Notes under the pieces: model-generated
Told to the model about the DNA's origin: nothing
Seen by the model: only the letters and a program-made list of their open reading frames with translations
Databases searched by the model: none
Assembly: GCA_039190745.1 (NCBI GenBank)
Contig: JBCCXZ010000016.1
Location: forward strand, 1-63,298
DNA from: Planctomycetota bacterium
GTDB taxonomy: Bacteria; Planctomycetota; Planctomycetia; Pirellulales; Lacipirellulaceae
Direction: 5' to 3'
Length of the DNA stretch: 63,298 nucleotides
In this document: piece after piece, positions 1-63,298 of the stretch
How the letters are laid out: every line of letters begins with the position of its first letter
How positions within the stretch are numbered: position 1 is the first letter of the stretch
Made by a program: the position numbers and the translations under genes

Positions 1-25
1 GCGCAGACCTGGATGGTGTGCTCCC

Positions 26-44
26 CACTGGCGAGACGCCAGTG
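26..44. repeat. REP-like palindrome CACTGGCG-AGA-CGCCAGTG
   Basis: Perfect 8-bp stem with 3-nt loop, intergenic, downstream of the 111..1112 gene. Confidence 0.6.
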
Positions 45-59
45 CCACCCCCTCATCCA

Positions 60-104
60 ACAATCCGCATTCCGAAATCCGCATTCCGAAATCCGCAATC
101 CGCA
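60..104. repeat. Heptamer tandem repeat (ATCCGCA/TTCCGAA units)
   Basis: aatccgcattccgaaatccgcattccgaaatccgcaatccgcac, directly after a gene stop. Confidence 0.8.
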
Positions 105-110
105 CTTCGT

Positions 111-1112
111 TCATTCGTCCGAAAACGCCGCGTCAAACTGCACGTTCGCGCTCTTAAAGTCGAGTCGACGCACAAACTCGCAAGCCTCGGTCGCCCCGTG
201 GAAGCGGTCCATCCGCGCGTCCTCCCACTCTACTGACAACGGCCCGGTGTAGTCGATGTCGTTCAGCGCCCGGATGATCTCCTCGAAGTTCACCCCGCCC
301 CGGCCCGGCGAGCGGAAGTCCCACCCCCGCCGCGCGTCGCCGAAGTTCAGGTGGCTCGCCAAGATGCCCGTCTTCCCGTTGAGCGTCACGATCGCGTCCT
401 TCACGTGGCAGTGGTAAATCCGGTCGGGGAACGCCCGGATGAACTCCACCGGGTCCACCCCCTGCCACAGCAGGTGGCTCGGGTCGAAGTTGAACCCGAA
501 CGCCTCGCGCAGGTGCAGCGCGTCGAGGGCCTTCTCGGCCGTGTAGATGTCAAACGCGATCTCCGTCGGGTGCACCTCCAGCGCGAACCGCACGCCGCAC
601 TCGCCGAACACGTCGAGGATCGGGTTCCACCGGTCGGCGAACTGCTGGAAACCCTCCTCGAGGGTCGACTCCGGCACCGGCGGGAACGAGTACAGCAGCG
701 GCCAGATCGCCGACCCCGTGAACCCGTTCACCACGTCCACGCCCAGCGCCTTGGCCGCCCGGGCCGCGTTCTTCACGTCCTCGGCCGCCCGCGCGTTCAC
801 GCCGGCCGGGTCGCCGTCGCCCCACACGTGCGGCGGCAGTATCGCCTCGTGCCGCGAGTCGATCGCGTCGCACACCGCCTGCCCCACCAGGTGGGTGCTG
901 ATCGCGTAGCACTCCATCCCCTGCCGCGCGAGCTGATCGCGCTTCGCCTTGGCGTACCCGTCGAAGTCTTCAGCGGCCTTGTTCACCTCAAAATGGTCGC
1001 CCCAGCAGGCCAGCTCGAGCCCGTCGTAGCCGATCTCCTTCATCGACCGCGCCAAGTCGTCCAGCGCCAGGTCGGCCCACTGCCCGGTAAACATCGTCAA
1101 AGGTCGCGGCAT
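111..1112 (-). CDS. Sugar phosphate isomerase/epimerase (AP endonuclease 2 TIM barrel, IolE-like)
   Basis: [27 protein letters not shown] and SVEWED metal-binding motifs; start trimmed to [12 protein letters not shown]. Confidence 0.9.
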
Positions 1113-1429
1113 CGAAACGGCTCCTGAACAGGTCACTGCGGAAGAGGGGCGGACGGTCAAACCCGCATTTTCCCGAATCGAGGAGCGTTGGCAACCTGCT
1201 TAGCCGAGCCACAAGTCCGACGATCGGCCAGCAATCACGTCTCGGTAGCCTTCCAAGATTGCCTCGCGGATAGCAGACGCTTCAGAAGCAATCTCGCCTT
1301 CTCTTTCGTTTGGCATGAAAACGGGTTCCCTGCTAGGAGGAAGAGTGGCGTTGAAGAACCAATACTCAGTGCCATGCACACGCTCGGGTAGGCACTCTCC
1401 ATCGCAGCATCCTGAAGGCCACTCAGAAC

Positions 1430-2053
1430 TCAGTCACCATTCGCGTCGTGCCAACTCTGAGTGCGTCCGTAAGGCCTCTTTAAGAGCATCACATTGAGGG
1501 CGATTACTGCGAGCAGGGCAGCAGTCGGCTCAGGGATCGATGCGATACCATAAGGAACTTTGCCTTCAACCGAAGTACTAAGAAGGGCACCAGGTTGACC
1601 ATAAATTGCCAAGGCAGCCAGCGAGTCAGAAACCACGTGCCACGAAACTGCAAGCGTTTCGCTTGGGTAGTATTCGTTGATACCTGAGAAACCGGGCAAC
1701 TCCCCCTCGAACCCAAGGTGAGTAGTAAACGGTTCCCCCGCAAGAAAGAGGTCGCTATCGCTCGCGAAGACGCCGCGAAGATCGCCCAGTCGAGCCGTCT
1801 GCAACGTAAAGTGAAACGGATACTGCCCAACGACCTTGATATCGAAGTCGACGATATTCTCCGCCGCAAGCTCGCCCAGGGTGCCGTCGGTCTTGATGTA
1901 TCCGTTTCCGAATAAGAATTGAGGTCCTACCCAAGGGTACTGAGGAGGTGAGTATGACCACACAGTTGTCGGAATATGGTAAGTCTTCGCCGATGCCAAG
2001 GGAGCATAGAATAGGAATGCGAGTAGAAGGCTTGCAACTCTCTTGAGTGTCAT
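1430..2053 (-). CDS. PEP-CTERM sorting-domain surface protein
   Basis: Signal peptide (..PLASA); C-terminal IPEPTAALLAVIALNVMLLKR; lower GC than neighbours. Confidence 0.75.
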   Translation of the reverse strand: MTLKRVASLLLAFLFYAPLASAKTYHIPTTVWSYSPPQYPWVGPQFLFGNGYIKTDGTLGELAAENIVDFDIKVVGQYPFHFTLQTARLGDLRGVFASDSDLFLAGEPFTTHLGFEGELPGFSGINEYYPSETLAVSWHVVSDSLAALAIYGQPGALLSTSVEGKVPYGIASIPEPTAALLAVIALNVMLLKRPYGRTQSWHDANGD

Positions 2054-2204
2054 AAGATCGCCTCTTGGGCTTCTGGGCATCGTCTACTTTGGCTAGGCCA
2101 GCCACTTGTTCAGGTGGGAGGTTACGCGACCAAATGCCCATCTGCAAAGTGCGATTTGTGGAGCGACGGCAAGTGCAATTCCACACCCTGCTGGCGCCTG
2201 TACC

Positions 2205-2660
2205 CACTCTTTAGTGCATTCCTATTTATCAATCTTCTCCGTAGAAAATGGCCACCCCACACAATATACTGTACACCCAATCACTACCGTTCTTTGACAA
2301 CCAACACTCCCCAAGAGGCACAGCACTCAGCGCCCCCTCTGCGCCTTAGCGCCTTTGCGAGAAACCTCCCTTCTGTCTTTCAAACCAATCGAACCCCAAG
2401 CAGAACCCCCAACCCAACAGCATCCAGCAAGCTCCCCTAACCCCAACCGCAACCACCACTTCGCACCCGCAGCACAACCCAACCCCAGCCGCCTTCTGCA
2501 AAGCGCATAGAACCAAAACCCCAACGAGTTTCGTCCGCGCGTTGATAGCCGCCGACCTACGCGTCGGCGGCAAACCCGCCATCGACCCCGACAGAACAAA
2601 CCGACTTCCGTCCACGCCATGCGTGATCGCGGATTCCGCGACAAAAGAGAAAGCCACACT
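2205..2660 (+). other. Non-coding dispersed element, copy 1 (promoter + boxA-like motif + structured 3' block)
   Basis: Collinear similarity to 32851-33310; see findings. Confidence 0.65.
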
Positions 2661-2669
2661 CCAAGAAAC

Positions 2670-4505
2670 TCAGAGCAGCTCCTCAAGCTGCCCCACCAGC
2701 AGCTCGAAACGGTCCAGCGCCGTCAGCACCGGCTCCGGCTGGCTCATATCCACCCCCGCGTCACGCAGCAGCTCCAGCGGGTACTTCGTCCGACCCGCCT
2801 TCAAGAACGAAAGGTAATCCCCCAACTCCCGCTTCCCGCCGTTGAGCACCCGCTCCGAGAGCGCGATCGCCGCCGACAAACCCGTCGCGTACTGGTACAC
2901 GTAGAACGCCCGGTAGAAGTGCGGGATCCGCAAACACTCCAGCCGCAGCTCGTCGTCCACCACGAACTTCGGCCCGAAGTAGTCGGCCAGCAGCTTGCCG
3001 TATTCCTCCTTCAGCCGGTCGACCGTCAGCGGCTCCCCCGCCTCGGCCAGCTCGTGGATCACCTTCTCGAACTCGGCGAACATCGTCTGGCGGATGATCG
3101 TCCCGCGGATGCCGTCGATCTCGAGGTTGATCAGGTAAGCCCGCTCCGCGTCCGACTTCGCCCGCTCGATCAGCCGCCGACCGAGTAACTGCTCGTTGAA
3201 CGTGCTCGCCACCTCGGCAACAAAAATCACATAGTTGTAATCCTGGTACGGCTGCGACTTCGCCGAGAAGTAGCTGTGCATCGAGTGCCCCGCCTCGTGG
3301 GCGAGCGTGAACACGTGGTCCAGCACCTTCGGCTGGTAGTTCATCATGATGTACGGCGCCCCGTCGAAGGTGCCGTAGCTGAACGCCCCGCTCTGCTTCC
3401 CGCGGTTGGGGTACCGGTCGCACCACCGCCCGTCGGTCAGCCCGTGCCGCAGCACCCCGCAGTACTCCGAACCCAACGGCTCCAGTGATTCCATCACCAC
3501 ATCAACAGCCTGCTTCCACGTCCGCCGCTGATCCAGGTCCGCCAAGATCGGCACGTAGGTGTCGTAGTGATGGATCTCGCTCAGCTTCATCTTCCGCCGA
3601 CGCAGCTCGAAGTACCGGTGCACCGCCGGCAACCGGCTCCGCACCGACGCGATCAGGTTGTCGTACACCGCCGGCTCGACGTCGTCGTCGAACAACGCCG
3701 AAGCCAAGGCGCTCTCGTAGCCGCGGGCCTTGGCGTAGTACACGTCAGCCTGCACCGAGCCGCTCAGCGTCGCGGCCAGCGAGTTCTCGTGCCCCGCAAA
3801 CACCTTGTAGAACTGATGGAACGCCGCCTTCCGCACCCGCCGGCTCGGCGAACGCAGCAGCGTCGCGAACGACGACTGCGACAGCTCTACCGACACGCCG
3901 TCCTCGTCCTTCACCTCGCCGAACGTGAAATCCGCGTCGGTCAGCTGACCGAACACCGTCCGGGCCGTGGAGGCCATCTCGCCCTGCATCGCGAGCAGCC
4001 GCTCCTCCTTGCCGCTAAGCGTGTGCGGCCGGTAACGAGCGATCCGATCAAGCATACCCCGGTAGGGCTTCAACTCCTTCGAATCCAGCAGCTTGGCGAA
4101 CTTTGCCTTGGGGATCCCCAGCAGCTCGGGCCGGATGTAGCTGGCCAGCTCCGCCGCCTCGCTCGCCGCGTGCCGGTAGCGGCCCATCATCCGCTGGTAG
4201 TCGCTCGCGGCGGTGTCCTCGGCCGTCTTCAGGAAGGCGTAGACGCCCAGCCGCTCGGCCTGCCGATCGAACTTCGTGTCGAACTTCAAACAAGCCGCAA
4301 GCGCCACGGGCCCGTCGCCCAGCGTGCCGCGGAACTTCTCGTACTGCTTGATGCTCTTGCGCCACTTCTCGAACGCCGCTTCCCAAGCCGCGTCGTCGTC
4401 AAACAGGCTCGTCAGGTCCCAGGTATCCGGCTCCTTCACCGCCGACCGCTTCGGCAACGACGCGGTCTTCAGTTTGGCGGGGCGCTTCTTGAGGGTCGTG
4501 CTCAC
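2670..4505 (-). CDS. pepF: Oligoendopeptidase F (M3B)
   Basis: WDLTSLF N-terminus, GKQSGAFS, TLAHEAGHSMHS, FVAEVAST, IPHFY..FYVYQYATG. Confidence 0.95.
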   Translation of the reverse strand: MSTTLKKRPAKLKTASLPKRSAVKEPDTWDLTSLFDDDAAWEAAFEKWRKSIKQYEKFRGTLGDGPVALAACLKFDTKFDRQAERLGVYAFLKTAEDTAASDYQRMMGRYRHAASEAAELASYIRPELLGIPKAKFAKLLDSKELKPYRGMLDRIARYRPHTLSGKEERLLAMQGEMASTARTVFGQLTDADFTFGEVKDEDGVSVELSQSSFATLLRSPSRRVRKAAFHQFYKVFAGHENSLAATLSGSVQADVYYAKARGYESALASALFDDDVEPAVYDNLIASVRSRLPAVHRYFELRRRKMKLSEIHHYDTYVPILADLDQRRTWKQAVDVVMESLEPLGSEYCGVLRHGLTDGRWCDRYPNRGKQSGAFSYGTFDGAPYIMMNYQPKVLDHVFTLAHEAGHSMHSYFSAKSQPYQDYNYVIFVAEVASTFNEQLLGRRLIERAKSDAERAYLINLEIDGIRGTIIRQTMFAEFEKVIHELAEAGEPLTVDRLKEEYGKLLADYFGPKFVVDDELRLECLRIPHFYRAFYVYQYATGLSAAIALSERVLNGGKRELGDYLSFLKAGRTKYPLELLRDAGVDMSQPEPVLTALDRFELLVGQLEELL

Positions 4506-4556
4506 AGTGGTGTCCTTCCAGTAGCAAGAGAGAACGGGGGCAGCAAACCGCCGCGG

Positions 4557-5576
4557 CTACCATCGCCACGCGATCGTGCCCCAAGTCAGCCCGGCGCCAA
4601 AGCCCATCATCATCAGCAGGTCGCCCCGCGAGACGCGCCCCTCCCGCACCGCCTCGTCGAGCAGGATCGGCACCGTCCCCGCCGAGGTGTTGCCGTAGCG
4701 GTCCAGGTGCATCAGCACGCGCTCGTGATCGATCCCGAGGCCCTCGACGGCGGCATCCAAAATCCGCGAGTTCGCCTGGTGCAGCAGCCACCAGCGGACG
4801 TCGCCCGGTGCGATCCCGCCGCCGTCGCAGACGTGGCGGGCCGAATGCTCGACCAGTCGCACGGCCCATTTGAACACCGCCCGGCCGTCCATCTGCATGA
4901 ACCAACTGCCGTCGTCGGGCCGGTCGACGGCGAACGGCGTCTCCGCCCCGCCGGTCGGGCGGGCGAGCAGGTCGATGCCCGAGCCGTCCGCCCCGAGTGT
5001 GAACGCAACCGCGCCCTGGTCCTCTTCGCCCGGGGCCAACACCACCGCGCCGGCGCCGTCGCCAAAGAGCGGGTAGGTCTTGTCGTCGCGGGGGTCGACC
5101 ACCCGCGAGTTCGCGTCCGCGCCGATGACGAGCACGCAACGGCTGGCGCCCGTGGCGACAAACTGCATGCCCGTCGCCAGGGCATACGTGAATCCCGAGC
5201 AAGCAGCAGATACATCGACGGCGCCGCAGCGGAGCCCCAGTCGGTGCTGGACGGCCGTGGCCGTGGCCGGCATCAGTTTATCCGGCGACAGGGTGGCCAA
5301 GACCACCAGATCGATCTCGCTCCTGGGCACGCCGGCCGCTTCTATTGCTTTCTCGGCCGCCCCCACGGCGAGGTCGCCGGTGCTCATGCAGGGGGTCACG
5401 TGCCGCCGCTCGCGGATGCCGGTGCGGCGCACGATCCAATCCGAGTCGTGCCCCAGCGCGGCGAGGTCTTCGTTGGTCACGACGTTGTCGGGCAGGCAGC
5501 TGCCTGTGCCGACGATCCGAACGCCGGTGAGGCTCCGGACGGGCGAACCCAAGACGGTCGGTTCCTGATCGCTCAT
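4557..5576 (-). CDS. fabH: 3-oxoacyl-ACP synthase III
   Basis: AACSGF (Cys), LFGDGAGA, HQAN (His), GNTSA (Asn), GFGAGLTW; start trimmed to MSDQEPT. Confidence 0.93.
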   Translation of the reverse strand: MSDQEPTVLGSPVRSLTGVRIVGTGSCLPDNVVTNEDLAALGHDSDWIVRRTGIRERRHVTPCMSTGDLAVGAAEKAIEAAGVPRSEIDLVVLATLSPDKLMPATATAVQHRLGLRCGAVDVSAACSGFTYALATGMQFVATGASRCVLVIGADANSRVVDPRDDKTYPLFGDGAGAVVLAPGEEDQGAVAFTLGADGSGIDLLARPTGGAETPFAVDRPDDGSWFMQMDGRAVFKWAVRLVEHSARHVCDGGGIAPGDVRWWLLHQANSRILDAAVEGLGIDHERVLMHLDRYGNTSAGTVPILLDEAVREGRVSRGDLLMMMGFGAGLTWGTIAWRW

Positions 5577-5693
5577 GGCTGGCCGCCAGCGGTGGGGTGC
5601 CTCGGCCGACCAACGTCGCAGGGGCGGGCTCCACGCCCGCGGTCGCCGACACAGCAACGTACGCCCTGCCCCGGGGGGCCGCAAGCCCGCGGC

Positions 5694-6380
5694 TCAGCCC
5701 GCCTTCTTCGCACGGGGCCGCCGGCACTCGTACAACACCGCGTTGCCCTGCTTGCCGACCACCCGCGCCGCCTTGGTCTCTCGCAGGCAATACGCCACCC
5801 GCTGGGCGAGCCAGCGTTGGACGCCCAACGCCTCGGCCAGGTGCCCCGTATGAAAGGGCCTCGGAAGATCGGTCGGCAACAGACGGATCAGGTCGCTCAG
5901 CGTGCGGAACCGGTGCGTCTCGACGACCGCGGTCAGGAGTTGATCCTGCACCTGGTGGTCGGTCTGCCGACGCCGACGCCGCTTCCCGTGGCCTGGGTAC
6001 CGCAGCTCTTCGACCTCGACGAGGGCCGCTTCGAGCGTCAGCCTCTGGTGCGGGAACACGCGCGTAAAGTAGATCAGCTCGTGGAACAGGTCGAACAGGC
6101 CGCACCGCTTCGGGCTCCGCCGGCGGCTCACTTCGCTGCCGCCCTTGCCGTCGAGCTTCACCAACACCTTCTTCGCCACGATCGGCTTCACCACCAGCAC
6201 GCTGTGCTCTTGCAACAGCGCGGCGACCTTGTCGCGGATGGCCGCCAGCGAGCCGTGCTGGATCTCGATCAGCCGGCCGCGCGAGACCGCGTCGATCCGG
6301 TACCCGCCCAGCGGCACCTCCGTCCGCGAGGCGTCGGGCGCGTAGTGCTCTTTGAGTTGCCGGTGCAGCGAGGTTTCCAT
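5694..6380 (-). CDS. Conserved hypothetical protein, PD-(D/E)XK nuclease-like
   Basis: LH..LK, RIDA..LIEIQ motif and C-terminal HTH-like segment. Confidence 0.6.
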   Translation of the reverse strand: METSLHRQLKEHYAPDASRTEVPLGGYRIDAVSRGRLIEIQHGSLAAIRDKVAALLQEHSVLVVKPIVAKKVLVKLDGKGGSEVSRRRSPKRCGLFDLFHELIYFTRVFPHQRLTLEAALVEVEELRYPGHGKRRRRRQTDHQVQDQLLTAVVETHRFRTLSDLIRLLPTDLPRPFHTGHLAEALGVQRWLAQRVAYCLRETKAARVVGKQGNAVLYECRRPRAKKAG

Positions 6381-6410
6381 CCTTGGACGCCCGTGCGGAA
6401 GAGTGATCGA

Positions 6411-6965
6411 TCAGCCGCTCGGCGGGTCGATGCCGAAGTCCTGAACGGTAAACAGCGTGGTGAGTTCGTACCCTTTCTCGGCGAACGCCTCGCGGCCGCC
6501 CTCCATGCGGTCGATGATTGCGAGCACGCGGTCGACCTTGAGCCCGACGGCCTCGCAGTGCTCGATCGCCTTGAGCGACGAGCCGCCGGTAGTGACGACG
6601 TCTTCGACGATCACCAATCGCTCGCCCTCTTGGAACGGACCCTCGACGTGCTTGCCCGTGCCGTGGCCCTTGGGCTCTTTGCGGACCATCACGCCGCGGA
6701 GCTTCTCGCCGCGCACCCCGGCCAGCGTCAGGATCGCCGCGGTGATGGGGTCGGCGCCGATCGCCATGCCGCCAACCAACTCGGGCGGGTCGTCCCTGAG
6801 CAGGTCGAGCATCCCCTCTCCGATGAGCTTTGCGCCGGCCGCGTCGAGCGTCACCTGGCGGCAGTCGAGGTAGTAGCTGGCTTTCTTGCCCGAGGCGAGC
6901 GTGAAATCGCCGAACTTGAGTGCGTTCTCTCGGATCAGGTCGGCCAGCGATTGGCGGTCGTACAT
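6411..6965 (-). CDS. pyrE: Orotate phosphoribosyltransferase
   Basis: GDFTLASG, VRKEPKGHG, VIVEDVVTTGGS PRPP motif. Confidence 0.95.
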   Translation of the reverse strand: MYDRQSLADLIRENALKFGDFTLASGKKASYYLDCRQVTLDAAGAKLIGEGMLDLLRDDPPELVGGMAIGADPITAAILTLAGVRGEKLRGVMVRKEPKGHGTGKHVEGPFQEGERLVIVEDVVTTGGSSLKAIEHCEAVGLKVDRVLAIIDRMEGGREAFAEKGYELTTLFTVQDFGIDPPSG

Positions 6966-7060
6966 CGGGGGATGCTCGGCGGGAAAGGGTGGTGCGATCC
7001 CGCGGGGTATACCACGAGCACGGCCGCGGTTTAAGGGGCTGAGGGTGTTGCAGCCGCCCG

Positions 7061-8362
7061 CTACCGCCGGATGACCACCCGCGAACCGACGGAGACGATG
7101 TCGAACAGGTCTTCCATGTCGCCTGGGCTCAGACGGACAACCCGACCCGGCGGGTCCGCCGAAGCAGCTCCAGGGGCGGAAGGACCCCGGACGATGGCCA
7201 CCTGCCCGCCGCCCGCCACCGGGTTGGTGAGCATCAGGCTGCGTTCCTCGCTAGAACCGGTCGAGTAGACCGGCCCCGCAGCGCTCGGCGTGAGCAGCTT
7301 CTGGTCGACCGTCCACAGTCCGTCCTCCACGCTCGTGCCGGGTTCGATGTCCAACTCAAACCTACCGGCGTAGCGGCGCTGCAGCATCAACGTCATTGTG
7401 CGGCGATTGAAATCGACCACCGCCTCGAACGGGCCGCGCACCACCTTCAACTCGCTGCCGGGCGTCAAACCGGCAGGGTCTTCGACGCCGTTGATCTTGG
7501 CAAGAAGCTGCCACGGCACGTTGTACTCTTGGGCGATGTCCTGCAACCGCTGGCCGGCCTGAACACGGTACGGCGGTTCTAGCCGGTGCTCGGTCGAGTA
7601 GATCACGCTGCCGGCGAGTTGGCTGAGCAGCGTGCCGAGCTCCTGCTCTTCGCCGGGCGAAAGCGATGGGTCGCCGTACCAGTCCGAGAGCAGCAGCAAG
7701 GCCTGCGAGAGCTCGCCCCGGTCGAGCGCCGACTGCGCCGCAACACGCGTGGAGGCGAACAGAGAACCGGCCGGTTCGGTGGGCGTTACCGGGGGTTCTT
7801 CTAGCGCTGGGGGGGCTTGCGGGGCGGTGGAGGTTTGCGTGCCGTAGCGATCGCCGGCAGGAGGCGTAGGCGTGTTCTCCGCTGGCGGCGGGGCCAACTC
7901 CACAGCGGGCGCTTGGGCGACCGGAGGCGCAGCCGACGGGGGGTCGGGGTAGGCAGGAGCTACCCCAATGCCAACCGCCACGGGAACGCCACCGCCCGGC
8001 GCGGGTTCGCTGGACGGCGGAGCCTCTGGCGAGAACGTCGGCGCCGAATCAAACTGAGGCGCCTCGTCGGGAACGAACGCGGGTGGCGCTTCACCTGCGG
8101 CGGCTTCGGCGAAGGCCGGTCCGGCTGGCGCAGGGCTCGCATTGAACGCCGGAGGCAACTCCGAGGTGTCCGGCATGGCTCCCGGCCCAGCGAGGCCTCC
8201 CATTTCAAGGCTCGGCGGACCGCCGATACTGAGCTCCGAGGCAACATCCCAACCGGCCAAGTCCTGTGGCAGCTCCGGTTCCTTTGCGGTCATTCGGACG
8301 TAGAGAAAAACGCCCACCATTGCGAGAAGGACGATCGTTACGATGGGGCGGATAGTGCTCAC
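7061..8362 (-). CDS. Membrane-anchored LysM protein with degenerate YkuD (L,D-transpeptidase)-like C-terminus
   Basis: N-terminal TM, Pro/Ala-rich linker, LysM (YRVQAGQRLQDIAQEYNV..LAKINGV), YkuD-like tail. Confidence 0.8.
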   Translation of the reverse strand: MSTIRPIVTIVLLAMVGVFLYVRMTAKEPELPQDLAGWDVASELSIGGPPSLEMGGLAGPGAMPDTSELPPAFNASPAPAGPAFAEAAAGEAPPAFVPDEAPQFDSAPTFSPEAPPSSEPAPGGGVPVAVGIGVAPAYPDPPSAAPPVAQAPAVELAPPPAENTPTPPAGDRYGTQTSTAPQAPPALEEPPVTPTEPAGSLFASTRVAAQSALDRGELSQALLLLSDWYGDPSLSPGEEQELGTLLSQLAGSVIYSTEHRLEPPYRVQAGQRLQDIAQEYNVPWQLLAKINGVEDPAGLTPGSELKVVRGPFEAVVDFNRRTMTLMLQRRYAGRFELDIEPGTSVEDGLWTVDQKLLTPSAAGPVYSTGSSEERSLMLTNPVAGGGQVAIVRGPSAPGAASADPPGRVVRLSPGDMEDLFDIVSVGSRVVIRR

Positions 8363-8541
8363 GGTTTACAATCTCCCGATCGGGGCGGGCTTCTCCGAAA
8401 ACACCTCGGACGGCTCGCCGCCATAGAAACTCGCGGGATAGTAGTGGGGCCCGAAGTTGGACGCTACGGCATTCTTGCCGCCCCGCCGCACGACCGCATC
8501 AACCGCCTGCCTGGCAGAACACCAAGCGCAGACTACAAGCC

Positions 8542-9009
8542 ATGAAACGCAGGAGCCGCATGCTCACAACCGCCTTGGCGGCAGCCATCGTGCTGCTGCT
8601 AGCTCCCGTGCTAGCAACGGTCCTGATCGTTGACGACTGGTCCCGCGATCTCACTACGAACACGGCAACCACGTCGGCAGAATCAGCGGACCCCGGTCTG
8701 CGTCCGCTTCAGACTGAAGCCTCCGCAGAGCAACTCGCCGACGCGCTCCGCTCCTTCGCCAATCAGAACGGGGCATGGGAGCTCGTCGAGTCCTCAGGCA
8801 ACAGCCACAAACTAGTACGCACGACGGGGCTGTTGCGTTTCAAGGACGACGTCGTCATGACATTTTCCGCAACCGACAACGGCCTGCTCGTGGAGGCCTC
8901 TAGCGGGTCGAGGGTTGGCAAAGGCGATCTCGGGCAGAACCCACGGAACCTCAAGGAGCTGCTGAGCGGATTGAGCGAACGGCTCCCAGTGGTAAGCACA
9001 GGAAGCTAA
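8542..9009 (+). CDS. DUF1499 domain protein
   Basis: T..LRFKDDV and SGSRVGKGDLGQN..N signature. Confidence 0.85.
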   Translation: MKRRSRMLTTALAAAIVLLLAPVLATVLIVDDWSRDLTTNTATTSAESADPGLRPLQTEASAEQLADALRSFANQNGAWELVESSGNSHKLVRTTGLLRFKDDVVMTFSATDNGLLVEASSGSRVGKGDLGQNPRNLKELLSGLSERLPVVSTGS

Positions 9010-9677
9010 ATCGCGAGCGGGCCCCCGGCGGGCAACAGATCGGCCAGCGGGCACCCTTCGCAACGCGGCGCCGGCTTACCGCAGTGCTCGCGGCCGACGC
9101 GGACCAGCAGCGCGTGCAGTTCATTGCACACCAACGGCTCGCCCGGCAAGCCTTCGGCCATCCGCTCCTGGACCGCCGCGTACCGGAATCGGGGCGTCGC
9201 CCAACCGTGCCTTGCGTAAACGCGGTGGGCGTAGGCGTCCGCCACTATCACCGGGCGGTCGAACGCGTAGCAGAGGATCGAGTCTGCGGTCTCGGGGCCG
9301 ATGCCCTTCGTGTCTAACAGGGTCGAACGCAAAGTCGGCGTTTCGATTTCACCCATCGCGTCGACCGAGCCGCCGAACCGCTGATCGACAATATCGATCA
9401 GGCCGCGGAGCCGCTCGGCCTTGATGCGGTAGAGCCCCGCACGGCGGATCTGCTTCGCTAACTGAATTCGGTTGAGCAGTCGCATCCGCTCGAAGCGGAG
9501 CCGATCGGCTTGGAGCAAGTCGTCGGTAGCGCGCTCGGCGTTACGCCAGGACGTGTTCTGCACCAACACGGCTCCGACCATCACCTCCCACGCCGACGTC
9601 GCCGACCACCATCCCTGCGGCCCGTAAGCGGACATCAAGCGTCGGTAGACTTTCCGGCTGACGCTTGTTCCGGGCAT
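9006..9677 (-). CDS. HhH-GPD (endonuclease III family) DNA glycosylase
   Basis: YGPQGWW, GAVLVQNTSW, KGIGPETADSILCYA, DAYAHRV; start uncertain. Confidence 0.88.
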   Translation of the reverse strand: MPGTSVSRKVYRRLMSAYGPQGWWSATSAWEVMVGAVLVQNTSWRNAERATDDLLQADRLRFERMRLLNRIQLAKQIRRAGLYRIKAERLRGLIDIVDQRFGGSVDAMGEIETPTLRSTLLDTKGIGPETADSILCYAFDRPVIVADAYAHRVYARHGWATPRFRYAAVQERMAEGLPGEPLVCNELHALLVRVGREHCGKPAPRCEGCPLADLLPAGGPLAI

Positions 9678-9912
9678 GCTCGGCTCCGCTAGCAATCGGG
9701 GATCGCCCGGGGCTCGCTCCTCGGTCTTTGTCAAGCGAGAACTCAGACCGTTTTCCATCGAACACAAACGGCCTTTGTCGGCGTTTCAGCCGGCAAGTAT
9801 AATCAAAGCGTCATGGGGGCTAAGCAACACCACACGGCCGCAGACGACGACGCGCTCCGGCATCGGCCAAAAACTTCTTCAATCAACGACTGCCAGTACG
9901 CGAGACCTCCCC

Positions 9913-10455
9913 TTGCTCTCCGCCCGACCGAAAGTTGCCGAGCTTGTGTTCCAACTCTTCGGGCGGCCTTTGCACCCCGAGCTGTTTGAGGTCTACCAAG
10001 CCCGCCGCATCCAGCGCGGGGGCTACACCGCCGACGTGCAAATCACGTCTGCGGGGCACGTCGTGACCTGGCGGTACGAGGGCCTCACGCTCACCGAGGT
10101 CGCTGCCGCGAGCACCCATCCGCTGCCGACGAAACGCCGGCTGATGTCGCACGCCCTGAAACGCGAGGGCGCAGACGACCTCGCCTGCCGCGGCGGCGTG
10201 TCCTACGCCGTGAGTTTTTCCGTCGAGCAGGCCGACGAAGAGAAGTTCCAGGCCTACCAGAAGGAACTCACCCTGCAGGCGACTCGTCAGGGCTTGATGC
10301 ACCGCTTCGATTCCAGCGGTCGGCTGGGCACGGGCGCCGTGAGCTACATCAACCTCGAGTCCCGCGACAAACTCTTGCGGCTGCGGGCGCTGCACACTTT
10401 TCCCGACGACCGGGCGCTGTTGAAGATCCAGTCGTCGTACCGCCTACCGGGTTGA
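9913..10455 (+). CDS. DUF2617-like conserved protein
   Basis: RPKVAELVFQLFGRPLHPELF, HTFPDD; inferred TTG start within the 9676 ORF. Confidence 0.65.
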   Translation: MLSARPKVAELVFQLFGRPLHPELFEVYQARRIQRGGYTADVQITSAGHVVTWRYEGLTLTEVAAASTHPLPTKRRLMSHALKREGADDLACRGGVSYAVSFSVEQADEEKFQAYQKELTLQATRQGLMHRFDSSGRLGTGAVSYINLESRDKLLRLRALHTFPDDRALLKIQSSYRLPG

Positions 10456-10476
10456 TCAGGCTGTCCGCCCCGGCTC

Positions 10477-11292
10477 TCAGAGCCCGGCAATGAAGTCGGT
10501 CATCGCCCGGCTGACTTCCTCGGGCGCCTCGGCGGTGGTCATGTGCCCCGCTCCGGCGATCTCGACGTACTCCGCGTGCGGAAGCGTTTCAGCGATGGAG
10601 CGCATCTCTTCTGGTGGGCTGATCGCGTCTTCGGCGCCGCAGACAACCAGCGCGGAGACGTTCATCTCTGCAAGCCGTCCGGTCACGTCCGGTCGGGCAG
10701 CCATGCCACGCTGGGCGGCCGCGACCGCCGCGGGCGAACTGCTGCGCAGGATCTCCTGCACCTCGGCCACCGCCTCGGGTCGCTCGGTGATGCTCGCGGC
10801 TGCAAAAAGCTTGGGGGTCATGGCCTGAACAACCGGATCCAGGCCCAACCGTTGGATGGACTCGGCCATCTTTAGCCGCACCGACCGGGCCTCGTCGGTA
10901 TCGGCGACTGCGCGGGTGTCGATCGCTAACAGCCCACGAAGCCGCTCGGGGTATCGCAAAGCGAACTGCCACGCGATATAGCCGCCCATCGAAAACCCTG
11001 CCAGCACGACCGGCTCGTCGACGCCGATCCCATCGAGCAGCGCAGCCACATCCACTGCGTACCGCTCCATGGGCACGCCGGACTCAGCATCGCTCGGGGC
11101 GAGGCCCGACTCGCCAAAGCCGCGCAGGTCGACCGCGATCACGCAACAGCTCTTCCGCAACGCTTCGACCTGGCGATCCCACATGCGCCGCGAGAGCGGA
11201 AACCCGTGCAACAACACCACCGGGACGCCCTCGCCCGCGACCTCGGCCGCGATCTTCACGCCGTCGACCTGCACCTGCACTTCTTGTGGCAT
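10477..11292 (-). CDS. Alpha/beta hydrolase
   Basis: LLHGFP, DLRGFG, GFSMGG nucleophile elbow, GAED, AGH. Confidence 0.92.
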   Translation of the reverse strand: MPQEVQVQVDGVKIAAEVAGEGVPVVLLHGFPLSRRMWDRQVEALRKSCCVIAVDLRGFGESGLAPSDAESGVPMERYAVDVAALLDGIGVDEPVVLAGFSMGGYIAWQFALRYPERLRGLLAIDTRAVADTDEARSVRLKMAESIQRLGLDPVVQAMTPKLFAAASITERPEAVAEVQEILRSSSPAAVAAAQRGMAARPDVTGRLAEMNVSALVVCGAEDAISPPEEMRSIAETLPHAEYVEIAGAGHMTTAEAPEEVSRAMTDFIAGL

Positions 11293-13253
11293 TACTGCTT
11301 CACTCCGATGCCGGCTGCGGATGGTTTCGACTCCTCGGCCTGTTGGGCCGCGGCCTCTTGGAACATCGCCAGCTGGCGTCGCATGACCTGCACCATGGGT
11401 TGCCTCTCAACGGCCTGTTTCTGATACTTGATCGCTGAGTTGTAGTCGCCCACGGCGTAGTAGCAGCGGCCGAGTGTGTCCAGGAAACTCGCATTACCCG
11501 GGTCAAGCTCTAGTGACCGGAGGGAGTACTTCACCGCTTGCTCGTAGTCGCCCTCGGTGTTGCTGACCAGCCACGCCCAGAAGTTGTAGTTCTGAGCGTC
11601 CTCCTCGCCGGAAGCGAGCCCGGCTTCGATCACGTGCTGCAGCCTTCGGCGGAGCGATTTGATCAGGTCACGCACGCGCGCCCGGTAAGCCGGGTCGGCG
11701 CCCTCGACGCGGTACATCGCGATCAGGATGTCAGGGTTGAGGGGATTGAGTCGGTAGGCCTTCTCCAGGTGCAACGCTTCCTGTTGGTGCTCCCCGAGAC
11801 TCTTTTTGTGGCTCGCGCGGAAGAACTCGCGTACCGACTGGAAGCTCTTCCAAATACTCAGGGCCCGTGCAGCGCCCTGGTCTGGTTCGACGCTCTCCAT
11901 CGTTTCGGCAAGATCGGCCAGCATGGCCGCTTCCGCCTCAGCGCTGGCCTCGGCGGCCTCGCAGAACTCGTCGAACAATTCGGCCGCCGCGCGGTATTGC
12001 TCCCGGTCGTGCAGCCACCAGTTGCCCAGTTCCTGGCGGGCGCCCATCGACTCGGGGTGAAGTATGGGTAATGCGGCGATCACAGCCCGCCACTCCGCGG
12101 CGGCCCAGTCCAGACGACCGCTCTCAAGCAGCGAGGCGGCGATGACGTTCCGGTCCTCGGTGTCGTCGGCCTGAAAAGCCAACGCCTTGCGAGAGGCCTC
12201 GTCGGCTCCGTTTGTGTCGCCTTGCTCCGACCGCCCGAGCGCGACAAGGTACATCAAGAACCGGTTCTGAGAGATCTCGGCCGGGTGCTCTTCGAACAGC
12301 TGGCTGAAGAGCTCCCAGTCGCGTTTATCCGACGCCCAGAAGAGTTGGTAGCCAACAGCCTTCGCCGATTGGTCTTCCTCAGACTCGAACCAGGAACGAA
12401 TCGATCCCGGCAAGTCAGGCAGTTGCTCCTCCTTGAGGCTTGCCAGGAATTCAGCGAGGTCGGTGAGCACTCCCATCAGCGGAGCAGGTTCGTCGATGGA
12501 TCTGCACACGAATAGTTGGTGAAGCATCAGGCCGTAGGCCAGCTCGGCATCGGCCACCTCGCCGCTGGCGCGGAACCGCTCGACTATCTCTGCCACTTCC
12601 CTGTCCCATTCTTGCTGGACTTGCCCCGGGGCTTCTAATCCGCGGAGCCCCAACCCTGCCCAACGGGCGGCGGCCGACTGGCTGTCGTCCAATTCGGACC
12701 ACCAAGCCTCGTTGTCGATGCCGTCTGCCGCAGCGAGCTCAAGCAGCGACAGCGCGCTCATCGCGGCTTGCAGTGCGGCTGGAGAAGTCTCAAACCTGGC
12801 GATGCGGCAGAGCGCCGGCCCGCCCGTAGCCTCGGGGACGTCCTCTAATTCCTCAATCGCCTCCAACCGCTCCGCCATCGACCCGGCAGCGAACCGCTTC
12901 ATGACCTGCTGCACGGCGGGCGGGTCGGTCGGCTTGACCCACTCGACCTGCACCCGCTGGAGGATGTGCCGGGCACGGGTCGCAATCTCAAGGTCCGGGT
13001 GCTTGACCGCCTCTTGCAGGGCGTCGAACGCCCGGACTCCGAGCGATTCCAACCGACGCTGCGCGGCGTCTCGCTCGACGAATAGATCGCTGCCGAGCCG
13101 TTCGACCAGCTCGGTGATCTCGAGCGTCGTGGATTCTGGTTCGCCTTCCTCCACACGGGCGGAGGCGGCGGGAGCGAACACGGCGGCGGCCCAGAAAAGC
13201 ACCGCGAGGCACGAACAGCGGCGGCGGGTCTGCGGTCGTATCAAGGACGCCAT
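11292..13253 (-). CDS. Exported HEAT/TPR-repeat protein
   Basis: Signal peptide, HEAT-like N-terminus (VERLGSDLFVERDAAQRRL), C-terminal TPRs (FLDTLGRCYYAVGDY); start uncertain. Confidence 0.8.
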   Translation of the reverse strand: MASLIRPQTRRRCSCLAVLFWAAAVFAPAASARVEEGEPESTTLEITELVERLGSDLFVERDAAQRRLESLGVRAFDALQEAVKHPDLEIATRARHILQRVQVEWVKPTDPPAVQQVMKRFAAGSMAERLEAIEELEDVPEATGGPALCRIARFETSPAALQAAMSALSLLELAAADGIDNEAWWSELDDSQSAAARWAGLGLRGLEAPGQVQQEWDREVAEIVERFRASGEVADAELAYGLMLHQLFVCRSIDEPAPLMGVLTDLAEFLASLKEEQLPDLPGSIRSWFESEEDQSAKAVGYQLFWASDKRDWELFSQLFEEHPAEISQNRFLMYLVALGRSEQGDTNGADEASRKALAFQADDTEDRNVIAASLLESGRLDWAAAEWRAVIAALPILHPESMGARQELGNWWLHDREQYRAAAELFDEFCEAAEASAEAEAAMLADLAETMESVEPDQGAARALSIWKSFQSVREFFRASHKKSLGEHQQEALHLEKAYRLNPLNPDILIAMYRVEGADPAYRARVRDLIKSLRRRLQHVIEAGLASGEEDAQNYNFWAWLVSNTEGDYEQAVKYSLRSLELDPGNASFLDTLGRCYYAVGDYNSAIKYQKQAVERQPMVQVMRRQLAMFQEAAAQQAEESKPSAAGIGVKQ

Positions 13254-13287
13254 TGCGTTACCGATGTGCCCGGCCGAGCGGCGCCGC

Positions 13288-13731
13288 TCAGCCGCTGCTC
13301 TCCATCGTCTCAATGTACTGCCGGAGCCGCTCGTTCTCGTCGGCCACGCCCCGGAGACGCAGCATGTTGTCCACCCGCTTGAGCAGTTCGAGCTTGTTGA
13401 CCGGCTTCGAGAGGAAGTCGTCTGTCCCCGAGTTTACCGCGCGCTCGATGTCGCCCAACTCGTTCAAGGCCGTGATCATCAGCACCATGATGCCCTTGGT
13501 CTCGTCGTCGGCCCGCAGCTTCTCGCAAACCTCGAAGCCGCTCAGCTTCGGCATCATCACGTCCAGCAGGATCAGGTCTGGCCGGAACGAGGCGACCTTG
13601 TCCATCGTGTCTTGGCCGTCGACCGCCACCTGCGTCTCGACGTCGACCTCCGCCAGGTAGGCCTCGATCAGCTCGACGTTCGCCTCGTTGTCGTCCGCGA
13701 TCAGCACGCGTTGCTTGGTTGGCTCTTCCAT
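13288..13731 (-). CDS. Single-domain response regulator (receiver)
   Basis: LIADDN, DLILLDVMMP, IT, DFLSKP. Confidence 0.93.
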   Translation of the reverse strand: MEEPTKQRVLIADDNEANVELIEAYLAEVDVETQVAVDGQDTMDKVASFRPDLILLDVMMPKLSGFEVCEKLRADDETKGIMVLMITALNELGDIERAVNSGTDDFLSKPVNKLELLKRVDNMLRLRGVADENERLRQYIETMESSG

Positions 13732-13802
13732 CGCTGCCTCGTGGTTTGCCGCTTGGTCCCGCTCGGCGCCACAACCTACGGCGCCCGCCGCAGACTACAA
13801 CC

Positions 13803-15077
13803 CTAGCCGGCCGCGGCCGGCTCCGGCGCATCCAGTTGCGAGGCCGGCACCGGGAACTGCTCGCACATCTCGCGGATCTCGCCCTTCACGCGGGCCAAGA
13901 CGCTCTCCTCTTCGGGCGCACGGAGCGCCTCCAGAATCCAACAGCCTACGCGGCGCATCTCCTCGGGGCCCATCCCCCGCGTGGTGAGCGCCGGCGTCCC
14001 TAGACGGATGCCAGAGGGGTCCATCGGTTTCCGCTCGTCGTACGGGATCATGTTCTTGTTGGCGGTGATGCCGCAGGCGTCGAGCGACGTCTCCGCCAGC
14101 TTGCCGCCCAAACCTAACGGGGTGACGTCAACCAGCATGAGGTGGTTGTCGGTGCCGCCGCTGACCAGCTTCAGCCCGCCGCTGGCGAGCGTCTCCGCCA
14201 GCACCTTGGCGTTGTCGAGCACCTGCTGGATATACTCGCGGAAAGCCGGCTTGAGCGCCTCGCCGAAGCACACCGCCTTGCCGGCGACCACGTGCATCAG
14301 CGGGCCGCCCTGCGTGCCGGGGAACACCCGGCTGTTGATCGTCTTGCCGTATTCCTTCTTCGCCAAGCAGAGCCCGCTGCGGGGGCCGCGGAGCGTCTTG
14401 TGCGTGGTGGTCGTCACGAAGTCGGCCACCTGCACCGGATCGTCGTGCAGCTTCGCCGCAACCAGGCCCGAGTAGTGGGCCATGTCGACCATCAGCTTCG
14501 CCCCGACATCGCGGGCGATCTCGGCGAACCGTCCGTGCGGGATCTCACGCGGGTAGGCGCTGGCGCCGGCGATGATCAGCTTCGGCTTGTGCTCTTTGGC
14601 GAGCGACGCCACCTGATCAAAATCCAGCAGGTGGTCGTCCTGGCGGACACCGTAGTGGTGGAAGTTGTAGAGCATGCCGGAGATGTTCAGCCGCATGCCG
14701 TGCGTGAGGTGCCCGCCGTGGGCCAAATCCAGGGCCAGCACGGTGTCGCCCGGCTCGAGCACCGAGAGGAACACCGCCGCGTTCGCCTGCGACCCGGAGT
14801 GCGGCTGCACGTTGGCGAACTCCGCCCCGTAGAGTTCTTTCGCCCGAGCGATGGCGAGGTTTTCGACCACGTCGACGTGCTCGCAGCCGCCGTAGTACCG
14901 CCGGCCGGGGTAGCCTTCGGCGTACTTGTTGGTCAGCACGCTGCCGACAGCCTGCATCACCGCGGGGCTGGTGTAGTTCTCGCTGGCGATCAGCTCCAGC
15001 CCTTCCGTCTGACGGCGGACCTCATCGTCGACGGCCGACCAAACGTCGGGGTCGTTCTCTGCCAAAAAGTTTCTCAT
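13803..15077 (-). CDS. glyA: Serine hydroxymethyltransferase
   Basis: [37 protein letters not shown]. Confidence 0.97.
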
Positions 15078-15164
15078 GCTGTCCCTGTCGCGGCGTTGGC
15101 GTGCCCTACTCGGCGCGGTGTTTGTGAGCGTGAACCTGCATTGTCGAAGCGGCCCCAGAAAGTG

Positions 15165-16460
15165 TCAATCGCGGGCCACCCTCACCCGAACGACTCCGCC
15201 GCTCTGATCGACAACCGGCGACTTGTTTACCCGCAGGAAAAGCACGCCCTCCACCCGCGGAGTGAGCGTGGCCCCCAGGCCAACCGCGGTCGGCACGCTG
15301 AAATCCCTGGCCGTTGCCGAGCCAGCAGGAGCCACCGCGGCGAGCAGCTGCCCGATCGGCCTCCCGCCGAAGTAGTCGAGCGTGATGCCCCCAGGCTCGC
15401 ACGGCCACACCCCGCCGTCCGCGGCGACGCGGTAGCGGCCTTCGGCAGATAACCGGTAACGCCGGCCTGCCCGCAGACGCAACCCGCTCGACTGCCACCC
15501 CAAGGCCGCGTCGATCTCGCACACGACTTCGTCGGCGGGGACATCGCCAACGGCCCGGTGCAGAACCCGCAACGCTTCAGGGTCTGCGCCGTAATCCAGC
15601 CCGGCGATCCACGCGGCCCAATCGGTCTGCAAGTCGTCCCAGCCCTCCCCGGTGCGCTTTCGGAACCGACCGTTAAACCCGCCCTCGCGCGCGTCGCGAG
15701 CCAACGCCGACAGCATACCGCGGTGGTCGGGATGCGTGTCGAGCATCACCGCCGCCGCCCAACACCAGGAGTAGCTCCGTGCCGAGTCGCGGGTCGAGGT
15801 GCGGGTCTCCATCAGCCGCTCCAGGGTTGGCACGCGCTGCGTCTCAACCGCCGCTCGCAGGTGCTTGATCCGCCCCCAGTACGGCGCCGACGCGCGCGAC
15901 TCGGGAACGACGCGCATCACAAGCCGCTCTCCGTCCCACGTGTGCGTGCCGAACAGTTCGGCCACGCCCTCGCGGTACCAGTCCGGCCCCAGCTCGCTAA
16001 ACCGCGAGAGCACAAACGCATGCGTCCCCTCGTGCAGCAGCAGGTGCCGTCGGTAGTAGGCGCTCGGCTGCTCGACCAACCACAACGCCTTAGCGTTGGC
16101 GAAGCCATTCACGAACCCCGGCTTCTCCCGCGGCATCAGGCGGAGCGCTCGGAAACGCTCCCGGTCTTCGATCAGGCTCCCGAGGACCCGCCAGTCTTCC
16201 AGCTCTCGCGGCGGCACGCCGAAGTACTCCGCCCACTGCGGCACGGCCGCGTCGAAAACCGCGGTGAGTTCATCGATCTCCGGCGTGGCCGGCAGGTCGG
16301 TCAGCAGCGTCAGGTGCTTGCCCCGCAACACCCGGACGCCAGCGGCGGCGAGCTTATCCGGATCGATTGAGGCCGACGTCGAGCGTTGCGCAGCGCCCCC
16401 GGAGGCGAGCAAGCACGCCAAACAAAGTGAAAGCAAGAGAACCCAAGGGCGAACGGCCAT
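15165..16460 (-). CDS. Exported zincin-like (HExxH) protein
   Basis: Signal peptide, LLHEGTH followed by WYREGVAE; stop of the upstream AsmA-like gene lies close by. Confidence 0.7.
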   Translation of the reverse strand: MAVRPWVLLLSLCLACLLASGGAAQRSTSASIDPDKLAAAGVRVLRGKHLTLLTDLPATPEIDELTAVFDAAVPQWAEYFGVPPRELEDWRVLGSLIEDRERFRALRLMPREKPGFVNGFANAKALWLVEQPSAYYRRHLLLHEGTHAFVLSRFSELGPDWYREGVAELFGTHTWDGERLVMRVVPESRASAPYWGRIKHLRAAVETQRVPTLERLMETRTSTRDSARSYSWCWAAAVMLDTHPDHRGMLSALARDAREGGFNGRFRKRTGEGWDDLQTDWAAWIAGLDYGADPEALRVLHRAVGDVPADEVVCEIDAALGWQSSGLRLRAGRRYRLSAEGRYRVAADGGVWPCEPGGITLDYFGGRPIGQLLAAVAPAGSATARDFSVPTAVGLGATLTPRVEGVLFLRVNKSPVVDQSGGVVRVRVARD

Positions 16461-16486
16461 CCGACTATCGTAGCAACCGACGGCCC

Positions 16487-19400
16487 TCACCGAGACTTGA
16501 ACAGCTTCTTGAACTGCCGGTTCAGTTCATCGCCGATCACGCTCGAAGCGGCGCTCTCGATCACCTTCTGGGTGAGCCCAGCGATCGCCCGCTCGTCGAT
16601 CCGCGGGTACTGGAATGTGCCTGTGACGGGGATCTCGATCACCTGCCCAGCCAAACCCTGCAGGGCCCGTTCCGTCCCCAGCCACTTCTGCTGGATCGGC
16701 ACCTCGAACGTGATCGCCAGCGTCTGGTCGAAGCCCACCGACCCCGAAGAAGTGACCGGCACTTCGTCGATCAGAAACTCCAGCCCGCGGTGGTAAACCC
16801 GCCCGTCGGCTACCTGGAACGTGACCTGCTTATCCTGGATCGAGAGCAGCGGGCTGTTCGACGGCGAGGCCGCCGCGACCGGGTCGCCGCTGCCGATCGC
16901 CTCCACCCGTTCGACCAACGCTGAGACCTGCTGGATGATCGGCCCCGGCGAGAGCGTCGCGTCCTGCACATCAAGCCGCCCGCCAACGCGCGCCCGCGAG
17001 GGTTCCGCCAGCGGCACGCGCACCCCATCGAGCTCAACAGAGAACTTACCCTGGGCCCTCGTTGTTCCCGCAAGCACGGGGGCAACATACTTCAGTATCG
17101 CCTCGCTCACTTCGGGGGAGATGGCCAGCCCCGAGACCACCGGCCCCGCCGGCAGTACCAGTTCCTGCGGCGCCGGGTCGAGCGTCATTGTCGGCCGAAG
17201 CAACAGTTTCCCTTGACCCACCGCGAGCTCAACGGGGACTACGTCCACCCGACCGTCGGCTAACCGTGCATCCAGCCGCCCGCCGCCGATCGGGATGCCG
17301 TACAACGCACCGCCGCTCCAGCCCGCGGCCGATTCTGCTTGAAGCGTCCGCGACCAGTGCAACGGCGGCCCGCTCGGGTCGGCCGCTGCCAGCGAACCCG
17401 CAGCCCGGAACGCCACCCGCCCGTCGCCGCCCAGCTGCACGCCCGGCCCCGCGTAGGCGGAGATCAGCGACGCCAGTTGCCGGGGGTCGTATTCGAGGTT
17501 GCCGTTGGCTTCAACCAGTTGGCTCTGAGAGAGCTGGTCGACCTTCGCGTCGACCGTGAGCCGCAGCGTTTGCCCCGTGATTTGCAAACCCGTCAACGCG
17601 ACGCGGTCGGCCCCCGGGTCGAACGAGGCCTGCCCCTCAAGGTTGAGCCGCGGCTCGTTCCAGGCGACCGACTCCGAGCCATCGGCCGCAACTTGGAGGA
17701 CTTGCAGCGGCTCGGCGCTGGCCGTCAGGTCGGCAACCAGTGCGTTGCCCTCGGACCTTAACTGCACGTTCCCCACCGCGACGCCCACGGGAACGGTCGA
17801 GCCGGTCGACCCGCTGCCTAAGACCCCGGCCAGTCGCCGCAGGTCGGCCCGGTAGGCGATCGTCCCGCTGGCCCGCGGCGCCACCCCGCCGGGATCGACG
17901 AAGACATCCGCCGCCCGCAGTGCCACGGTGCTGCCGACCAGCTGTAGTTCTTTCGACGAAACGCCGCCTGTCTGGTTGTCGTAGACGGCGGACCCCGTGA
18001 GCTCCAGCCGCGGTTCGGAAACGCCCTGCCCGGCGGCGCCCAGTCGGAAGTTGGTAAGCGTCACCCGCGCGTCCCGCGCTTCGACCACGTCGCCGGTCAC
18101 TCCCAACAAAACATCCGCGTCGGCCGAGCCCGACAGGCCGTCTACCGCGCCAACCCACGGCCTCAAACGCTGGGCCCAGGTCGCCAGGGGGCCCTGCAGC
18201 CGGGCCCGCACCGCGACCGAAGTCGCGTCGCCAAGCCGAGCAGGCTCGGTGAGTTCTAATTCCAGTTGGTCGCCCCGCCCCCGCAGGTCGACGCGGCCTT
18301 GGGCGAGTGAGATAGGCCGGAAGCCGTTGCGCGTGCCTTCGGCGGATGCGGTCACGTCCAGGCGCGGCTCAGCCAGCAGCACATCGGCGCCGCTCGCGAT
18401 CGACGCATTGCGGACCTGCACCGAGGCGTTGCCCCGGAACCCGTCGGCCGACGTTTGCGAGAGCGTCACCCGCCCCAACGCCGTGCCCTGGATCGTTGCC
18501 CCGCCGAGGTCGATCAACTGCCCGGCCTGGGTGGCCAAGCGGTCGAGGCTCAGCTCGAAGTCGGCGGTCACCGAATCGTTCTCCGTCTCCATCACGGCCT
18601 TCGCAAACGGAGCGGAGAGGTTCACCCGCTCGAGCCGGGCCCCTCCCGCGCCGGGCGAGACCAACGCCGAAACCTCGATCGGCTCGCGCCAGGCGACCGG
18701 GCGGCCGTTGTTGCTGCCGGACACCTCGGCCAGCGACCCCACCACTCGCCACGCGGAGTCGCCCTCAGGGCCCGCCTGGACCAGCAGCTTGCCGCCGTCG
18801 ATTGTTACTCCCTGCTTCAGGTGCAGCGTCCGGGGCAATGAGCGGGCAAGCTTGGCCGCGTCCGCCTCAATGTTCACCCGCAGGCCCGATCGCCGGAGCG
18901 CGTCGGCCGGGTCCTGAGCGAGCGCGTTGCCGTTGACCGCCCCGGAGAGCCGCGCCGTGAGCCAGCCCGCGTCGAGTTCTGCCCGCCCGATCCGGAGCAC
19001 GCCGTCGGCGAACGAAGCCTCCCAGGGCATCCCGATCACCGCCGACTCGAGCACGTCGCCCTTGAGAGCGTCGCAGGTCATCGCAAACCGCTCGGCCTCG
19101 AATCGGCCCGAAGATTGGATCGACCGCGTCGGGCCCTCGCCCGACAGGTCGACGGTGGCATCGATCGAAGCGAGCCCGTCGAGCCGAGCGCCGGGTAGCG
19201 CCGAGCCTAGAAACGGCTCGAACGCCTGCAACGGCACATGGTCTCCGACGATTCTTATCTCGCGGCCGGCTGCATCGCCCGCCGCCAGGGTGAACCGGAC
19301 GCGCCCGGCTTCCGGCCCCGCCGGCCGCCCGTCGGCGTCGACTCCCCCGCGGTGGATCACGGCCTCGCCGTCCACCGCAGGACCGCCGCTGCTCTGCAGG

Positions 19401-19999
19401 TCGAGGTCGAGGTTCAGGCCGCTGAACGACCAGCTACGCCCGGGATCGGCCGCGTCCTCCGTGCTCGCCACCCCCTCGCTGACCCGCAGCAGAAGCTCGG
19501 TCGCAGGCGACGCTTCGTCTGGCTCGGGAGCCGCCTCTTCGGTCGATTCGTACCCCGCCAGGAACTCGTCGAGGTTCGTCCGGCCGTTCCGGGTCTCAAG
19601 CCGCAGGCGCGGTCGGTCGATGCTCAGCATGCCCAGCCGCGAGCCGTCCAATACCAGCGTGCCCAGCGAGCGGTCGAGCGTCACACGGTCGGCCCGGAAG
19701 AACAACTCGCCCTCGGGGTCGGTCACCACCAGCCCCGTGAGCGTCTGCCCGCCGACCCAGGAGAACGAGCCGCCGGTGGTGGTCGCCTTCCAACCGCCCT
19801 CGGGCATCGCCGCAGCCAGCAGCGTGTCGCGGAAGTTCGATACGGAGATCGCCGTCGGCGCGATCAGCACCAGCACTGCCGCCAGCAGGGCCAAAACCCA
19901 GAGCCGCCGCAACCAGCGGCGTCCCGACCCGGCGGGGCGTTGTGGGGGCGGCTCCGCAGGAGCGCTTGCGTCCAAGGGGGCGTCGTACGCAGCAGCCAT
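16487..19999 (-). CDS. Large AsmA/TamB-like beta-rich envelope protein
   Basis: N-terminal TM anchor, repetitive beta-strand composition, C-terminal SGSVGFDQTL..IPVTGTF..PRID AsmA-like end. Confidence 0.65.
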   Translation of the reverse strand: MAAAYDAPLDASAPAEPPPQRPAGSGRRWLRRLWVLALLAAVLVLIAPTAISVSNFRDTLLAAAMPEGGWKATTTGGSFSWVGGQTLTGLVVTDPEGELFFRADRVTLDRSLGTLVLDGSRLGMLSIDRPRLRLETRNGRTNLDEFLAGYESTEEAAPEPDEASPATELLLRVSEGVASTEDAADPGRSWSFSGLNLDLDLQSSGGPAVDGEAVIHRGGVDADGRPAGPEAGRVRFTLAAGDAAGREIRIVGDHVPLQAFEPFLGSALPGARLDGLASIDATVDLSGEGPTRSIQSSGRFEAERFAMTCDALKGDVLESAVIGMPWEASFADGVLRIGRAELDAGWLTARLSGAVNGNALAQDPADALRRSGLRVNIEADAAKLARSLPRTLHLKQGVTIDGGKLLVQAGPEGDSAWRVVGSLAEVSGSNNGRPVAWREPIEVSALVSPGAGGARLERVNLSAPFAKAVMETENDSVTADFELSLDRLATQAGQLIDLGGATIQGTALGRVTLSQTSADGFRGNASVQVRNASIASGADVLLAEPRLDVTASAEGTRNGFRPISLAQGRVDLRGRGDQLELELTEPARLGDATSVAVRARLQGPLATWAQRLRPWVGAVDGLSGSADADVLLGVTGDVVEARDARVTLTNFRLGAAGQGVSEPRLELTGSAVYDNQTGGVSSKELQLVGSTVALRAADVFVDPGGVAPRASGTIAYRADLRRLAGVLGSGSTGSTVPVGVAVGNVQLRSEGNALVADLTASAEPLQVLQVAADGSESVAWNEPRLNLEGQASFDPGADRVALTGLQITGQTLRLTVDAKVDQLSQSQLVEANGNLEYDPRQLASLISAYAGPGVQLGGDGRVAFRAAGSLAAADPSGPPLHWSRTLQAESAAGWSGGALYGIPIGGGRLDARLADGRVDVVPVELAVGQGKLLLRPTMTLDPAPQELVLPAGPVVSGLAISPEVSEAILKYVAPVLAGTTRAQGKFSVELDGVRVPLAEPSRARVGGRLDVQDATLSPGPIIQQVSALVERVEAIGSGDPVAAASPSNSPLLSIQDKQVTFQVADGRVYHRGLEFLIDEVPVTSSGSVGFDQTLAITFEVPIQQKWLGTERALQGLAGQVIEIPVTGTFQYPRIDERAIAGLTQKVIESAASSVIGDELNRQFKKLFKSR

Positions 20000-20098
20000 G
20001 CCGGACGATTCTCGGGGAGGAGTGAGCCTGTGATCCGTCCGCGCGATTCTAGACCCGGCGGAAAATCGCAGGTACCCCAAGCGGGTGCTAGCGGCGCA

Positions 20099-22345
20099 TC
20101 AGAGCTCGAAGTTGAACGTCCGGCTCAAGTAGCGCCACAGCCGCTCGCCGAGCGTCAGGTCACGGATTTTGATCCGCGCCTGCCCGATCAGCCCGTTGCG
20201 GAACAAGCCTAGCGAGTCGTCCAACGGAACCTCCGCCTGGTAGGACGTTTCCAGCGGCCGCACCCGGCCGTCGAGCTCCGACTGCGCCGGCACCGGCCCG
20301 CCGGAGGTGCTCGCCAGGCTCGGCGAAACCGTCTCCATCTCGTCAGGCCCGATGTACGCGATGCGGCTCACAAACACGTGGAACGCCGATTCAGCGAACA
20401 TCAGCCGCACTTCCTGCCCCTCGCGGACAAAGTCGAGGTCGTTCTGCCCGACAATCAGGATGGCGTCCCAGGCGTTGGGGTCGCCGATCATGCAGAACAG
20501 GTTCTCGCCGCTCTCTGCGGTCAGCGTCGCCCCCAGGTTCTTCTTGCTGAGCGGCGTCCCGGTCCAGGAAGCGAGTTCGATGCTGTCGTCTGACGTGTTG
20601 TCGCGTTTGGTCGGCGGGGGGATGACCGTCCCCGCCGTTGGCGCCTTCAGCACGAGTCGATCCAAGTCGCGCAACCGGTTTTCGAGCTGGTCTTCAACCG
20701 CTTCGAGCTCCTCCTCGGCCGTACGGACCTGCAGGCTCGCCGTGTCGTCGTGGAACATCAAGTCGCGTAGCCCAGCCAGCCGCTTCTCGAGCCGCTGGAG
20801 TTCGCCGCGCAGCCGGGCGACGTCCAAGTCGAGCTCCGCGCTCTTGAGCCGCGCGAGCACCTGGCCCTCTTCGACGTGCTGGCCCGGCTCGACGAGCACC
20901 TCGCCTAGCACGCCGGGGACCTCGACGTAGACCGAGTCCGCGTCCCGGGGCCTGAGATCGAAGTGGCACAGCACCTTGGCCGGCAGCGGCACCAACAGCA
21001 CCGCCGCCACCGCGCCCGCCAGCAACAGCAGCGTGGCGTACATCCGCACCCGTTTCACTTTGCTCAGCCTCCCGGGGACCTGAAAAAACTTGTACACCTT
21101 CACGCCGGGCATCACGATCATGCCGTACAAAGACATCAGCGCGATCGCCTGCCCGAGCACTTTCAAGCCGTACGGCTCAAACACCTTGTTCAAGAAGTAC
21201 AGGATCGAGAGCAGGATGAACCAGCGGTAGAAGAACGACGCCACCGTGTAGAGGGCAAACAGCCCCTGGTTCCGCTTCGGCAGGAACGGGTCCTCCGGCT
21301 CCTCCATCCCCAGGCACCACTCACGCAGCTTGCGCGTGAGGATCGTATTGGCCTTCTGCCGCAGGTTTGGCACCTCGAGGATGTCGCTCAGGATGTAGTA
21401 GCCGTCGTACCGCAGCAGCGGGTTCGCGTTGAACAGGATCGTGCTCACCGAGCTGACGAACATAATGTTCAGGCACATGTAGTTCAGGAAGCCCGGCTCG
21501 CTGAACCACCAGACGAACGTGGCGATCGAGGCGATCACCAACTCGACGTACATGCCCGCCGCGCCGATCGCCGCCCGGTGCCACCGGTTCGGCAGCATCC
21601 ACGAGTCGGAGACGTTGCAGTACAAACACGGCGTGAGCACCAGGAACATCACGCCCATCTCGTGGCATTCGCCGCCGAAGTGCTTGCAGGAGAGGCCGTG
21701 GCCGAACTCGTGGATCACCTTCGTCACGCCGAGCGTGACCCCCAACACCAGCCAGTTCTGTGCCGAGAAGAACGTATTGAACGAGGGCAGCCGCGACTGG
21801 AACACGTCGATCTGCACCAGCACCAGCAAGAGTGCAGACAACGCCAGGAAGACGCCGCAGACCGTCGCGGTGCGGGTGAAAAACCAGCTCACCCACGGGT
21901 AGATCAGGTTGAGCAGCCACTCCGGGTCGAACCCCCGGAAGCGGATCGCCAGCACGTTGCTGAACTTGCCGATGGTTTCTTTGCGTCGCCGCTCGTCCCG
22001 ACGCCGTTTGAGCTGCACACCCTGCCCACGAGAATCGGCGAGCACCAGCCCGCTGCGGTGGAGCATGCCGATAAAGTTCTGCAGCTCCTCAACCCGGATC
22101 GTCTGCGGCGGGAAGTCCTCCTCAAACCGCTCCGCGATCTCGTCGAGGCTCGACTCGCCGTCGAGCATCTGCAGGATCGCGAACTCTTCTTCCTCGAAGC
22201 GGAAGTACTGCAGAGCCACCGGGTCCTTGACCACCCAGTAGACCCGGCCTTGGTACCGCACGCGGCGTGCAGAAAGATCGGGCCGGACGCGGATCGCGAG
22301 CCGACGCGAAGAACTCGAAACAATGCTGTCGGCGAGCGTGGGCAA
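20099..22345 (-). CDS. PqqD/RRE-like + M50 (site-2 protease) + biotinyl-lipoyl/HlyD fusion
   Basis: HEFGH and NANPLLRYDG M50 motifs within TM region; N-terminal KDP..YF..LDG..LDEI; C-terminal adaptor. Confidence 0.85.
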   Translation of the reverse strand: MPTLADSIVSSSSRRLAIRVRPDLSARRVRYQGRVYWVVKDPVALQYFRFEEEEFAILQMLDGESSLDEIAERFEEDFPPQTIRVEELQNFIGMLHRSGLVLADSRGQGVQLKRRRDERRRKETIGKFSNVLAIRFRGFDPEWLLNLIYPWVSWFFTRTATVCGVFLALSALLLVLVQIDVFQSRLPSFNTFFSAQNWLVLGVTLGVTKVIHEFGHGLSCKHFGGECHEMGVMFLVLTPCLYCNVSDSWMLPNRWHRAAIGAAGMYVELVIASIATFVWWFSEPGFLNYMCLNIMFVSSVSTILFNANPLLRYDGYYILSDILEVPNLRQKANTILTRKLREWCLGMEEPEDPFLPKRNQGLFALYTVASFFYRWFILLSILYFLNKVFEPYGLKVLGQAIALMSLYGMIVMPGVKVYKFFQVPGRLSKVKRVRMYATLLLLAGAVAAVLLVPLPAKVLCHFDLRPRDADSVYVEVPGVLGEVLVEPGQHVEEGQVLARLKSAELDLDVARLRGELQRLEKRLAGLRDLMFHDDTASLQVRTAEEELEAVEDQLENRLRDLDRLVLKAPTAGTVIPPPTKRDNTSDDSIELASWTGTPLSKKNLGATLTAESGENLFCMIGDPNAWDAILIVGQNDLDFVREGQEVRLMFAESAFHVFVSRIAYIGPDEMETVSPSLASTSGGPVPAQSELDGRVRPLETSYQAEVPLDDSLGLFRNGLIGQARIKIRDLTLGERLWRYLSRTFNFEL

Positions 22346-22347
22346 GG

Positions 22348-23265
22348 CTACTTCACCGTCGCCCGGTTATCAGCCCCGGCGGTCTGATTAATGTGGATTG
22401 TCATCGTCGTCTGGTTCAGGCCCGCAACCATCTGCCAGACGCCGTTGTCGCGGCGGTTCTCGATCTCCGCCCGCACGAGGTAGGTGTTGTCGCCCTGCAC
22501 GAGCGCTCCGCAGTGTGTGATCCGGCCCTTGAAGGTCACCTTCCGGCCGCGTGCCAGGACCACTTCGACGGTCACGGGACGGTCGAGCAGTTCGTCGGCG
22601 TCATACTCACTGGCGAGCACAAACCCGTCGACGTGCATCTGGTCGCGGCGGATCAGCCGCATGACCGGGTCGCCCGGGCCGACCCACTCCGCGTTGTCGG
22701 CGTACACATCGACGATCTCGCCGTCGAAGGGCGCCGCCAGAGTCAACCGCTCCAACGCCGTCTGGGCAGCGTCCCGTTCGGCCTTCTTGGTGTCCGCGTC
22801 GAGCCCGGCGAGTACCTGCTCGTTCGCCGCCCGTTCGATCTGCAGCTTCGCTCTCTCGAAAGCCAGCCGCTTCTCGCGTACCTGGATCAACGGCACGGCG
22901 CCCGGCTGCTCTTCGTTCGCTTGCTCGTCGCCTTTCCAATCGACGTAGGCCACCTCCGCGGCCTTCTGTGCAAATCGTTCGTCGATGTCGTCCGAGGCCC
23001 GCTTGAGCGCCGCGTTTAGGGCAATCTCCGCCACGTGTAACGCCGCTTTCGCCTGGCGGTCGTCGATCCGGGCGAGCGTCTCTCCCGCCTTCACGCGGTC
23101 GCCCTCCTCGACGGGCACCTCGATCAGCACGCCCCCTTCTTCGGCGGCGATCCGCACGTCACGCTGCGGCCGCACCAAGCACCGCTCGACCACCACGTCG
23201 CCCTCGCCGGACGGCGCGTACTGGGCCGCGGCCAACACAGCCAACAGCCAAGCTTTCAAGAACAT
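22348..23265 (-). CDS. HlyD/efflux periplasmic adaptor
   Basis: Signal peptide, VEEGDRVKAGETLARID, coiled coil, APFDG. Confidence 0.88.
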   Translation of the reverse strand: MFLKAWLLAVLAAAQYAPSGEGDVVVERCLVRPQRDVRIAAEEGGVLIEVPVEEGDRVKAGETLARIDDRQAKAALHVAEIALNAALKRASDDIDERFAQKAAEVAYVDWKGDEQANEEQPGAVPLIQVREKRLAFERAKLQIERAANEQVLAGLDADTKKAERDAAQTALERLTLAAPFDGEIVDVYADNAEWVGPGDPVMRLIRRDQMHVDGFVLASEYDADELLDRPVTVEVVLARGRKVTFKGRITHCGALVQGDNTYLVRAEIENRRDNGVWQMVAGLNQTTMTIHINQTAGADNRATVK

Positions 23266-23331
23266 GGAGGCCTCGCTCGGTTGTGCGGCAGGAACCAGTC
23301 CGCCGCGGGTCTTCTTGCAGAGGAAAGTGCC

Positions 23332-25443
23332 TTACAGGCGGAAGAGGATCTTCGACTGCACAAACTCGAACAGGTCGTGGAACCACACGAAGCCAATCGG
23401 CCGCTCGCCGCAGGCGATCTTCGCCTTCACGTCGGCGCCGACCTTCAGCTGCGTCGACGGGTCGTCGGTCACTTTGAGCAGTTCGCTCTGATCGAAAGTG
23501 ATCGTCATCTTTACGGTATTGCCTTCTTCACCCTTCACCTCGGCGTTGGTGTCCATCGACACCACCTCGCCCTCCAGGTAGATCGAGGGGTGCGTCGCCA
23601 GGATGAACGTTACCTTCAGGCGGCTGTCGGCATCCGCAGACCGCTGCTCTTTAAGCTGCTGGGCGACGTACCCCATCTTCGACTCGGGCACGAAGACCTC
23701 TAGCTCCCAGGGACTCGACGGGTCGGCGATCTCCATCAGCCGCAGCCCCTGCCGGACCGGCCGGCTGCGGATGGTCTCCCGCACCTTCCAGGTGACCACC
23801 AAACCGTCGATGGGGCTCTTGAGCGAGAGCTCCTGCTCCTTCTTGGCCAGCAACGCCCGCTGCAGCGTCAGGCTCTTGAGCGACGCGTTCAGCTCGTTGA
23901 TCCGCCCGCTGAGCTCGACCCCCTCGCCGTCGGTCATCCGGCCGTTGTCCTGCTGCTTCTGCCGGACCGCCGAGGCGAGTTGCTGATTCGTTGTAGCGAT
24001 CTGCCCCTCAATGTTTTCTACGTCGGCCTCCAGGTCGGTGCTTTCTAGGCGCACCAACTCGTCGCCCTGCTTCACGCGCGAGCCGTGATCGACATTCACT
24101 TCGACGACTTTCCCGTCCTGCGAAGCAAACACGCCGTTGCGGACCTCGGGCAGCAGTTTGCCGTCGGCCACCACGGTGAAGTCGTAAGGCAAGTAGCAGA
24201 GCGCCCCGATCACGCCGGCGATCGCAGCCGTGGCCAGCACCGTCTTCGGCAGATTGCGGGCCGTCACCAGCACGCGGGTCTTGCCCAGCAGCCGCCACAA
24301 CGGCAGCAGGAACAGCCCCTCGATCTCGCGTGCATTCGAGAGCGCCGTCGCGCTGTGCCGCCGCACGACATCGACGCGTTGCATCAGCCCGTCCGGCTGA
24401 CGGCCGTCGACCAACTGCTCGATCACCACCGCGCCGAGCACGTCGCGGCGTTTGACCTGCTTGTTCTCCAGCTTCGCCTGCTCGGCGAGGTCTTCGTCGG
24501 CGCCCTCGCGCAACGGCAGCACCGCGATCTGCTTCGTCTGCGACTCGTCGACGTAGGCGTTCACCGCCTTCTCGACCTGCGGGGCGAGGTTGCTCGCGTC
24601 GCCGTCGAACCACATGTCGTCGCCCGTGCGGGCCACAGTCCGCGTCAGGTCTCGGAGCATGCGGACCACGTTCGAGCGCTTGTCGAAGGTGTCTTGCCCG
24701 CTGATCGCCACGACGTCGAACTTCGAGCCGCGCTTCACGGCAACCGTCACGCGGTCGCAGCCGATGAGGCGCCGGCCTTCGTTGGCAATCGTGTACGCCG
24801 TCTCCCGCGAGTCGAGGCTGCCGTGCACCAGGCCCGTAAAGCTCTCGAGCTGCTCCCACAGGCTCTGCTTGCTGACGTACTGCTGCAGCCGCCGGTTCTT
24901 TAGGTACTGCCCGGCGAGCCGGCAGATCTGGTCGAGGAACTTCAGATAACCACGCTGAGTGTTCGCACGGGCGCCGGTCCGCTGGAAGACCTCGACTAGC
25001 CCCTCGACGCCCTGGTCGGTGAGGATCGGCGCCAGCACCAGCAAGTGATCGGTGGGGTTGGCCGCAACGTCTTCGCCAGAGTCGTCCCCTCCGCCGAAGC
25101 CTGAGTGGGGGGCCACCAACGCAGCCTCGGACTTCTCCACCACTTGCTGCAGCAGTCGGCCGTGCTGCGCCTGGGCCCGCTGGCTCTCCACCAAGCCGGA
25201 CTGCTTAAGCCCGACCTGGTACTCGAGCTTCATTGCGCCGGTTTCTTCCAACGTCCAGACCACCCCGCCCAGCGCCGCCAGCGCCGTGATGGATTTGTCG
25301 AGGAGAGCCGCGAAGAACTCGGCGGGCTCTGCGTCGGAGCGCGAAAGCTCCTCGACCTCATAAATGAGGGAATTGATCTCCTGCTTGGCACGACGCACGG
25401 CCTCTTCGTCGCCGCCAGAGGGGGGTAACTGCGTTGTGCTCAC
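23332..25443 (-). CDS. GAF-domain + HlyD periplasmic adaptor fusion
   Basis: Two GAF-like segments (IGCDRVTVA), single TM, DGKVVEVNVDHGSRVKQGDEL, SPIDG; GTG start inferred. Confidence 0.82.
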   Translation of the reverse strand: MSTTQLPPSGGDEEAVRRAKQEINSLIYEVEELSRSDAEPAEFFAALLDKSITALAALGGVVWTLEETGAMKLEYQVGLKQSGLVESQRAQAQHGRLLQQVVEKSEAALVAPHSGFGGGDDSGEDVAANPTDHLLVLAPILTDQGVEGLVEVFQRTGARANTQRGYLKFLDQICRLAGQYLKNRRLQQYVSKQSLWEQLESFTGLVHGSLDSRETAYTIANEGRRLIGCDRVTVAVKRGSKFDVVAISGQDTFDKRSNVVRMLRDLTRTVARTGDDMWFDGDASNLAPQVEKAVNAYVDESQTKQIAVLPLREGADEDLAEQAKLENKQVKRRDVLGAVVIEQLVDGRQPDGLMQRVDVVRRHSATALSNAREIEGLFLLPLWRLLGKTRVLVTARNLPKTVLATAAIAGVIGALCYLPYDFTVVADGKLLPEVRNGVFASQDGKVVEVNVDHGSRVKQGDELVRLESTDLEADVENIEGQIATTNQQLASAVRQKQQDNGRMTDGEGVELSGRINELNASLKSLTLQRALLAKKEQELSLKSPIDGLVVTWKVRETIRSRPVRQGLRLMEIADPSSPWELEVFVPESKMGYVAQQLKEQRSADADSRLKVTFILATHPSIYLEGEVVSMDTNAEVKGEEGNTVKMTITFDQSELLKVTDDPSTQLKVGADVKAKIACGERPIGFVWFHDLFEFVQSKILFRL

Positions 25444-25839
25444 TTGCCCGCAACCCGGTGCCAGTACTCGGTTCCCAGCTGCTCCGCCCCCCGAGGGGAC
25501 CGAGCCGCCACGCACGCCAGCCGCACTTGAATATCAGCCCTGCATTGTCCCGCCCGACCGTGTGGTGTCAAAACAAGTTGCGTTGAATCAACACCGCCCA
25601 TTTCCTCCAAAAACAGCCTTCCACGGCCTTTTCCAGCTCGATTCGGACTAGTACGGCCCATGGTGGGTGGTACCATAGGGGATTCTATCAGCCCGGCACA
25701 CCCGACCCGGTTACGGCGAACGGACGGCACAGGCCCGCGGCACTGGTAGCACCCTTCACGAGTAGGCGTAGCCCGAGAGACCCGGAACAGGATTTCAGGG
25801 CCCTGATTTCAGGACCCTGGCGAAACCACCAAGGGAGTC

Positions 25840-26064
25840 ATGGCAAAACAGAAAGAAGAGGCCCTCGAAGTCGAAGGCGTTGTGACCCAGGCGTTGGCGA
25901 ACACCCGCTTCCGCATCGAGATCGAAGGCGGCCATCAGGTCACCGCCCACGTGGCCGGCCGGATGCGCAAGAACTTCATCCGCATCGTCCCGGGAGACAA
26001 GGTCCGGGTCGAGCTCTCGCCGTACGACCTCACCAAAGGCCGGATCACCTACCGCGAACGCTGA
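25840..26064 (+). CDS. infA: Translation initiation factor IF-1
   Basis: [41 protein letters not shown]. Confidence 0.97.
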
Positions 26065-26502
26065 TCCCGGCGGTCTGCCGCTTGCAACGCGGCTCCGGCC
26101 TTTCGATGGCGGGCCTTTCGATGGCGAGTGGCTCTCGCACGTTGGCCAACCCGAAAACTCGCGGTTTTCTCTCCACTTTCCGGCCAAGATTCTCCCGGCC
26201 GAATGCGTATAGCTGTATAAACGTTCGAACGTCGTGTTGCAGTCCGCCGTACAGGTCCACCGTATCGGGGCGTATCCGCAAGACCGCCCCGTGCAGCGGC
26301 CAGATTGGTTGCCGTACGGGAGGAGCTTCGCGGCTGCTGTTGCATTGCTGGCGGGGCATCGCTCATACAAGCGTGTGCGTACCAGGAGCCCAAGCTGCTC
26401 CAAGGGACGCTCCAATCGGTGGTGAGACCCCACCGCATCCAAGAACCAAAGCCGGCGGACAAGCCGCCGCCAACGTCCTTTCTCGGGAGACCCACTGTGA
26501 AG

Positions 26503-28215
26503 ATGCCCAGGCTCTTTCGCGTAGCCGCCCGGCTACGCACCGCGGCGGCCATCGCCTCCGTTGTCGCCCTCTCCGCCGCGCCCGCCCTCCAGGCCCGGGC
26601 CCAATCCGCCAACGAGTCGAAACCGCTCGCCGTCGTCGGTCTGAGCAGCTTCGACAGCATCGTCGAGGACGTGAACTTCCTCGGCGGCCTAGCCGGCAAC
26701 CCGATGATGGGGCAGCTCGTCCAGCAGATGGGCGTCGCATTCACCCAGGGAATGGACACGACCAAGCCGGTCGGGGTGATCCTGCAGTCTGACGGCGTCG
26801 GTTTCACCGGCGCGCTCTGCGCACCGATCGGCGACCTCGAAAGCTACGTCGAGACGCTCGCGCCCTTCGGCGTAGAGACCAGCGACGAGGGCAACGGCGT
26901 CTGGAAGATCACCGCCAACGACAAAGAGATGTACGCCACCCAGGCCGGCGAGTGGGCGCTCGTCTCCCTGATGCCCGACATGCTCGCGGGGCTGCCCGAG
27001 AACCCCGCCGAACTGATCGAGGCCGTCACCGACGAGTACGACATCGGCGTCAAGGTGATGATGCAGAACGTGCCCGAGAACTATCGGGCCATGGCCACCG
27101 ACACGATTAAGCAAGCCGTCGAGGGGAGCCTGCAAGAACCGCTGCCCGGTGAGAGCGAAGCCGACTTCGAGGCCCGCAAAGAGCAGACGATGTCGCAGGT
27201 CGAGCAGATCGACCAGATCTTCACCGACATCGATGAGCTGACCGTCGGCCTGGCGATCGACGGCGGTAACAACCGCGCGGTGTTCGACTTCGCCTACACC
27301 GTGCTCGAGGGCACCAAGCTCGCCGACCAACTCGCCCTGTACGAAGACAGCAAGACCGACTTCGCCGGGTTCATCCAACCCGACGCGGCGATGATGCTCT
27401 CGCTGACCCAGAAGATGGCCGACACCGACAAGGCCCAGTTCAAGCAGATGATCCCCGCCCTCCGCAAGCAGGTCCGCAACGCGGTCGAGAACGAGACCGA
27501 GCTGCCCACAGACGAGGCCCGCGAGGCAATGATCAGCGCCTTCGACGACTTCATCGACGCCTTTGTCGCCACCATCGACGCCGGGCTGATGGACGGCGGG
27601 GCCGTCCTGAACCTCTCGCCCAACGCGATGAGCCTGGTGGCTGGCGGCTTCATCGGCGAGCCCGCCAAAGTTGAGGAGGGCCTCAAGAAAATCGCCGACA
27701 TCGCCAAGGACGAGCCCGATTTCCCGGGCGTCGAATGGGACGCCGAGTCGCACGCCGGGATCAGCTTCCACACGCTCAGCGTACCGCTGCCGGCCGACGA
27801 GCCCGAGCCCCGCAAGTTCTTCGGCGACGCGGTCGACGTGGCCGTCGGAATCGGTGAGAAGAGCGTTTACTTCGCGCTCGGCCGCGACTGCCTCGCCAAG
27901 GCCAAGGAGGTCATCGACGCCTCCGCCGCTGCGCCCGGCGCCGACGTGAAGCCGATGGAGTTGAGCTTCGCCCTTGGCCCGATCCTCGAAGTGGCCGCGG
28001 CATTCGCCGACGGCGACGACAAGGAGACGGTCCAGATGATCTCCAACGTGCTGAACAACGAATCGCAGGGCCGAGACCACGTCCGCCTAACGAGCGAAGT
28101 CGTTGGGGGCAACTCCGTCCGCGGCCGGCTCGAACTGGAGGACGGCGTCCTCCGCGCCATCGGCATGGGAGCCATGGCCGCACAGATGCGGCAGATGGAG
28201 GCCCAGGGCTTCTAG
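26503..28215 (+). CDS. Exported acidic hypothetical protein
   Basis: Signal peptide ending ARA-Q, strong coding codon bias; start trimmed to MPRLFR. Confidence 0.8.
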   Translation: MPRLFRVAARLRTAAAIASVVALSAAPALQARAQSANESKPLAVVGLSSFDSIVEDVNFLGGLAGNPMMGQLVQQMGVAFTQGMDTTKPVGVILQSDGVGFTGALCAPIGDLESYVETLAPFGVETSDEGNGVWKITANDKEMYATQAGEWALVSLMPDMLAGLPENPAELIEAVTDEYDIGVKVMMQNVPENYRAMATDTIKQAVEGSLQEPLPGESEADFEARKEQTMSQVEQIDQIFTDIDELTVGLAIDGGNNRAVFDFAYTVLEGTKLADQLALYEDSKTDFAGFIQPDAAMMLSLTQKMADTDKAQFKQMIPALRKQVRNAVENETELPTDEAREAMISAFDDFIDAFVATIDAGLMDGGAVLNLSPNAMSLVAGGFIGEPAKVEEGLKKIADIAKDEPDFPGVEWDAESHAGISFHTLSVPLPADEPEPRKFFGDAVDVAVGIGEKSVYFALGRDCLAKAKEVIDASAAAPGADVKPMELSFALGPILEVAAAFADGDDKETVQMISNVLNNESQGRDHVRLTSEVVGGNSVRGRLELEDGVLRAIGMGAMAAQMRQMEAQGF

Positions 28216-28279
28216 CAGCACCAGCTTCTAGCAGCACCGGCCTCGAGCAACACAATGCGGTCGCCACCCTGAAATCTGT

Positions 28280-28315
28280 GGGCCCGGACGCCGGATGCGT
28301 CCGGGCCCTTTTTTT
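28280..28315 (+). terminator. Rho-independent terminator
   Basis: GGGCCCGGACGC-CGGAT-GCGTCCGGGCCC followed by a T run. Confidence 0.85.
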
Positions 28316-28397
28316 GTCCGCCGCTCACGATTACCGTGGGCTGCTAACGCAATGCGGCAGTCCCGCCGAGCAAGCCCAACCACGCAAGATTCCTAGC

Positions 28398-29690
28398 ATG
28401 AGCACCGCCGCCCCCCGCTTCCCCACTCTGATCGATTCGGTCGCCGGACACCCCGTTGCGGAACTGGCAGAGCGTTTCGGCACGCCCGCGTTCGTCTACG
28501 ACGCCCAAACGATCGCCGACCGCATCAACGACCTGCAGCAGTTCGACGTGGTCCGCTACGCCCAGAAGGCCTTGGCCAACCTGGCCGTGCTCGACCTGGT
28601 GCGGCGCAATGGCGCGGTGGTCGACGCGGTCAGCGCCGGCGAGGTCCATCGAGCCCTCAAAGCCGGGTACGAAGCAGGCCCCGGCGAACCGCCCCAGATC
28701 GTTTACACCGCAGATATCTTCGACCGAGAGGCGCTCGAACTTGTCGTCGAGAAAGACCTGCCGGTCAACTGCGGCTCGCCCGACATGATCGCCCAGTACG
28801 GCGAGGCGTGCGCCGCCGCGGGCAAGCCCGGCCTCGGCGTTACGCTACGCATCAACCCCGGGTTCGGCCACGGCCACAGCCAGAAGACCAACACCGGCGG
28901 CGAGCAATCGAAGCACGGCATCTGGCACGAGCAGGTCGGCCACTGCAAAGAGCTCGCCGCCAAGCACGGCCTCTCCATTACCGGCGTCCACATGCACATC
29001 GGCTCGGGCACCGATATGGAGCACCTCGGCCAGGTCTGCGGAGCGATGGAACGCATCGCGATGCAGGTGGGCGACTCGGTCACGTCGATCAGCGCCGGCG
29101 GCGGCATCTCCACCCCCTACCGCGACGAGGACGAGCCCGCCAACCTCGACGGCTACTTCGAGCTCTGGGACGGGACCCGCCAGAAACTCGCCGCGGCCTT
29201 CGGCCACTCGGTCCACCTCGAGATCGAGCCCGGCCGCTACCTCACCGCCGAGTGCGGCAGCCTTATCGCCGAGGTCCGCGCCGTCAAGCACATGGGCGGC
29301 AACCTGTACTACCTGCTCGACGCGGGGTTCAACAACCTGGCCCGCCCCATCCTCTACGGCGCTTACCACCCGATGGCCGTCTGCCCCGCCGACGGCTCGG
29401 TCGGTCGCCCTGAGCAGGAGGCGATCGTCGGCGGCCCCCTCTGCGAGTCGGGCGACATCTTCACCCAGCAGGACGGCGGCTTCGTCAGCTCCCGCAGCCT
29501 GCCCGAGGCGAAGGTTGGCGACTACTTGATCATCGGCTGCGCCGGCGCCTACAGCGCCGTGATGGGCAGCAACTACAACAGCAAGCCGCTCGCCGCCGAG
29601 GTGCTGGTGGAAGACGGCGAGGCTCACCTCGTCCGCGCCCGACAATCGGTCGACGACCTGGTGGCCGGCGAGGTCATCCCGTCTCGCTAA
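28398..29690 (+). CDS. lysA: Diaminopimelate decarboxylase
   Basis: YAQKA (PLP Lys), SKHG, HMHIGSG, GGG, EPGR, GPLCESGD, GAY..M.SNYN. Confidence 0.95.
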   Translation: MSTAAPRFPTLIDSVAGHPVAELAERFGTPAFVYDAQTIADRINDLQQFDVVRYAQKALANLAVLDLVRRNGAVVDAVSAGEVHRALKAGYEAGPGEPPQIVYTADIFDREALELVVEKDLPVNCGSPDMIAQYGEACAAAGKPGLGVTLRINPGFGHGHSQKTNTGGEQSKHGIWHEQVGHCKELAAKHGLSITGVHMHIGSGTDMEHLGQVCGAMERIAMQVGDSVTSISAGGGISTPYRDEDEPANLDGYFELWDGTRQKLAAAFGHSVHLEIEPGRYLTAECGSLIAEVRAVKHMGGNLYYLLDAGFNNLARPILYGAYHPMAVCPADGSVGRPEQEAIVGGPLCESGDIFTQQDGGFVSSRSLPEAKVGDYLIIGCAGAYSAVMGSNYNSKPLAAEVLVEDGEAHLVRARQSVDDLVAGEVIPSR

Positions 29691-30115
29691 GCGGTACGCT
29701 GGTCGAGTGCTTCGAGCAACCGCTGCAGCACCCGAACAAAATCCGCCCGGTCGCGGTCGCTCAACTCTCGGAACAACGCCAGCGTGGCCTCGTTACGGAG
29801 CATGCTCTCCTTCGTGACCACTTCGCCGTCCGGCGTGAGTCCCACGATCGTCGCCCGCCGGTCGCCGGGGTCCGCCTCGCGCCGCACGAGGCCCTCCGAC
29901 TCCAGACCATCGACCAGCTTTGTGATGTTCCGCGGGGTGACCTCTAGCCGGTCACTCAGGTCGCTCATCCGCGCGCCGCCGCCGCACTTCAAGGCCGCCA
30001 GCAGCCGTGCACGGGCCGGCGTCGTGCCCGCCTCCTGGAGCTGCGCGTGCATCCACTCCGAGTACGCCTTCCCGAATCGGGCGACCAACTCCGCGACGTC
30101 TTCCGGCGATGCCAT
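29687..30115 (-). CDS. MarR-family transcriptional regulator
   Basis: MSDLSDRLEVTPRNITKLVDGLE..GLVRR..DPGDRR...LT. Confidence 0.92.
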   Translation of the reverse strand: MASPEDVAELVARFGKAYSEWMHAQLQEAGTTPARARLLAALKCGGGARMSDLSDRLEVTPRNITKLVDGLESEGLVRREADPGDRRATIVGLTPDGEVVTKESMLRNEATLALFRELSDRDRADFVRVLQRLLEALDQRTA

Positions 30116-30279
30116 GCGATTCCCTGACCGGCGAGCGGCCTCTCTTGTCTTTTTGTGTACCAGTTCATAATATACTAGTTCACGAGCCTTCCCGCCCACT
30201 CTGCCACCGATTTCCGGCGGAGAAAGGCGGCCGTGAACCGAACTGATCGCCCACAAAAGCTAGTTGAAGGAACACCGCC

Positions 30280-32091
30280 GTGGCAACCGAGCCCCAAGCG
30301 TCCGCCGACGAGCCCGCTCAGCCCGCCGCCATCGAAACGCCTGCAGCGGACGGAACCCAGGAGCCGTCGATCCGCTGGTGGCCCGCGGTCGCCATCGCCG
30401 TGCTGATGTGGGCAGTCATCAAGTACACCGCCTCGGGGCCTCGCACCGCAACAATGGTCCACTTCATCGGCTCGATGGCCGCGCCGGGGAACGCGTTGCT
30501 GCTGATGGGCGGCTGGTGGCTCTTTGCGAGCCGTGCCCCCAAAAGCGAAAAGCGGCTCGGCTTCCTGCTGACGGCGGTTCTTGCGGTTGCGGCGATCGTT
30601 ATCTCCCACCCATCGGTGAGCGTTCAGCCCTGGGTCGCGATGATCTTGCCGTGGACCATCACCGCGCTCGCGGCCGCTTTCTTCTTAGCCTCAAGAATCG
30701 GCTGGCGTCATGGCCGCTGGCTACCGCTCGCGGTCGTGCAAGCAGCGTTGCTGTTCGGCGCCTGTATCCGCGTCGACGGCATCAACGGAGACTTCGTTGC
30801 AGACCTCTCGCCCCGCTGGACACCAACCGACGAAGAAGTCTTCCTCAGCGAGACCAAGGCGGTGGAAGCCCCAGCCGCGCTCGAACTGCCGATGGAGCCC
30901 GGGCCCAACGACTGGCCCGAATTCCGCGGCAGCGACCGTGACAGCCGAGTGGCCGGCGTGGCCTTCGCGACCGACTGGGAAGCGTCGCCGCCCAAAGAGC
31001 TTTGGCGCCGGAAGATCGGCCCTGGCTGGTCGTCGTTCACCGTGGTCACCGGCACGCTCTTCACACAAGAACAACGGGGCGACGAAGAGGTTGTCTCTGC
31101 GTACGAAGCCGGCACGGGCGAACCGCTCTGGACCAACGCCGTCCCGTCGCGGTTCTATGAAACCGTCGGCGGAGCCGGCCCCCGAGCCACGCCCACCTAC
31201 CACCAGGGCGTACTCTACACGCAGGGAGCCGCCGGCAAGGTGCAGGCCATCGACGCCGCTACCGGCGAATCGCTTTGGGTCCGCGACCTCACCGAAGACA
31301 CCCCCGCCGAGCCGCCCGCGTGGGGCTTCTCGTCTTCACCGCTTGTGTGGGGCGACCTCGTGATCGCCTACGCCGGCGCGGGTAACGGCCTAAGCGTCAT
31401 TGCCTATCAAAAGGAATCTGGTGAAATCGCCTGGACCTCCGGCGACAGCACCCACAGTTATAGCTCGCCCCAACGCGCCACCATTGCCGGGGTCGAGCAG
31501 TTGCTTGTCCTCAGCAACAGCGGCCTTGCGTCGTTCAACCACGCCACGGGCACGCAGCTCTGGCATCACCCCTGGGACATCGGAGAGATGCCCCGAGTCG
31601 TCCAGCCCACTGTCTTCGGCGACTCCGTGCTCTTGGGGACGGGGTATGGGCTGGGCACCCAACGCATCGAGGTCACCAACACCGACGGTGAATGGGCCAC
31701 CGAAGAAGCCTGGACCTCCAACCGTCTCAAGCCCTACTTCAATGACTACGTCCACGCGAGCGGCTACCTCTACGGCTTCGACGGCCCCGTCTTCACGTGC
31801 GTCAATGCGGAGGACGGCAAGCGCGAGTGGAAACGCGGCCGCTACGGCCACGGCCAGGTGCTGCTGCTCGACGACATGGGCGTGCTGCTGGTAATCGGCG
31901 AGGCAGGCGAACTCGTGCTGCTCGAAGCCACGCCCAAGAAGCACACCGAGATCTGCCAAATCCAGGCGCTCGAGGGCAAAACCTGGAACCACCCGGTCGT
32001 CGCCGACAGCAAGCTCTTCCTCCGCAACGGCGAGGAGGCAGTGTGCTACGACCTGGGCGGTGCACCCGCTACGCAAGTCGCCGGGCCGTGA
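30280..32091 (+). CDS. PQQ-like (BamB-type) beta-propeller protein with N-terminal TM helices
   Basis: DWPEFRG, ELWRR.IGPGWSS, repeated TG..LW blades, TWNHPVV..LFLRN. Confidence 0.88.
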   Translation: MATEPQASADEPAQPAAIETPAADGTQEPSIRWWPAVAIAVLMWAVIKYTASGPRTATMVHFIGSMAAPGNALLLMGGWWLFASRAPKSEKRLGFLLTAVLAVAAIVISHPSVSVQPWVAMILPWTITALAAAFFLASRIGWRHGRWLPLAVVQAALLFGACIRVDGINGDFVADLSPRWTPTDEEVFLSETKAVEAPAALELPMEPGPNDWPEFRGSDRDSRVAGVAFATDWEASPPKELWRRKIGPGWSSFTVVTGTLFTQEQRGDEEVVSAYEAGTGEPLWTNAVPSRFYETVGGAGPRATPTYHQGVLYTQGAAGKVQAIDAATGESLWVRDLTEDTPAEPPAWGFSSSPLVWGDLVIAYAGAGNGLSVIAYQKESGEIAWTSGDSTHSYSSPQRATIAGVEQLLVLSNSGLASFNHATGTQLWHHPWDIGEMPRVVQPTVFGDSVLLGTGYGLGTQRIEVTNTDGEWATEEAWTSNRLKPYFNDYVHASGYLYGFDGPVFTCVNAEDGKREWKRGRYGHGQVLLLDDMGVLLVIGEAGELVLLEATPKKHTEICQIQALEGKTWNHPVVADSKLFLRNGEEAVCYDLGGAPATQVAGP

Positions 32092-32125
32092 AGAGGCTGT
32101 TTCAATACATCGGACGGACCATTGG

Positions 32126-32266
32126 GTGGCTGGGGACGAACGGAGTGAGCCCCCAAGATCGCGGACCACTGGGGGTTCGCTGCGCTCATCCCCAGCCACT
32201 CGCCCGTCTGCTCGCCACTCCTTGGCCGCAGGCCAAGCTCACCGTAGCCTGGGGCAACGCCCCAGG
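32126..32266. repeat. REP-like palindrome cluster
   Basis: GTGGCTGGGGA..CCCCCA / TGGGGG..TCCCCAGCCAC long stem (32126-32199), TTGGCC-GCA-GGCCAA, CCTGGGGC-AAC-GCCCCAGG. Confidence 0.75.
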
Positions 32267-32354
32267 TGCCATGAGCCAGCCATTAGCGCCGCCGGCCCAC
32301 GCGTTCTCGAAGCGCCGTCAGCAGGTCCGTGGACAGCAAGAGCGGGCTGATTAT

Positions 32355-32755
32355 GAGCTGCGTCCCCTTTGATAGTCCCCAGTCGGCAGCCCGGTTACAA
32401 TTGCGACACTTGACCCGCCCGCAGAGCAGGCCCAAGAAGGCCGAATAAGAGCTGCGTCCCCTTAATTTCCCGAGAAGGCAGGGCTGTGGTGCCGGAGATT
32501 GTCTTCTTTCTCATCAAGTCATTCTTAGTATTCTGCGGAGTGTTTTTCCTTACGGGATTCTTGGCCGGTCTCATGCTCCCTCCGGGCGGTAGATCTTGAA
32601 CTTGCTGTTTGTCGTAGTTGCGTTTCTCGTGCTCAGTGGGTTGTGCGGCCCGGTTGGAGGTGCGGCCTATAGGTGCGGGCGGCGCTGCGGGGCCTACGTT
32701 AGATTAAGAGGCTGGAATTTTTTGAAGGGAAGGTAAAGGGAAGGGGACGCAGCTC
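32355..32755. repeat. Three copies of GAGCTGCGTCCCCTT (two direct, one inverted)
   Basis: Exact 15-mers at 32355-32369 (+), 32449-32463 (+) and 32741-32755 (-). Confidence 0.85.
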
Positions 32756-32850
32756 ATTTCTGACTCACGGCTGTTTCAGATGCCTGGAGACGAGAACAGC
32801 AAGGCCCCGGTGTCGCTTTCCCGATAAAGCCTCTCGCTGCCCCGGGGTTT

Positions 32851-33310
32851 CCACTCCCCTCTCGCTCTCTGAATGCTACTCATTGAATACGGCCACATGA
32901 TCAGATATACAGTACACTGCCGCTAAAGCACTCGTTCCTTGACAACCAAGCCGTTAGCGATCAGCCGTTAGCCCTCAGCCACAGGGCCCGCGGCCGCGCC
33001 CTCTCTGCGTCTCCGCGCCTCTGCGAGAGCCCCTTCCGTCCGCGGCCGCTCAGAGCCCACGTGCAAAACGCGCCCGCGCTCGAACGGCCTTCGAGTCCAC
33101 AAGGTGATCGACGACAACGCATTGCGCCGACCGCTCCAGCCGCGGGCCGACGACTTTTGCAAAGCCCCAAAGCACAGAACCTCAGCAGTTTTGTCCGCTC
33201 GCAGATAGCCGCGATGCTACGCATCGCTGGAAAACCCGCGACCCGCTCCGACAGAACCCATCGCTTCTGTCCGCGTCGCGCGAGAAGGGCTTATTCGTGC
33301 CAAAACCCAA
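32851..33310 (+). other. Non-coding dispersed element, copy 2
   Basis: Collinear similarity to 2205-2660; contains AGCCGTT/AGCGATC heptamer tandem at 32949-32980. Confidence 0.65.
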
Positions 33311-33408
33311 CCCAGTCAGCAGGCCGCGGGGCGGTTGCTTGAGACTGGGTCGTTCGGGATCATAGAAAGACTATCCCATCGATCCACAGCTACCCAACGC
33401 TTCCACCC

Positions 33409-33927
33409 ATGAGCACGACCTCCCTCGTCCTGACCATCCTCGGCCAAGACCGCCCCGGGCTCGTCGAGGCGATTGCCGAGACGGTCGCCGCGCACCAGGG
33501 CAACTGGGTCGAGAGCCGCATGGCGCACCTTGCCGGGCAGTTCGCGGGCGTGCTGCGTGTGGAGGTCGACGCCGAGCGATCCGACGCCCTGCTGGCCGCT
33601 CTCGGCAAGCTGCAAGAGACCGGCCTCGAGTCGGTCGTTGCCGCCGAATCCGCCCCCGCCGCGGCCGACCCCCGCCCTACCGTGCAGCTCGACCTGATTG
33701 GCCAAGACCGCCCCGGCATCGTTCGCGAGGTCAGCCGTGTGCTCGCCGCCCATGGTGTGAACGTCGAAGAGCTCCAGACCGAGTGCGCGACGGCCCCCAA
33801 CTCGGGCCAGGCCCTGTTCAAGGCCGCCGCCCAGCTGCGGCTCCCCTCGGCCGAGGCGGCCGAGGCCCTCCGCGAGGCCCTGGAAAAAGTTGCCGCCGAC
33901 ATGATGGTCGAGGTTATTATCGAGTAA
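33409..33927 (+). CDS. GcvR-like tandem ACT-domain protein
   Basis: Two GQDRPG ACT repeats, GNWVESRMAHLAGQFA. Confidence 0.88.
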   Translation: MSTTSLVLTILGQDRPGLVEAIAETVAAHQGNWVESRMAHLAGQFAGVLRVEVDAERSDALLAALGKLQETGLESVVAAESAPAAADPRPTVQLDLIGQDRPGIVREVSRVLAAHGVNVEELQTECATAPNSGQALFKAAAQLRLPSAEAAEALREALEKVAADMMVEVIIE

Positions 33928-33970
33928 CCGCCTCTTCCGTCCGGTCGACCTCTGCAATTTTCCTCCCGCC

Positions 33971-34201
33971 ATGGCCAACCGCGTCACCTTCGTACTCGTC
34001 TTCGTGCTGATCGCGCTGATCTCACCCACGGCCCGTGCCGTCGGCGCCGGCGCCCCCAACACGGCGCTGCTCGCCGGCCTTGCCGGCCACCTCTTCACCC
34101 GCGTCTGCGACGACTCGGCCAAGCCGCTCATACAGACCCTCTCGGCCGGCTCCATCGCCTTCGGCGTCGCAGCGATCGGCCTCCGCCTGCTCTGGGGCTA
34201 G
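33971..34201 (+). CDS. Small membrane protein
   Basis: Hydrophobic 76-aa ORF in an otherwise empty, co-oriented gap. Confidence 0.5.
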   Translation: MANRVTFVLVFVLIALISPTARAVGAGAPNTALLAGLAGHLFTRVCDDSAKPLIQTLSAGSIAFGVAAIGLRLLWG

Positions 34202-34411
34202 GGCTGAAGCCTTCCTTGGGCACTAAGCGTGACCGCTGGCGCCATCCCGCGGTTTGCAATAAGGAAAGCCACACTTGCGAAAAAACAATCGCCCGCAGGT
34301 TTCCCGCCGCCCGATACGAGAGTAGGATTTAAGGGCTTGTGAAACTATTCACAAACCCTTCCGACTCGCTGAAAAAACCGGCCTAAGCACACTCCAACGC
34401 CCCGCACCGTC

Positions 34412-34807
34412 ATGGCAAAAAAAGGCCCCCGCAAGAAGGCCCCCAAGGAGTTGGCGATCATCAACGCCGACAACTGCACGGGCTGCGAGTCGTGCCTGGA
34501 GGTCTGCCCGGTCGATTGCATCGAGATGCGGACCATCGACGCCGGCATCCTCAAGGGGAACCAGCAGTGGTGCGAGATCGACCTCGAGCGCTGCGTCGGC
34601 TGCGAGGTGTGCGTGCACATCCCCGGCAAGAAGTCTAACCCTTACGAGCTGAAAGTCTGCCCCTGGGACGCCATCGAGATGGTCCCGACTGAGCTTGCGG
34701 CGCAGACCATGGCCAAGGTTGGCGGCCCGCCCGAGTACATCCAGGAAAACTGGGACCGGCTCGTCGGCACCGCCCAATCGCTCGCCGAGCTGCGGGCCGC
34801 GACGTAG
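34412..34807 (+). CDS. 2x[4Fe-4S] ferredoxin-like protein
   Basis: CTGCESCLEVCP and CVGCEVC...CP. Confidence 0.9.
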   Translation: MAKKGPRKKAPKELAIINADNCTGCESCLEVCPVDCIEMRTIDAGILKGNQQWCEIDLERCVGCEVCVHIPGKKSNPYELKVCPWDAIEMVPTELAAQTMAKVGGPPEYIQENWDRLVGTAQSLAELRAAT

Positions 34808-34943
34808 AAAAGTCACGGGCTTCTGCCGCGATCCAGTGTCTACAGCTGTGGCTCGCTCTTGGTCATTGCGCCCCCGGGCCGATCCGGTATGCTCCGGTAT
34901 CGAACCAAACGCAATGAGCACCTCTCCTCGCAAGCGTGACGCC

Positions 34944-36212
34944 ATGGAAGCCTTGTCGATTATCAGCTACCGATCGCTACTCGTTCCGCTCGTCTTGGTC
35001 CTCTGCTGCTCAACAGGCAACCCCGCTCGCGCAACACCGCCCATCGACGAACCCCTGCGCGTCGGCAACCTCGGCCAAGCCGAGACCCTGCTCGCCGACC
35101 ACCTCCGGAGCGAGCCGGCCGACGACCTCGCCCGCTTCCAACTGGGCACAGTCCGATTCCTGAAGGCCATTGAGCAGCTCGCCCAAGACGCCTCCCGCTA
35201 CGGCGCCTCCACCCGTACACTCCAACTGCCGTTCCTCCGTCTGGGCGCCCTCGGCGGCAACAACCCAAACCCCGAGCCGGTCGGCTACGAAGACGTCCGC
35301 CAAATGATCGAGCGGTTCTACGAAGGCGTCGCCAACGCCGAACAGACGCTTGAGCCGATCCGAGACACCGACCTCTATTGGGAGCTGGACCTCTCAACGG
35401 TCGGCATCGACTTCGACAGAGACGGGGCCCTCGGCAGGCTGGAGACTCTCGAAGCCACTTTCCGCCTAGTCACGAGCCGCAGACCCAACCCAGGGGAAGG
35501 CCCGGTCGTCGTGGGCTTCGACTCGGCCGACGCCTGCTGGCTCCGCGGCTACTGCCACGTGCTGCTGGCTCTGGCCGACGCGGTGCTCGCGTACGACCAC
35601 GAGGAACTGTTCGAGCACACCGCACACCTGTTCTTCGCCGACCCGCGGACCGAATTCGCCCGCGAACGCGACCTCCGCAACGCCCCCGCGCCTCGCCGCC
35701 GCGGTTTCTTCGGCGATATGGAGACCCTCAGCGACCTCATCGCCGCCGTGCACCTGATGAGCTTCAAGACCCGCGAGCCCCGCCGGCTCGCCGATGCCCG
35801 TGAGCACCTGCTGGAGATGGTCCGCCTCAGTCGGAAGAACTGGGAGCTGATCCAGCAGGAAACCGACGACCGGCACGAGTGGATCCCCGGCCCGAACCAG
35901 ACCAGCGTCATCCCACGGCTCGCGGCGGGCGGTGAGCAGATCGAGGCTTGGGGCCGCTTCCTCGACGAGGCCGAGGCCATCCTCAACGGCGAAATACTGC
36001 TCCCGTTCTGGCGGCGCGGCTTCGAAGACCGGGGCCTCAACCTCCGCAGGGTATTCGACGACCCGCGTGACTTCGACCTCATCCTCTGGCTGCAAGGCAC
36101 GGCCGCCCTGCCCTACCTCGAACGCGGCGAGACGACCGACCCCGCCCTCTGGCGTGAATTCCAACGCATCTTCCGCGGCCAGCTCCTAGGATTCGCTCTC
36201 TGGGTCAACTGA
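34944..36212 (+). CDS. Exported hypothetical helical protein
   Basis: Signal peptide, coding bias, ETDDRHEWIP and W..F..IF.G..LGFALWVN motifs; start uncertain. Confidence 0.75.
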   Translation: MEALSIISYRSLLVPLVLVLCCSTGNPARATPPIDEPLRVGNLGQAETLLADHLRSEPADDLARFQLGTVRFLKAIEQLAQDASRYGASTRTLQLPFLRLGALGGNNPNPEPVGYEDVRQMIERFYEGVANAEQTLEPIRDTDLYWELDLSTVGIDFDRDGALGRLETLEATFRLVTSRRPNPGEGPVVVGFDSADACWLRGYCHVLLALADAVLAYDHEELFEHTAHLFFADPRTEFARERDLRNAPAPRRRGFFGDMETLSDLIAAVHLMSFKTREPRRLADAREHLLEMVRLSRKNWELIQQETDDRHEWIPGPNQTSVIPRLAAGGEQIEAWGRFLDEAEAILNGEILLPFWRRGFEDRGLNLRRVFDDPRDFDLILWLQGTAALPYLERGETTDPALWREFQRIFRGQLLGFALWVN

Positions 36213-36326
36213 TTCACCTACTCGAGCTGTTCTCAAAGTCGAGATTCCGGCTAGAATAGTACATCAGCATGAACATGCGCCCACCCATCTCTTATCTATT
36301 GGCCCTACTTTTGCTAGTTTGCAAAT

Positions 36327-37247
36327 ATGGACGTTGACTCAGGGAAAATCTATCGAGGAGATTGCCTGAGGCTGATGGGCGACCTGCCTGACGGGTGTAT
36401 CGACTTAGCGTTCGCCGATCCGCCGTTCAACATCGGCTACGACTACGACGAGTACGACGACCGCCAGGACGACGAGAAATACCTCGACTGGTGCCGCGAC
36501 TGGATCGCCGAGATCCACCGCGTGCTGAAGCCGGATGGCACGTTCTGGCTCGCCATCGGCGACGAGTACGCCGCCGAGCTGAAGGTGGCCGCCCAACGCG
36601 AGGTCGGCTTCCATACCCGCGGCTGGGTCGTGTGGTACTACACGTTCGGCGTCAACTGCACGCGGAAGTTCAACCGATCGCACGCCCACCTCTTCCAATT
36701 CGTCAAAGACGAGAAGCGGTTCACCTTCAACGCCGACGACCCGGCGGTGCGCGTCCCTTCGGCCCGCGCGCTGGTGTACGGCGACAAGCGGGCCAACCCC
36801 AAGGGCCGGCTGCCGGACGACACGTGGATGCTCGCCCCCGCCCCCGCCGAGGGCTGGGTCCTCCGCCCGCAGGACTTCCAGGACAGCCCCCACGCCTTCA
36901 CGCCGGAGCAGGACACGTGGTACTTCTCCCGCGTCGCCGGCACGTTCAAAGAACGCCAGGGCTTCCACGGCTGCCAGATGCCCGAGCAGCTCCTAGCCCG
37001 CGTCATCCGCGTTAGCAGCAACGAAGGCGAACTCGTATTCGACCCCTTCGCCGGCAGCGGCACTACACTGGCGGTCGCCAAAAAACTCGGCCGCGATTTT
37101 CTGGGGTGTGAGCTCTCAGAAGAATACCAGAAGGAAGCGACAGCTCGCTTGAAGGCGATCAACGCCGGGGACGAACTCGACGGCCCGGCCGACCCGATTG
37201 CGAGCGCGCCGAGCACGAAGAACGGGCGGAAGCTAGTGCGGGGGTGA
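36327..37247 (+). CDS. Orphan N4/N6 DNA methyltransferase (beta-class motif order)
   Basis: ADPPFN (motif IV) before DPFAGSGTT (motif I); no adjacent restriction gene. Confidence 0.92.
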
Positions 37248-37285
37248 CCACCGTTCTCGCCGAACGGTCTATCGCTCTCTTGCGC

Positions 37286-37927
37286 TCAGCCGCCCACCGC
37301 CAGCAGCGCACCCTCCTCCGCATGGGGCACCGACTCCGGCCGCGACACGTCCACCGCGAACGCCCCGCTCAGGTAGTTCCGGCCCAGCAGCAGCGCATAC
37401 GTCATCCGGCTGCGGTCGTTGAGCGTTACCTCCACCGTTCGCTCGACGCCCTGCAGGTTGAGGGTGAGGTCGACCAGGTAGCGCGTCTCTTCGCCCTCGC
37501 TGGTCCGGACGTTGACAACGCCCGTGATGGGCGTCTCGACCCACGCCTCGTCGCCCCGGCGATTGGCCAGACGGAAAGAGATCGGCTTGCCGATGTTTTC
37601 GTGCATGGAGCCGGCCTCGCTCTCGATCGTCCACGTGTCCGCGTGGACCGAGGTCCGCAAAGCGCCGGTGTCGACGCGGGCCAGGTACGCTAGACCGCTC
37701 TCCGTCTCGGCAACGCTCGCCGTGGGACCTACGAACCGCAGCCCGGCTTCACCCGCAGTAAGTTGCAGTCTCGATACGTCCGGCTCGGGCGTGTCGGCGA
37801 TCAGCCGCCCCGAGGGGCCTGCCGGGGCGACCCACGAAACCACCGCCATGGCGCCGAGCAACAGCACCATCGGCACGCCCACCACGGCCAAGTCGTCTCG
37901 CACGCTCCGCTTGCTTCGGATTCTCAT
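37286..37927 (-). CDS. RimK/LysX-associated retropepsin-like 'ATP-dependent Zn protease' family protein
   Basis: ARVDTGA, L.DRSRMTY.LLLGRNYL. Confidence 0.85.
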   Translation of the reverse strand: MRIRSKRSVRDDLAVVGVPMVLLLGAMAVVSWVAPAGPSGRLIADTPEPDVSRLQLTAGEAGLRFVGPTASVAETESGLAYLARVDTGALRTSVHADTWTIESEAGSMHENIGKPISFRLANRRGDEAWVETPITGVVNVRTSEGEETRYLVDLTLNLQGVERTVEVTLNDRSRMTYALLLGRNYLSGAFAVDVSRPESVPHAEEGALLAVGG

Positions 37928-38563
37928 CGTACTGCCTCCCGTTCACGGTCTCGGAACTCCCTTCCTCTAGGTCTCCCGACGCGCTCAGCGGCCGGTCCTT
38001 ACGCCCGACATTGCTCGGAGTGTTGGATCAAGCGCCGGGCCGCCCCGCTTGTTACCGGTCTGCGAGGGCCGCCATGGGGGATGGCCCTAAACCCTTTAAG
38101 CAACAGGGCTTGATGAAAGCCCCAGAGCGCATGAATTCTCCGGGACTGCCGCCCTCAGCCCAGCTCGCCCGATCGCGCACCAAAACCCCTTGTTGGCGCA
38201 TAACCCCTTACGCTGCTTGACATTCCTGTAGGTCGTACTTAGCGTGGATTCTGCAGGCGAGTACGACTGCGCAAACTAGACAATCCATCCGTTCTCCTCA
38301 TTGCCCTCTCGCTTCCCGCGGGAAGGTCCTGCTGGCGGCAGGCAAGGCGGATGGCGAGTCGCCCCGAACGCAGATTCGGCGAGAACGTTAGTGGGTGGTT
38401 TGTGCGGCCGTAACTAGATTGCCATGGCGGGCAACCTTGCCGACCCCGAACCGCTATCGAAGACACCGTTTCCCGACACCCGGGGCCTGGGTTGGGCCCC
38501 GACCGCTTCCCTCCGTGGACGCACACCTCGAGTCCTTTTTGGCATCAAAAGGAGAGTTGACTA

Positions 38564-39475
38564 ATGAGTCGCATCTTGCATTTTGCCCTGTCGGTCACTG
38601 TTGTGACCGCACTGACCGCCGCTCAGGCGTCGGCAGTCACCCTCTACACCGAAGACTTTGACGACGGCAACGCCGCATCGCGTTGGGACGTCACCACCGG
38701 CGGCGGCCCCTCCGACGTTGATTTCGCCTTCGACTACTCGACCATCGGCCTAGCCAGCCCGACCGGCGACCCCGACACCATCGGCGTTTGGTTCAACCCG
38801 AACATCGGCACCGATCCCGCCAACGACTCTGGCGGTGCGGACAGCGGCATCGTCGCCACCCCGGACGCTCTGGACGTCACCGGCGACTACCGCCTCACCT
38901 TCTACTACGCCAGCTCCTTCGACCCCGGTGACGGCGGTTCGACCGAGGGCCCGGCCTTCGGCATCAACGCCACTCCCGGCGGCGCCACCGCGGCCCCCAT
39001 CGGCAACGACGGCAACGCGACCGACGGCGTCGGCTACCACTTCTCCGTCGACCAGTTCGGCGGCGGCGGGTTTGCCTCGGTCGGCAAGTTCATCGGCGGC
39101 ACGCAAGAGCGTCTGTACGACAACTACGGCCTGGACGATCCGGATGACGGAGCCGCCGACCTCGACCCCGCCAACTTCCCGCTGGGTTGGGACTTCGACG
39201 GCCCCCCGCAAGACATCTGGCAAGAGATCGCCATCTCTCAGCTGGGCGGCGTTGTCACCTTCCGGGTGAACGGCACCGTGCTGGACAGCTTCGACAACTC
39301 GGCCGGCGACACCGCCGGCGCCATCTTCCTCGGCGCCGTCGACTCGTTCGGCTCGGTCGGAGACCACTACCACATCTTTGATGACGTGGTCGTCGAGACC
39401 ATCCCCGAGCCGACTTCGGTCACGCTCGTGGGCCTCGGCCTGATCGGTTTGGTCGCCCGCCGCAAGCGCGGCTAG
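38564..39475 (+). CDS. PEP-CTERM sorting-domain surface protein
   Basis: GGAG RBS, signal peptide, acidic Gly-rich body, IPEPTSVTLVGLGLIGLVARRKRG. Confidence 0.92.
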   Translation: MSRILHFALSVTVVTALTAAQASAVTLYTEDFDDGNAASRWDVTTGGGPSDVDFAFDYSTIGLASPTGDPDTIGVWFNPNIGTDPANDSGGADSGIVATPDALDVTGDYRLTFYYASSFDPGDGGSTEGPAFGINATPGGATAAPIGNDGNATDGVGYHFSVDQFGGGGFASVGKFIGGTQERLYDNYGLDDPDDGAADLDPANFPLGWDFDGPPQDIWQEIAISQLGGVVTFRVNGTVLDSFDNSAGDTAGAIFLGAVDSFGSVGDHYHIFDDVVVETIPEPTSVTLVGLGLIGLVARRKRG

Positions 39476-39522
39476 ACGACAAGCACCCCGGTTTAATCCG
39501 GGTGCATGAGATTGTGACACAG

Positions 39523-39554
39523 CCCGGGCCGGCTGAGCCGGCCCGGGTCTTTTT
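39523..39554 (+). terminator. Rho-independent terminator
   Basis: CCCGGGCCGGC-TGA-GCCGGCCCGGG-TCTTTTT. Confidence 0.85.
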
Positions 39555-39576
39555 GTGCGCTGCCAGAGCGGCCCGG

Positions 39577-41382
39577 CTACCCTTGCCGCTTCGGACCCCG
39601 CACGCCCTGAGACGGGTCCTGCCCGCCGAACTTCACCCTCCCGGGGCGGTCCTGGTAGTTCGGCAGCTCGCCCGCGATCGCCTCGGCGAGGTCGTCGCCC
39701 AGCTTCTCGGGGTCGTCCACCGGCCGCGCCTTCCGCTGGGCCTCCTCGTTGAACAGGTGCACCGTCTGCGTCGGGAACGCGAACGCCACCTCGAGCCGTT
39801 CCGCCAGCCGCACGATGTCCGCCAGCAGCCGGTGCCGCTCCCGCAGTTCCGTCGCCCAATCGGGCACAATGAAGTACACCACCAGCAGCACCTCGAGCGC
39901 GCTGGCGCCGAAGTCGTTGAAGTACGCCGCGTAGAAGTCCTTGCGCGTGTGCGGGTGGCGGCGGATCAGCTCGCGGATACCCTCGCAGAACGCCTCGATC
40001 TGCTCAGGCGTCGTGCCGTACTCCACTCCCAGCCGCGTCAGGTAACGGCGATACTCGCGACGCCCCATGTTGTCGACGCTCGCGGAAGCCAGCTTGCTGT
40101 TGGGCATCGTCACTTGGGAATTCAAACCGGTACGGATCCGCGTGCTGCGGAAGCCGACCTCTTCGACCTCGCCTTCGATGCCGTCCACCACAACCCAGTC
40201 GCCCCTCTCGAACGGTCGGTCGAACAGCACCATCACCGATCCGAAGAAGTTGCTCAGCGTGTCCTGCGACGCGAGGGCCAGCGCCACGCCGCCGATGCCC
40301 AGGCCGCCCAGCAGGGTCGCGGGCAGTTCCTCGCTGAAGGCCGCGAGCACAACCAACAAACCCAAGAAGCTGGCCAACACCTTGGTGGTCGTAGCAGCCA
40401 AGGGGACTACCAAATCGTCAAAGCGACGCGTGGTCTCTTTCGCCCGACTCCTCACCGCCAGGGCTACCAGGTCGATCACTGCAAAGGCCGCACGCACGGC
40501 CGCCAACGCGGTCAGCAGCTTCAGCAGCACGAGCATCCACCCCACAACCGAGAGCGGCAGCGCGATGGCCCGGGCCCCCCAGTACCAGGTGGCCGCATTC
40601 GCAAGCAACGCCAACGGTCCCCAGACCCGGGCGGTCGTGCTCTTGAAGTCGGGCTCGGCCCGGTGCAGCACCGCGTCGGCCACGGGGGTCAGCAGGCTCC
40701 GCACGACCCACTGCACCGCCAGGCCCGCCGCCGCCAGGATTATCAAACACACCCACTGGTACGCGGGCAGACCGAGCACCGCGCCTTGCATCGCGGCGGG
40801 GAAGAGCCGACGTACTCGTTCCGACAACGGCACGGTCGTCGTCGTTTCCACGGTAAACACCGAACGCGGTCCCTGCTCTTCGGCCGATTCGTAGAGCGAT
40901 TCGATCATCGCCACCGTCGAAGCCGAGAACCTCCACCAGCCGTCGCCGCCCTGGGCGATGACAATCTCTTCCGCCTCCTCAACGTCGTAGCGGGGCAGGT
41001 CCGAGAGGTGCCAGGGCCGGGGGTACTGGGGGTCATCGGGCACCCGGTCGAAGGCACCTTCACTCTCCAATAGCGGCCACTCCTCGGCCGGGGGGAGTTC
41101 GACCAGCTGCTGCATCGTGCGGAACAGTTGGAAAGCCAAGTCTGGCCCCCGCGAGGTCACCGCCTCGGCGTTCAACTCCGACAGATCGAGCAGCTGGGCG
41201 GCCGCCACCTTGTCGTCGCGCACCATGCGCCGCAAGAAACTCTTCAACACCTCGCGGGGGGATGCGTGCTCAGGCGGAGGCGGCGAGGCAACCGGAGACT
41301 CGCCCTGTCCCCGGCTGGGCGTCGCGATAGCCGAAGCGGTTAGCACAATCGACAGAAAGAAAACGACGCGGGGAAGGCGCAT
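39577..41382 (-). CDS. MscS-family mechanosensitive channel
   Basis: LGIGGVALALASQDTLSNFFG, PFERGDWV, VEEVGFRSTRIRT, PNS, AFPTQT; start uncertain. Confidence 0.92.
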   Translation of the reverse strand: MRLPRVVFFLSIVLTASAIATPSRGQGESPVASPPPPEHASPREVLKSFLRRMVRDDKVAAAQLLDLSELNAEAVTSRGPDLAFQLFRTMQQLVELPPAEEWPLLESEGAFDRVPDDPQYPRPWHLSDLPRYDVEEAEEIVIAQGGDGWWRFSASTVAMIESLYESAEEQGPRSVFTVETTTTVPLSERVRRLFPAAMQGAVLGLPAYQWVCLIILAAAGLAVQWVVRSLLTPVADAVLHRAEPDFKSTTARVWGPLALLANAATWYWGARAIALPLSVVGWMLVLLKLLTALAAVRAAFAVIDLVALAVRSRAKETTRRFDDLVVPLAATTTKVLASFLGLLVVLAAFSEELPATLLGGLGIGGVALALASQDTLSNFFGSVMVLFDRPFERGDWVVVDGIEGEVEEVGFRSTRIRTGLNSQVTMPNSKLASASVDNMGRREYRRYLTRLGVEYGTTPEQIEAFCEGIRELIRRHPHTRKDFYAAYFNDFGASALEVLLVVYFIVPDWATELRERHRLLADIVRLAERLEVAFAFPTQTVHLFNEEAQRKARPVDDPEKLGDDLAEAIAGELPNYQDRPGRVKFGGQDPSQGVRGPKRQG

Positions 41383-41428
41383 GCTGCTTGCTCGGTCAGG
41401 GAGGGAGGCGGGGCCAAACAAGGGACCG

Positions 41429-42535
41429 TCAGCCGCCAAGCTTACCAGCGGCCGCGTGCGGATCGTAGTGCCGCCGCGCCAGCACCCGGTTCTCCCGACG
41501 CACCAGCTGCCCGCAGGCAGCCGCTATGTCGGCTCCCAGCGAGTAGCGGATCGTGCACGTCAGCCCCGCACCTTTCAGCACGCCCGCGAACGCCTCCCGC
41601 CCTGCACGGTCGGTGCCCGCCAGGTGCGGGGCATCGTCCACAGGGTTGTAGGGGATCAGATTCACATGCACGTTCAGCCCGTCGCACCACTCGACCAACT
41701 CGGCCGCCTCTTCCAGCGAGTCGTTCATCCCGGCGAGCATCAGAAACTCCAGCATCACCGGACGGCCCTGCAGCCGATTCAGCTCTGCCACTGCAGCACG
41801 CAGGTCCGCGAGCGGGTAGTGCTTCGCCAGTGGGATCAGCCGTTCGCGCGTCTCTTGGCGTACGCTGTGAAGGCTGAGCGCCAGGTTCACCCCCGGCAGG
41901 CGGCGCCCGAAGCGGACCATCGCGTCGGGGATGCCGACTGTCGAGAGCAGCACCCGCCCGGCCGGGTGATGAAACCCGTCTGCCGCAACGAGACCTTCGA
42001 TCGCCGCCTGCACGCCGGCCTCGTTGTGGAGCGGTTCGCCCATGCCCATCAGCACAAGATTGCGCACCCGCCGGCCTTCGGCCGCGAGCAGTTCGCCCGC
42101 GAGCACCAGCTGGTCGAGGATTTCGCCCGCCGATAGATTCTGCGCGATGCCCATCCGCCCCGTCGCACAGAAGTCGCACGCCGCCGCACAACCCACCTGG
42201 CTGCTAACGCACAGCGTTGTCCGCCCCGTGTCGATCCTCAGGATGACCGCCTCCACGAGCATTCCGGCGTCGGTCTCGAGCAAGAGCTTCGTGGCCCCGT
42301 CGAGAGACGAATCGTGCCGTGAATGCACCCGCAGTGGGTGGAACCGCACGCGCTCGCCAAACGCTGCCCGTACCGGCTCCGGCAATTCCGCCAACGCCGC
42401 ATTGGCCCCCAGAAACTTCTTAAAGAACGCCAACCGCAAACGGCGAACATGCTGAGGGTCAAGGCGCAGCTCACGCCGCACCCGCTCAACACCGGCCGCT
42501 TCGTAGATGCTCACCTTGTTGTCTGAACCGCTCAC
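41429..42535 (-). CDS. rlmN: RlmN/Cfr-family radical SAM RNA methyltransferase
   Basis: CVSSQVGCAAACDFC, MGMGEP, SLH, NLIPYN, DIAAACGQL. Confidence 0.85.
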   Translation of the reverse strand: MSGSDNKVSIYEAAGVERVRRELRLDPQHVRRLRLAFFKKFLGANAALAELPEPVRAAFGERVRFHPLRVHSRHDSSLDGATKLLLETDAGMLVEAVILRIDTGRTTLCVSSQVGCAAACDFCATGRMGIAQNLSAGEILDQLVLAGELLAAEGRRVRNLVLMGMGEPLHNEAGVQAAIEGLVAADGFHHPAGRVLLSTVGIPDAMVRFGRRLPGVNLALSLHSVRQETRERLIPLAKHYPLADLRAAVAELNRLQGRPVMLEFLMLAGMNDSLEEAAELVEWCDGLNVHVNLIPYNPVDDAPHLAGTDRAGREAFAGVLKGAGLTCTIRYSLGADIAAACGQLVRRENRVLARRHYDPHAAAGKLGG

Positions 42536-43560
42536 GCCAGCACCGTCTTGCTTGGTTCGCCCGCCGTCTCACGCACATACCGCGGCACGAGGTAGCCCGG
42601 CAGCCTACGGCGAAGGCCGGCTGTCAACTCCATCCCCTTCGAGACCGAAACCTCGAAGTGCTGTGCGCCAGCCACGCGATCCAACTGGTGCAAGTAGTAA
42701 GGAAGCACGCCGATCTCAAACAGGCGCTCGCTCAGCGCAGCGAGCGTATCAACCGAGTCGTTCACCCCCCGCAGCAGAACCGCTTGGTTCAGCAACGCCG
42801 CCCCCGTCAGACGGAGCCGTTCCGTCGCTAGGGCAACGCCCGCGTCCAGTTCTCGCGCGTGGTTGGAGTGCAGCACCACCGCCGCCGACAGCCGCGTTCC
42901 CCGCAATAGATCGACGAGCGCTTCTGTCACCCGGCTGGGCGCCACCACCGGCATACGCGAGTGGAGCCGCAGCCGTCGCACGTGCTCTATCGATTCAATC
43001 TGGCCAACCAGATCACGCAACCGCTCGTCCGCCAGCATCAACGGGTCGCCGCCGCTGAGGATCACTTCAGTGATGGAAGGGTCCCGTTCGACGGCTCGCA
43101 ACGCTTCGCTCCAGCCGAGCCCTCCCACCGGAGATTCTTCGTAGGGGAAGTGCCGCCGGAAACAGTAGCGGCAATGCACAGGGCACACGCCGCTGGCAAC
43201 CAACAGCGCCCGGCCGCGGTACTTTTGCAGCACGCCAGGGGTGAGCTCCGCCGGCCCGTCGCCGACCGGGTCGGTCGAGAAGCCCTCCGCCGACTCGGCC
43301 TCGGACGCCACTGGCAGCACCTGCAGAAGGAGCGGGTCGCTCGCGTCGCCCGGCCGGATCCGGGCTAGGTACGCCGGCGGCACAAACACGGGGAACTGCC
43401 TCTCCCCGGCCCCAGCGGCCAGCGACTCGGGCAGCCCCAAACGACGGCAGAGTTCCGCTCCGCTGCGGACCGACGCCCGCAGTTCCGCCTGCCAGGACGA
43501 GCTTTCCGCGGCCGTCTCTGCGGCGCGGACAACCGGGTTTTCAGTCGCTAGAATACCCAA
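42532..43560 (-). CDS. epmB: EF-P beta-lysylation lysine 2,3-aminomutase (KamA family)
   Basis: KY.GRALL, CPVHCRYCFRRHFPY, SGGDPL, NQAVLLRGVND, PYYLHQLD; divergent from efp. Confidence 0.92.
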   Translation of the reverse strand: MGILATENPVVRAAETAAESSSWQAELRASVRSGAELCRRLGLPESLAAGAGERQFPVFVPPAYLARIRPGDASDPLLLQVLPVASEAESAEGFSTDPVGDGPAELTPGVLQKYRGRALLVASGVCPVHCRYCFRRHFPYEESPVGGLGWSEALRAVERDPSITEVILSGGDPLMLADERLRDLVGQIESIEHVRRLRLHSRMPVVAPSRVTEALVDLLRGTRLSAAVVLHSNHARELDAGVALATERLRLTGAALLNQAVLLRGVNDSVDTLAALSERLFEIGVLPYYLHQLDRVAGAQHFEVSVSKGMELTAGLRRRLPGYLVPRYVRETAGEPSKTVLA

Positions 43561-43711
43561 CTTCAAAACTCCCAATCGGGCCGGTGCTACCGCGGGCCTG
43601 CCGAGCGGAATCCCGGGCGCCGAAGCCCGGCCCCGCACTGAACCCTCAAGAATACCAACTCGCGAACGGTTCAGAGAACAACCAAGCCAGAAAGCAAGAC
43701 AGGATTTCCCC

Positions 43712-44287
43712 GTGGCAAGCTACAGCACCAACGAGTTCCGCAAGGGCTTGAAGATCCAGATCGACGGCGTCCCGTACCAGATGGTCGAGATGAACTTCCG
43801 CAAGCCCGGCAAGGGCACCGCCCTCTACGAGTGCAAGCTCAAGAACCTCGTCCGAGGCACCGTCACCGACAAGACCTACCGCGCCGGCCAGAGCGTCGAG
43901 GCCGCCGACGTCTCCGAGTTCACCGCCCAGTTCCTGTACGGCCAGGGAGACACCTACGTCTTCATGAAGAACGACGACTACGAGCAGTACGAGCTGCCCG
44001 AAGACCGCATCGGCGAGGAAGTGCGCTTCATCAAAGAAGGCATGAACTGCCAGCTCGTCGTCTTTAACGAGAACCCCATCGCGGTCACGCTCCCCAACCA
44101 TGTTGTGCTGCAAGTCGAGTACTGCGAGCCCTCGGTCAAGGGCAACACCGCCACGAACGTGCAGAAGCCCGTCAAGCTAGAGACCGGCGCCGAGATCCTC
44201 GCCCCCGCGTTCATCAACACCGGCGACTGGCTGCGCGTCGATACCCGCACCGGCGACTATATTGAACGGACCAAAGAACCCGAGTAA
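43712..44287 (+). CDS. efp: Elongation factor P
   Basis: KPGKG loop, KGNTA..KP..LETG, VDTRTG.Y..R; GTG start. Confidence 0.96.
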   Translation: MASYSTNEFRKGLKIQIDGVPYQMVEMNFRKPGKGTALYECKLKNLVRGTVTDKTYRAGQSVEAADVSEFTAQFLYGQGDTYVFMKNDDYEQYELPEDRIGEEVRFIKEGMNCQLVVFNENPIAVTLPNHVVLQVEYCEPSVKGNTATNVQKPVKLETGAEILAPAFINTGDWLRVDTRTGDYIERTKEPE

Positions 44288-44393
44288 CCCCGCCGGCGTC
44301 CGGGCGGATTGTCGCCAAGATCCCGCCCGCCTCGGCGAATAACTAACAATCCGCCCCAAGCGGAAAGCAACCCAGCCTCCGAGGAACCCGCGC

Positions 44394-44996
44394 ATGTCCG
44401 CCATTATCGCCCTGGTCGTCGTCGGCGTCATCGCGCTGATCGTCTTCATCTATGGAGTCGGCGTCTACAACAAGCTCGTCACGCTCGCCAACCGTTTCGA
44501 GAACGCCTTCTCCCAAATCGAGGTGCAGCTCAAGAGACGCTACGACCTCATCCCCAACCTGGTCGAAACCGTCAAAGGCTACATGAGCCACGAGCGCGAG
44601 ACGCTCGAAGCGGTCATCAAGGCGCGCAGCCAGGCCGTCACCGGGCTTGAGCACGCCGCCGCCAACCCCGGCAACGCCGCTGCGATGCAGGAACTCGCCG
44701 GCGCTGAGAGCATGCTCAGCGGGGCGCTCGGCCGCCTCTTCGCGCTCGCCGAGGCGTACCCCGACCTCAAGGCCAACCAGAACATGGCCCAGCTCACCGA
44801 GGAGATCACCTCCACCGAGAACAAAGTCTCCTTCGCCCGCCAGGCCTACAACGACTCGGTCACCCTCTTCAACACCTACCGGCAGCAGTTCCCCACCATT
44901 ATGTTCGCCGGCTGGGTCGGCTACACCGAGGACGCCGAACTGCTCGACTTCGACGACGCCCAGATCAACGAAGCCCCGAAGGTCTCGTTCGAGTAG
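44394..44996 (+). CDS. lemA: LemA family protein
   Basis: YN.LV, QLKRRYDLIPNLVETVKGY, EAYPDLKAN, ENK...ARQAYN. Confidence 0.95.
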   Translation: MSAIIALVVVGVIALIVFIYGVGVYNKLVTLANRFENAFSQIEVQLKRRYDLIPNLVETVKGYMSHERETLEAVIKARSQAVTGLEHAAANPGNAAAMQELAGAESMLSGALGRLFALAEAYPDLKANQNMAQLTEEITSTENKVSFARQAYNDSVTLFNTYRQQFPTIMFAGWVGYTEDAELLDFDDAQINEAPKVSFE

Positions 44997-45021
44997 CGGG
45001 CACGCCACCGCCGCCGCACTC

Positions 45022-45094
45022 TGTGGGAGGGCTCTCCGAGCCCGATTCCGGTTCGCAGCCGTGTGCGTAATCGGCCTCAGAGAGGCCTCCCACA
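45022..45094. repeat. Inverted REP pair (GGAGGGCTCTCCGAGCCCGAT family)
   Basis: Head-to-head pair; related copies at 51242-51265 and 63007-63079. Confidence 0.8.
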
Positions 45095-45109
45095 AGAACC
45101 ACCTCGACC

Positions 45110-47092
45110 ATGGCCACCGACTTCTTCGAGAGGCAGTCCCAGTCGCGCACCAATACCCGGTGGCTGGTCATCCTGTTCACCGTCGCGGTCGTCGTGCTGG
45201 TGGGCGCTGTCGTCGTCGTCACGGCGATCGCCACAGGCGTCGTGCAGGAAGGCGACCAGTCATTCGCGGCAACCGGTGAGCTCGCCGCACCAGGCGCCGA
45301 ACAACTGATGCCCGCCTTCGCCGCCGGCGGGTTCACGCTGCTGCTCATCCTCATGGGCAGCCTCTTCAAGATCGCCCAGCTCAACGGCGGCGGCACCACA
45401 GTCGCCGAGAGCCTCGGCGGACGCCGCCTCTTCGGCAACTCCGCCGACCCCTACGAGCAACGCCTGCTCAACGTGGTGGAAGAAATGGCGCTCGCGTCCG
45501 GCGTGCCGGTCCCGCCGGTCTTCCTCCTCAAAGAGGAGCAGGGCATCAACGCCTTCGCCGCCGGCTACTCCCCCAGCGACGCGGTGATCGGCGTCACCCG
45601 CGGCGCCACCGAGGGCCTCACCCGCGACGAGCTCCAAGGCGTCATCGCCCACGAGTTCAGCCACATCCTCAACGGCGACATGCGGATGAACATCCGCCTC
45701 ATCGGCGTCCTGCACGGCATCCTGCTGCTCGCGCTCATCGGCCGGGCCGCGCTCCGTATCGCCGCCCACTCCGGCCGCGGCCGACGCTCCTCGAAAGACA
45801 ACGGCGGCGGCATCGTCCTCGCCATCGTCGTCGTCGGCTTGGTCACCCTGATCCTCGGCTCCCTCGGCAGCTTCTTCGGCAACCTCATCAAAGCGGCCGT
45901 CTCCCGCCAGCGCGAGTACCTCGCCGACGCGTCCGCCGTGCAGTTCACGCGCAACCCCGGCGGCATCGGAGGCGCCCTCAAACGCATCGGCGGGGCCTCG
46001 ATGGGATCGCGGCTCCAGCATGCCAACGCCGCCGAGATGAGCCACATGTACTTCGGCCAGGGCGTCTGGGAGGGCTTCACCGGCATGATGGCCACGCACC
46101 CGCCGCTCCCCAAACGCATCCTCGCGATCGAACCCAACTGGGACGGCAGCTACCCGGCGCCGCTGACGGTGGCCGCGGTCAGCGCCGCGGGCGCGGCGGG
46201 CTTCGCCGGCGGGCCGAGCCGTTTCGCGGTCTCACAAGAAGTGGTCGAGAAGGCCGCCGACCAGGTCGGCGAACCGACTGAGCTCCACCGCCGCTACGTC
46301 GAAGAATTGGTCGGCCAACTCCCGCCACCGGTGCGCGACGCCGCACGCGAGCCCTACGGGTCCCGAGCCGTCATCTACGGCCTGCTGCTCGACGCCGACC
46401 CCAGCGTTCGCCAGGCCCAGTGGGCCGCGCTCGACCGCCACGCCGCCCCCGACGTCGCCGAGCTCACCCGCAAGCTCTCGCCGCAGATCGACACCGTCGA
46501 CGCCCGCTCCCGCCTGCCGCTGATCGACATGGCCCTGCCCTCGCTCCGGGCGATGACGCCGACGCAGTACAAGGCCTTCGCCGCCGCCTTCCAGAAGCTC
46601 ATCGAAGCCGACAACCGCATCGGCCTCTTCGAGTGGATGCTCCACCGCGTGCTCGTCCGGCACCTCGAACCCGAGTTCGGCGAGGTCCGCCGCCCGGGAA
46701 TCGCCTACTACCGCCTGCAGCGGCTCACCAAGGAGTGCTCGGGGCTGCTGTCGGCGCTCGCCCACTCCTCGGGCGACGCGGAAGAAGCCTTCGCCCGCGG
46801 GGCCGCAGAACTGTCGGGCGTCGAGGTGTACCTCATCGGCAAAGACCGCGCCGGCCTGGCCGACCTCAACGAGGCGCTCACTACGCTCACCCGGGTGGCC
46901 GCCGGTCGCCGCCGCGAGCTGATCGACGCCTGCGCCGCCTGCATCTGCGCCGACGACCACGTAAACGTCCGCGAGGCCGAGCTGCTCCGCGGCATCTCCG
47001 ACATGCTCGACTGCCCGATGCCCCCGCTCGTGGCGGGCCAGACCGTCAGCGCCGCCAACATCCCCGCCGTCGGCATGGGCCGCCCGTCGTGA
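45110..47092 (+). CDS. M48/HtpX-family membrane Zn protease with C-terminal extension
   Basis: NVVEEMA, INAFAAG, AHEFSH, SRQREYLAD, THPPL..RI. Confidence 0.92.
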   Translation: MATDFFERQSQSRTNTRWLVILFTVAVVVLVGAVVVVTAIATGVVQEGDQSFAATGELAAPGAEQLMPAFAAGGFTLLLILMGSLFKIAQLNGGGTTVAESLGGRRLFGNSADPYEQRLLNVVEEMALASGVPVPPVFLLKEEQGINAFAAGYSPSDAVIGVTRGATEGLTRDELQGVIAHEFSHILNGDMRMNIRLIGVLHGILLLALIGRAALRIAAHSGRGRRSSKDNGGGIVLAIVVVGLVTLILGSLGSFFGNLIKAAVSRQREYLADASAVQFTRNPGGIGGALKRIGGASMGSRLQHANAAEMSHMYFGQGVWEGFTGMMATHPPLPKRILAIEPNWDGSYPAPLTVAAVSAAGAAGFAGGPSRFAVSQEVVEKAADQVGEPTELHRRYVEELVGQLPPPVRDAAREPYGSRAVIYGLLLDADPSVRQAQWAALDRHAAPDVAELTRKLSPQIDTVDARSRLPLIDMALPSLRAMTPTQYKAFAAAFQKLIEADNRIGLFEWMLHRVLVRHLEPEFGEVRRPGIAYYRLQRLTKECSGLLSALAHSSGDAEEAFARGAAELSGVEVYLIGKDRAGLADLNEALTTLTRVAAGRRRELIDACAACICADDHVNVREAELLRGISDMLDCPMPPLVAGQTVSAANIPAVGMGRPS

Positions 47093-47961
47093 CGCCGCTC
47101 GAGTCGCTCCGCCTCCGCAGCGACACGCTGCGCGCCGCCCGCGGGTTCTTCAACGCCCGCGGCTTCCTCGAGGTCGAGACCCCGCTGCTCGCCGACGAGG
47201 CCATTCCCGAAACGCACATCGACCCGTTCGAGGTCCCCGGCGGCGGCTGGCTGCAGGCCTCGCCCGAGCTGCACATGAAGCGGCTGCTCGCGGCCGGCTC
47301 GGGGTCGATCTACCAGATCACGCGCTCGTTCCGCGCCGGCGAGGTCGGCCCGCAACACCGCCCAGAGTTCACGATTGTCGAGTGGTACGGCGTGGGCGAC
47401 GACATGCAGGCCGGCATGCGGCTGCTCTCCGACTTCTGCCAAACCGCCGCCGGCGCCCCGCCCGCCACGCACGTCACCTATGGCGAAGCGTTCCAGCAGC
47501 ACGCCGGCATCGACCCGTTCGAGTCCCCCACCACCGACCTCATCGCCGCCGCCGACCTCGACGACACCCAAGACCGCGACCTGCTGCTCGACGCCCTCAG
47601 CAGTAAAGTCCACGAGAAACTCGGACAGGCCGCACCCGAAATCCTCTACCACTACCCCGCCGCCCAGTCCGCCCTCGCCACAACCACCACCGACGAAAAC
47701 GGCCACGCGGTAGCCGAACGTTTCGAGCTCTTCTGGCGCGGCATCGAGCTAGCCAACGGCTACCACGAACTGACCGACCCCGCCGAACTCCGCCGCCGTT
47801 TCGAGTCGGTTCACGCCGCCCGCCGGTCCTCCGGCAAAACCACATCGCCAATGCCCGAAAGCTTGCTAGGTGCGATGGAGTCCGGCCTCCCCGCCTGCGC
47901 GGGGGTTGCCCTAGGATTCGACCGACTGCTGATGGCGATGACCGGGGCCGAGCACCTTTAG
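47089..47961 (+). CDS. epmA: EF-P lysine-(R)-beta-lysine ligase (GenX/PoxA)
   Basis: FLEVETP, LQASPELHMKRLLAAG, H.PEFT..EWY, AERFE, ELANGYHEL, GVALGFDRL; C-terminus looks short. Confidence 0.9.
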   Translation: MTPLESLRLRSDTLRAARGFFNARGFLEVETPLLADEAIPETHIDPFEVPGGGWLQASPELHMKRLLAAGSGSIYQITRSFRAGEVGPQHRPEFTIVEWYGVGDDMQAGMRLLSDFCQTAAGAPPATHVTYGEAFQQHAGIDPFESPTTDLIAAADLDDTQDRDLLLDALSSKVHEKLGQAAPEILYHYPAAQSALATTTTDENGHAVAERFELFWRGIELANGYHELTDPAELRRRFESVHAARRSSGKTTSPMPESLLGAMESGLPACAGVALGFDRLLMAMTGAEHL

Positions 47962-48175
47962 GCAGAAACCCTAGGTGTGGCGCCGACTGTTGTCCGCAGA
48001 CAGCTCCGACATCCAGTAGTGGCACGACCGGTCAACTTTCGGCGCCACTTGCAACAGGAAGCAGTGCGCTTGCCTCCTTTGTTTCGCAGATGGACAATCG
48101 CCTGAGTTAGCGTTACTCGATTGCTTCCCTCCTTCGGCAACCCATGGCACACGTAACTGCAGCACTATTCAGCTT

Positions 48176-48672
48176 ATGCAAACTGTCTATATCGAAACTC
48201 GGTTGTGAGTCACGCAACCGCACGCCCGAGTCCCGACCTCGCCACGGCAGTACTCCAAGCCGAAGCGCAATGCTGGATGGAACAACAACGACCGCTTCAC
48301 GAAGTGGTAATCTCACAGCTTGTCATTGACGAAGCCGAGATAGGCGACCCCGAGGCCGCTGCACGGCGCCTGGCATTGCTGGCAGGAATACCAGTGCTGC
48401 CGATAAACCCCGACGTAGCTAAAGTGGCTGATGAGATCATCACCCGATCGATGATGCCAGCCTCAGCCCGGATCGACGCCCTCCATGTAGCCGCGGCTGC
48501 CCTAGCCGGCGTACAATATTTGTTGACGCAGAACTGCAAGCACATCGCGAACGCCCACGAGCTTCCGCGCCTCTACCGGCTGCTCGACGAACTCGGTCTT
48601 CCTGGACTGCTGATCTGCACGCCGCAGGAATTCCTCGGAGGCTCACAAAGTGTCGAACAACAGAATACTTGA
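48176..48672 (+). pseudogene. PIN-domain (VapC-like) toxin, frameshifted near the 5' end
   Basis: ATG frame MQTVYIET stops at 48206-48208; the -1 frame continues VVSHATARPS..DALHVA..YLLTQNCKHIANA. Confidence 0.8.
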
Positions 48673-48856
48673 TGAACTGCACGCCGCACGCGGCACGATA
48701 CTCCACGACTACGACGGCGACATTGCCGCATACCTGCGTGACGCCCAGGCGAAGCTCGAGGCTTCAGGGCGGCCAGTCTGGCAGGGTGAGCAACGCACGA
48801 TCCTTCGAAGTGGCTCGGTTAAGCAGAGAACTCCGCCGGTTGAGCATACCTCGTAG
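48650..48856 (+). CDS. Small PIN-associated protein (putative antitoxin)
   Basis: Overlaps the PIN end; N.ILDEL..R....YDGD....SGR pattern. Confidence 0.65.
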   Translation: MSNNRILDELHAARGTILHDYDGDIAAYLRDAQAKLEASGRPVWQGEQRTILRSGSVKQRTPPVEHTS

Positions 48857-48947
48857 TCGCCACTCTAGAAGTCTAGCGCAGCCGCAAGCTTAGCGGGATT
48901 CGTGCCGCCGATCATCTGCTCGCCACCCGAGATTCCGGTAACCGACG

Positions 48948-49175
48948 ATGACTAACCCAATCACAACGGAAATCCGAGAAGCCCGTCGCCGCCTCGCCGA
49001 TAAGTTCGACAACGATCTGGATCGGATCGTGGACGATCTGCAGCGTAAGCAACGCGAGTCTGGACGCCGATATTCTGATCGTTCTAAGAGTGCACACAGT
49101 GCCGTCGTACAATACGGCAGCAACGCCGAGCAGCAGAACGAGAGCCGTTCAGCCGCCGTGGACGGCGATGGCTAA
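48948..49175 (+). CDS. Paralogue of the small PIN-associated protein
   Basis: NPI..EIR..R....FDNDL..I..DL...QRESGR, alignable by eye to 48650..48856. Confidence 0.65.
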   Translation: MTNPITTEIREARRRLADKFDNDLDRIVDDLQRKQRESGRRYSDRSKSAHSAVVQYGSNAEQQNESRSAAVDGDG

Positions 49176-49295
49176 TTTCCGTCAAGAGATTGCGGCGCGG
49201 CCCTCTCTTACACTGCCGAAGGCCGTATTGGCGATTGGTGTGGTTTCGCTGTAGTTGAGGATTACTCGTCGTCGCCCAATGAACCGAGGCGTTAA

Positions 49296-49697
49296 ATGCA
49301 CATATGCCCACCAGAAAACGTCACGGGCAGCGATCGCATTGTTAAGGCGATGGGATGCTGGCCGTCGTTTCACGATTCGCACGTACTTTCGGTTAAAGTT
49401 GAGGACGACTCGTGTCGCGTGATCCTCTTTGTCTTCCTGATCACGGATCAGGTTGACGACCAGGGATACTTCATTCTCACAAACCATCACAAGATCAGTC
49501 TTCAGATGTCGAGCGTGACCGAGTGTTCCCTGCCGCCAGGCTACGGTGGAGACATCCTGGACCAGTTAGTTATCGAGAAAATTGGAGGAGCTACAAAAGT
49601 CAGCTTCTGTTCTGCCGTCGACCCAAAGCAGGGCTGGCATATTCTCTGTGAGGAAGTGAAGGTTGCTGATGTCGAGTCGTGCGGCTCGCGCAAATAG
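49296..49697 (+). CDS. Imm50-like immunity protein
   Basis: G.WPSFHD..VLS N-terminal motif, IL..L.I and C..V.V C-terminus; low GC. Confidence 0.7.
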   Translation: MHICPPENVTGSDRIVKAMGCWPSFHDSHVLSVKVEDDSCRVILFVFLITDQVDDQGYFILTNHHKISLQMSSVTECSLPPGYGGDILDQLVIEKIGGATKVSFCSAVDPKQGWHILCEEVKVADVESCGSRK

Positions 49698-49760
49698 CTC
49701 GGAATCCAATTAGTCGTTGCAACCGAGCAACCCTTGGCTTTCTGATTACCCATAATGGGG

Positions 49761-50264
49761 CTATTCGTTTCGCACCAAGATCCCGCAGGTGTACGAATAG
49801 CCGTTAGTATCATCTGCAGCAATCCCCTCTTCTGTAACCACCCGCCACGCCCCCAAATCCACCTCCGGCAAAAACACATCCCCCGCCACCTCCGCATGCA
49901 CCCGCGTCAGGTACAGCTTGTCCGCCCGCGGCAGCGCCGCCGCGTAGAGCTGGGCCCCGCCAATCACAAAGACCTCCTCACCCCCCGGCGCTGCGACAGC
50001 CAGTTTAAGGGCACCGTCCAAGTCGGTCGCCGTGAGCACGCCCTCCACGCCCGGGTCGTAATGCGGCTGCCGCGAGACCACGATCGATGTCCGCCCGGGG
50101 AGCGCCCGGCCGATCGACTCCCACGTCTTCCGGCCCATCACCATCGGGTGGCCCATCGTGATCCGCTTGAATCGCTTCAGGTCGGCCGAGAGCCGCCACG
50201 GCAAGCCGCCCTCGCGGCCGATGACGCCGTTCTCCGCTGCCGCCACGATCACCGAGAGCGTCAT
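49761..50264 (-). CDS. folA: Dihydrofolate reductase
   Basis: NGVIG..G.LPW...[27 protein letters not shown]. Confidence 0.96.
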
Positions 50265-51055
50265 ACCGCCACCGGGGCCTTGATGTGTGGGTGCGGGTCG
50301 TAGCCCGAGAGGGTGAAGTCCTCGTAACGGAACGAGAACAGATCGGTCACCGCCGGGTTCAGCTCCATCGTCGGCAGCGGCCTCGGGTCCCGCCCAAGCT
50401 GCGTCTCGGCCTGCTCCAGGTGGTTGTTGTAGAGGTGCGCGTCACCCAGCGTGTGGACGAACTCGCCCGGCGCCAACCCCGTCGCCTGCGCCACCATCTG
50501 TGTCAGCAGCGCGTACGACGCGATGTTGAACGGCACGCCCAGAAAGACATCGGCGCTCCGCTGGTACAGCTGGCAAGAGAGCCGCCCCTGGGCCACATAG
50601 AACTGGAACAGCGAGTGGCACGGCGGCAGCGCCATTTGGTCCAGCTCGCCGACATTCCACGCGCTGACGATCAGCCGCCGCGAGTCGGGGTTGGTGCGGA
50701 TCGCCTCCACGACCTCGGCCACCTGATCTACCGCGCCGCCGTCAGACGTCGACCAGCTCCGCCACTGCTTGCCGTACACCGGCCCCAGCTCGCCGGAGGG
50801 GTCGGCCCACTCGTCCCAAATGGTGACGCCGTTCTCGTTGAGGTACGCCGTGTTGGTCTCGCCCTTCAGGAACCACAGCAGCTCGTGGAGGATCGACCGC
50901 AGGTGCAGCTTCTTGGTCGTCACCAGCGGGAAGCCCTCCGACAGGTCGAACCGCATCTGGTAGCCGAACACGCTCCGCGTGCCCGTGCCGGTGCGGTCGG
51001 ACTTCTCCGTGCCGTTCTCCAGGACGTGCCGCAGGAGGTCAAGGTATTGCTTCAT
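50261..51055 (-). CDS. thyA: Thymidylate synthase
   Basis: [33 protein letters not shown]. Confidence 0.97.
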
Positions 51056-51096
51056 CGGTGCAATCTTCGGTCTGTCTTCAGGCGACGCGGTTTTGG

Positions 51097-51306
51097 GAAA
51101 GGGGATAGGGAGATGTTGGGGATAAGGGAGATGCGAGATATCGAAGATCTACGACTGAAGATTGCAGATCGGTGAGAAGCAAGATGCGGGTGGCTGCACA
51201 AAAACGCTCTTACGCCGAGGACAGTACTTCCGGCAGAAGAGAATCGGGCTCGGAGAGCCCTCCTATCAATAATGCCTTCATCTCCGATATCTCCTTATCC
51301 CCTTTC
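51097..51306. repeat. Imperfect ~26-bp inverted repeats enclosing a REP copy
   Basis: GAAAGGGGATAGGGAGATGTTGGGGA vs reverse complement of TCTCCGATATCTCCTTATCCCCTTTC; REP at 51242-51265. Confidence 0.7.
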
Positions 51307-51338
51307 TCTGCAATCGACTAGGCCTTGAGTAAGCGGTA

Positions 51339-51605
51339 CTACTTCTCCATCAGCTCTTCGAGCACTTTCGCCAGCAACGTGACGTCGCTCTTTTCCATGA
51401 GGTGGTCGATCCGCGACTGCGGCAGCCCCAGCTTCTCCAGGGCCCCGGCGGCCTGCTTCCACTTCGTCGCCCGGGACTTCCCCTCGGCCAGGTACAGCTC
51501 GGTTACCAGCTCGCCCAGCCGCTGCAGCGCCATGGCGTCGCGGTTCTTGTAGTAGTTGTTGATCATTTTCCGCTGGTGGGCGGAGTATTCGCGGTTGGCG
51601 GCCAT
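51339..51605 (-). CDS. Small conserved hypothetical protein
   Basis: Coding bias, GGAG RBS; YY.NRD...LQRL.ELVTELYL. Confidence 0.75.
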   Translation of the reverse strand: MAANREYSAHQRKMINNYYKNRDAMALQRLGELVTELYLAEGKSRATKWKQAAGALEKLGLPQSRIDHLMEKSDVTLLAKVLEELMEK

Positions 51606-51800
51606 GCTTTTGCGGCGGTTCTCCTTGAATGGGTCGGTTGCAGGTCGGGCGGCCCGGGGGCCCACTTTTGCTCACGCGGGGCCGCGACTAAAGTATGGTA
51701 GCGGCTGGGGTTGCCGATCGGTAGCTCGCGGGCCCGATGCCCCGCAACAGACCGCACGCCGCCAACCCATAGCCCCTTCGATAGCCAGGTCCGCGTCGCC

Positions 51801-52190
51801 ATGCCCATCGTTAAGTTCGTGAACGAGAACAAAGAGATCGAGGTGCCCGAGGGGGCCAACCTCCGCAAAGAGGCGATCAACGCGGGCGTGAACCTCTACC
51901 AGGGGATCAACGGCTTCGGCGCGAGCATTAACAAGTTCGCCAATTGCCACGGCTTCGGCACCTGCGGCACCTGCCGCGTGACGATTGCCAAGGGCATGGA
52001 GAACGCCAGCCCCATGGGCATCCGCGAGAAGGGCCGGCTCGTCTGCCCAGTCCCCGAGCCGGTCGCCTGCCTCGCATACATCGGCAACGAAGACACCATG
52101 CGCCTCGCCTGCCAAGTGAAAGTCATGGGCGACATGGAAGTGGTCACCGGGCCCGAGATCGACCTCTTCGGCGAGAACTTCTTCAGCTAA
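51801..52190 (+). CDS. [2Fe-2S] ferredoxin-like protein
   Basis: CHGFGTCGTC and RLACQ. Confidence 0.9.
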   Translation: MPIVKFVNENKEIEVPEGANLRKEAINAGVNLYQGINGFGASINKFANCHGFGTCGTCRVTIAKGMENASPMGIREKGRLVCPVPEPVACLAYIGNEDTMRLACQVKVMGDMEVVTGPEIDLFGENFFS

Positions 52191-52225
52191 TCGCAGCGTC
52201 TTCAGTTAACCACTACGGCGACGCC

Positions 52226-52540
52226 GTGAAACAAGTCATCGCCATCGTCAAACCGTTCCTCGCCGAGAAGATCCTCGAAGGCCTTCGCCGCGCCCCGCTT
52301 GAGGCCGTGCAGGTTTGCGAAGTCAAAGGCATGGGCCGGCAGAAAAGCTACCTCGACCAGTACGCCGACAGCGAGTACGCCGAGGCCTTCCTCCCGAAGG
52401 TCGAGATCACTGCCTGGGTCGACGACCTCCGCGCCGAAGAAGTCGTCAACAAGATCGTGTCGCTCTCGCGCACCGGCCGGATGGGCGACGGCAAGATCCT
52501 CGTGCTCCCCGCCGCGGCCGCCGAAGGCGTGCCCGTTTAG
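52226..52540 (+). CDS. PII-family nitrogen regulatory protein (atypical)
   Basis: AIVKPF, EVKG.GRQK, EY...FLPKV, RTG..GDGKI; GTG start. Confidence 0.88.
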   Translation: MKQVIAIVKPFLAEKILEGLRRAPLEAVQVCEVKGMGRQKSYLDQYADSEYAEAFLPKVEITAWVDDLRAEEVVNKIVSLSRTGRMGDGKILVLPAAAAEGVPV

Positions 52541-52641
52541 AGCGCACACCACTGAAGCGTAGCGGCTTCTCCGTCGAATCAGTCGGCGAACACAGCGCCG
52601 CTGACGCAATACGTATGTGCGGCTCGCACTAGCTCCTCGGC

Positions 52642-55600
52642 CTAACGGCCCTCGGCCGCTTCGGCAAACACGCGGTCGAAGATGCCGCGCACTTCACAGA
52701 AGGCGTCCAGCACCTCGTTGCGCAGTTTCTCGCTGTCGGCCACGCCCAGTAGGAATGCCAGCTTGCCAAGCTCGGCGTCCTCGTGCGGCACCTCGTGCCG
52801 GCCGGCCGAGTCCATCAGCCGGATCCGCGCCTCGATGCTCCGCTGGAATCGGTAGGCCGACGCTAGCGCCTCTGTGTCTTCTGCAGAAAGGCAGCCCGCC
52901 AAACGGAGGGCCTTCAGCCCCGCGATCGTGCCGGTCTCCCGCACCTGCGGCTTCTCGCCGCCGTGCTTGAGCTGCAGCATCTGCACGATGAACTCGGTGT
53001 CCATCGTCCCGCCCGCGGCACGCTTGAGATTCCGCAGAGACGCCGATTCCTCCAGCTTCATCCGCATATCGCGGATCTCCGCCGCGTACTCGGGACGCCA
53101 CGCGGGGGCGAACGCCGCTTCGTTCACTGCGTCGGCAGCCGGGGCCCGCGCTTGGGCCCCGCCGGTGATCACTCGGGCCTTGCACAGCGCCAACCGCTCC
53201 CAGAGCTGGGCCCCCCCCTCCTGGAAGTACCGCACGAAGCCCTCGATCGGCAACGCCAACACGCCCGCCCGCCCGGTCGGACGCAGCCGCGTGTCAACCT
53301 CGAACAACCGCCCGTAGGGGCCAAACTCGTTCGCCACCTTCGTGATCCGCTGCCCCAGCTTGTTGAAGAAGTGGCTGTTGGTCGTCGACCCATTGCGGTG
53401 CCGCCGAGACGTAGCCGTGTGACCCTCGCCCTCGTAGAGGAACACCAGGTCGAGGTCGCTGTGGTAGTTCGGCTCGCGCCCGCCGAGCTTGCCCATCCCC
53501 AGGATGATCAAGTCGCACGGCTCGCCGACCCGCTCCGCCGCCGGCCGCCAGCGAGAGAATTCCGCGCTCGCCGTCGCGTCCGGCTCCTCGATCGTCGGCA
53601 CGCCGTACTTTTCTTCGAGCCGCTCCCGCTCCGCGGCCACGATCGGCTTCAGGCACGCCTCGGCGATGTCCGACAGCACCCGGTGCGTCGACTCCACCCG
53701 GTCCTTGCCCAGGATGTCGCGGACGCCCACCCGCAGGTGGTGCGCGTTCTTGAAGCTGTGGAGAATCGGCTGGAAGTCTTCGGCCCCGCGGATCAGCTCG
53801 GCGAGCGAACCCTCCAACATCGCCTGGTCGGGCAACCGCCCCACGAGCAGGCTGTCGGTCAGCTCGTCGACCATGCCCGGGTTGCCGGTGAGAACCCCCG
53901 ACAGGTAGGGGGCACGCCGCACACAGCGTCACGTACAGGTTGAGCGAGGGCGGGTTCGCGCTGAACAGCTCCCACAACGCCCCCTTCCCGCCGATCGAAT
54001 CGCTCACCCGGCTCAGCGTCACGAGCGTCGAGTCCGGGTCGGGCGTCTGCCCGATCGATGCCAACAGCCGGGGCGCAATGGCCGCTAGGAATAGCCGGCA
54101 ACGCCGCGTCGAGAGGAACGGGATCCGCTCGTTGCCCAGCGACATGAGGTTCGCATACGCCGCCTCCGGGTCGCGGAACGGGTACCGCGACATCACTTCC
54201 CGGATCGTCTCCTCGCTCGGGTCGGGGTCGTTCACGAGGTCGACCTCCGGCTCCATCCGTGCGTCTTCGCCGAACGCGTCGTGCAACAGGTGGTCGAGCA
54301 TCCGGCGGTTCTGCTCGGTCTTCTGGCCGTACTCGGCCTCGAATGCCTCCCGCAGTTGCTCTGTCTGCTGACCCTCGTAGCCCATCCGCCGCGCCAGCCG
54401 GGCGATCTCGTCCCCGCCCACCGGCAGCCGGTGAGTCTGCAGGTCGAACATAATCTGCAGCCGGTGCTCCACCCGGCGGAGGTAGCAGTAGTTCTCCTCC
54501 AACAGCGTCCGCTCCTGGTGCGTCAGGCAGCCGGCGCCCTCCAACGCACTGATCGCGTCCAGCGTGTTGCCCGTCCGCAGGCTCGGCGACGCCCCGCCGT
54601 TCAACAGCTGCAAGAACTGGATCACGAACTCGATGTCGCGGATCCCCCCCCGGCCCACCTTCACGTCCCGCTCGGCGTGCTCCAACCCCGCGGTGTCTTC
54701 GATCTTGCGCTTGAGCGACTTGATGCCCGTGATGTCGGCCAGCGACAGGTACCGCCGATAAACCCACGGCTCGAGCTGGTCGAGGAAGTGCTGCCCCAAC
54801 TCCGTGTCTCCCGCCACGACCCGCGCTTTGACGTAGGCCTGCCGCTCCCAGGTCCGCCCCCGCGTGTCGTAGTACGCCAGCGCGTGCTCCACGCTCACGC
54901 ACAGCGGGCCGTTCGCCCCTTCCGGCCGCAGCCGCAAGTCGACCCGATAAGCAAACCCCAGCTCGGTCGGCTCGCTCAACAGCCTCACGAGGTCGCGGCC
55001 GATCCGATTCACACGGTCGGTCGCCGCTTGGTGCGAACGCTCCGAACCGTTGGCGCCCACCGGCTCGTCGTACACAAACACCAGGTCGATGTCGCTTGAG
55101 TAGTTCAGCTCGAGCCCGCCGAGCTTGCCGAGCGCGAGTACCGTGAAGCCTTCCACCGGCTCCAGAGCCGCCGGTTCCCCGCCGGTGTTCCCGCCCAACC
55201 GCCGCGCCGCGAACCGCACCGCCGCCTCCACCACCGCGTCGGCCACGTACGAGATCTGCCGCGTCACCACCGCGACGGGCTGCTCTTGGACGATATCGCC
55301 GTACGCGATCCGCAGCGTCTCCCGCCGCTTGAACCGACGCAGTGCCGCGATCGCCTCGTCCTCCCGCTCGAGCGACTCCAGCTCCGTGCACAGTTCATCA
55401 ATGAGAAACTGCCGCGCGACCGGGCTCCCCTCGGTCATCCGCAGCAGGTCGTAGCTCTCCGGGTCGACGCAAAGCAGATCGCTCAGCGTCTGGCTGAAGT
55501 TCATCAGCTTCAAGAGCCGTGGAAGCGACTCCGGGTCGCGCTCGAACAACGCCGCCGTCCCCAGCGGGCTCCGCGCCGCGCGCAGGAACCGCTCCAGGTT

Positions 55601-55810
55601 GTTAAGCGCCATGTCGGGGTCGGCCAGCTCCGGCGCCACCTCGGCGAACTGCTCGCAGATCGACGCCAGCAAGTCGAGCGGCAACCCGGTGCCGGCCAGC
55701 CGGGTGAGGTTGGCGTGCGCCGTCCGCGGGTCCTCGATCCCCAGCGGCACGAGCCACGTGCCGGCCTCGGAGGCGGAATCCAACAGCGTGCGGAGTCGAT
55801 CGGTCTGCAT
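52642..55810 (-). pseudogene. glnE: Glutamine synthetase adenylyltransferase/deadenylase, split by a +1 frameshift (possibly an assembly error)
   Basis: Two GKLGG.E.NY.SD.DL nucleotidyltransferase motifs in different frames; junction at the G5 run 53908-53912. Confidence 0.88.
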
Positions 55811-56222
55811 CGGCGGCGGTCTGCGTCGGAGGCCCGGCGCATCGGCGCGCGTCCCCCCGCCAGTGCGGGAAGGCCGCGGCCCTGTTCGGGCTAAGGCTAA
55901 ATCATCCTGTCAACGCCGCCGAGAAAAGGGCCCGCCCGCGCCACGCCGGTCTGACGACCGCCGCGGTGCCTGAGAATCGCGTATGGGCCCGCTCGCGACC
56001 TTCGATTTTGGTGTAAGCGAGCGAAGGAATCAACGGACCATATTTCTCCTAAGTGGTTGCCTAGATTCAATTAATGCCGCTCTGCGATGGCAGTACACCG
56101 ACCCTTAACAGTAGCCGTAACTACTTGCCTAGATTGGCCTTGCGCCATAGGATGACAGTCTGTACAGTACGCCCGATCCCAGGGAGGGGCCAAAGCAGAA
56201 ACCAGGTAGCAGGTACACGTCG

Positions 56223-56783
56223 ATGATTGTTCCAAGCGCAGAAGAGAAGGAACGCGCGAAGCGAATCATCATTGAGATCATTCGCCAAGCGGGCGGGACC
56301 TTCCAGTACAAGACAAACCTCTACAAGGCCTTCTACCACGCCCACTTAGAGTATGCGAAGGAAAACCCGGGATATTTGTCTGCGTGGCCGATCGTAAGGA
56401 TGCCCCGCGGACCAGGCATCGACAACTTCGATGCACTGCTCGGCGAGCTGCTGATCACCGGCAAGGTTCACTTGGCAAGCCTGCCATGCGGCGAGGGACG
56501 CCAAGGCTGCATGTTTGAGCTGACGAGCTTGGCAAACTCCTCTGAGGCAATGAGCGACGAAGAAGTCTCAGCCATTCGCTACGGCGTTAGCCGAGTAGAT
56601 GGAAAGTCAGCCGCGCAAGCCAGCCACGAGAGTCACGAGGAGTCACGCTCTTGGCGAGAGACTCCCAATGGTCAGGAACTCGATATCTACTGCGACTTGC
56701 TCTCAGACGAAGAGCTGGCAGAGAGACGAGACCATATGAGGCGGCTTACCTCTGGGTTGCTGGACGGCCTTTCTAGTCGCTAA
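56223..56783 (+). CDS. Panacea/SocA (DUF4065)-like antitoxin-domain protein
   Basis: L.K..Y.AH....G.L...P...GP and SH....W pattern; low GC. Confidence 0.65.
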   Translation: MIVPSAEEKERAKRIIIEIIRQAGGTFQYKTNLYKAFYHAHLEYAKENPGYLSAWPIVRMPRGPGIDNFDALLGELLITGKVHLASLPCGEGRQGCMFELTSLANSSEAMSDEEVSAIRYGVSRVDGKSAAQASHESHEESRSWRETPNGQELDIYCDLLSDEELAERRDHMRRLTSGLLDGLSSR

Positions 56784-57154
56784 CTGTACCAGGAATCGAT
56801 CCACTGCCGGTAAGTGCCACGGTCCTTCGGTGATTGCTCGCAAACGATCTGTGCAAGGTCACGAGCTCGTTGGGGAGGCGTGCCTGTATCTTCTCGCGGC
56901 ACACCTAACCTCCTATCGAGGTACATGACAACCCCGTAGGCCAAATAGGGGTCGACATCCAGGCCATCGCTGCAAAGGGAGTCCAGCGCAAAACAGGCAA
57001 TCTCCTTAGGGCCTCCCTCAAGGGCGTCGATGTCTATGAGTGTGTCGTTTACCGGGTGCGACCTAAGGACCTCTACAAAGCTGACGCCGGATAAATCGAC
57101 GGCAGCGTGAAGGCACTTCTTCAGTTCAGCGGCTTCTCGGTTCATTTGGACCAA
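56780..57154 (-). CDS. Hypothetical protein
   Basis: 124-aa ORF in the low-GC islet, stop overlapping the Panacea-like stop. Confidence 0.5.
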   Translation of the reverse strand: MVQMNREAAELKKCLHAAVDLSGVSFVEVLRSHPVNDTLIDIDALEGGPKEIACFALDSLCSDGLDVDPYLAYGVVMYLDRRLGVPREDTGTPPQRARDLAQIVCEQSPKDRGTYRQWIDSWYS

Positions 57155-57268
57155 TCCTGGTCTGTCGGTTATCCGTCACTGCGAAGTACTTGGTTTCGCG
57201 CCGCTTCCAAGGATAGAATGCCTCAACCTTCTACGGACTAACTCAGAAACAATTCGCAGAAGCCTCCC

Positions 57269-57820
57269 CTACTTCGGTTTCGAGCCAACCGGTTCCTCTG
57301 AGACTGCTTCAGGTTCCTGCTCCCCTTGAAGCTCTTCGTGTAGAGGCTTCTCGGCCTCCGCTCTACTTCCGTTCTCACGTCGCCCTCTTGGTGCATCGGG
57401 ATACCATTCCCTAAGCCCGTAAGTGCCGTTTGGCAGTTTGTGAAAGCGCGTTGTGTTCTTTCCAAGAGACTGATAGAGGCCACGCTTAGCGTTCTCGTCG
57501 TTCTTGGCTACGAAATGAAACCCTCCAGACTTCATCTCTTCATAGATCTCGTTAACGGTCGCAGCCCCTAGGTTGGCGGCTTGCCGTTTCTCGAGAACCG
57601 TGCCGACGACGGTCGCCAGTGGCTTGCCGTAGTACTCATCGGGCCGAGTGGAAACCTGAGATGACTTCGACACTAGATCAGCGTCTGAGTAGATCGCGGG
57701 TCGGCTCGCGAGACCACAGAGGTCGTTGACAATCCGCTTCTTATAGGTGAGTTCAGACTCCAGCTCGGAGATCTGTTGCTGGATATCGTCAATCGTTCGT
57801 GCGATATGGTCCGAGGGCAT
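57269..57820 (-). CDS. Coiled-coil + HARE-HTH-like winged-helix protein
   Basis: GGAGGA RBS, N-terminal coiled coil, VL...A.TV.EIY..M..GG and F..L..G.YGLREWY wing. Confidence 0.65.
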   Translation of the reverse strand: MPSDHIARTIDDIQQQISELESELTYKKRIVNDLCGLASRPAIYSDADLVSKSSQVSTRPDEYYGKPLATVVGTVLEKRQAANLGAATVNEIYEEMKSGGFHFVAKNDENAKRGLYQSLGKNTTRFHKLPNGTYGLREWYPDAPRGRRENGSRAEAEKPLHEELQGEQEPEAVSEEPVGSKPK

Positions 57821-58210
57821 GGCGATCCTCCTGTCAGTGGCCAGTGTTGCTATCGCATTATTGCGACTTGCAATTGGAACCGGAAGACCCGAACGGAACA
57901 AAGCCCCCCCTCGCGCCAATTACTGAAGTAAGTGCGCTGACACACTGAACACAAATCCATACGATAAAATGGCTTGCGAGCCAGTCTAGTAGATCGCTTC
58001 GTTGGCGATTACTACCAGACTGTTCCGCGGAATTCCCAGGATCGCCATGAAAGTGAACACAGAGCCACCTATAGAAGAGGGTTGCACCGGCCTCCACACA
58101 TCCCATCAGAGCCAAGGATGGGGTTTTTCGACTGATTGAGTCGGCAATGGGATTCGGCAATGATCACCTGCGTCGTTCGATGCTCTAAAGCAACCTACAG
58201 GGAGTTCCTG

Positions 58211-58459
58211 ATGGCCCGCGGCCACTTTGATCCCAAAGACCTGGGCGTTGACCTGACGCGAGAAGAGTTCACCGACCAAGTGGTCGAGGACTTCGCAGAG
58301 GCTTATCGAGATAGCTTGTCTATCGACGAACTCTTGCTGCACCCTCGAGAGGCGATGCAGTTCTGCGATCAAGTACGTCGCAAGCACCACTACTTCGACG
58401 TGCCAGATGACATCATCTTGAGAGTGATTCTGAAGCGACGCAAGAACCCCGCAGGCTAA
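58211..58459 (+). CDS. Small helical hypothetical protein
   Basis: GGGAG RBS; SIDELLLHP..A..FC..VR...ILR..L.RRK. Confidence 0.65.
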   Translation: MARGHFDPKDLGVDLTREEFTDQVVEDFAEAYRDSLSIDELLLHPREAMQFCDQVRRKHHYFDVPDDIILRVILKRRKNPAG

Positions 58460-58542
58460 TCCGTAGCCTACTAGGCACGGGCTTCCGCAGGACCAGAAAC
58501 TGTATCTCTATTAAGTGACGAACAGCAGAGGCGAAAACTAGT

Positions 58543-59976
58543 CTAAGCCCCCAGCGCCACCACCGCCGGGCCGTGGTCCGAGGTCACCACCGTCCCAAAC
58601 AGCGTGTGGGCGTTCGCGTCGTACACCCCGATCGGCATCACCTCGCCGATCAGCCGGCGGTTGCCCTCGAACACCACGATCCGGTCGCACATCGTCCGGC
58701 CCGTCAGCTGCAGTACCGGGCCCTCTGCTTCGCCCGATTTGGCCGCGGCCTTCTCGGCCGCTTTGCTGGGGCCCTCCACCAGCACCTCGACCGTCCGGCC
58801 CAGGAAGGCGTGGTTGTCTTCCTCGCTGATCTCGTTCTGCAGCGCCAGCAGCTGGTTGTTCCGACGCTTTTTGTCCGCCTCCGGCACGTCGTCCGCGTAC
58901 CGATCGGCGCCCTTCGTGCCGGGCCGCTCGCTGTACTTGAAGATGAAGCTGTTCTTGAAACGCTGCTCGCGGACCAGCTCGAACGTCTGCTCGTAGTCCG
59001 CTTCGGTTTCGCCGCAGAAGCCGACTATGAAGTCGCTCGTGACCGCCGCCTCGGGCACCGTCGCCCGGATGCGATCCATCATCTCGCGGTAGTCCTCGAT
59101 GGTGTACCCGCGTTTCATCCGCTCGAGCACCGTGTTCGACCCGCTCTGCGCCGGCACGTGCAGGTACTTGGCCGCCTCCGGCAGGTCGCGGATCACCTCC
59201 AGCAGGTCGTCGGTCATGTCCTTCGGGTAGCTGGTGACGAACTTGATCCGCTCGATGCCGTCGATCGCCGCGATGTGCAGGATCAGGTCGCTCAGCCGCG
59301 TGACCCGGTCGCCCTCGGTGTAGCGGTAGCTGTTCACGGTCTGGCCGAGCAACGTCACCTCGCGGCAGCCCTCGTCGGCGAGCCGCTGGGCCTCGGTGTA
59401 GATGTGCGCCGGCGGCCGGCTCTGCTCCGGGCCCCGCACGCTCGGCACGATGCAGTACGTGCAGAACTTGTCGCACCCGATCTGGATGCGGATGTACGCC
59501 TGGTACGGCGTGGGCCGCATCTGGGGGTCGCGCAGCGGGTCGAAGCTCTCGTGGCTCCGCTCGATCTGCTGCCGGCTGCCGTCTTTTCGGCCGAGGCTCA
59601 CCTCGAGCGCTGGCTCGGCGCCCGCCGCCGCCTCGGCCACCAGCCGCGGCACCTGGTGCAGCTGCCCGGGGCCGACGATCAGGTCGACATACGGCGCCCG
59701 GCTGAAGATCAGCTGCTGGTCTTTCTGCGCCATGCAGCCGAGCACGCCGATCACTTTTTTCGGGTTCTCACGCTTCGCGTTCTTCAGCCGCCCCAACGCG
59801 CTGTAGATCTTGTCCTCGGCGTGCTGCCGGACGCTGCACGTGTTGAAGAGGATCGTGTCCGCCTCGTCGGTGCTGCCGGTCAGCTCGTAACCGTCCTTGC
59901 GCAGGCTGGCCACGACGAGCTCGCTATCGAGCACGTTCATCTGGCAGCCGACGGTTTCGATGTACAGCTTCTTCAC
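58543..59976 (-). CDS. miaB: tRNA i6A37 methylthiotransferase
   Basis: ETVGCQMN.LDSE, NTCSVR, GCMAQ, GCDKFCTYC, C-terminal TRAM domain. Confidence 0.96.
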   Translation of the reverse strand: MKKLYIETVGCQMNVLDSELVVASLRKDGYELTGSTDEADTILFNTCSVRQHAEDKIYSALGRLKNAKRENPKKVIGVLGCMAQKDQQLIFSRAPYVDLIVGPGQLHQVPRLVAEAAAGAEPALEVSLGRKDGSRQQIERSHESFDPLRDPQMRPTPYQAYIRIQIGCDKFCTYCIVPSVRGPEQSRPPAHIYTEAQRLADEGCREVTLLGQTVNSYRYTEGDRVTRLSDLILHIAAIDGIERIKFVTSYPKDMTDDLLEVIRDLPEAAKYLHVPAQSGSNTVLERMKRGYTIEDYREMMDRIRATVPEAAVTSDFIVGFCGETEADYEQTFELVREQRFKNSFIFKYSERPGTKGADRYADDVPEADKKRRNNQLLALQNEISEEDNHAFLGRTVEVLVEGPSKAAEKAAAKSGEAEGPVLQLTGRTMCDRIVVFEGNRRLIGEVMPIGVYDANAHTLFGTVVTSDHGPAVVALGA

Positions 59977-60061
59977 CGCGCTCTTCGAAGTTTCAGGGTG
60001 CCATGCCCACGCTCGCGTGAGCATGTCTCAGCACCATCGGTTGCTTAAGACCTGATTCAAG

Positions 60062-60085
60062 CATGGCCACGCAAGCGTGGCCATG
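60062..60085. repeat. REP-like palindrome CATGGCCACGC-AA-GCGTGGCCATG
   Basis: Perfect intergenic inverted repeat. Confidence 0.7.
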
Positions 60086-60094
60086 GCGCCGAAG

Positions 60095-60274
60095 TTAGGC
60101 TTTTGCGGCGGGCTCTTCAGGCGAATCGGCCGCAGGCTGCTGGACCTGCGAGCGGATGCTCTCTACCAGCTGCGCGTGCCGACGGGCCATCAGGCGCACC
60201 AGCGTCATCCAGGCCACGTAGCCCCCGGCCAGCAGGATCACCACGTCCCAAAAGTCGATTTTCCAGCCTTCCAT
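60095..60274 (-). CDS. Small membrane protein
   Basis: GGAGG RBS, one TM helix (VVILLAGGYVAWMTLVRLM), co-oriented in the operon. Confidence 0.65.
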   Translation of the reverse strand: MEGWKIDFWDVVILLAGGYVAWMTLVRLMARRHAQLVESIRSQVQQPAADSPEEPAAKA

Positions 60275-60386
60275 GGCCTGCCTCCGTGCGTCCGGCGCTA
60301 AGTGTCGACCCCGCATGATACACAGTGCCCCCGCCCCGCCGCGAGGCAGAATCCGGCGCCAGCACCGCCCAGCCGGAGACCGCCGG

Positions 60387-61082
60387 CTAAGCGAACGGCG
60401 TCGCCGGCCCCGCCTCCGCTCGCCGCCGCAACTCGTTGGCAACCTTCCGCTTGGCCCACCAGCCGACCTTCGAGCCCTCTAGCTCCACAGTCCGCAGTAG
60501 CGGCAGCTGGTCGACCACCGCCATCGCGTTCCCTGAAACCGGCGTCCTCGAGAGGTCGAGGTGCGTCAGCTGCTCGAATACGGTCAGCCGATACACCGCC
60601 TCGTCCGACACCGCGCAGCCAGGCAACTCGATCGACTTCAGCCCGCTCAGCATTGCGTGCTCTGCGATCAGGTGGCCGATGAACTTGTCCCCATCGGGGC
60701 TGTCCGCCAGCCGAACGCGGATGATGTTCTCGGTCAGCAGCGAAAAATCGCCGAACGACTTCTGCAGCCAATCGACGGCGTCGGTCTCCGCCTCCGCCCC
60801 GAGCTCTTCGAGCATGTCGACCACCCGCTGCACCTCGACGTAGTGGTCCATCTTCCCAGCGATCCACCCCCGCCGGTCGCCGCGGAACTCGACGTACTGC
60901 TTCGCCTGCTCGTAGGCCTCTTGCAAGGCGTTGAACTCGTCCACCGTGCCGCCCTTGTCGGGGTGCGCGGCCTTCACCTTATGCAGGTAGGCGTGCTTCA
61001 CGTCATCCGGCGTGTACGGCGGCAGCAGACCCAGCGCCACCATGAACTCCGGGCGTTCGTCTTTCTTAGAATGTTCCGACAT
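60387..61082 (-). CDS. J-domain + leucine-rich-repeat protein
   Basis: LGL.PP....VK.AY....HPDKGG....F..LQEAY; LxxLxLxxTxVS repeats. Confidence 0.82.
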   Translation of the reverse strand: MSEHSKKDERPEFMVALGLLPPYTPDDVKHAYLHKVKAAHPDKGGTVDEFNALQEAYEQAKQYVEFRGDRRGWIAGKMDHYVEVQRVVDMLEELGAEAETDAVDWLQKSFGDFSLLTENIIRVRLADSPDGDKFIGHLIAEHAMLSGLKSIELPGCAVSDEAVYRLTVFEQLTHLDLSRTPVSGNAMAVVDQLPLLRTVELEGSKVGWWAKRKVANELRRRAEAGPATPFA

Positions 61083-61164
61083 GCCGAATGCGGCCTCCGC
61101 TGCAAGGGTTGGCAGCATTCTAGCGTCGGCCGCGGAACGGTGCACGACGAGTACGCGAGCGGCT

Positions 61165-61404
61165 TCACTCCCCGTCGTTATCCCCGTCGGCCTTGCGGAG
61201 CGCCTCCTCCTGCGCTTCTACCACGTGCTCGTGGGAGGGCCGCACGATCTTGTCGACCTCGATCATCGCCCCGGCCAACGCACTGGTGGCCGTGCCGGAA
61301 CGGTTCCCATCGCCGCCCATCGTCATGATGCTCCAAACCGCCAGCACAAGGCCGCCGATTACCAATCCGACAAAAACAACCAACGCCAACACCTGCTGTA
61401 TCAT
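61165..61404 (-). CDS. Small membrane protein
   Basis: AGGAG RBS, N-terminal TM helix, operon position after fmt. Confidence 0.6.
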   Translation of the reverse strand: MIQQVLALVVFVGLVIGGLVLAVWSIMTMGGDGNRSGTATSALAGAMIEVDKIVRPSHEHVVEAQEEALRKADGDNDGE

Positions 61405-61425
61405 CCGAGGACTCCTACTGAGCGA

Positions 61426-62352
61426 TTAACCGATCCGATCCCCCTCCCGGAGCTGGTAGCCCCGCAGGAATTCGTCCGCGGCCATCGCTTTCTTGCCAGT
61501 CGGTTGCACGGTTTTCGGCAAAAGCAGCCCCCCACCCGTGGCCACGGCCAACTGACCGTTCAGCAGCGACACCGTCCCCGGATCGCTCGCCGATCCTTCA
61601 GAAACATCGGCTGAATGCAATATGAGCCGCATCGGCTCCCCCGTCCCGCGCTGCCAAAGCGTGTAAGCCCGCGGCCATGGCTGCAACGCCCGCACCTGAT
61701 TCTTGATCTCCAGAGCCGTGCGGGCCCAATCAATCAGCCCATCCTCTTTCCGCAGCCGCGGCGCCTTCGTCGCTAACGAAACATCCTGCGGCACGCCCTC
61801 TGCCGTCCCTGCTTCCAATTGGTCGACCACCCGCACCACCAGCGGCGCGCCCGACTGCGAGAGCCGCGCCTCCAACTCCTCCGCCGTCTCATCGGGGTCG
61901 ACGGCTACTTCATCGACGCCCAGGATCGGCCCCGCGTCCAAGCCCGGCGTCATCTGAATCACCGTGCTCCCGGTCACCGCCTCGCCGTGGTACACCGCCC
62001 ACTGCACCGGCGCCGCCCCACGGTACTTCGGCAGCAGCGACCCGTGCAGGTTCACCCCGCCCAGCCGCGCCGTCTCCAGCGTCGCCCGCTTGAGGATCTC
62101 GCCGTAGTCGCACACCACCAGCAGGTCGAGCCCGCGGCTGTTGAGCTCCGCGCGTGACTCGTCGCAGTTCACCGTCTCCGGCGTCCACGCCGGCAGTCCC
62201 AACTCCTCCGCCGCAACCTGCATCGGAGAAGGCTCGCGCTTCCGCCCCCGCGGCGGCCGGCTCACCACCAAAGCGACGTCATGCGTCGAAGCGTGCAGCG
62301 CCCGCAGCGTCGGAACCACAAACGGCCCCGTCCCCAACATCGCCACCTTCAT
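61426..62352 (-). CDS. fmt: Methionyl-tRNA formyltransferase
   Basis: MLGTGPF, NLHGSLLPKYRGAAP, GLDAGPI, IDW. Confidence 0.96.
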   Translation of the reverse strand: MKVAMLGTGPFVVPTLRALHASTHDVALVVSRPPRGRKREPSPMQVAAEELGLPAWTPETVNCDESRAELNSRGLDLLVVCDYGEILKRATLETARLGGVNLHGSLLPKYRGAAPVQWAVYHGEAVTGSTVIQMTPGLDAGPILGVDEVAVDPDETAEELEARLSQSGAPLVVRVVDQLEAGTAEGVPQDVSLATKAPRLRKEDGLIDWARTALEIKNQVRALQPWPRAYTLWQRGTGEPMRLILHSADVSEGSASDPGTVSLLNGQLAVATGGGLLLPKTVQPTGKKAMAADEFLRGYQLREGDRIG

Positions 62353-62374
62353 CGCGGCCTCCCCGCCGTTCGCA

Positions 62375-62962
62375 CTAGGTTCGGGCCTGCTCCAGCTCCG
62401 CGATCCGCGCCGCGATCGCCTCGTCGCTTGGCATCTCGCCGACGTCGCGCTTGCTCCGGAACTCGATCTCGAACTCCTCCAGCGCGGGCCGCACGTCCGC
62501 CGACTGCGCCGGTGCGAGCCGGTCGGTGAACAGCCGCCCGTCCAGGTGGTCGACCTCGTGCTGCAGGATCCGGGCCATGAACCCGTCCACCTCGCCCTCG
62601 ATCTCCTCGCCCGCCAAGTTGTACGCCTGCACCTTGATCTTCTGCTTCCGTACCACGGGCGCGTTGACGCCCGGGATGCTCAGGCACCCCTCCTCGCGCT
62701 CCTGCTGCCCGCTGCCGCCGCTGAGCACCGGGTTGATGAACACCGACTCGTGCTCCTTCTGCGCCGGGTCCGCCGTCGGGTTAGCCACGAACAACCGGTA
62801 AGGCAGGTCCACCTGGTTCGCCGCCAGGCCCACCCCTTCGTGCTCGTACATCAGCTCGAACATCTGAGCGATCATCGACCGCAGCTCGGCGTCCACCCGC
62901 TTGAGCGGCTTCGAAACGTGCCGCAGCGTCGGGTGCGGGTAGTGGATGATCTGAAGCTGCAC
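62375..62962 (-). CDS. def: Peptide deformylase
   Basis: GVGLAANQV, EGCLSIPG, QHEVDHLDG. Confidence 0.97.
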   Translation of the reverse strand: MQLQIIHYPHPTLRHVSKPLKRVDAELRSMIAQMFELMYEHEGVGLAANQVDLPYRLFVANPTADPAQKEHESVFINPVLSGGSGQQEREEGCLSIPGVNAPVVRKQKIKVQAYNLAGEEIEGEVDGFMARILQHEVDHLDGRLFTDRLAPAQSADVRPALEEFEIEFRSKRDVGEMPSDEAIAARIAELEQART

Positions 62963-63006
62963 GGCCGCTATCTCAGGTTAAGGGCGAGAATCGTAAACAC
63001 ATCTTC

Positions 63007-63079
63007 TGCAGGAGGCCTCTCCGAGGCCGATTCCCGTTACAGGAGCCAAGCGGCATCGGGCTCAGAGAGCCCTCCTACA
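63007..63079. repeat. Inverted REP pair (same family as 45022-45094)
   Basis: GGAGGCCTCTCCGAGGCCGAT ... ATCGGGCTCAGAGAGCCCTCCTACA. Confidence 0.8.
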
Positions 63080-63248
63080 GATCGCAAGCGAACGACAAGG
63101 CCACAGTATACGGGGCAAGCACCGGCCCGGAAACGCGCCGCCCAGCGGCCGCCGCCGTCGTTGACCCCCTCCGGGGCCAGCGCTACAATCGCCGAACTCC
63201 GCCGCTCACCCAACGCGGCCCACTCCCCACAGGCAGTGGTGCTTTTCG

Positions 63249-63298
63249 ATGGCCAACCCGAGCGAGTCTCGCACCGCCACGACGCCGGCCTGGCTGAC
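63249..63298 (+). CDS. Possible 5' end of a gene running off the window
   Basis: ATG (MANPSESRTATTPAWL) downstream of a TTGACC..TACAAT promoter-like pair; too short to identify. Confidence 0.35.
   Translation, partial: MANPSESRTATTPAWL

Follow-up and report, generated by a model that had tools for sequence, protein, structure and literature searches.

We compared two non-coding stretches, at positions 2205-2660 (copy 1) and 32851-33310 (copy 2), of the window, that is, the whole 63,298-nucleotide stretch of planctomycete DNA that was analyzed. The two had been predicted to be diverged copies of one dispersed element, and a block-by-block alignment with rechecked coordinates found their shared blocks in the predicted order and places. 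Their similarity was above chance, with nhmmer recovering copy 2 from copy 1 at an E-value of 1.6e-18, and the four short ORFs overlapping the copies had no Pfam match, in line with the claim that no ORF is conserved. The location held, but the extent did not, the conserved unit spanning about 2241-2646 and 32882-33305. Read 5' to 3', the element consists of a promoter, a boxA, a variable REP-like filler, and alternating inverted half-sites of 7-8 bp (A and B). The genome of the window is labeled G000, related genomes G001, G080, and so on, and fetched loci carry L numbers. The features of the window are as follows.

1195..2240, no strand: variable upstream zone of copy 1, of low GC (0.54 vs 0.65), with other DNA in G001
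1430-2080, minus strand: unannotated ORF of 216 codons upstream of copy 1, with a 33% identical homolog upstream of a different G001 element (L084)
2241..2646, plus strand: class I element copy 1, from the promoter to the last half-site, B5, as delimited by alignment; its G001 ortholog (L102) is 86% identical over the element
2242..2270, plus strand: predicted sigma70-like promoter of copy 1, with the -35 at 2242-2247, a family-specific conserved spacer word at 2250-2256, and the -10 at 2265-2270
2288..2304, plus strand: boxA antitermination word of copy 1, identical to the word in four relatives' 16S leaders and also present within a tRNA array of G001
2337..2362, plus strand: REP-like filler repeat in the variable zone, with short multi-copy matches in its own and related genomes and differing between copies
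2371..2500, plus strand: class-I-specific upstream half-sites A1, B1, A2, B2, and A3 at near-fixed spacings, with A2 and B2 decayed in copy 1
2511..2646, plus strand: core array of copy 1, with inverted half-sites B3 at 2511, A4 at 2529, B4 at 2590, A5 at 2606, and B5 at 2640
2546..2570, plus strand: REP-like hairpin in the 54-bp central spacer, which occurs outside elements too and is absent from homologs in other genera
32092..32740, no strand: variable upstream zone of copy 2 with inverted repeats, unaligned to the G001 ortholog
32882..33305, plus strand: class I element copy 2, with a G001 ortholog of 83% identity over 470 nt
32883..32911, plus strand: predicted promoter of copy 2, with the -35 at 32883, the spacer word at 32891-32897, and the -10 at 32906
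32933..32949, plus strand: boxA of copy 2, the same word as in 16S leaders
33172..33305, plus strand: core array of copy 2, with B3 at 33172, A4 at 33189, the hairpin at 33206-33230, B4 at 33250, A5 at 33265, and B5 at 33299

Copy 1 had been counted as one of two, but the genome carries about 70 members, comprising 20 long class I copies (about 430 nt), 43 short class II copies (about 250-400 nt), and 7 partial copies. Both window copies belong to class I by alignment. The 70-member census used two matrices, one for the 5' motif and one for the 3' end, and genome counts are matrix scans rather than literal motif counts; iterated nhmmer returned 19 full-length copies in this genome. Above 13 bits, the 5'-motif matrix had 52 matches in the genome vs 0 in one shuffled strand, with non-coding DNA of 200 nt or more behind nearly all of the matches, and the arrays lie at a density of about one per 55 kb. 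Further copies, which the original prediction proposed to search for, were thus found in its own genome and also in relatives. The literature search, outside which most subscription papers fall, returned no description of the element.

The sigma70-like promoter motif predicted from sequence was recovered in both copies (-35/-10 at 2242/2265 and 32883/32906), as were the boxA-like words at 2288 and 32933, which are identical to the word in four 16S leaders. The boxA was present in most class I copies and few class II copies, and promoter and boxA were conserved across two families; the presence of the two suggests that the unit may still be transcribed. Neither the 47 tRNA calls nor the four 16S genes had the element promoter motif upstream. 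In 24 of 102 element promoters, the right half of an SOS-like dyad of 5-N4-5 form, a putative box trained on five sites upstream of lexA, recA, and dinB, stood at an offset of exactly four bases from the -10, vs 0-9 promoters at other offsets; both window copies lack this dyad over the -10. The region upstream of lexA (L180:1880-1970) has an SOS-like dyad together with two words like the element half-site, and strong dyads also stand at G000 C52:24264 and C66:9182, before an HTH gene and a second Y-family-polymerase-like gene, both named by eye from their N-terminal sequence. The boxA word recurred in other settings as well, including five tandem copies of 17 bp each in one element (L083:~4000-4085; G001 C1:1120329-1120412) and an array of about 20 tRNA calls with internal boxA (G001 L090:1053-5532). 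At L109:3150-3750, minus strand, a boxA lies in a long non-coding leader before a transposase-like ORF and has no element array; this leader is possibly an unknown RNA.

The half-sites of the core array are spaced at about 16/61/15/34 bp from start to start. Across 31 class I copies, the A4-B4 distance was 61 in 27, B4-A5 was 15-16 in 29, A5-B5 was 34 in 28, and A3-B3 was constant in 30, despite a spacer identity of only 0.37-0.45 (37-45%). The 55 arrays of other genomes, found with search models that themselves favor the learned spacing, had A4-B4 at 59-62 bp in all cases, B4-A5 at 15 bp in 51 (range 15-16), and A5-B5 at 31-35 bp in 53, with an AT-rich patch in the center of the 54-bp spacer. 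With a matrix trained on elements, half-sites occurred at 12.4 per kb in elements vs 1.3 in other intergenic DNA, and B-then-A pairs at 15-16 bp numbered 48 inside elements and 2 outside. An eighth half-site base was common to all sites of an element, including same-orientation sites, which cannot pair; agreement at this base was 24 vs 12.3 expected for A4/A5 and 19 vs 11.0 for B4/B5 (n = 37, with kin not independent). Fixed spacing, the lack of a consensus fold, and the eighth base shared also by same-orientation sites fit a DNA repeat read by a protein. Motif columns were more conserved between orthologs than other columns (0.907 vs 0.762, and 0.747 at fourfold sites), and because this identity is inflated by the choice of columns, the argument for selection was rested on the spacing among paralogs. 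By eye, the 5' and 3' motifs also appear to bear a degenerate terminal-repeat relation to each other.

Of the 120 family genomes, 40 had matches to the array model R2, each between 1 and at least 26, and 12 of these 40 had supplied training sequences. R2 also matched in 4 of 6 genomes of one other family, with none in the other families of the order that were sampled and none in 150 further genomes of the phylum. Judged by identity, the expansion in G000 is old, since the best paralog identity is at most 0.78 and the median for G000-G001 orthologs is 0.75. The copies of G080 are 76-93% alike. In G131, which belongs to a different genus, a single array of the window genus's type stands at the end of a contig (C7:24-194; L188) and represents either a recent transfer or a binning error.

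Flanks were compared for 81 G001 element calls drawn from fetched loci rather than the whole genome. Among 50 elements whose downstream flank led to a G000 element, 31 had no syntenic upstream flank, with homology ending within -20 to +6 of the 5' motif in 19 of these, and 6 of the 25 elements anchored upstream had no downstream flank. In a second test, 21 of 33 scorable elements (74 examined) were broken upstream vs 20 of 74 scorable control edges (116 examined), the control edges being those next to gaps of at least 300 bp. Copy 1 follows this pattern, its alignment to the G001 ortholog beginning precisely at base 2241. Erosion to the first constrained base, rather than targeted insertion, may account for part of the sharp upstream edge. 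Upstream ORFs included PIN/MazE, Fic, AbiJ-TIR, RelA/SpoT, SMI1, methylases, DUF1559, PEP-CTERM, and IS transposases; many were ordinary or unannotated, and no gene family recurred among the 118, 74, and 131 ORFs of three flank surveys. All 3 Y1_Tnp matches of G001 had an element less than 1 kb downstream. Irrespective of packaging, the elements define about 70 precise boundaries of turnover in defense, toxin-antitoxin, and surface genes in these genomes.

Several single loci were recorded alongside these comparisons. Upstream of copy 2, window positions 32360-32760 hold, by eye, inverted repeats around an apparently frameshifted small membrane-protein ORF. The 5' edge of one element is duplicated over 90 nt at 89% identity (G000 C24:10623-10712 and C24:11861-11950; L318), with the upstream duplicate about 1.24 kb from the element and the DNA between them absent in G001, and this case looks like integration at the 5' motif. 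Two inverted elements with swapped flanks were found on comparing L106 (G001 C4:737044-755763) with G000 C17:43538 and 52614, corresponding to an inversion of about 9 kb with breakpoints inside the elements. A separate multi-copy non-coding repeat of about 350 bp, often upstream of elements, occurs at G000 C8:21664-21954, C37:21172-21511, C47:22600-22952, and C66:8639-8995. Candidate classes that were tried and rejected include MITEs or other non-autonomous IS (terminal inverted repeats, target duplication, and near-identical young copies were not found), the ends of IS3-family elements, which the 5' motif had seemed to resemble (the ends of the resident IS3 element differ from it), IS110 bridge RNA (PF02371 in 1 of 5 element-rich genomes, none in G000 or G001), retroelements such as retrons, group II introns, or DGRs (reverse transcriptase PF00078 in 0 of 2 genomes), and known Rfam families (0 matches at gathering score in the window). 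The ends of Tn7 and Tn3 may bear some resemblance as well. No cognate transposase, recombinase, or reverse transcriptase was found beside the elements.

The element-type promoter was also identified upstream of a terS-like gene of the same genome, where a weak copy of it precedes the gene together with an SOS-like dyad.

C80:13029-13538 of G000, strand not given: terS-like ORF P0001, 169 residues, single copy, without phage neighbors

P0001 matched the terminase small subunit profile phrog_4102 with an E-value of 1.2e-15, and in its viral homologs the next ORF was TerL in 14 of 16 tested, out of 49 viral loci; by profile match and phage relatives upstream of TerL, it belongs to the TerS family. 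The match to Pfam Sf6_terminase was below the cut-off, P0001 had no sequence match among solved structures, and tblastn gave no match in named phages. Its AF2 model (pLDDT 88.7), inspected for an N-terminal HTH and a helical oligomerization core, had Sf6 TerS as the top Foldseek match, at an E-value of 0.017, above 0.001, and a low TM of 0.34-0.46, and the N-terminus of the model fits the Hin HTH with an rmsd of about 1.5. The gene is 95% identical in G001, and homologs were identified in 104 of 120 family genomes. TerL of the family PF03237, the one family searched, was absent from G000 and G001. No integrase, replication, or capsid-remodeling genes were seen beside P0001, whose neighbors are ordinary chromosomal genes (partly judged by eye), and no literature joining terminase small subunit, Planctomycetes, and gene transfer agent was found.

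The array is linked to this gene at part of its loci. By eye, the element-type promoter precedes about ten of the terS-like homolog loci displayed, and for the four-site chain with the geometry of the window, 6 of the 29 loci scored 24 bits or more and 10 scored 18 or more, vs 0 of 57 control windows reaching 18 bits (maximum 15.4); the remaining 19 loci scored below 18. The terS-linked arrays start at -10 to +54 from the stop codon and align with those of the window, with B3 overlapping the stop codon in two. A model including these arrays gave 20 matches in 3 of 5 untrained genomes, 2 of the 20 directly behind terS-like genes. There was no array directly behind the terS-like gene in G000, G001, G083, or G075, G001 having a promoter-less array about 3.5 kb downstream, and within about 1.5 kb of the 69 arrays picked by models R1 and R2 in other genomes there was no terS-like gene. 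The elements showed no coding remnant of terS. Gene and array were poorly correlated in presence, with many genomes harboring the gene and no R2 match, and three genomes harboring arrays without a P0001 match (G078, G094, and G034; fragmented assemblies, 85-93% complete). None of the 38 viral loci of P0001 relatives that were scored, out of 49, had the array (maximum 16.7), so the array is not the pac region of those phages, and the element had no DNA match in plasmid and phage collections.

From these sequence relationships, we consider it probable that the elements derive from a promoter-terS-array module, without its gene, and are bound by a TerS-like protein. The module would consist of a sigma70 promoter, often with an SOS-like operator and boxA, followed by a small-terminase-like HTH gene and an inverted half-site array beginning at the stop codon. 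The elements would be gene-less descendants that are read in trans by a retained TerS-like protein, which would form a ring, bind the half-sites through its Hin-like HTH, and wrap or bend the core of about 135 bp around its AT-rich center. More weakly, DNA damage or prophage induction might lead this protein to recruit a phage large terminase, and the roughly 70 arrays would then act as dispersed pac-like start sites from which adjacent host DNA is packaged and transduced. Packaging is put forward as the likeliest job by analogy with SPP1 pac and with SaPI TerS at pseudo-pac sites, and as such it is a tentative suggestion; if arrays were packaged from, this would help explain the exchange of accessory genes beside them. 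Taken as a whole, this is the best explanation that we can offer, and we hold its being right and its being wrong in about equal balance.

The original prediction had instead seen a promoter-driven, antiterminated, structured non-coding RNA, a reading that we regard as very unlikely. It draws on the true boxA and promoter conserved across two families and on half-sites that are mutually reverse-complementary and can form hairpins; the folding z of -1.5 to -1.9 vs shuffles was equal on both strands and came from misregistered columns. RNAalifold on 26 copies gave a value of -0.3 kcal/mol, its six pairs being confined to the central hairpin, and the supposed covariation of that hairpin turned out to be two variants of a REP-like palindrome found 39 times inside elements and 26 times outside. 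Of 25 A-B combinations in 31 copies, only A2-B2 clearly beat shuffles, which represents joint decay in one subgroup rather than pair-specific covariation. The absence of boxA from most class II copies also speaks against an RNA, as do the missing Rfam match and the lineage-specific hairpin; nine G001 loci gave tRNAs only in Rfam, symmetric pairing was absent from the 54-nt spacer in the 55 arrays of other genomes, and a sequence-only model found the array geometry kept in other genera without the hairpin. Antisense control of pepF, proposed for copy 1, is not a general role: of 65 downstream genes, 39 are convergent and 26 co-directional, and no gene family recurs in the flanks. The fixed-spacing half-site array, the link to a terS-like gene, and the upstream turnover of accessory genes had escaped the original prediction. 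The hairpin is, by its occurrence, a REP-like passenger in this genus; like the filler, it fits the REP/REPIN pattern of a palindrome that occurs alone and in doublets near RAYT, and the element core does not. It could be listed in the supplementary REP tables of PMC3733652 and PMC6006769. The alternative of a non-autonomous element, also raised in the original prediction, fared better. In one form, a mobile or mosaic repeat (REPIN-, BOX-, or MITE-like) would be spread by RAYT or another transposase with the terS-like gene as a passenger. We think this quite unlikely, although REP-like filler and hairpin, the Y1_Tnp genes of G001 (with one also nearby at 2 of 11 G080 loci), the alike G080 copies, and one filled/empty pair, in which the element and 1.3 kb upstream are absent in G000, are in its favor. 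G000 has no near-identical paralogs (best 0.78), no Y1_Tnp, and, like G001, no reverse transcriptase, the IS110 transposase is confined to 1 of 5 element-rich genomes, the junctions inspected gave no evidence of target duplication or terminal repeats, and motif columns and spacing would not be preserved in a decayed MITE whose spacers had fallen to about 40% identity.

Roles in regulation, nucleoid structuring, or anti-phage decoy are close rivals to packaging. Here the origin and the binder would be the same, and the TerS-like protein would serve as a chromosome-organizing or promoter-repressing factor, or the arrays as an anti-phage decoy that misdirects or titrates TerL. The conservation of a single-copy gene without phage neighbors, the absence of PF03237 TerL from G000 and G001, and the density of about one array per 55 kb are compatible with such a job, and the title of a work cited in PMC6316719 states that the SPP1 terminase represses its own promoter. 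We nevertheless judge it unlikely, as the patchy copy number, ranging from 0 to at least 26 in a genome, does not resemble that of a core nucleoid system, and the polar turnover of upstream DNA is left unexplained. On the preferred reading of gene-less TerS-bound derivatives, a domesticated phage small terminase and dozens of SOS-linked, pac-like docking units beside accessory-gene hot spots might amount to a host-encoded, distributed transduction system, a doubtful possibility at present, which would hijack any compatible phage TerL to export chosen chromosomal regions while itself lacking a prophage, an island, and a GTA cluster. Should an orphan TerS read the arrays, bacteria would be able to pre-install packaging starts and steer which genes phages move, which so far has been described for phage satellites and chance pseudo-pac sites. 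If true, this would also provide a rare natural set of TerS half-sites varying between lineages, making DNA recognition by the TerS ring directly testable.

Several known systems share parts of this organization. Pneumococcal BOX and RUP are dispersed, intergenic, lineage-specific mosaic repeats, and integron attC and cassette arrays have two nested inverted 7-bp boxes and variable cassette genes. The element resembles integrons in its nested inverted 7-bp boxes and cassette-type variable neighbors (toxin-antitoxin, immunity, RM), whereas it has a constant spacer length and no pairing signal, its exchange edge lies on the upstream side of the promoter, and its cargo occurs in either orientation. 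In lambda cosB, inverted TerS sites surround an IHF bend, and inverted sites likewise flank the AT-rich center here. REP/REPIN-RAYT systems are described in PMC3733652 and PMC6006769 as dispersed, intergenic, lineage-specific mosaic repeats. The likeness to these and to BOX and RUP lies in mosaic dispersal and in REP-like hairpins and RAYT genes clustering at element sites; unlike REP/REPIN and BOX, the element has a conserved core made of a promoter and a half-site array of fixed geometry, which is kept where the hairpin is missing. In SPP1, pac overlaps the terS gene together with its promoter (PMC6316719). The terS gene of SaPI belongs to an operon under LexA control (PMC3152322), and SaPI TerS uses chromosomal pseudo-pac sites in island-mediated generalized transduction (PMC6687093). 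Sequence-specific TerS-pac binding has been hard to show in vitro (PMC9611059), a point against the preferred reading. The predicted array resembles SPP1/SF6 pac as a multi-site TerS recognition region tied to terS and its promoter, but it follows the stop codon rather than lying over the promoter and the 5' part of the gene. It further differs from SPP1 pac and cosB in its dozens of gene-less chromosomal copies and its absence at phage loci of viral relatives, no homology to the pac region of a phage with a related terS having been found in the 38 viral loci scored or the phage collection. With SaPI/PICI, the element system shares a non-phage terS and dispersed chromosomal sites by accessory genes; it would likewise need a helper TerL, and the putative dyad may place its terS under SOS control. 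No island of integrase, replication, and packaging genes surrounds terS, unlike in SaPI/PICI, and in place of chance look-alikes the sites here are units of 250-430 bp that carry a promoter and are apparently constrained. A member of none of the families tested, the element would, by analogy, work like pac or pseudo-pac with a satellite-type TerS.
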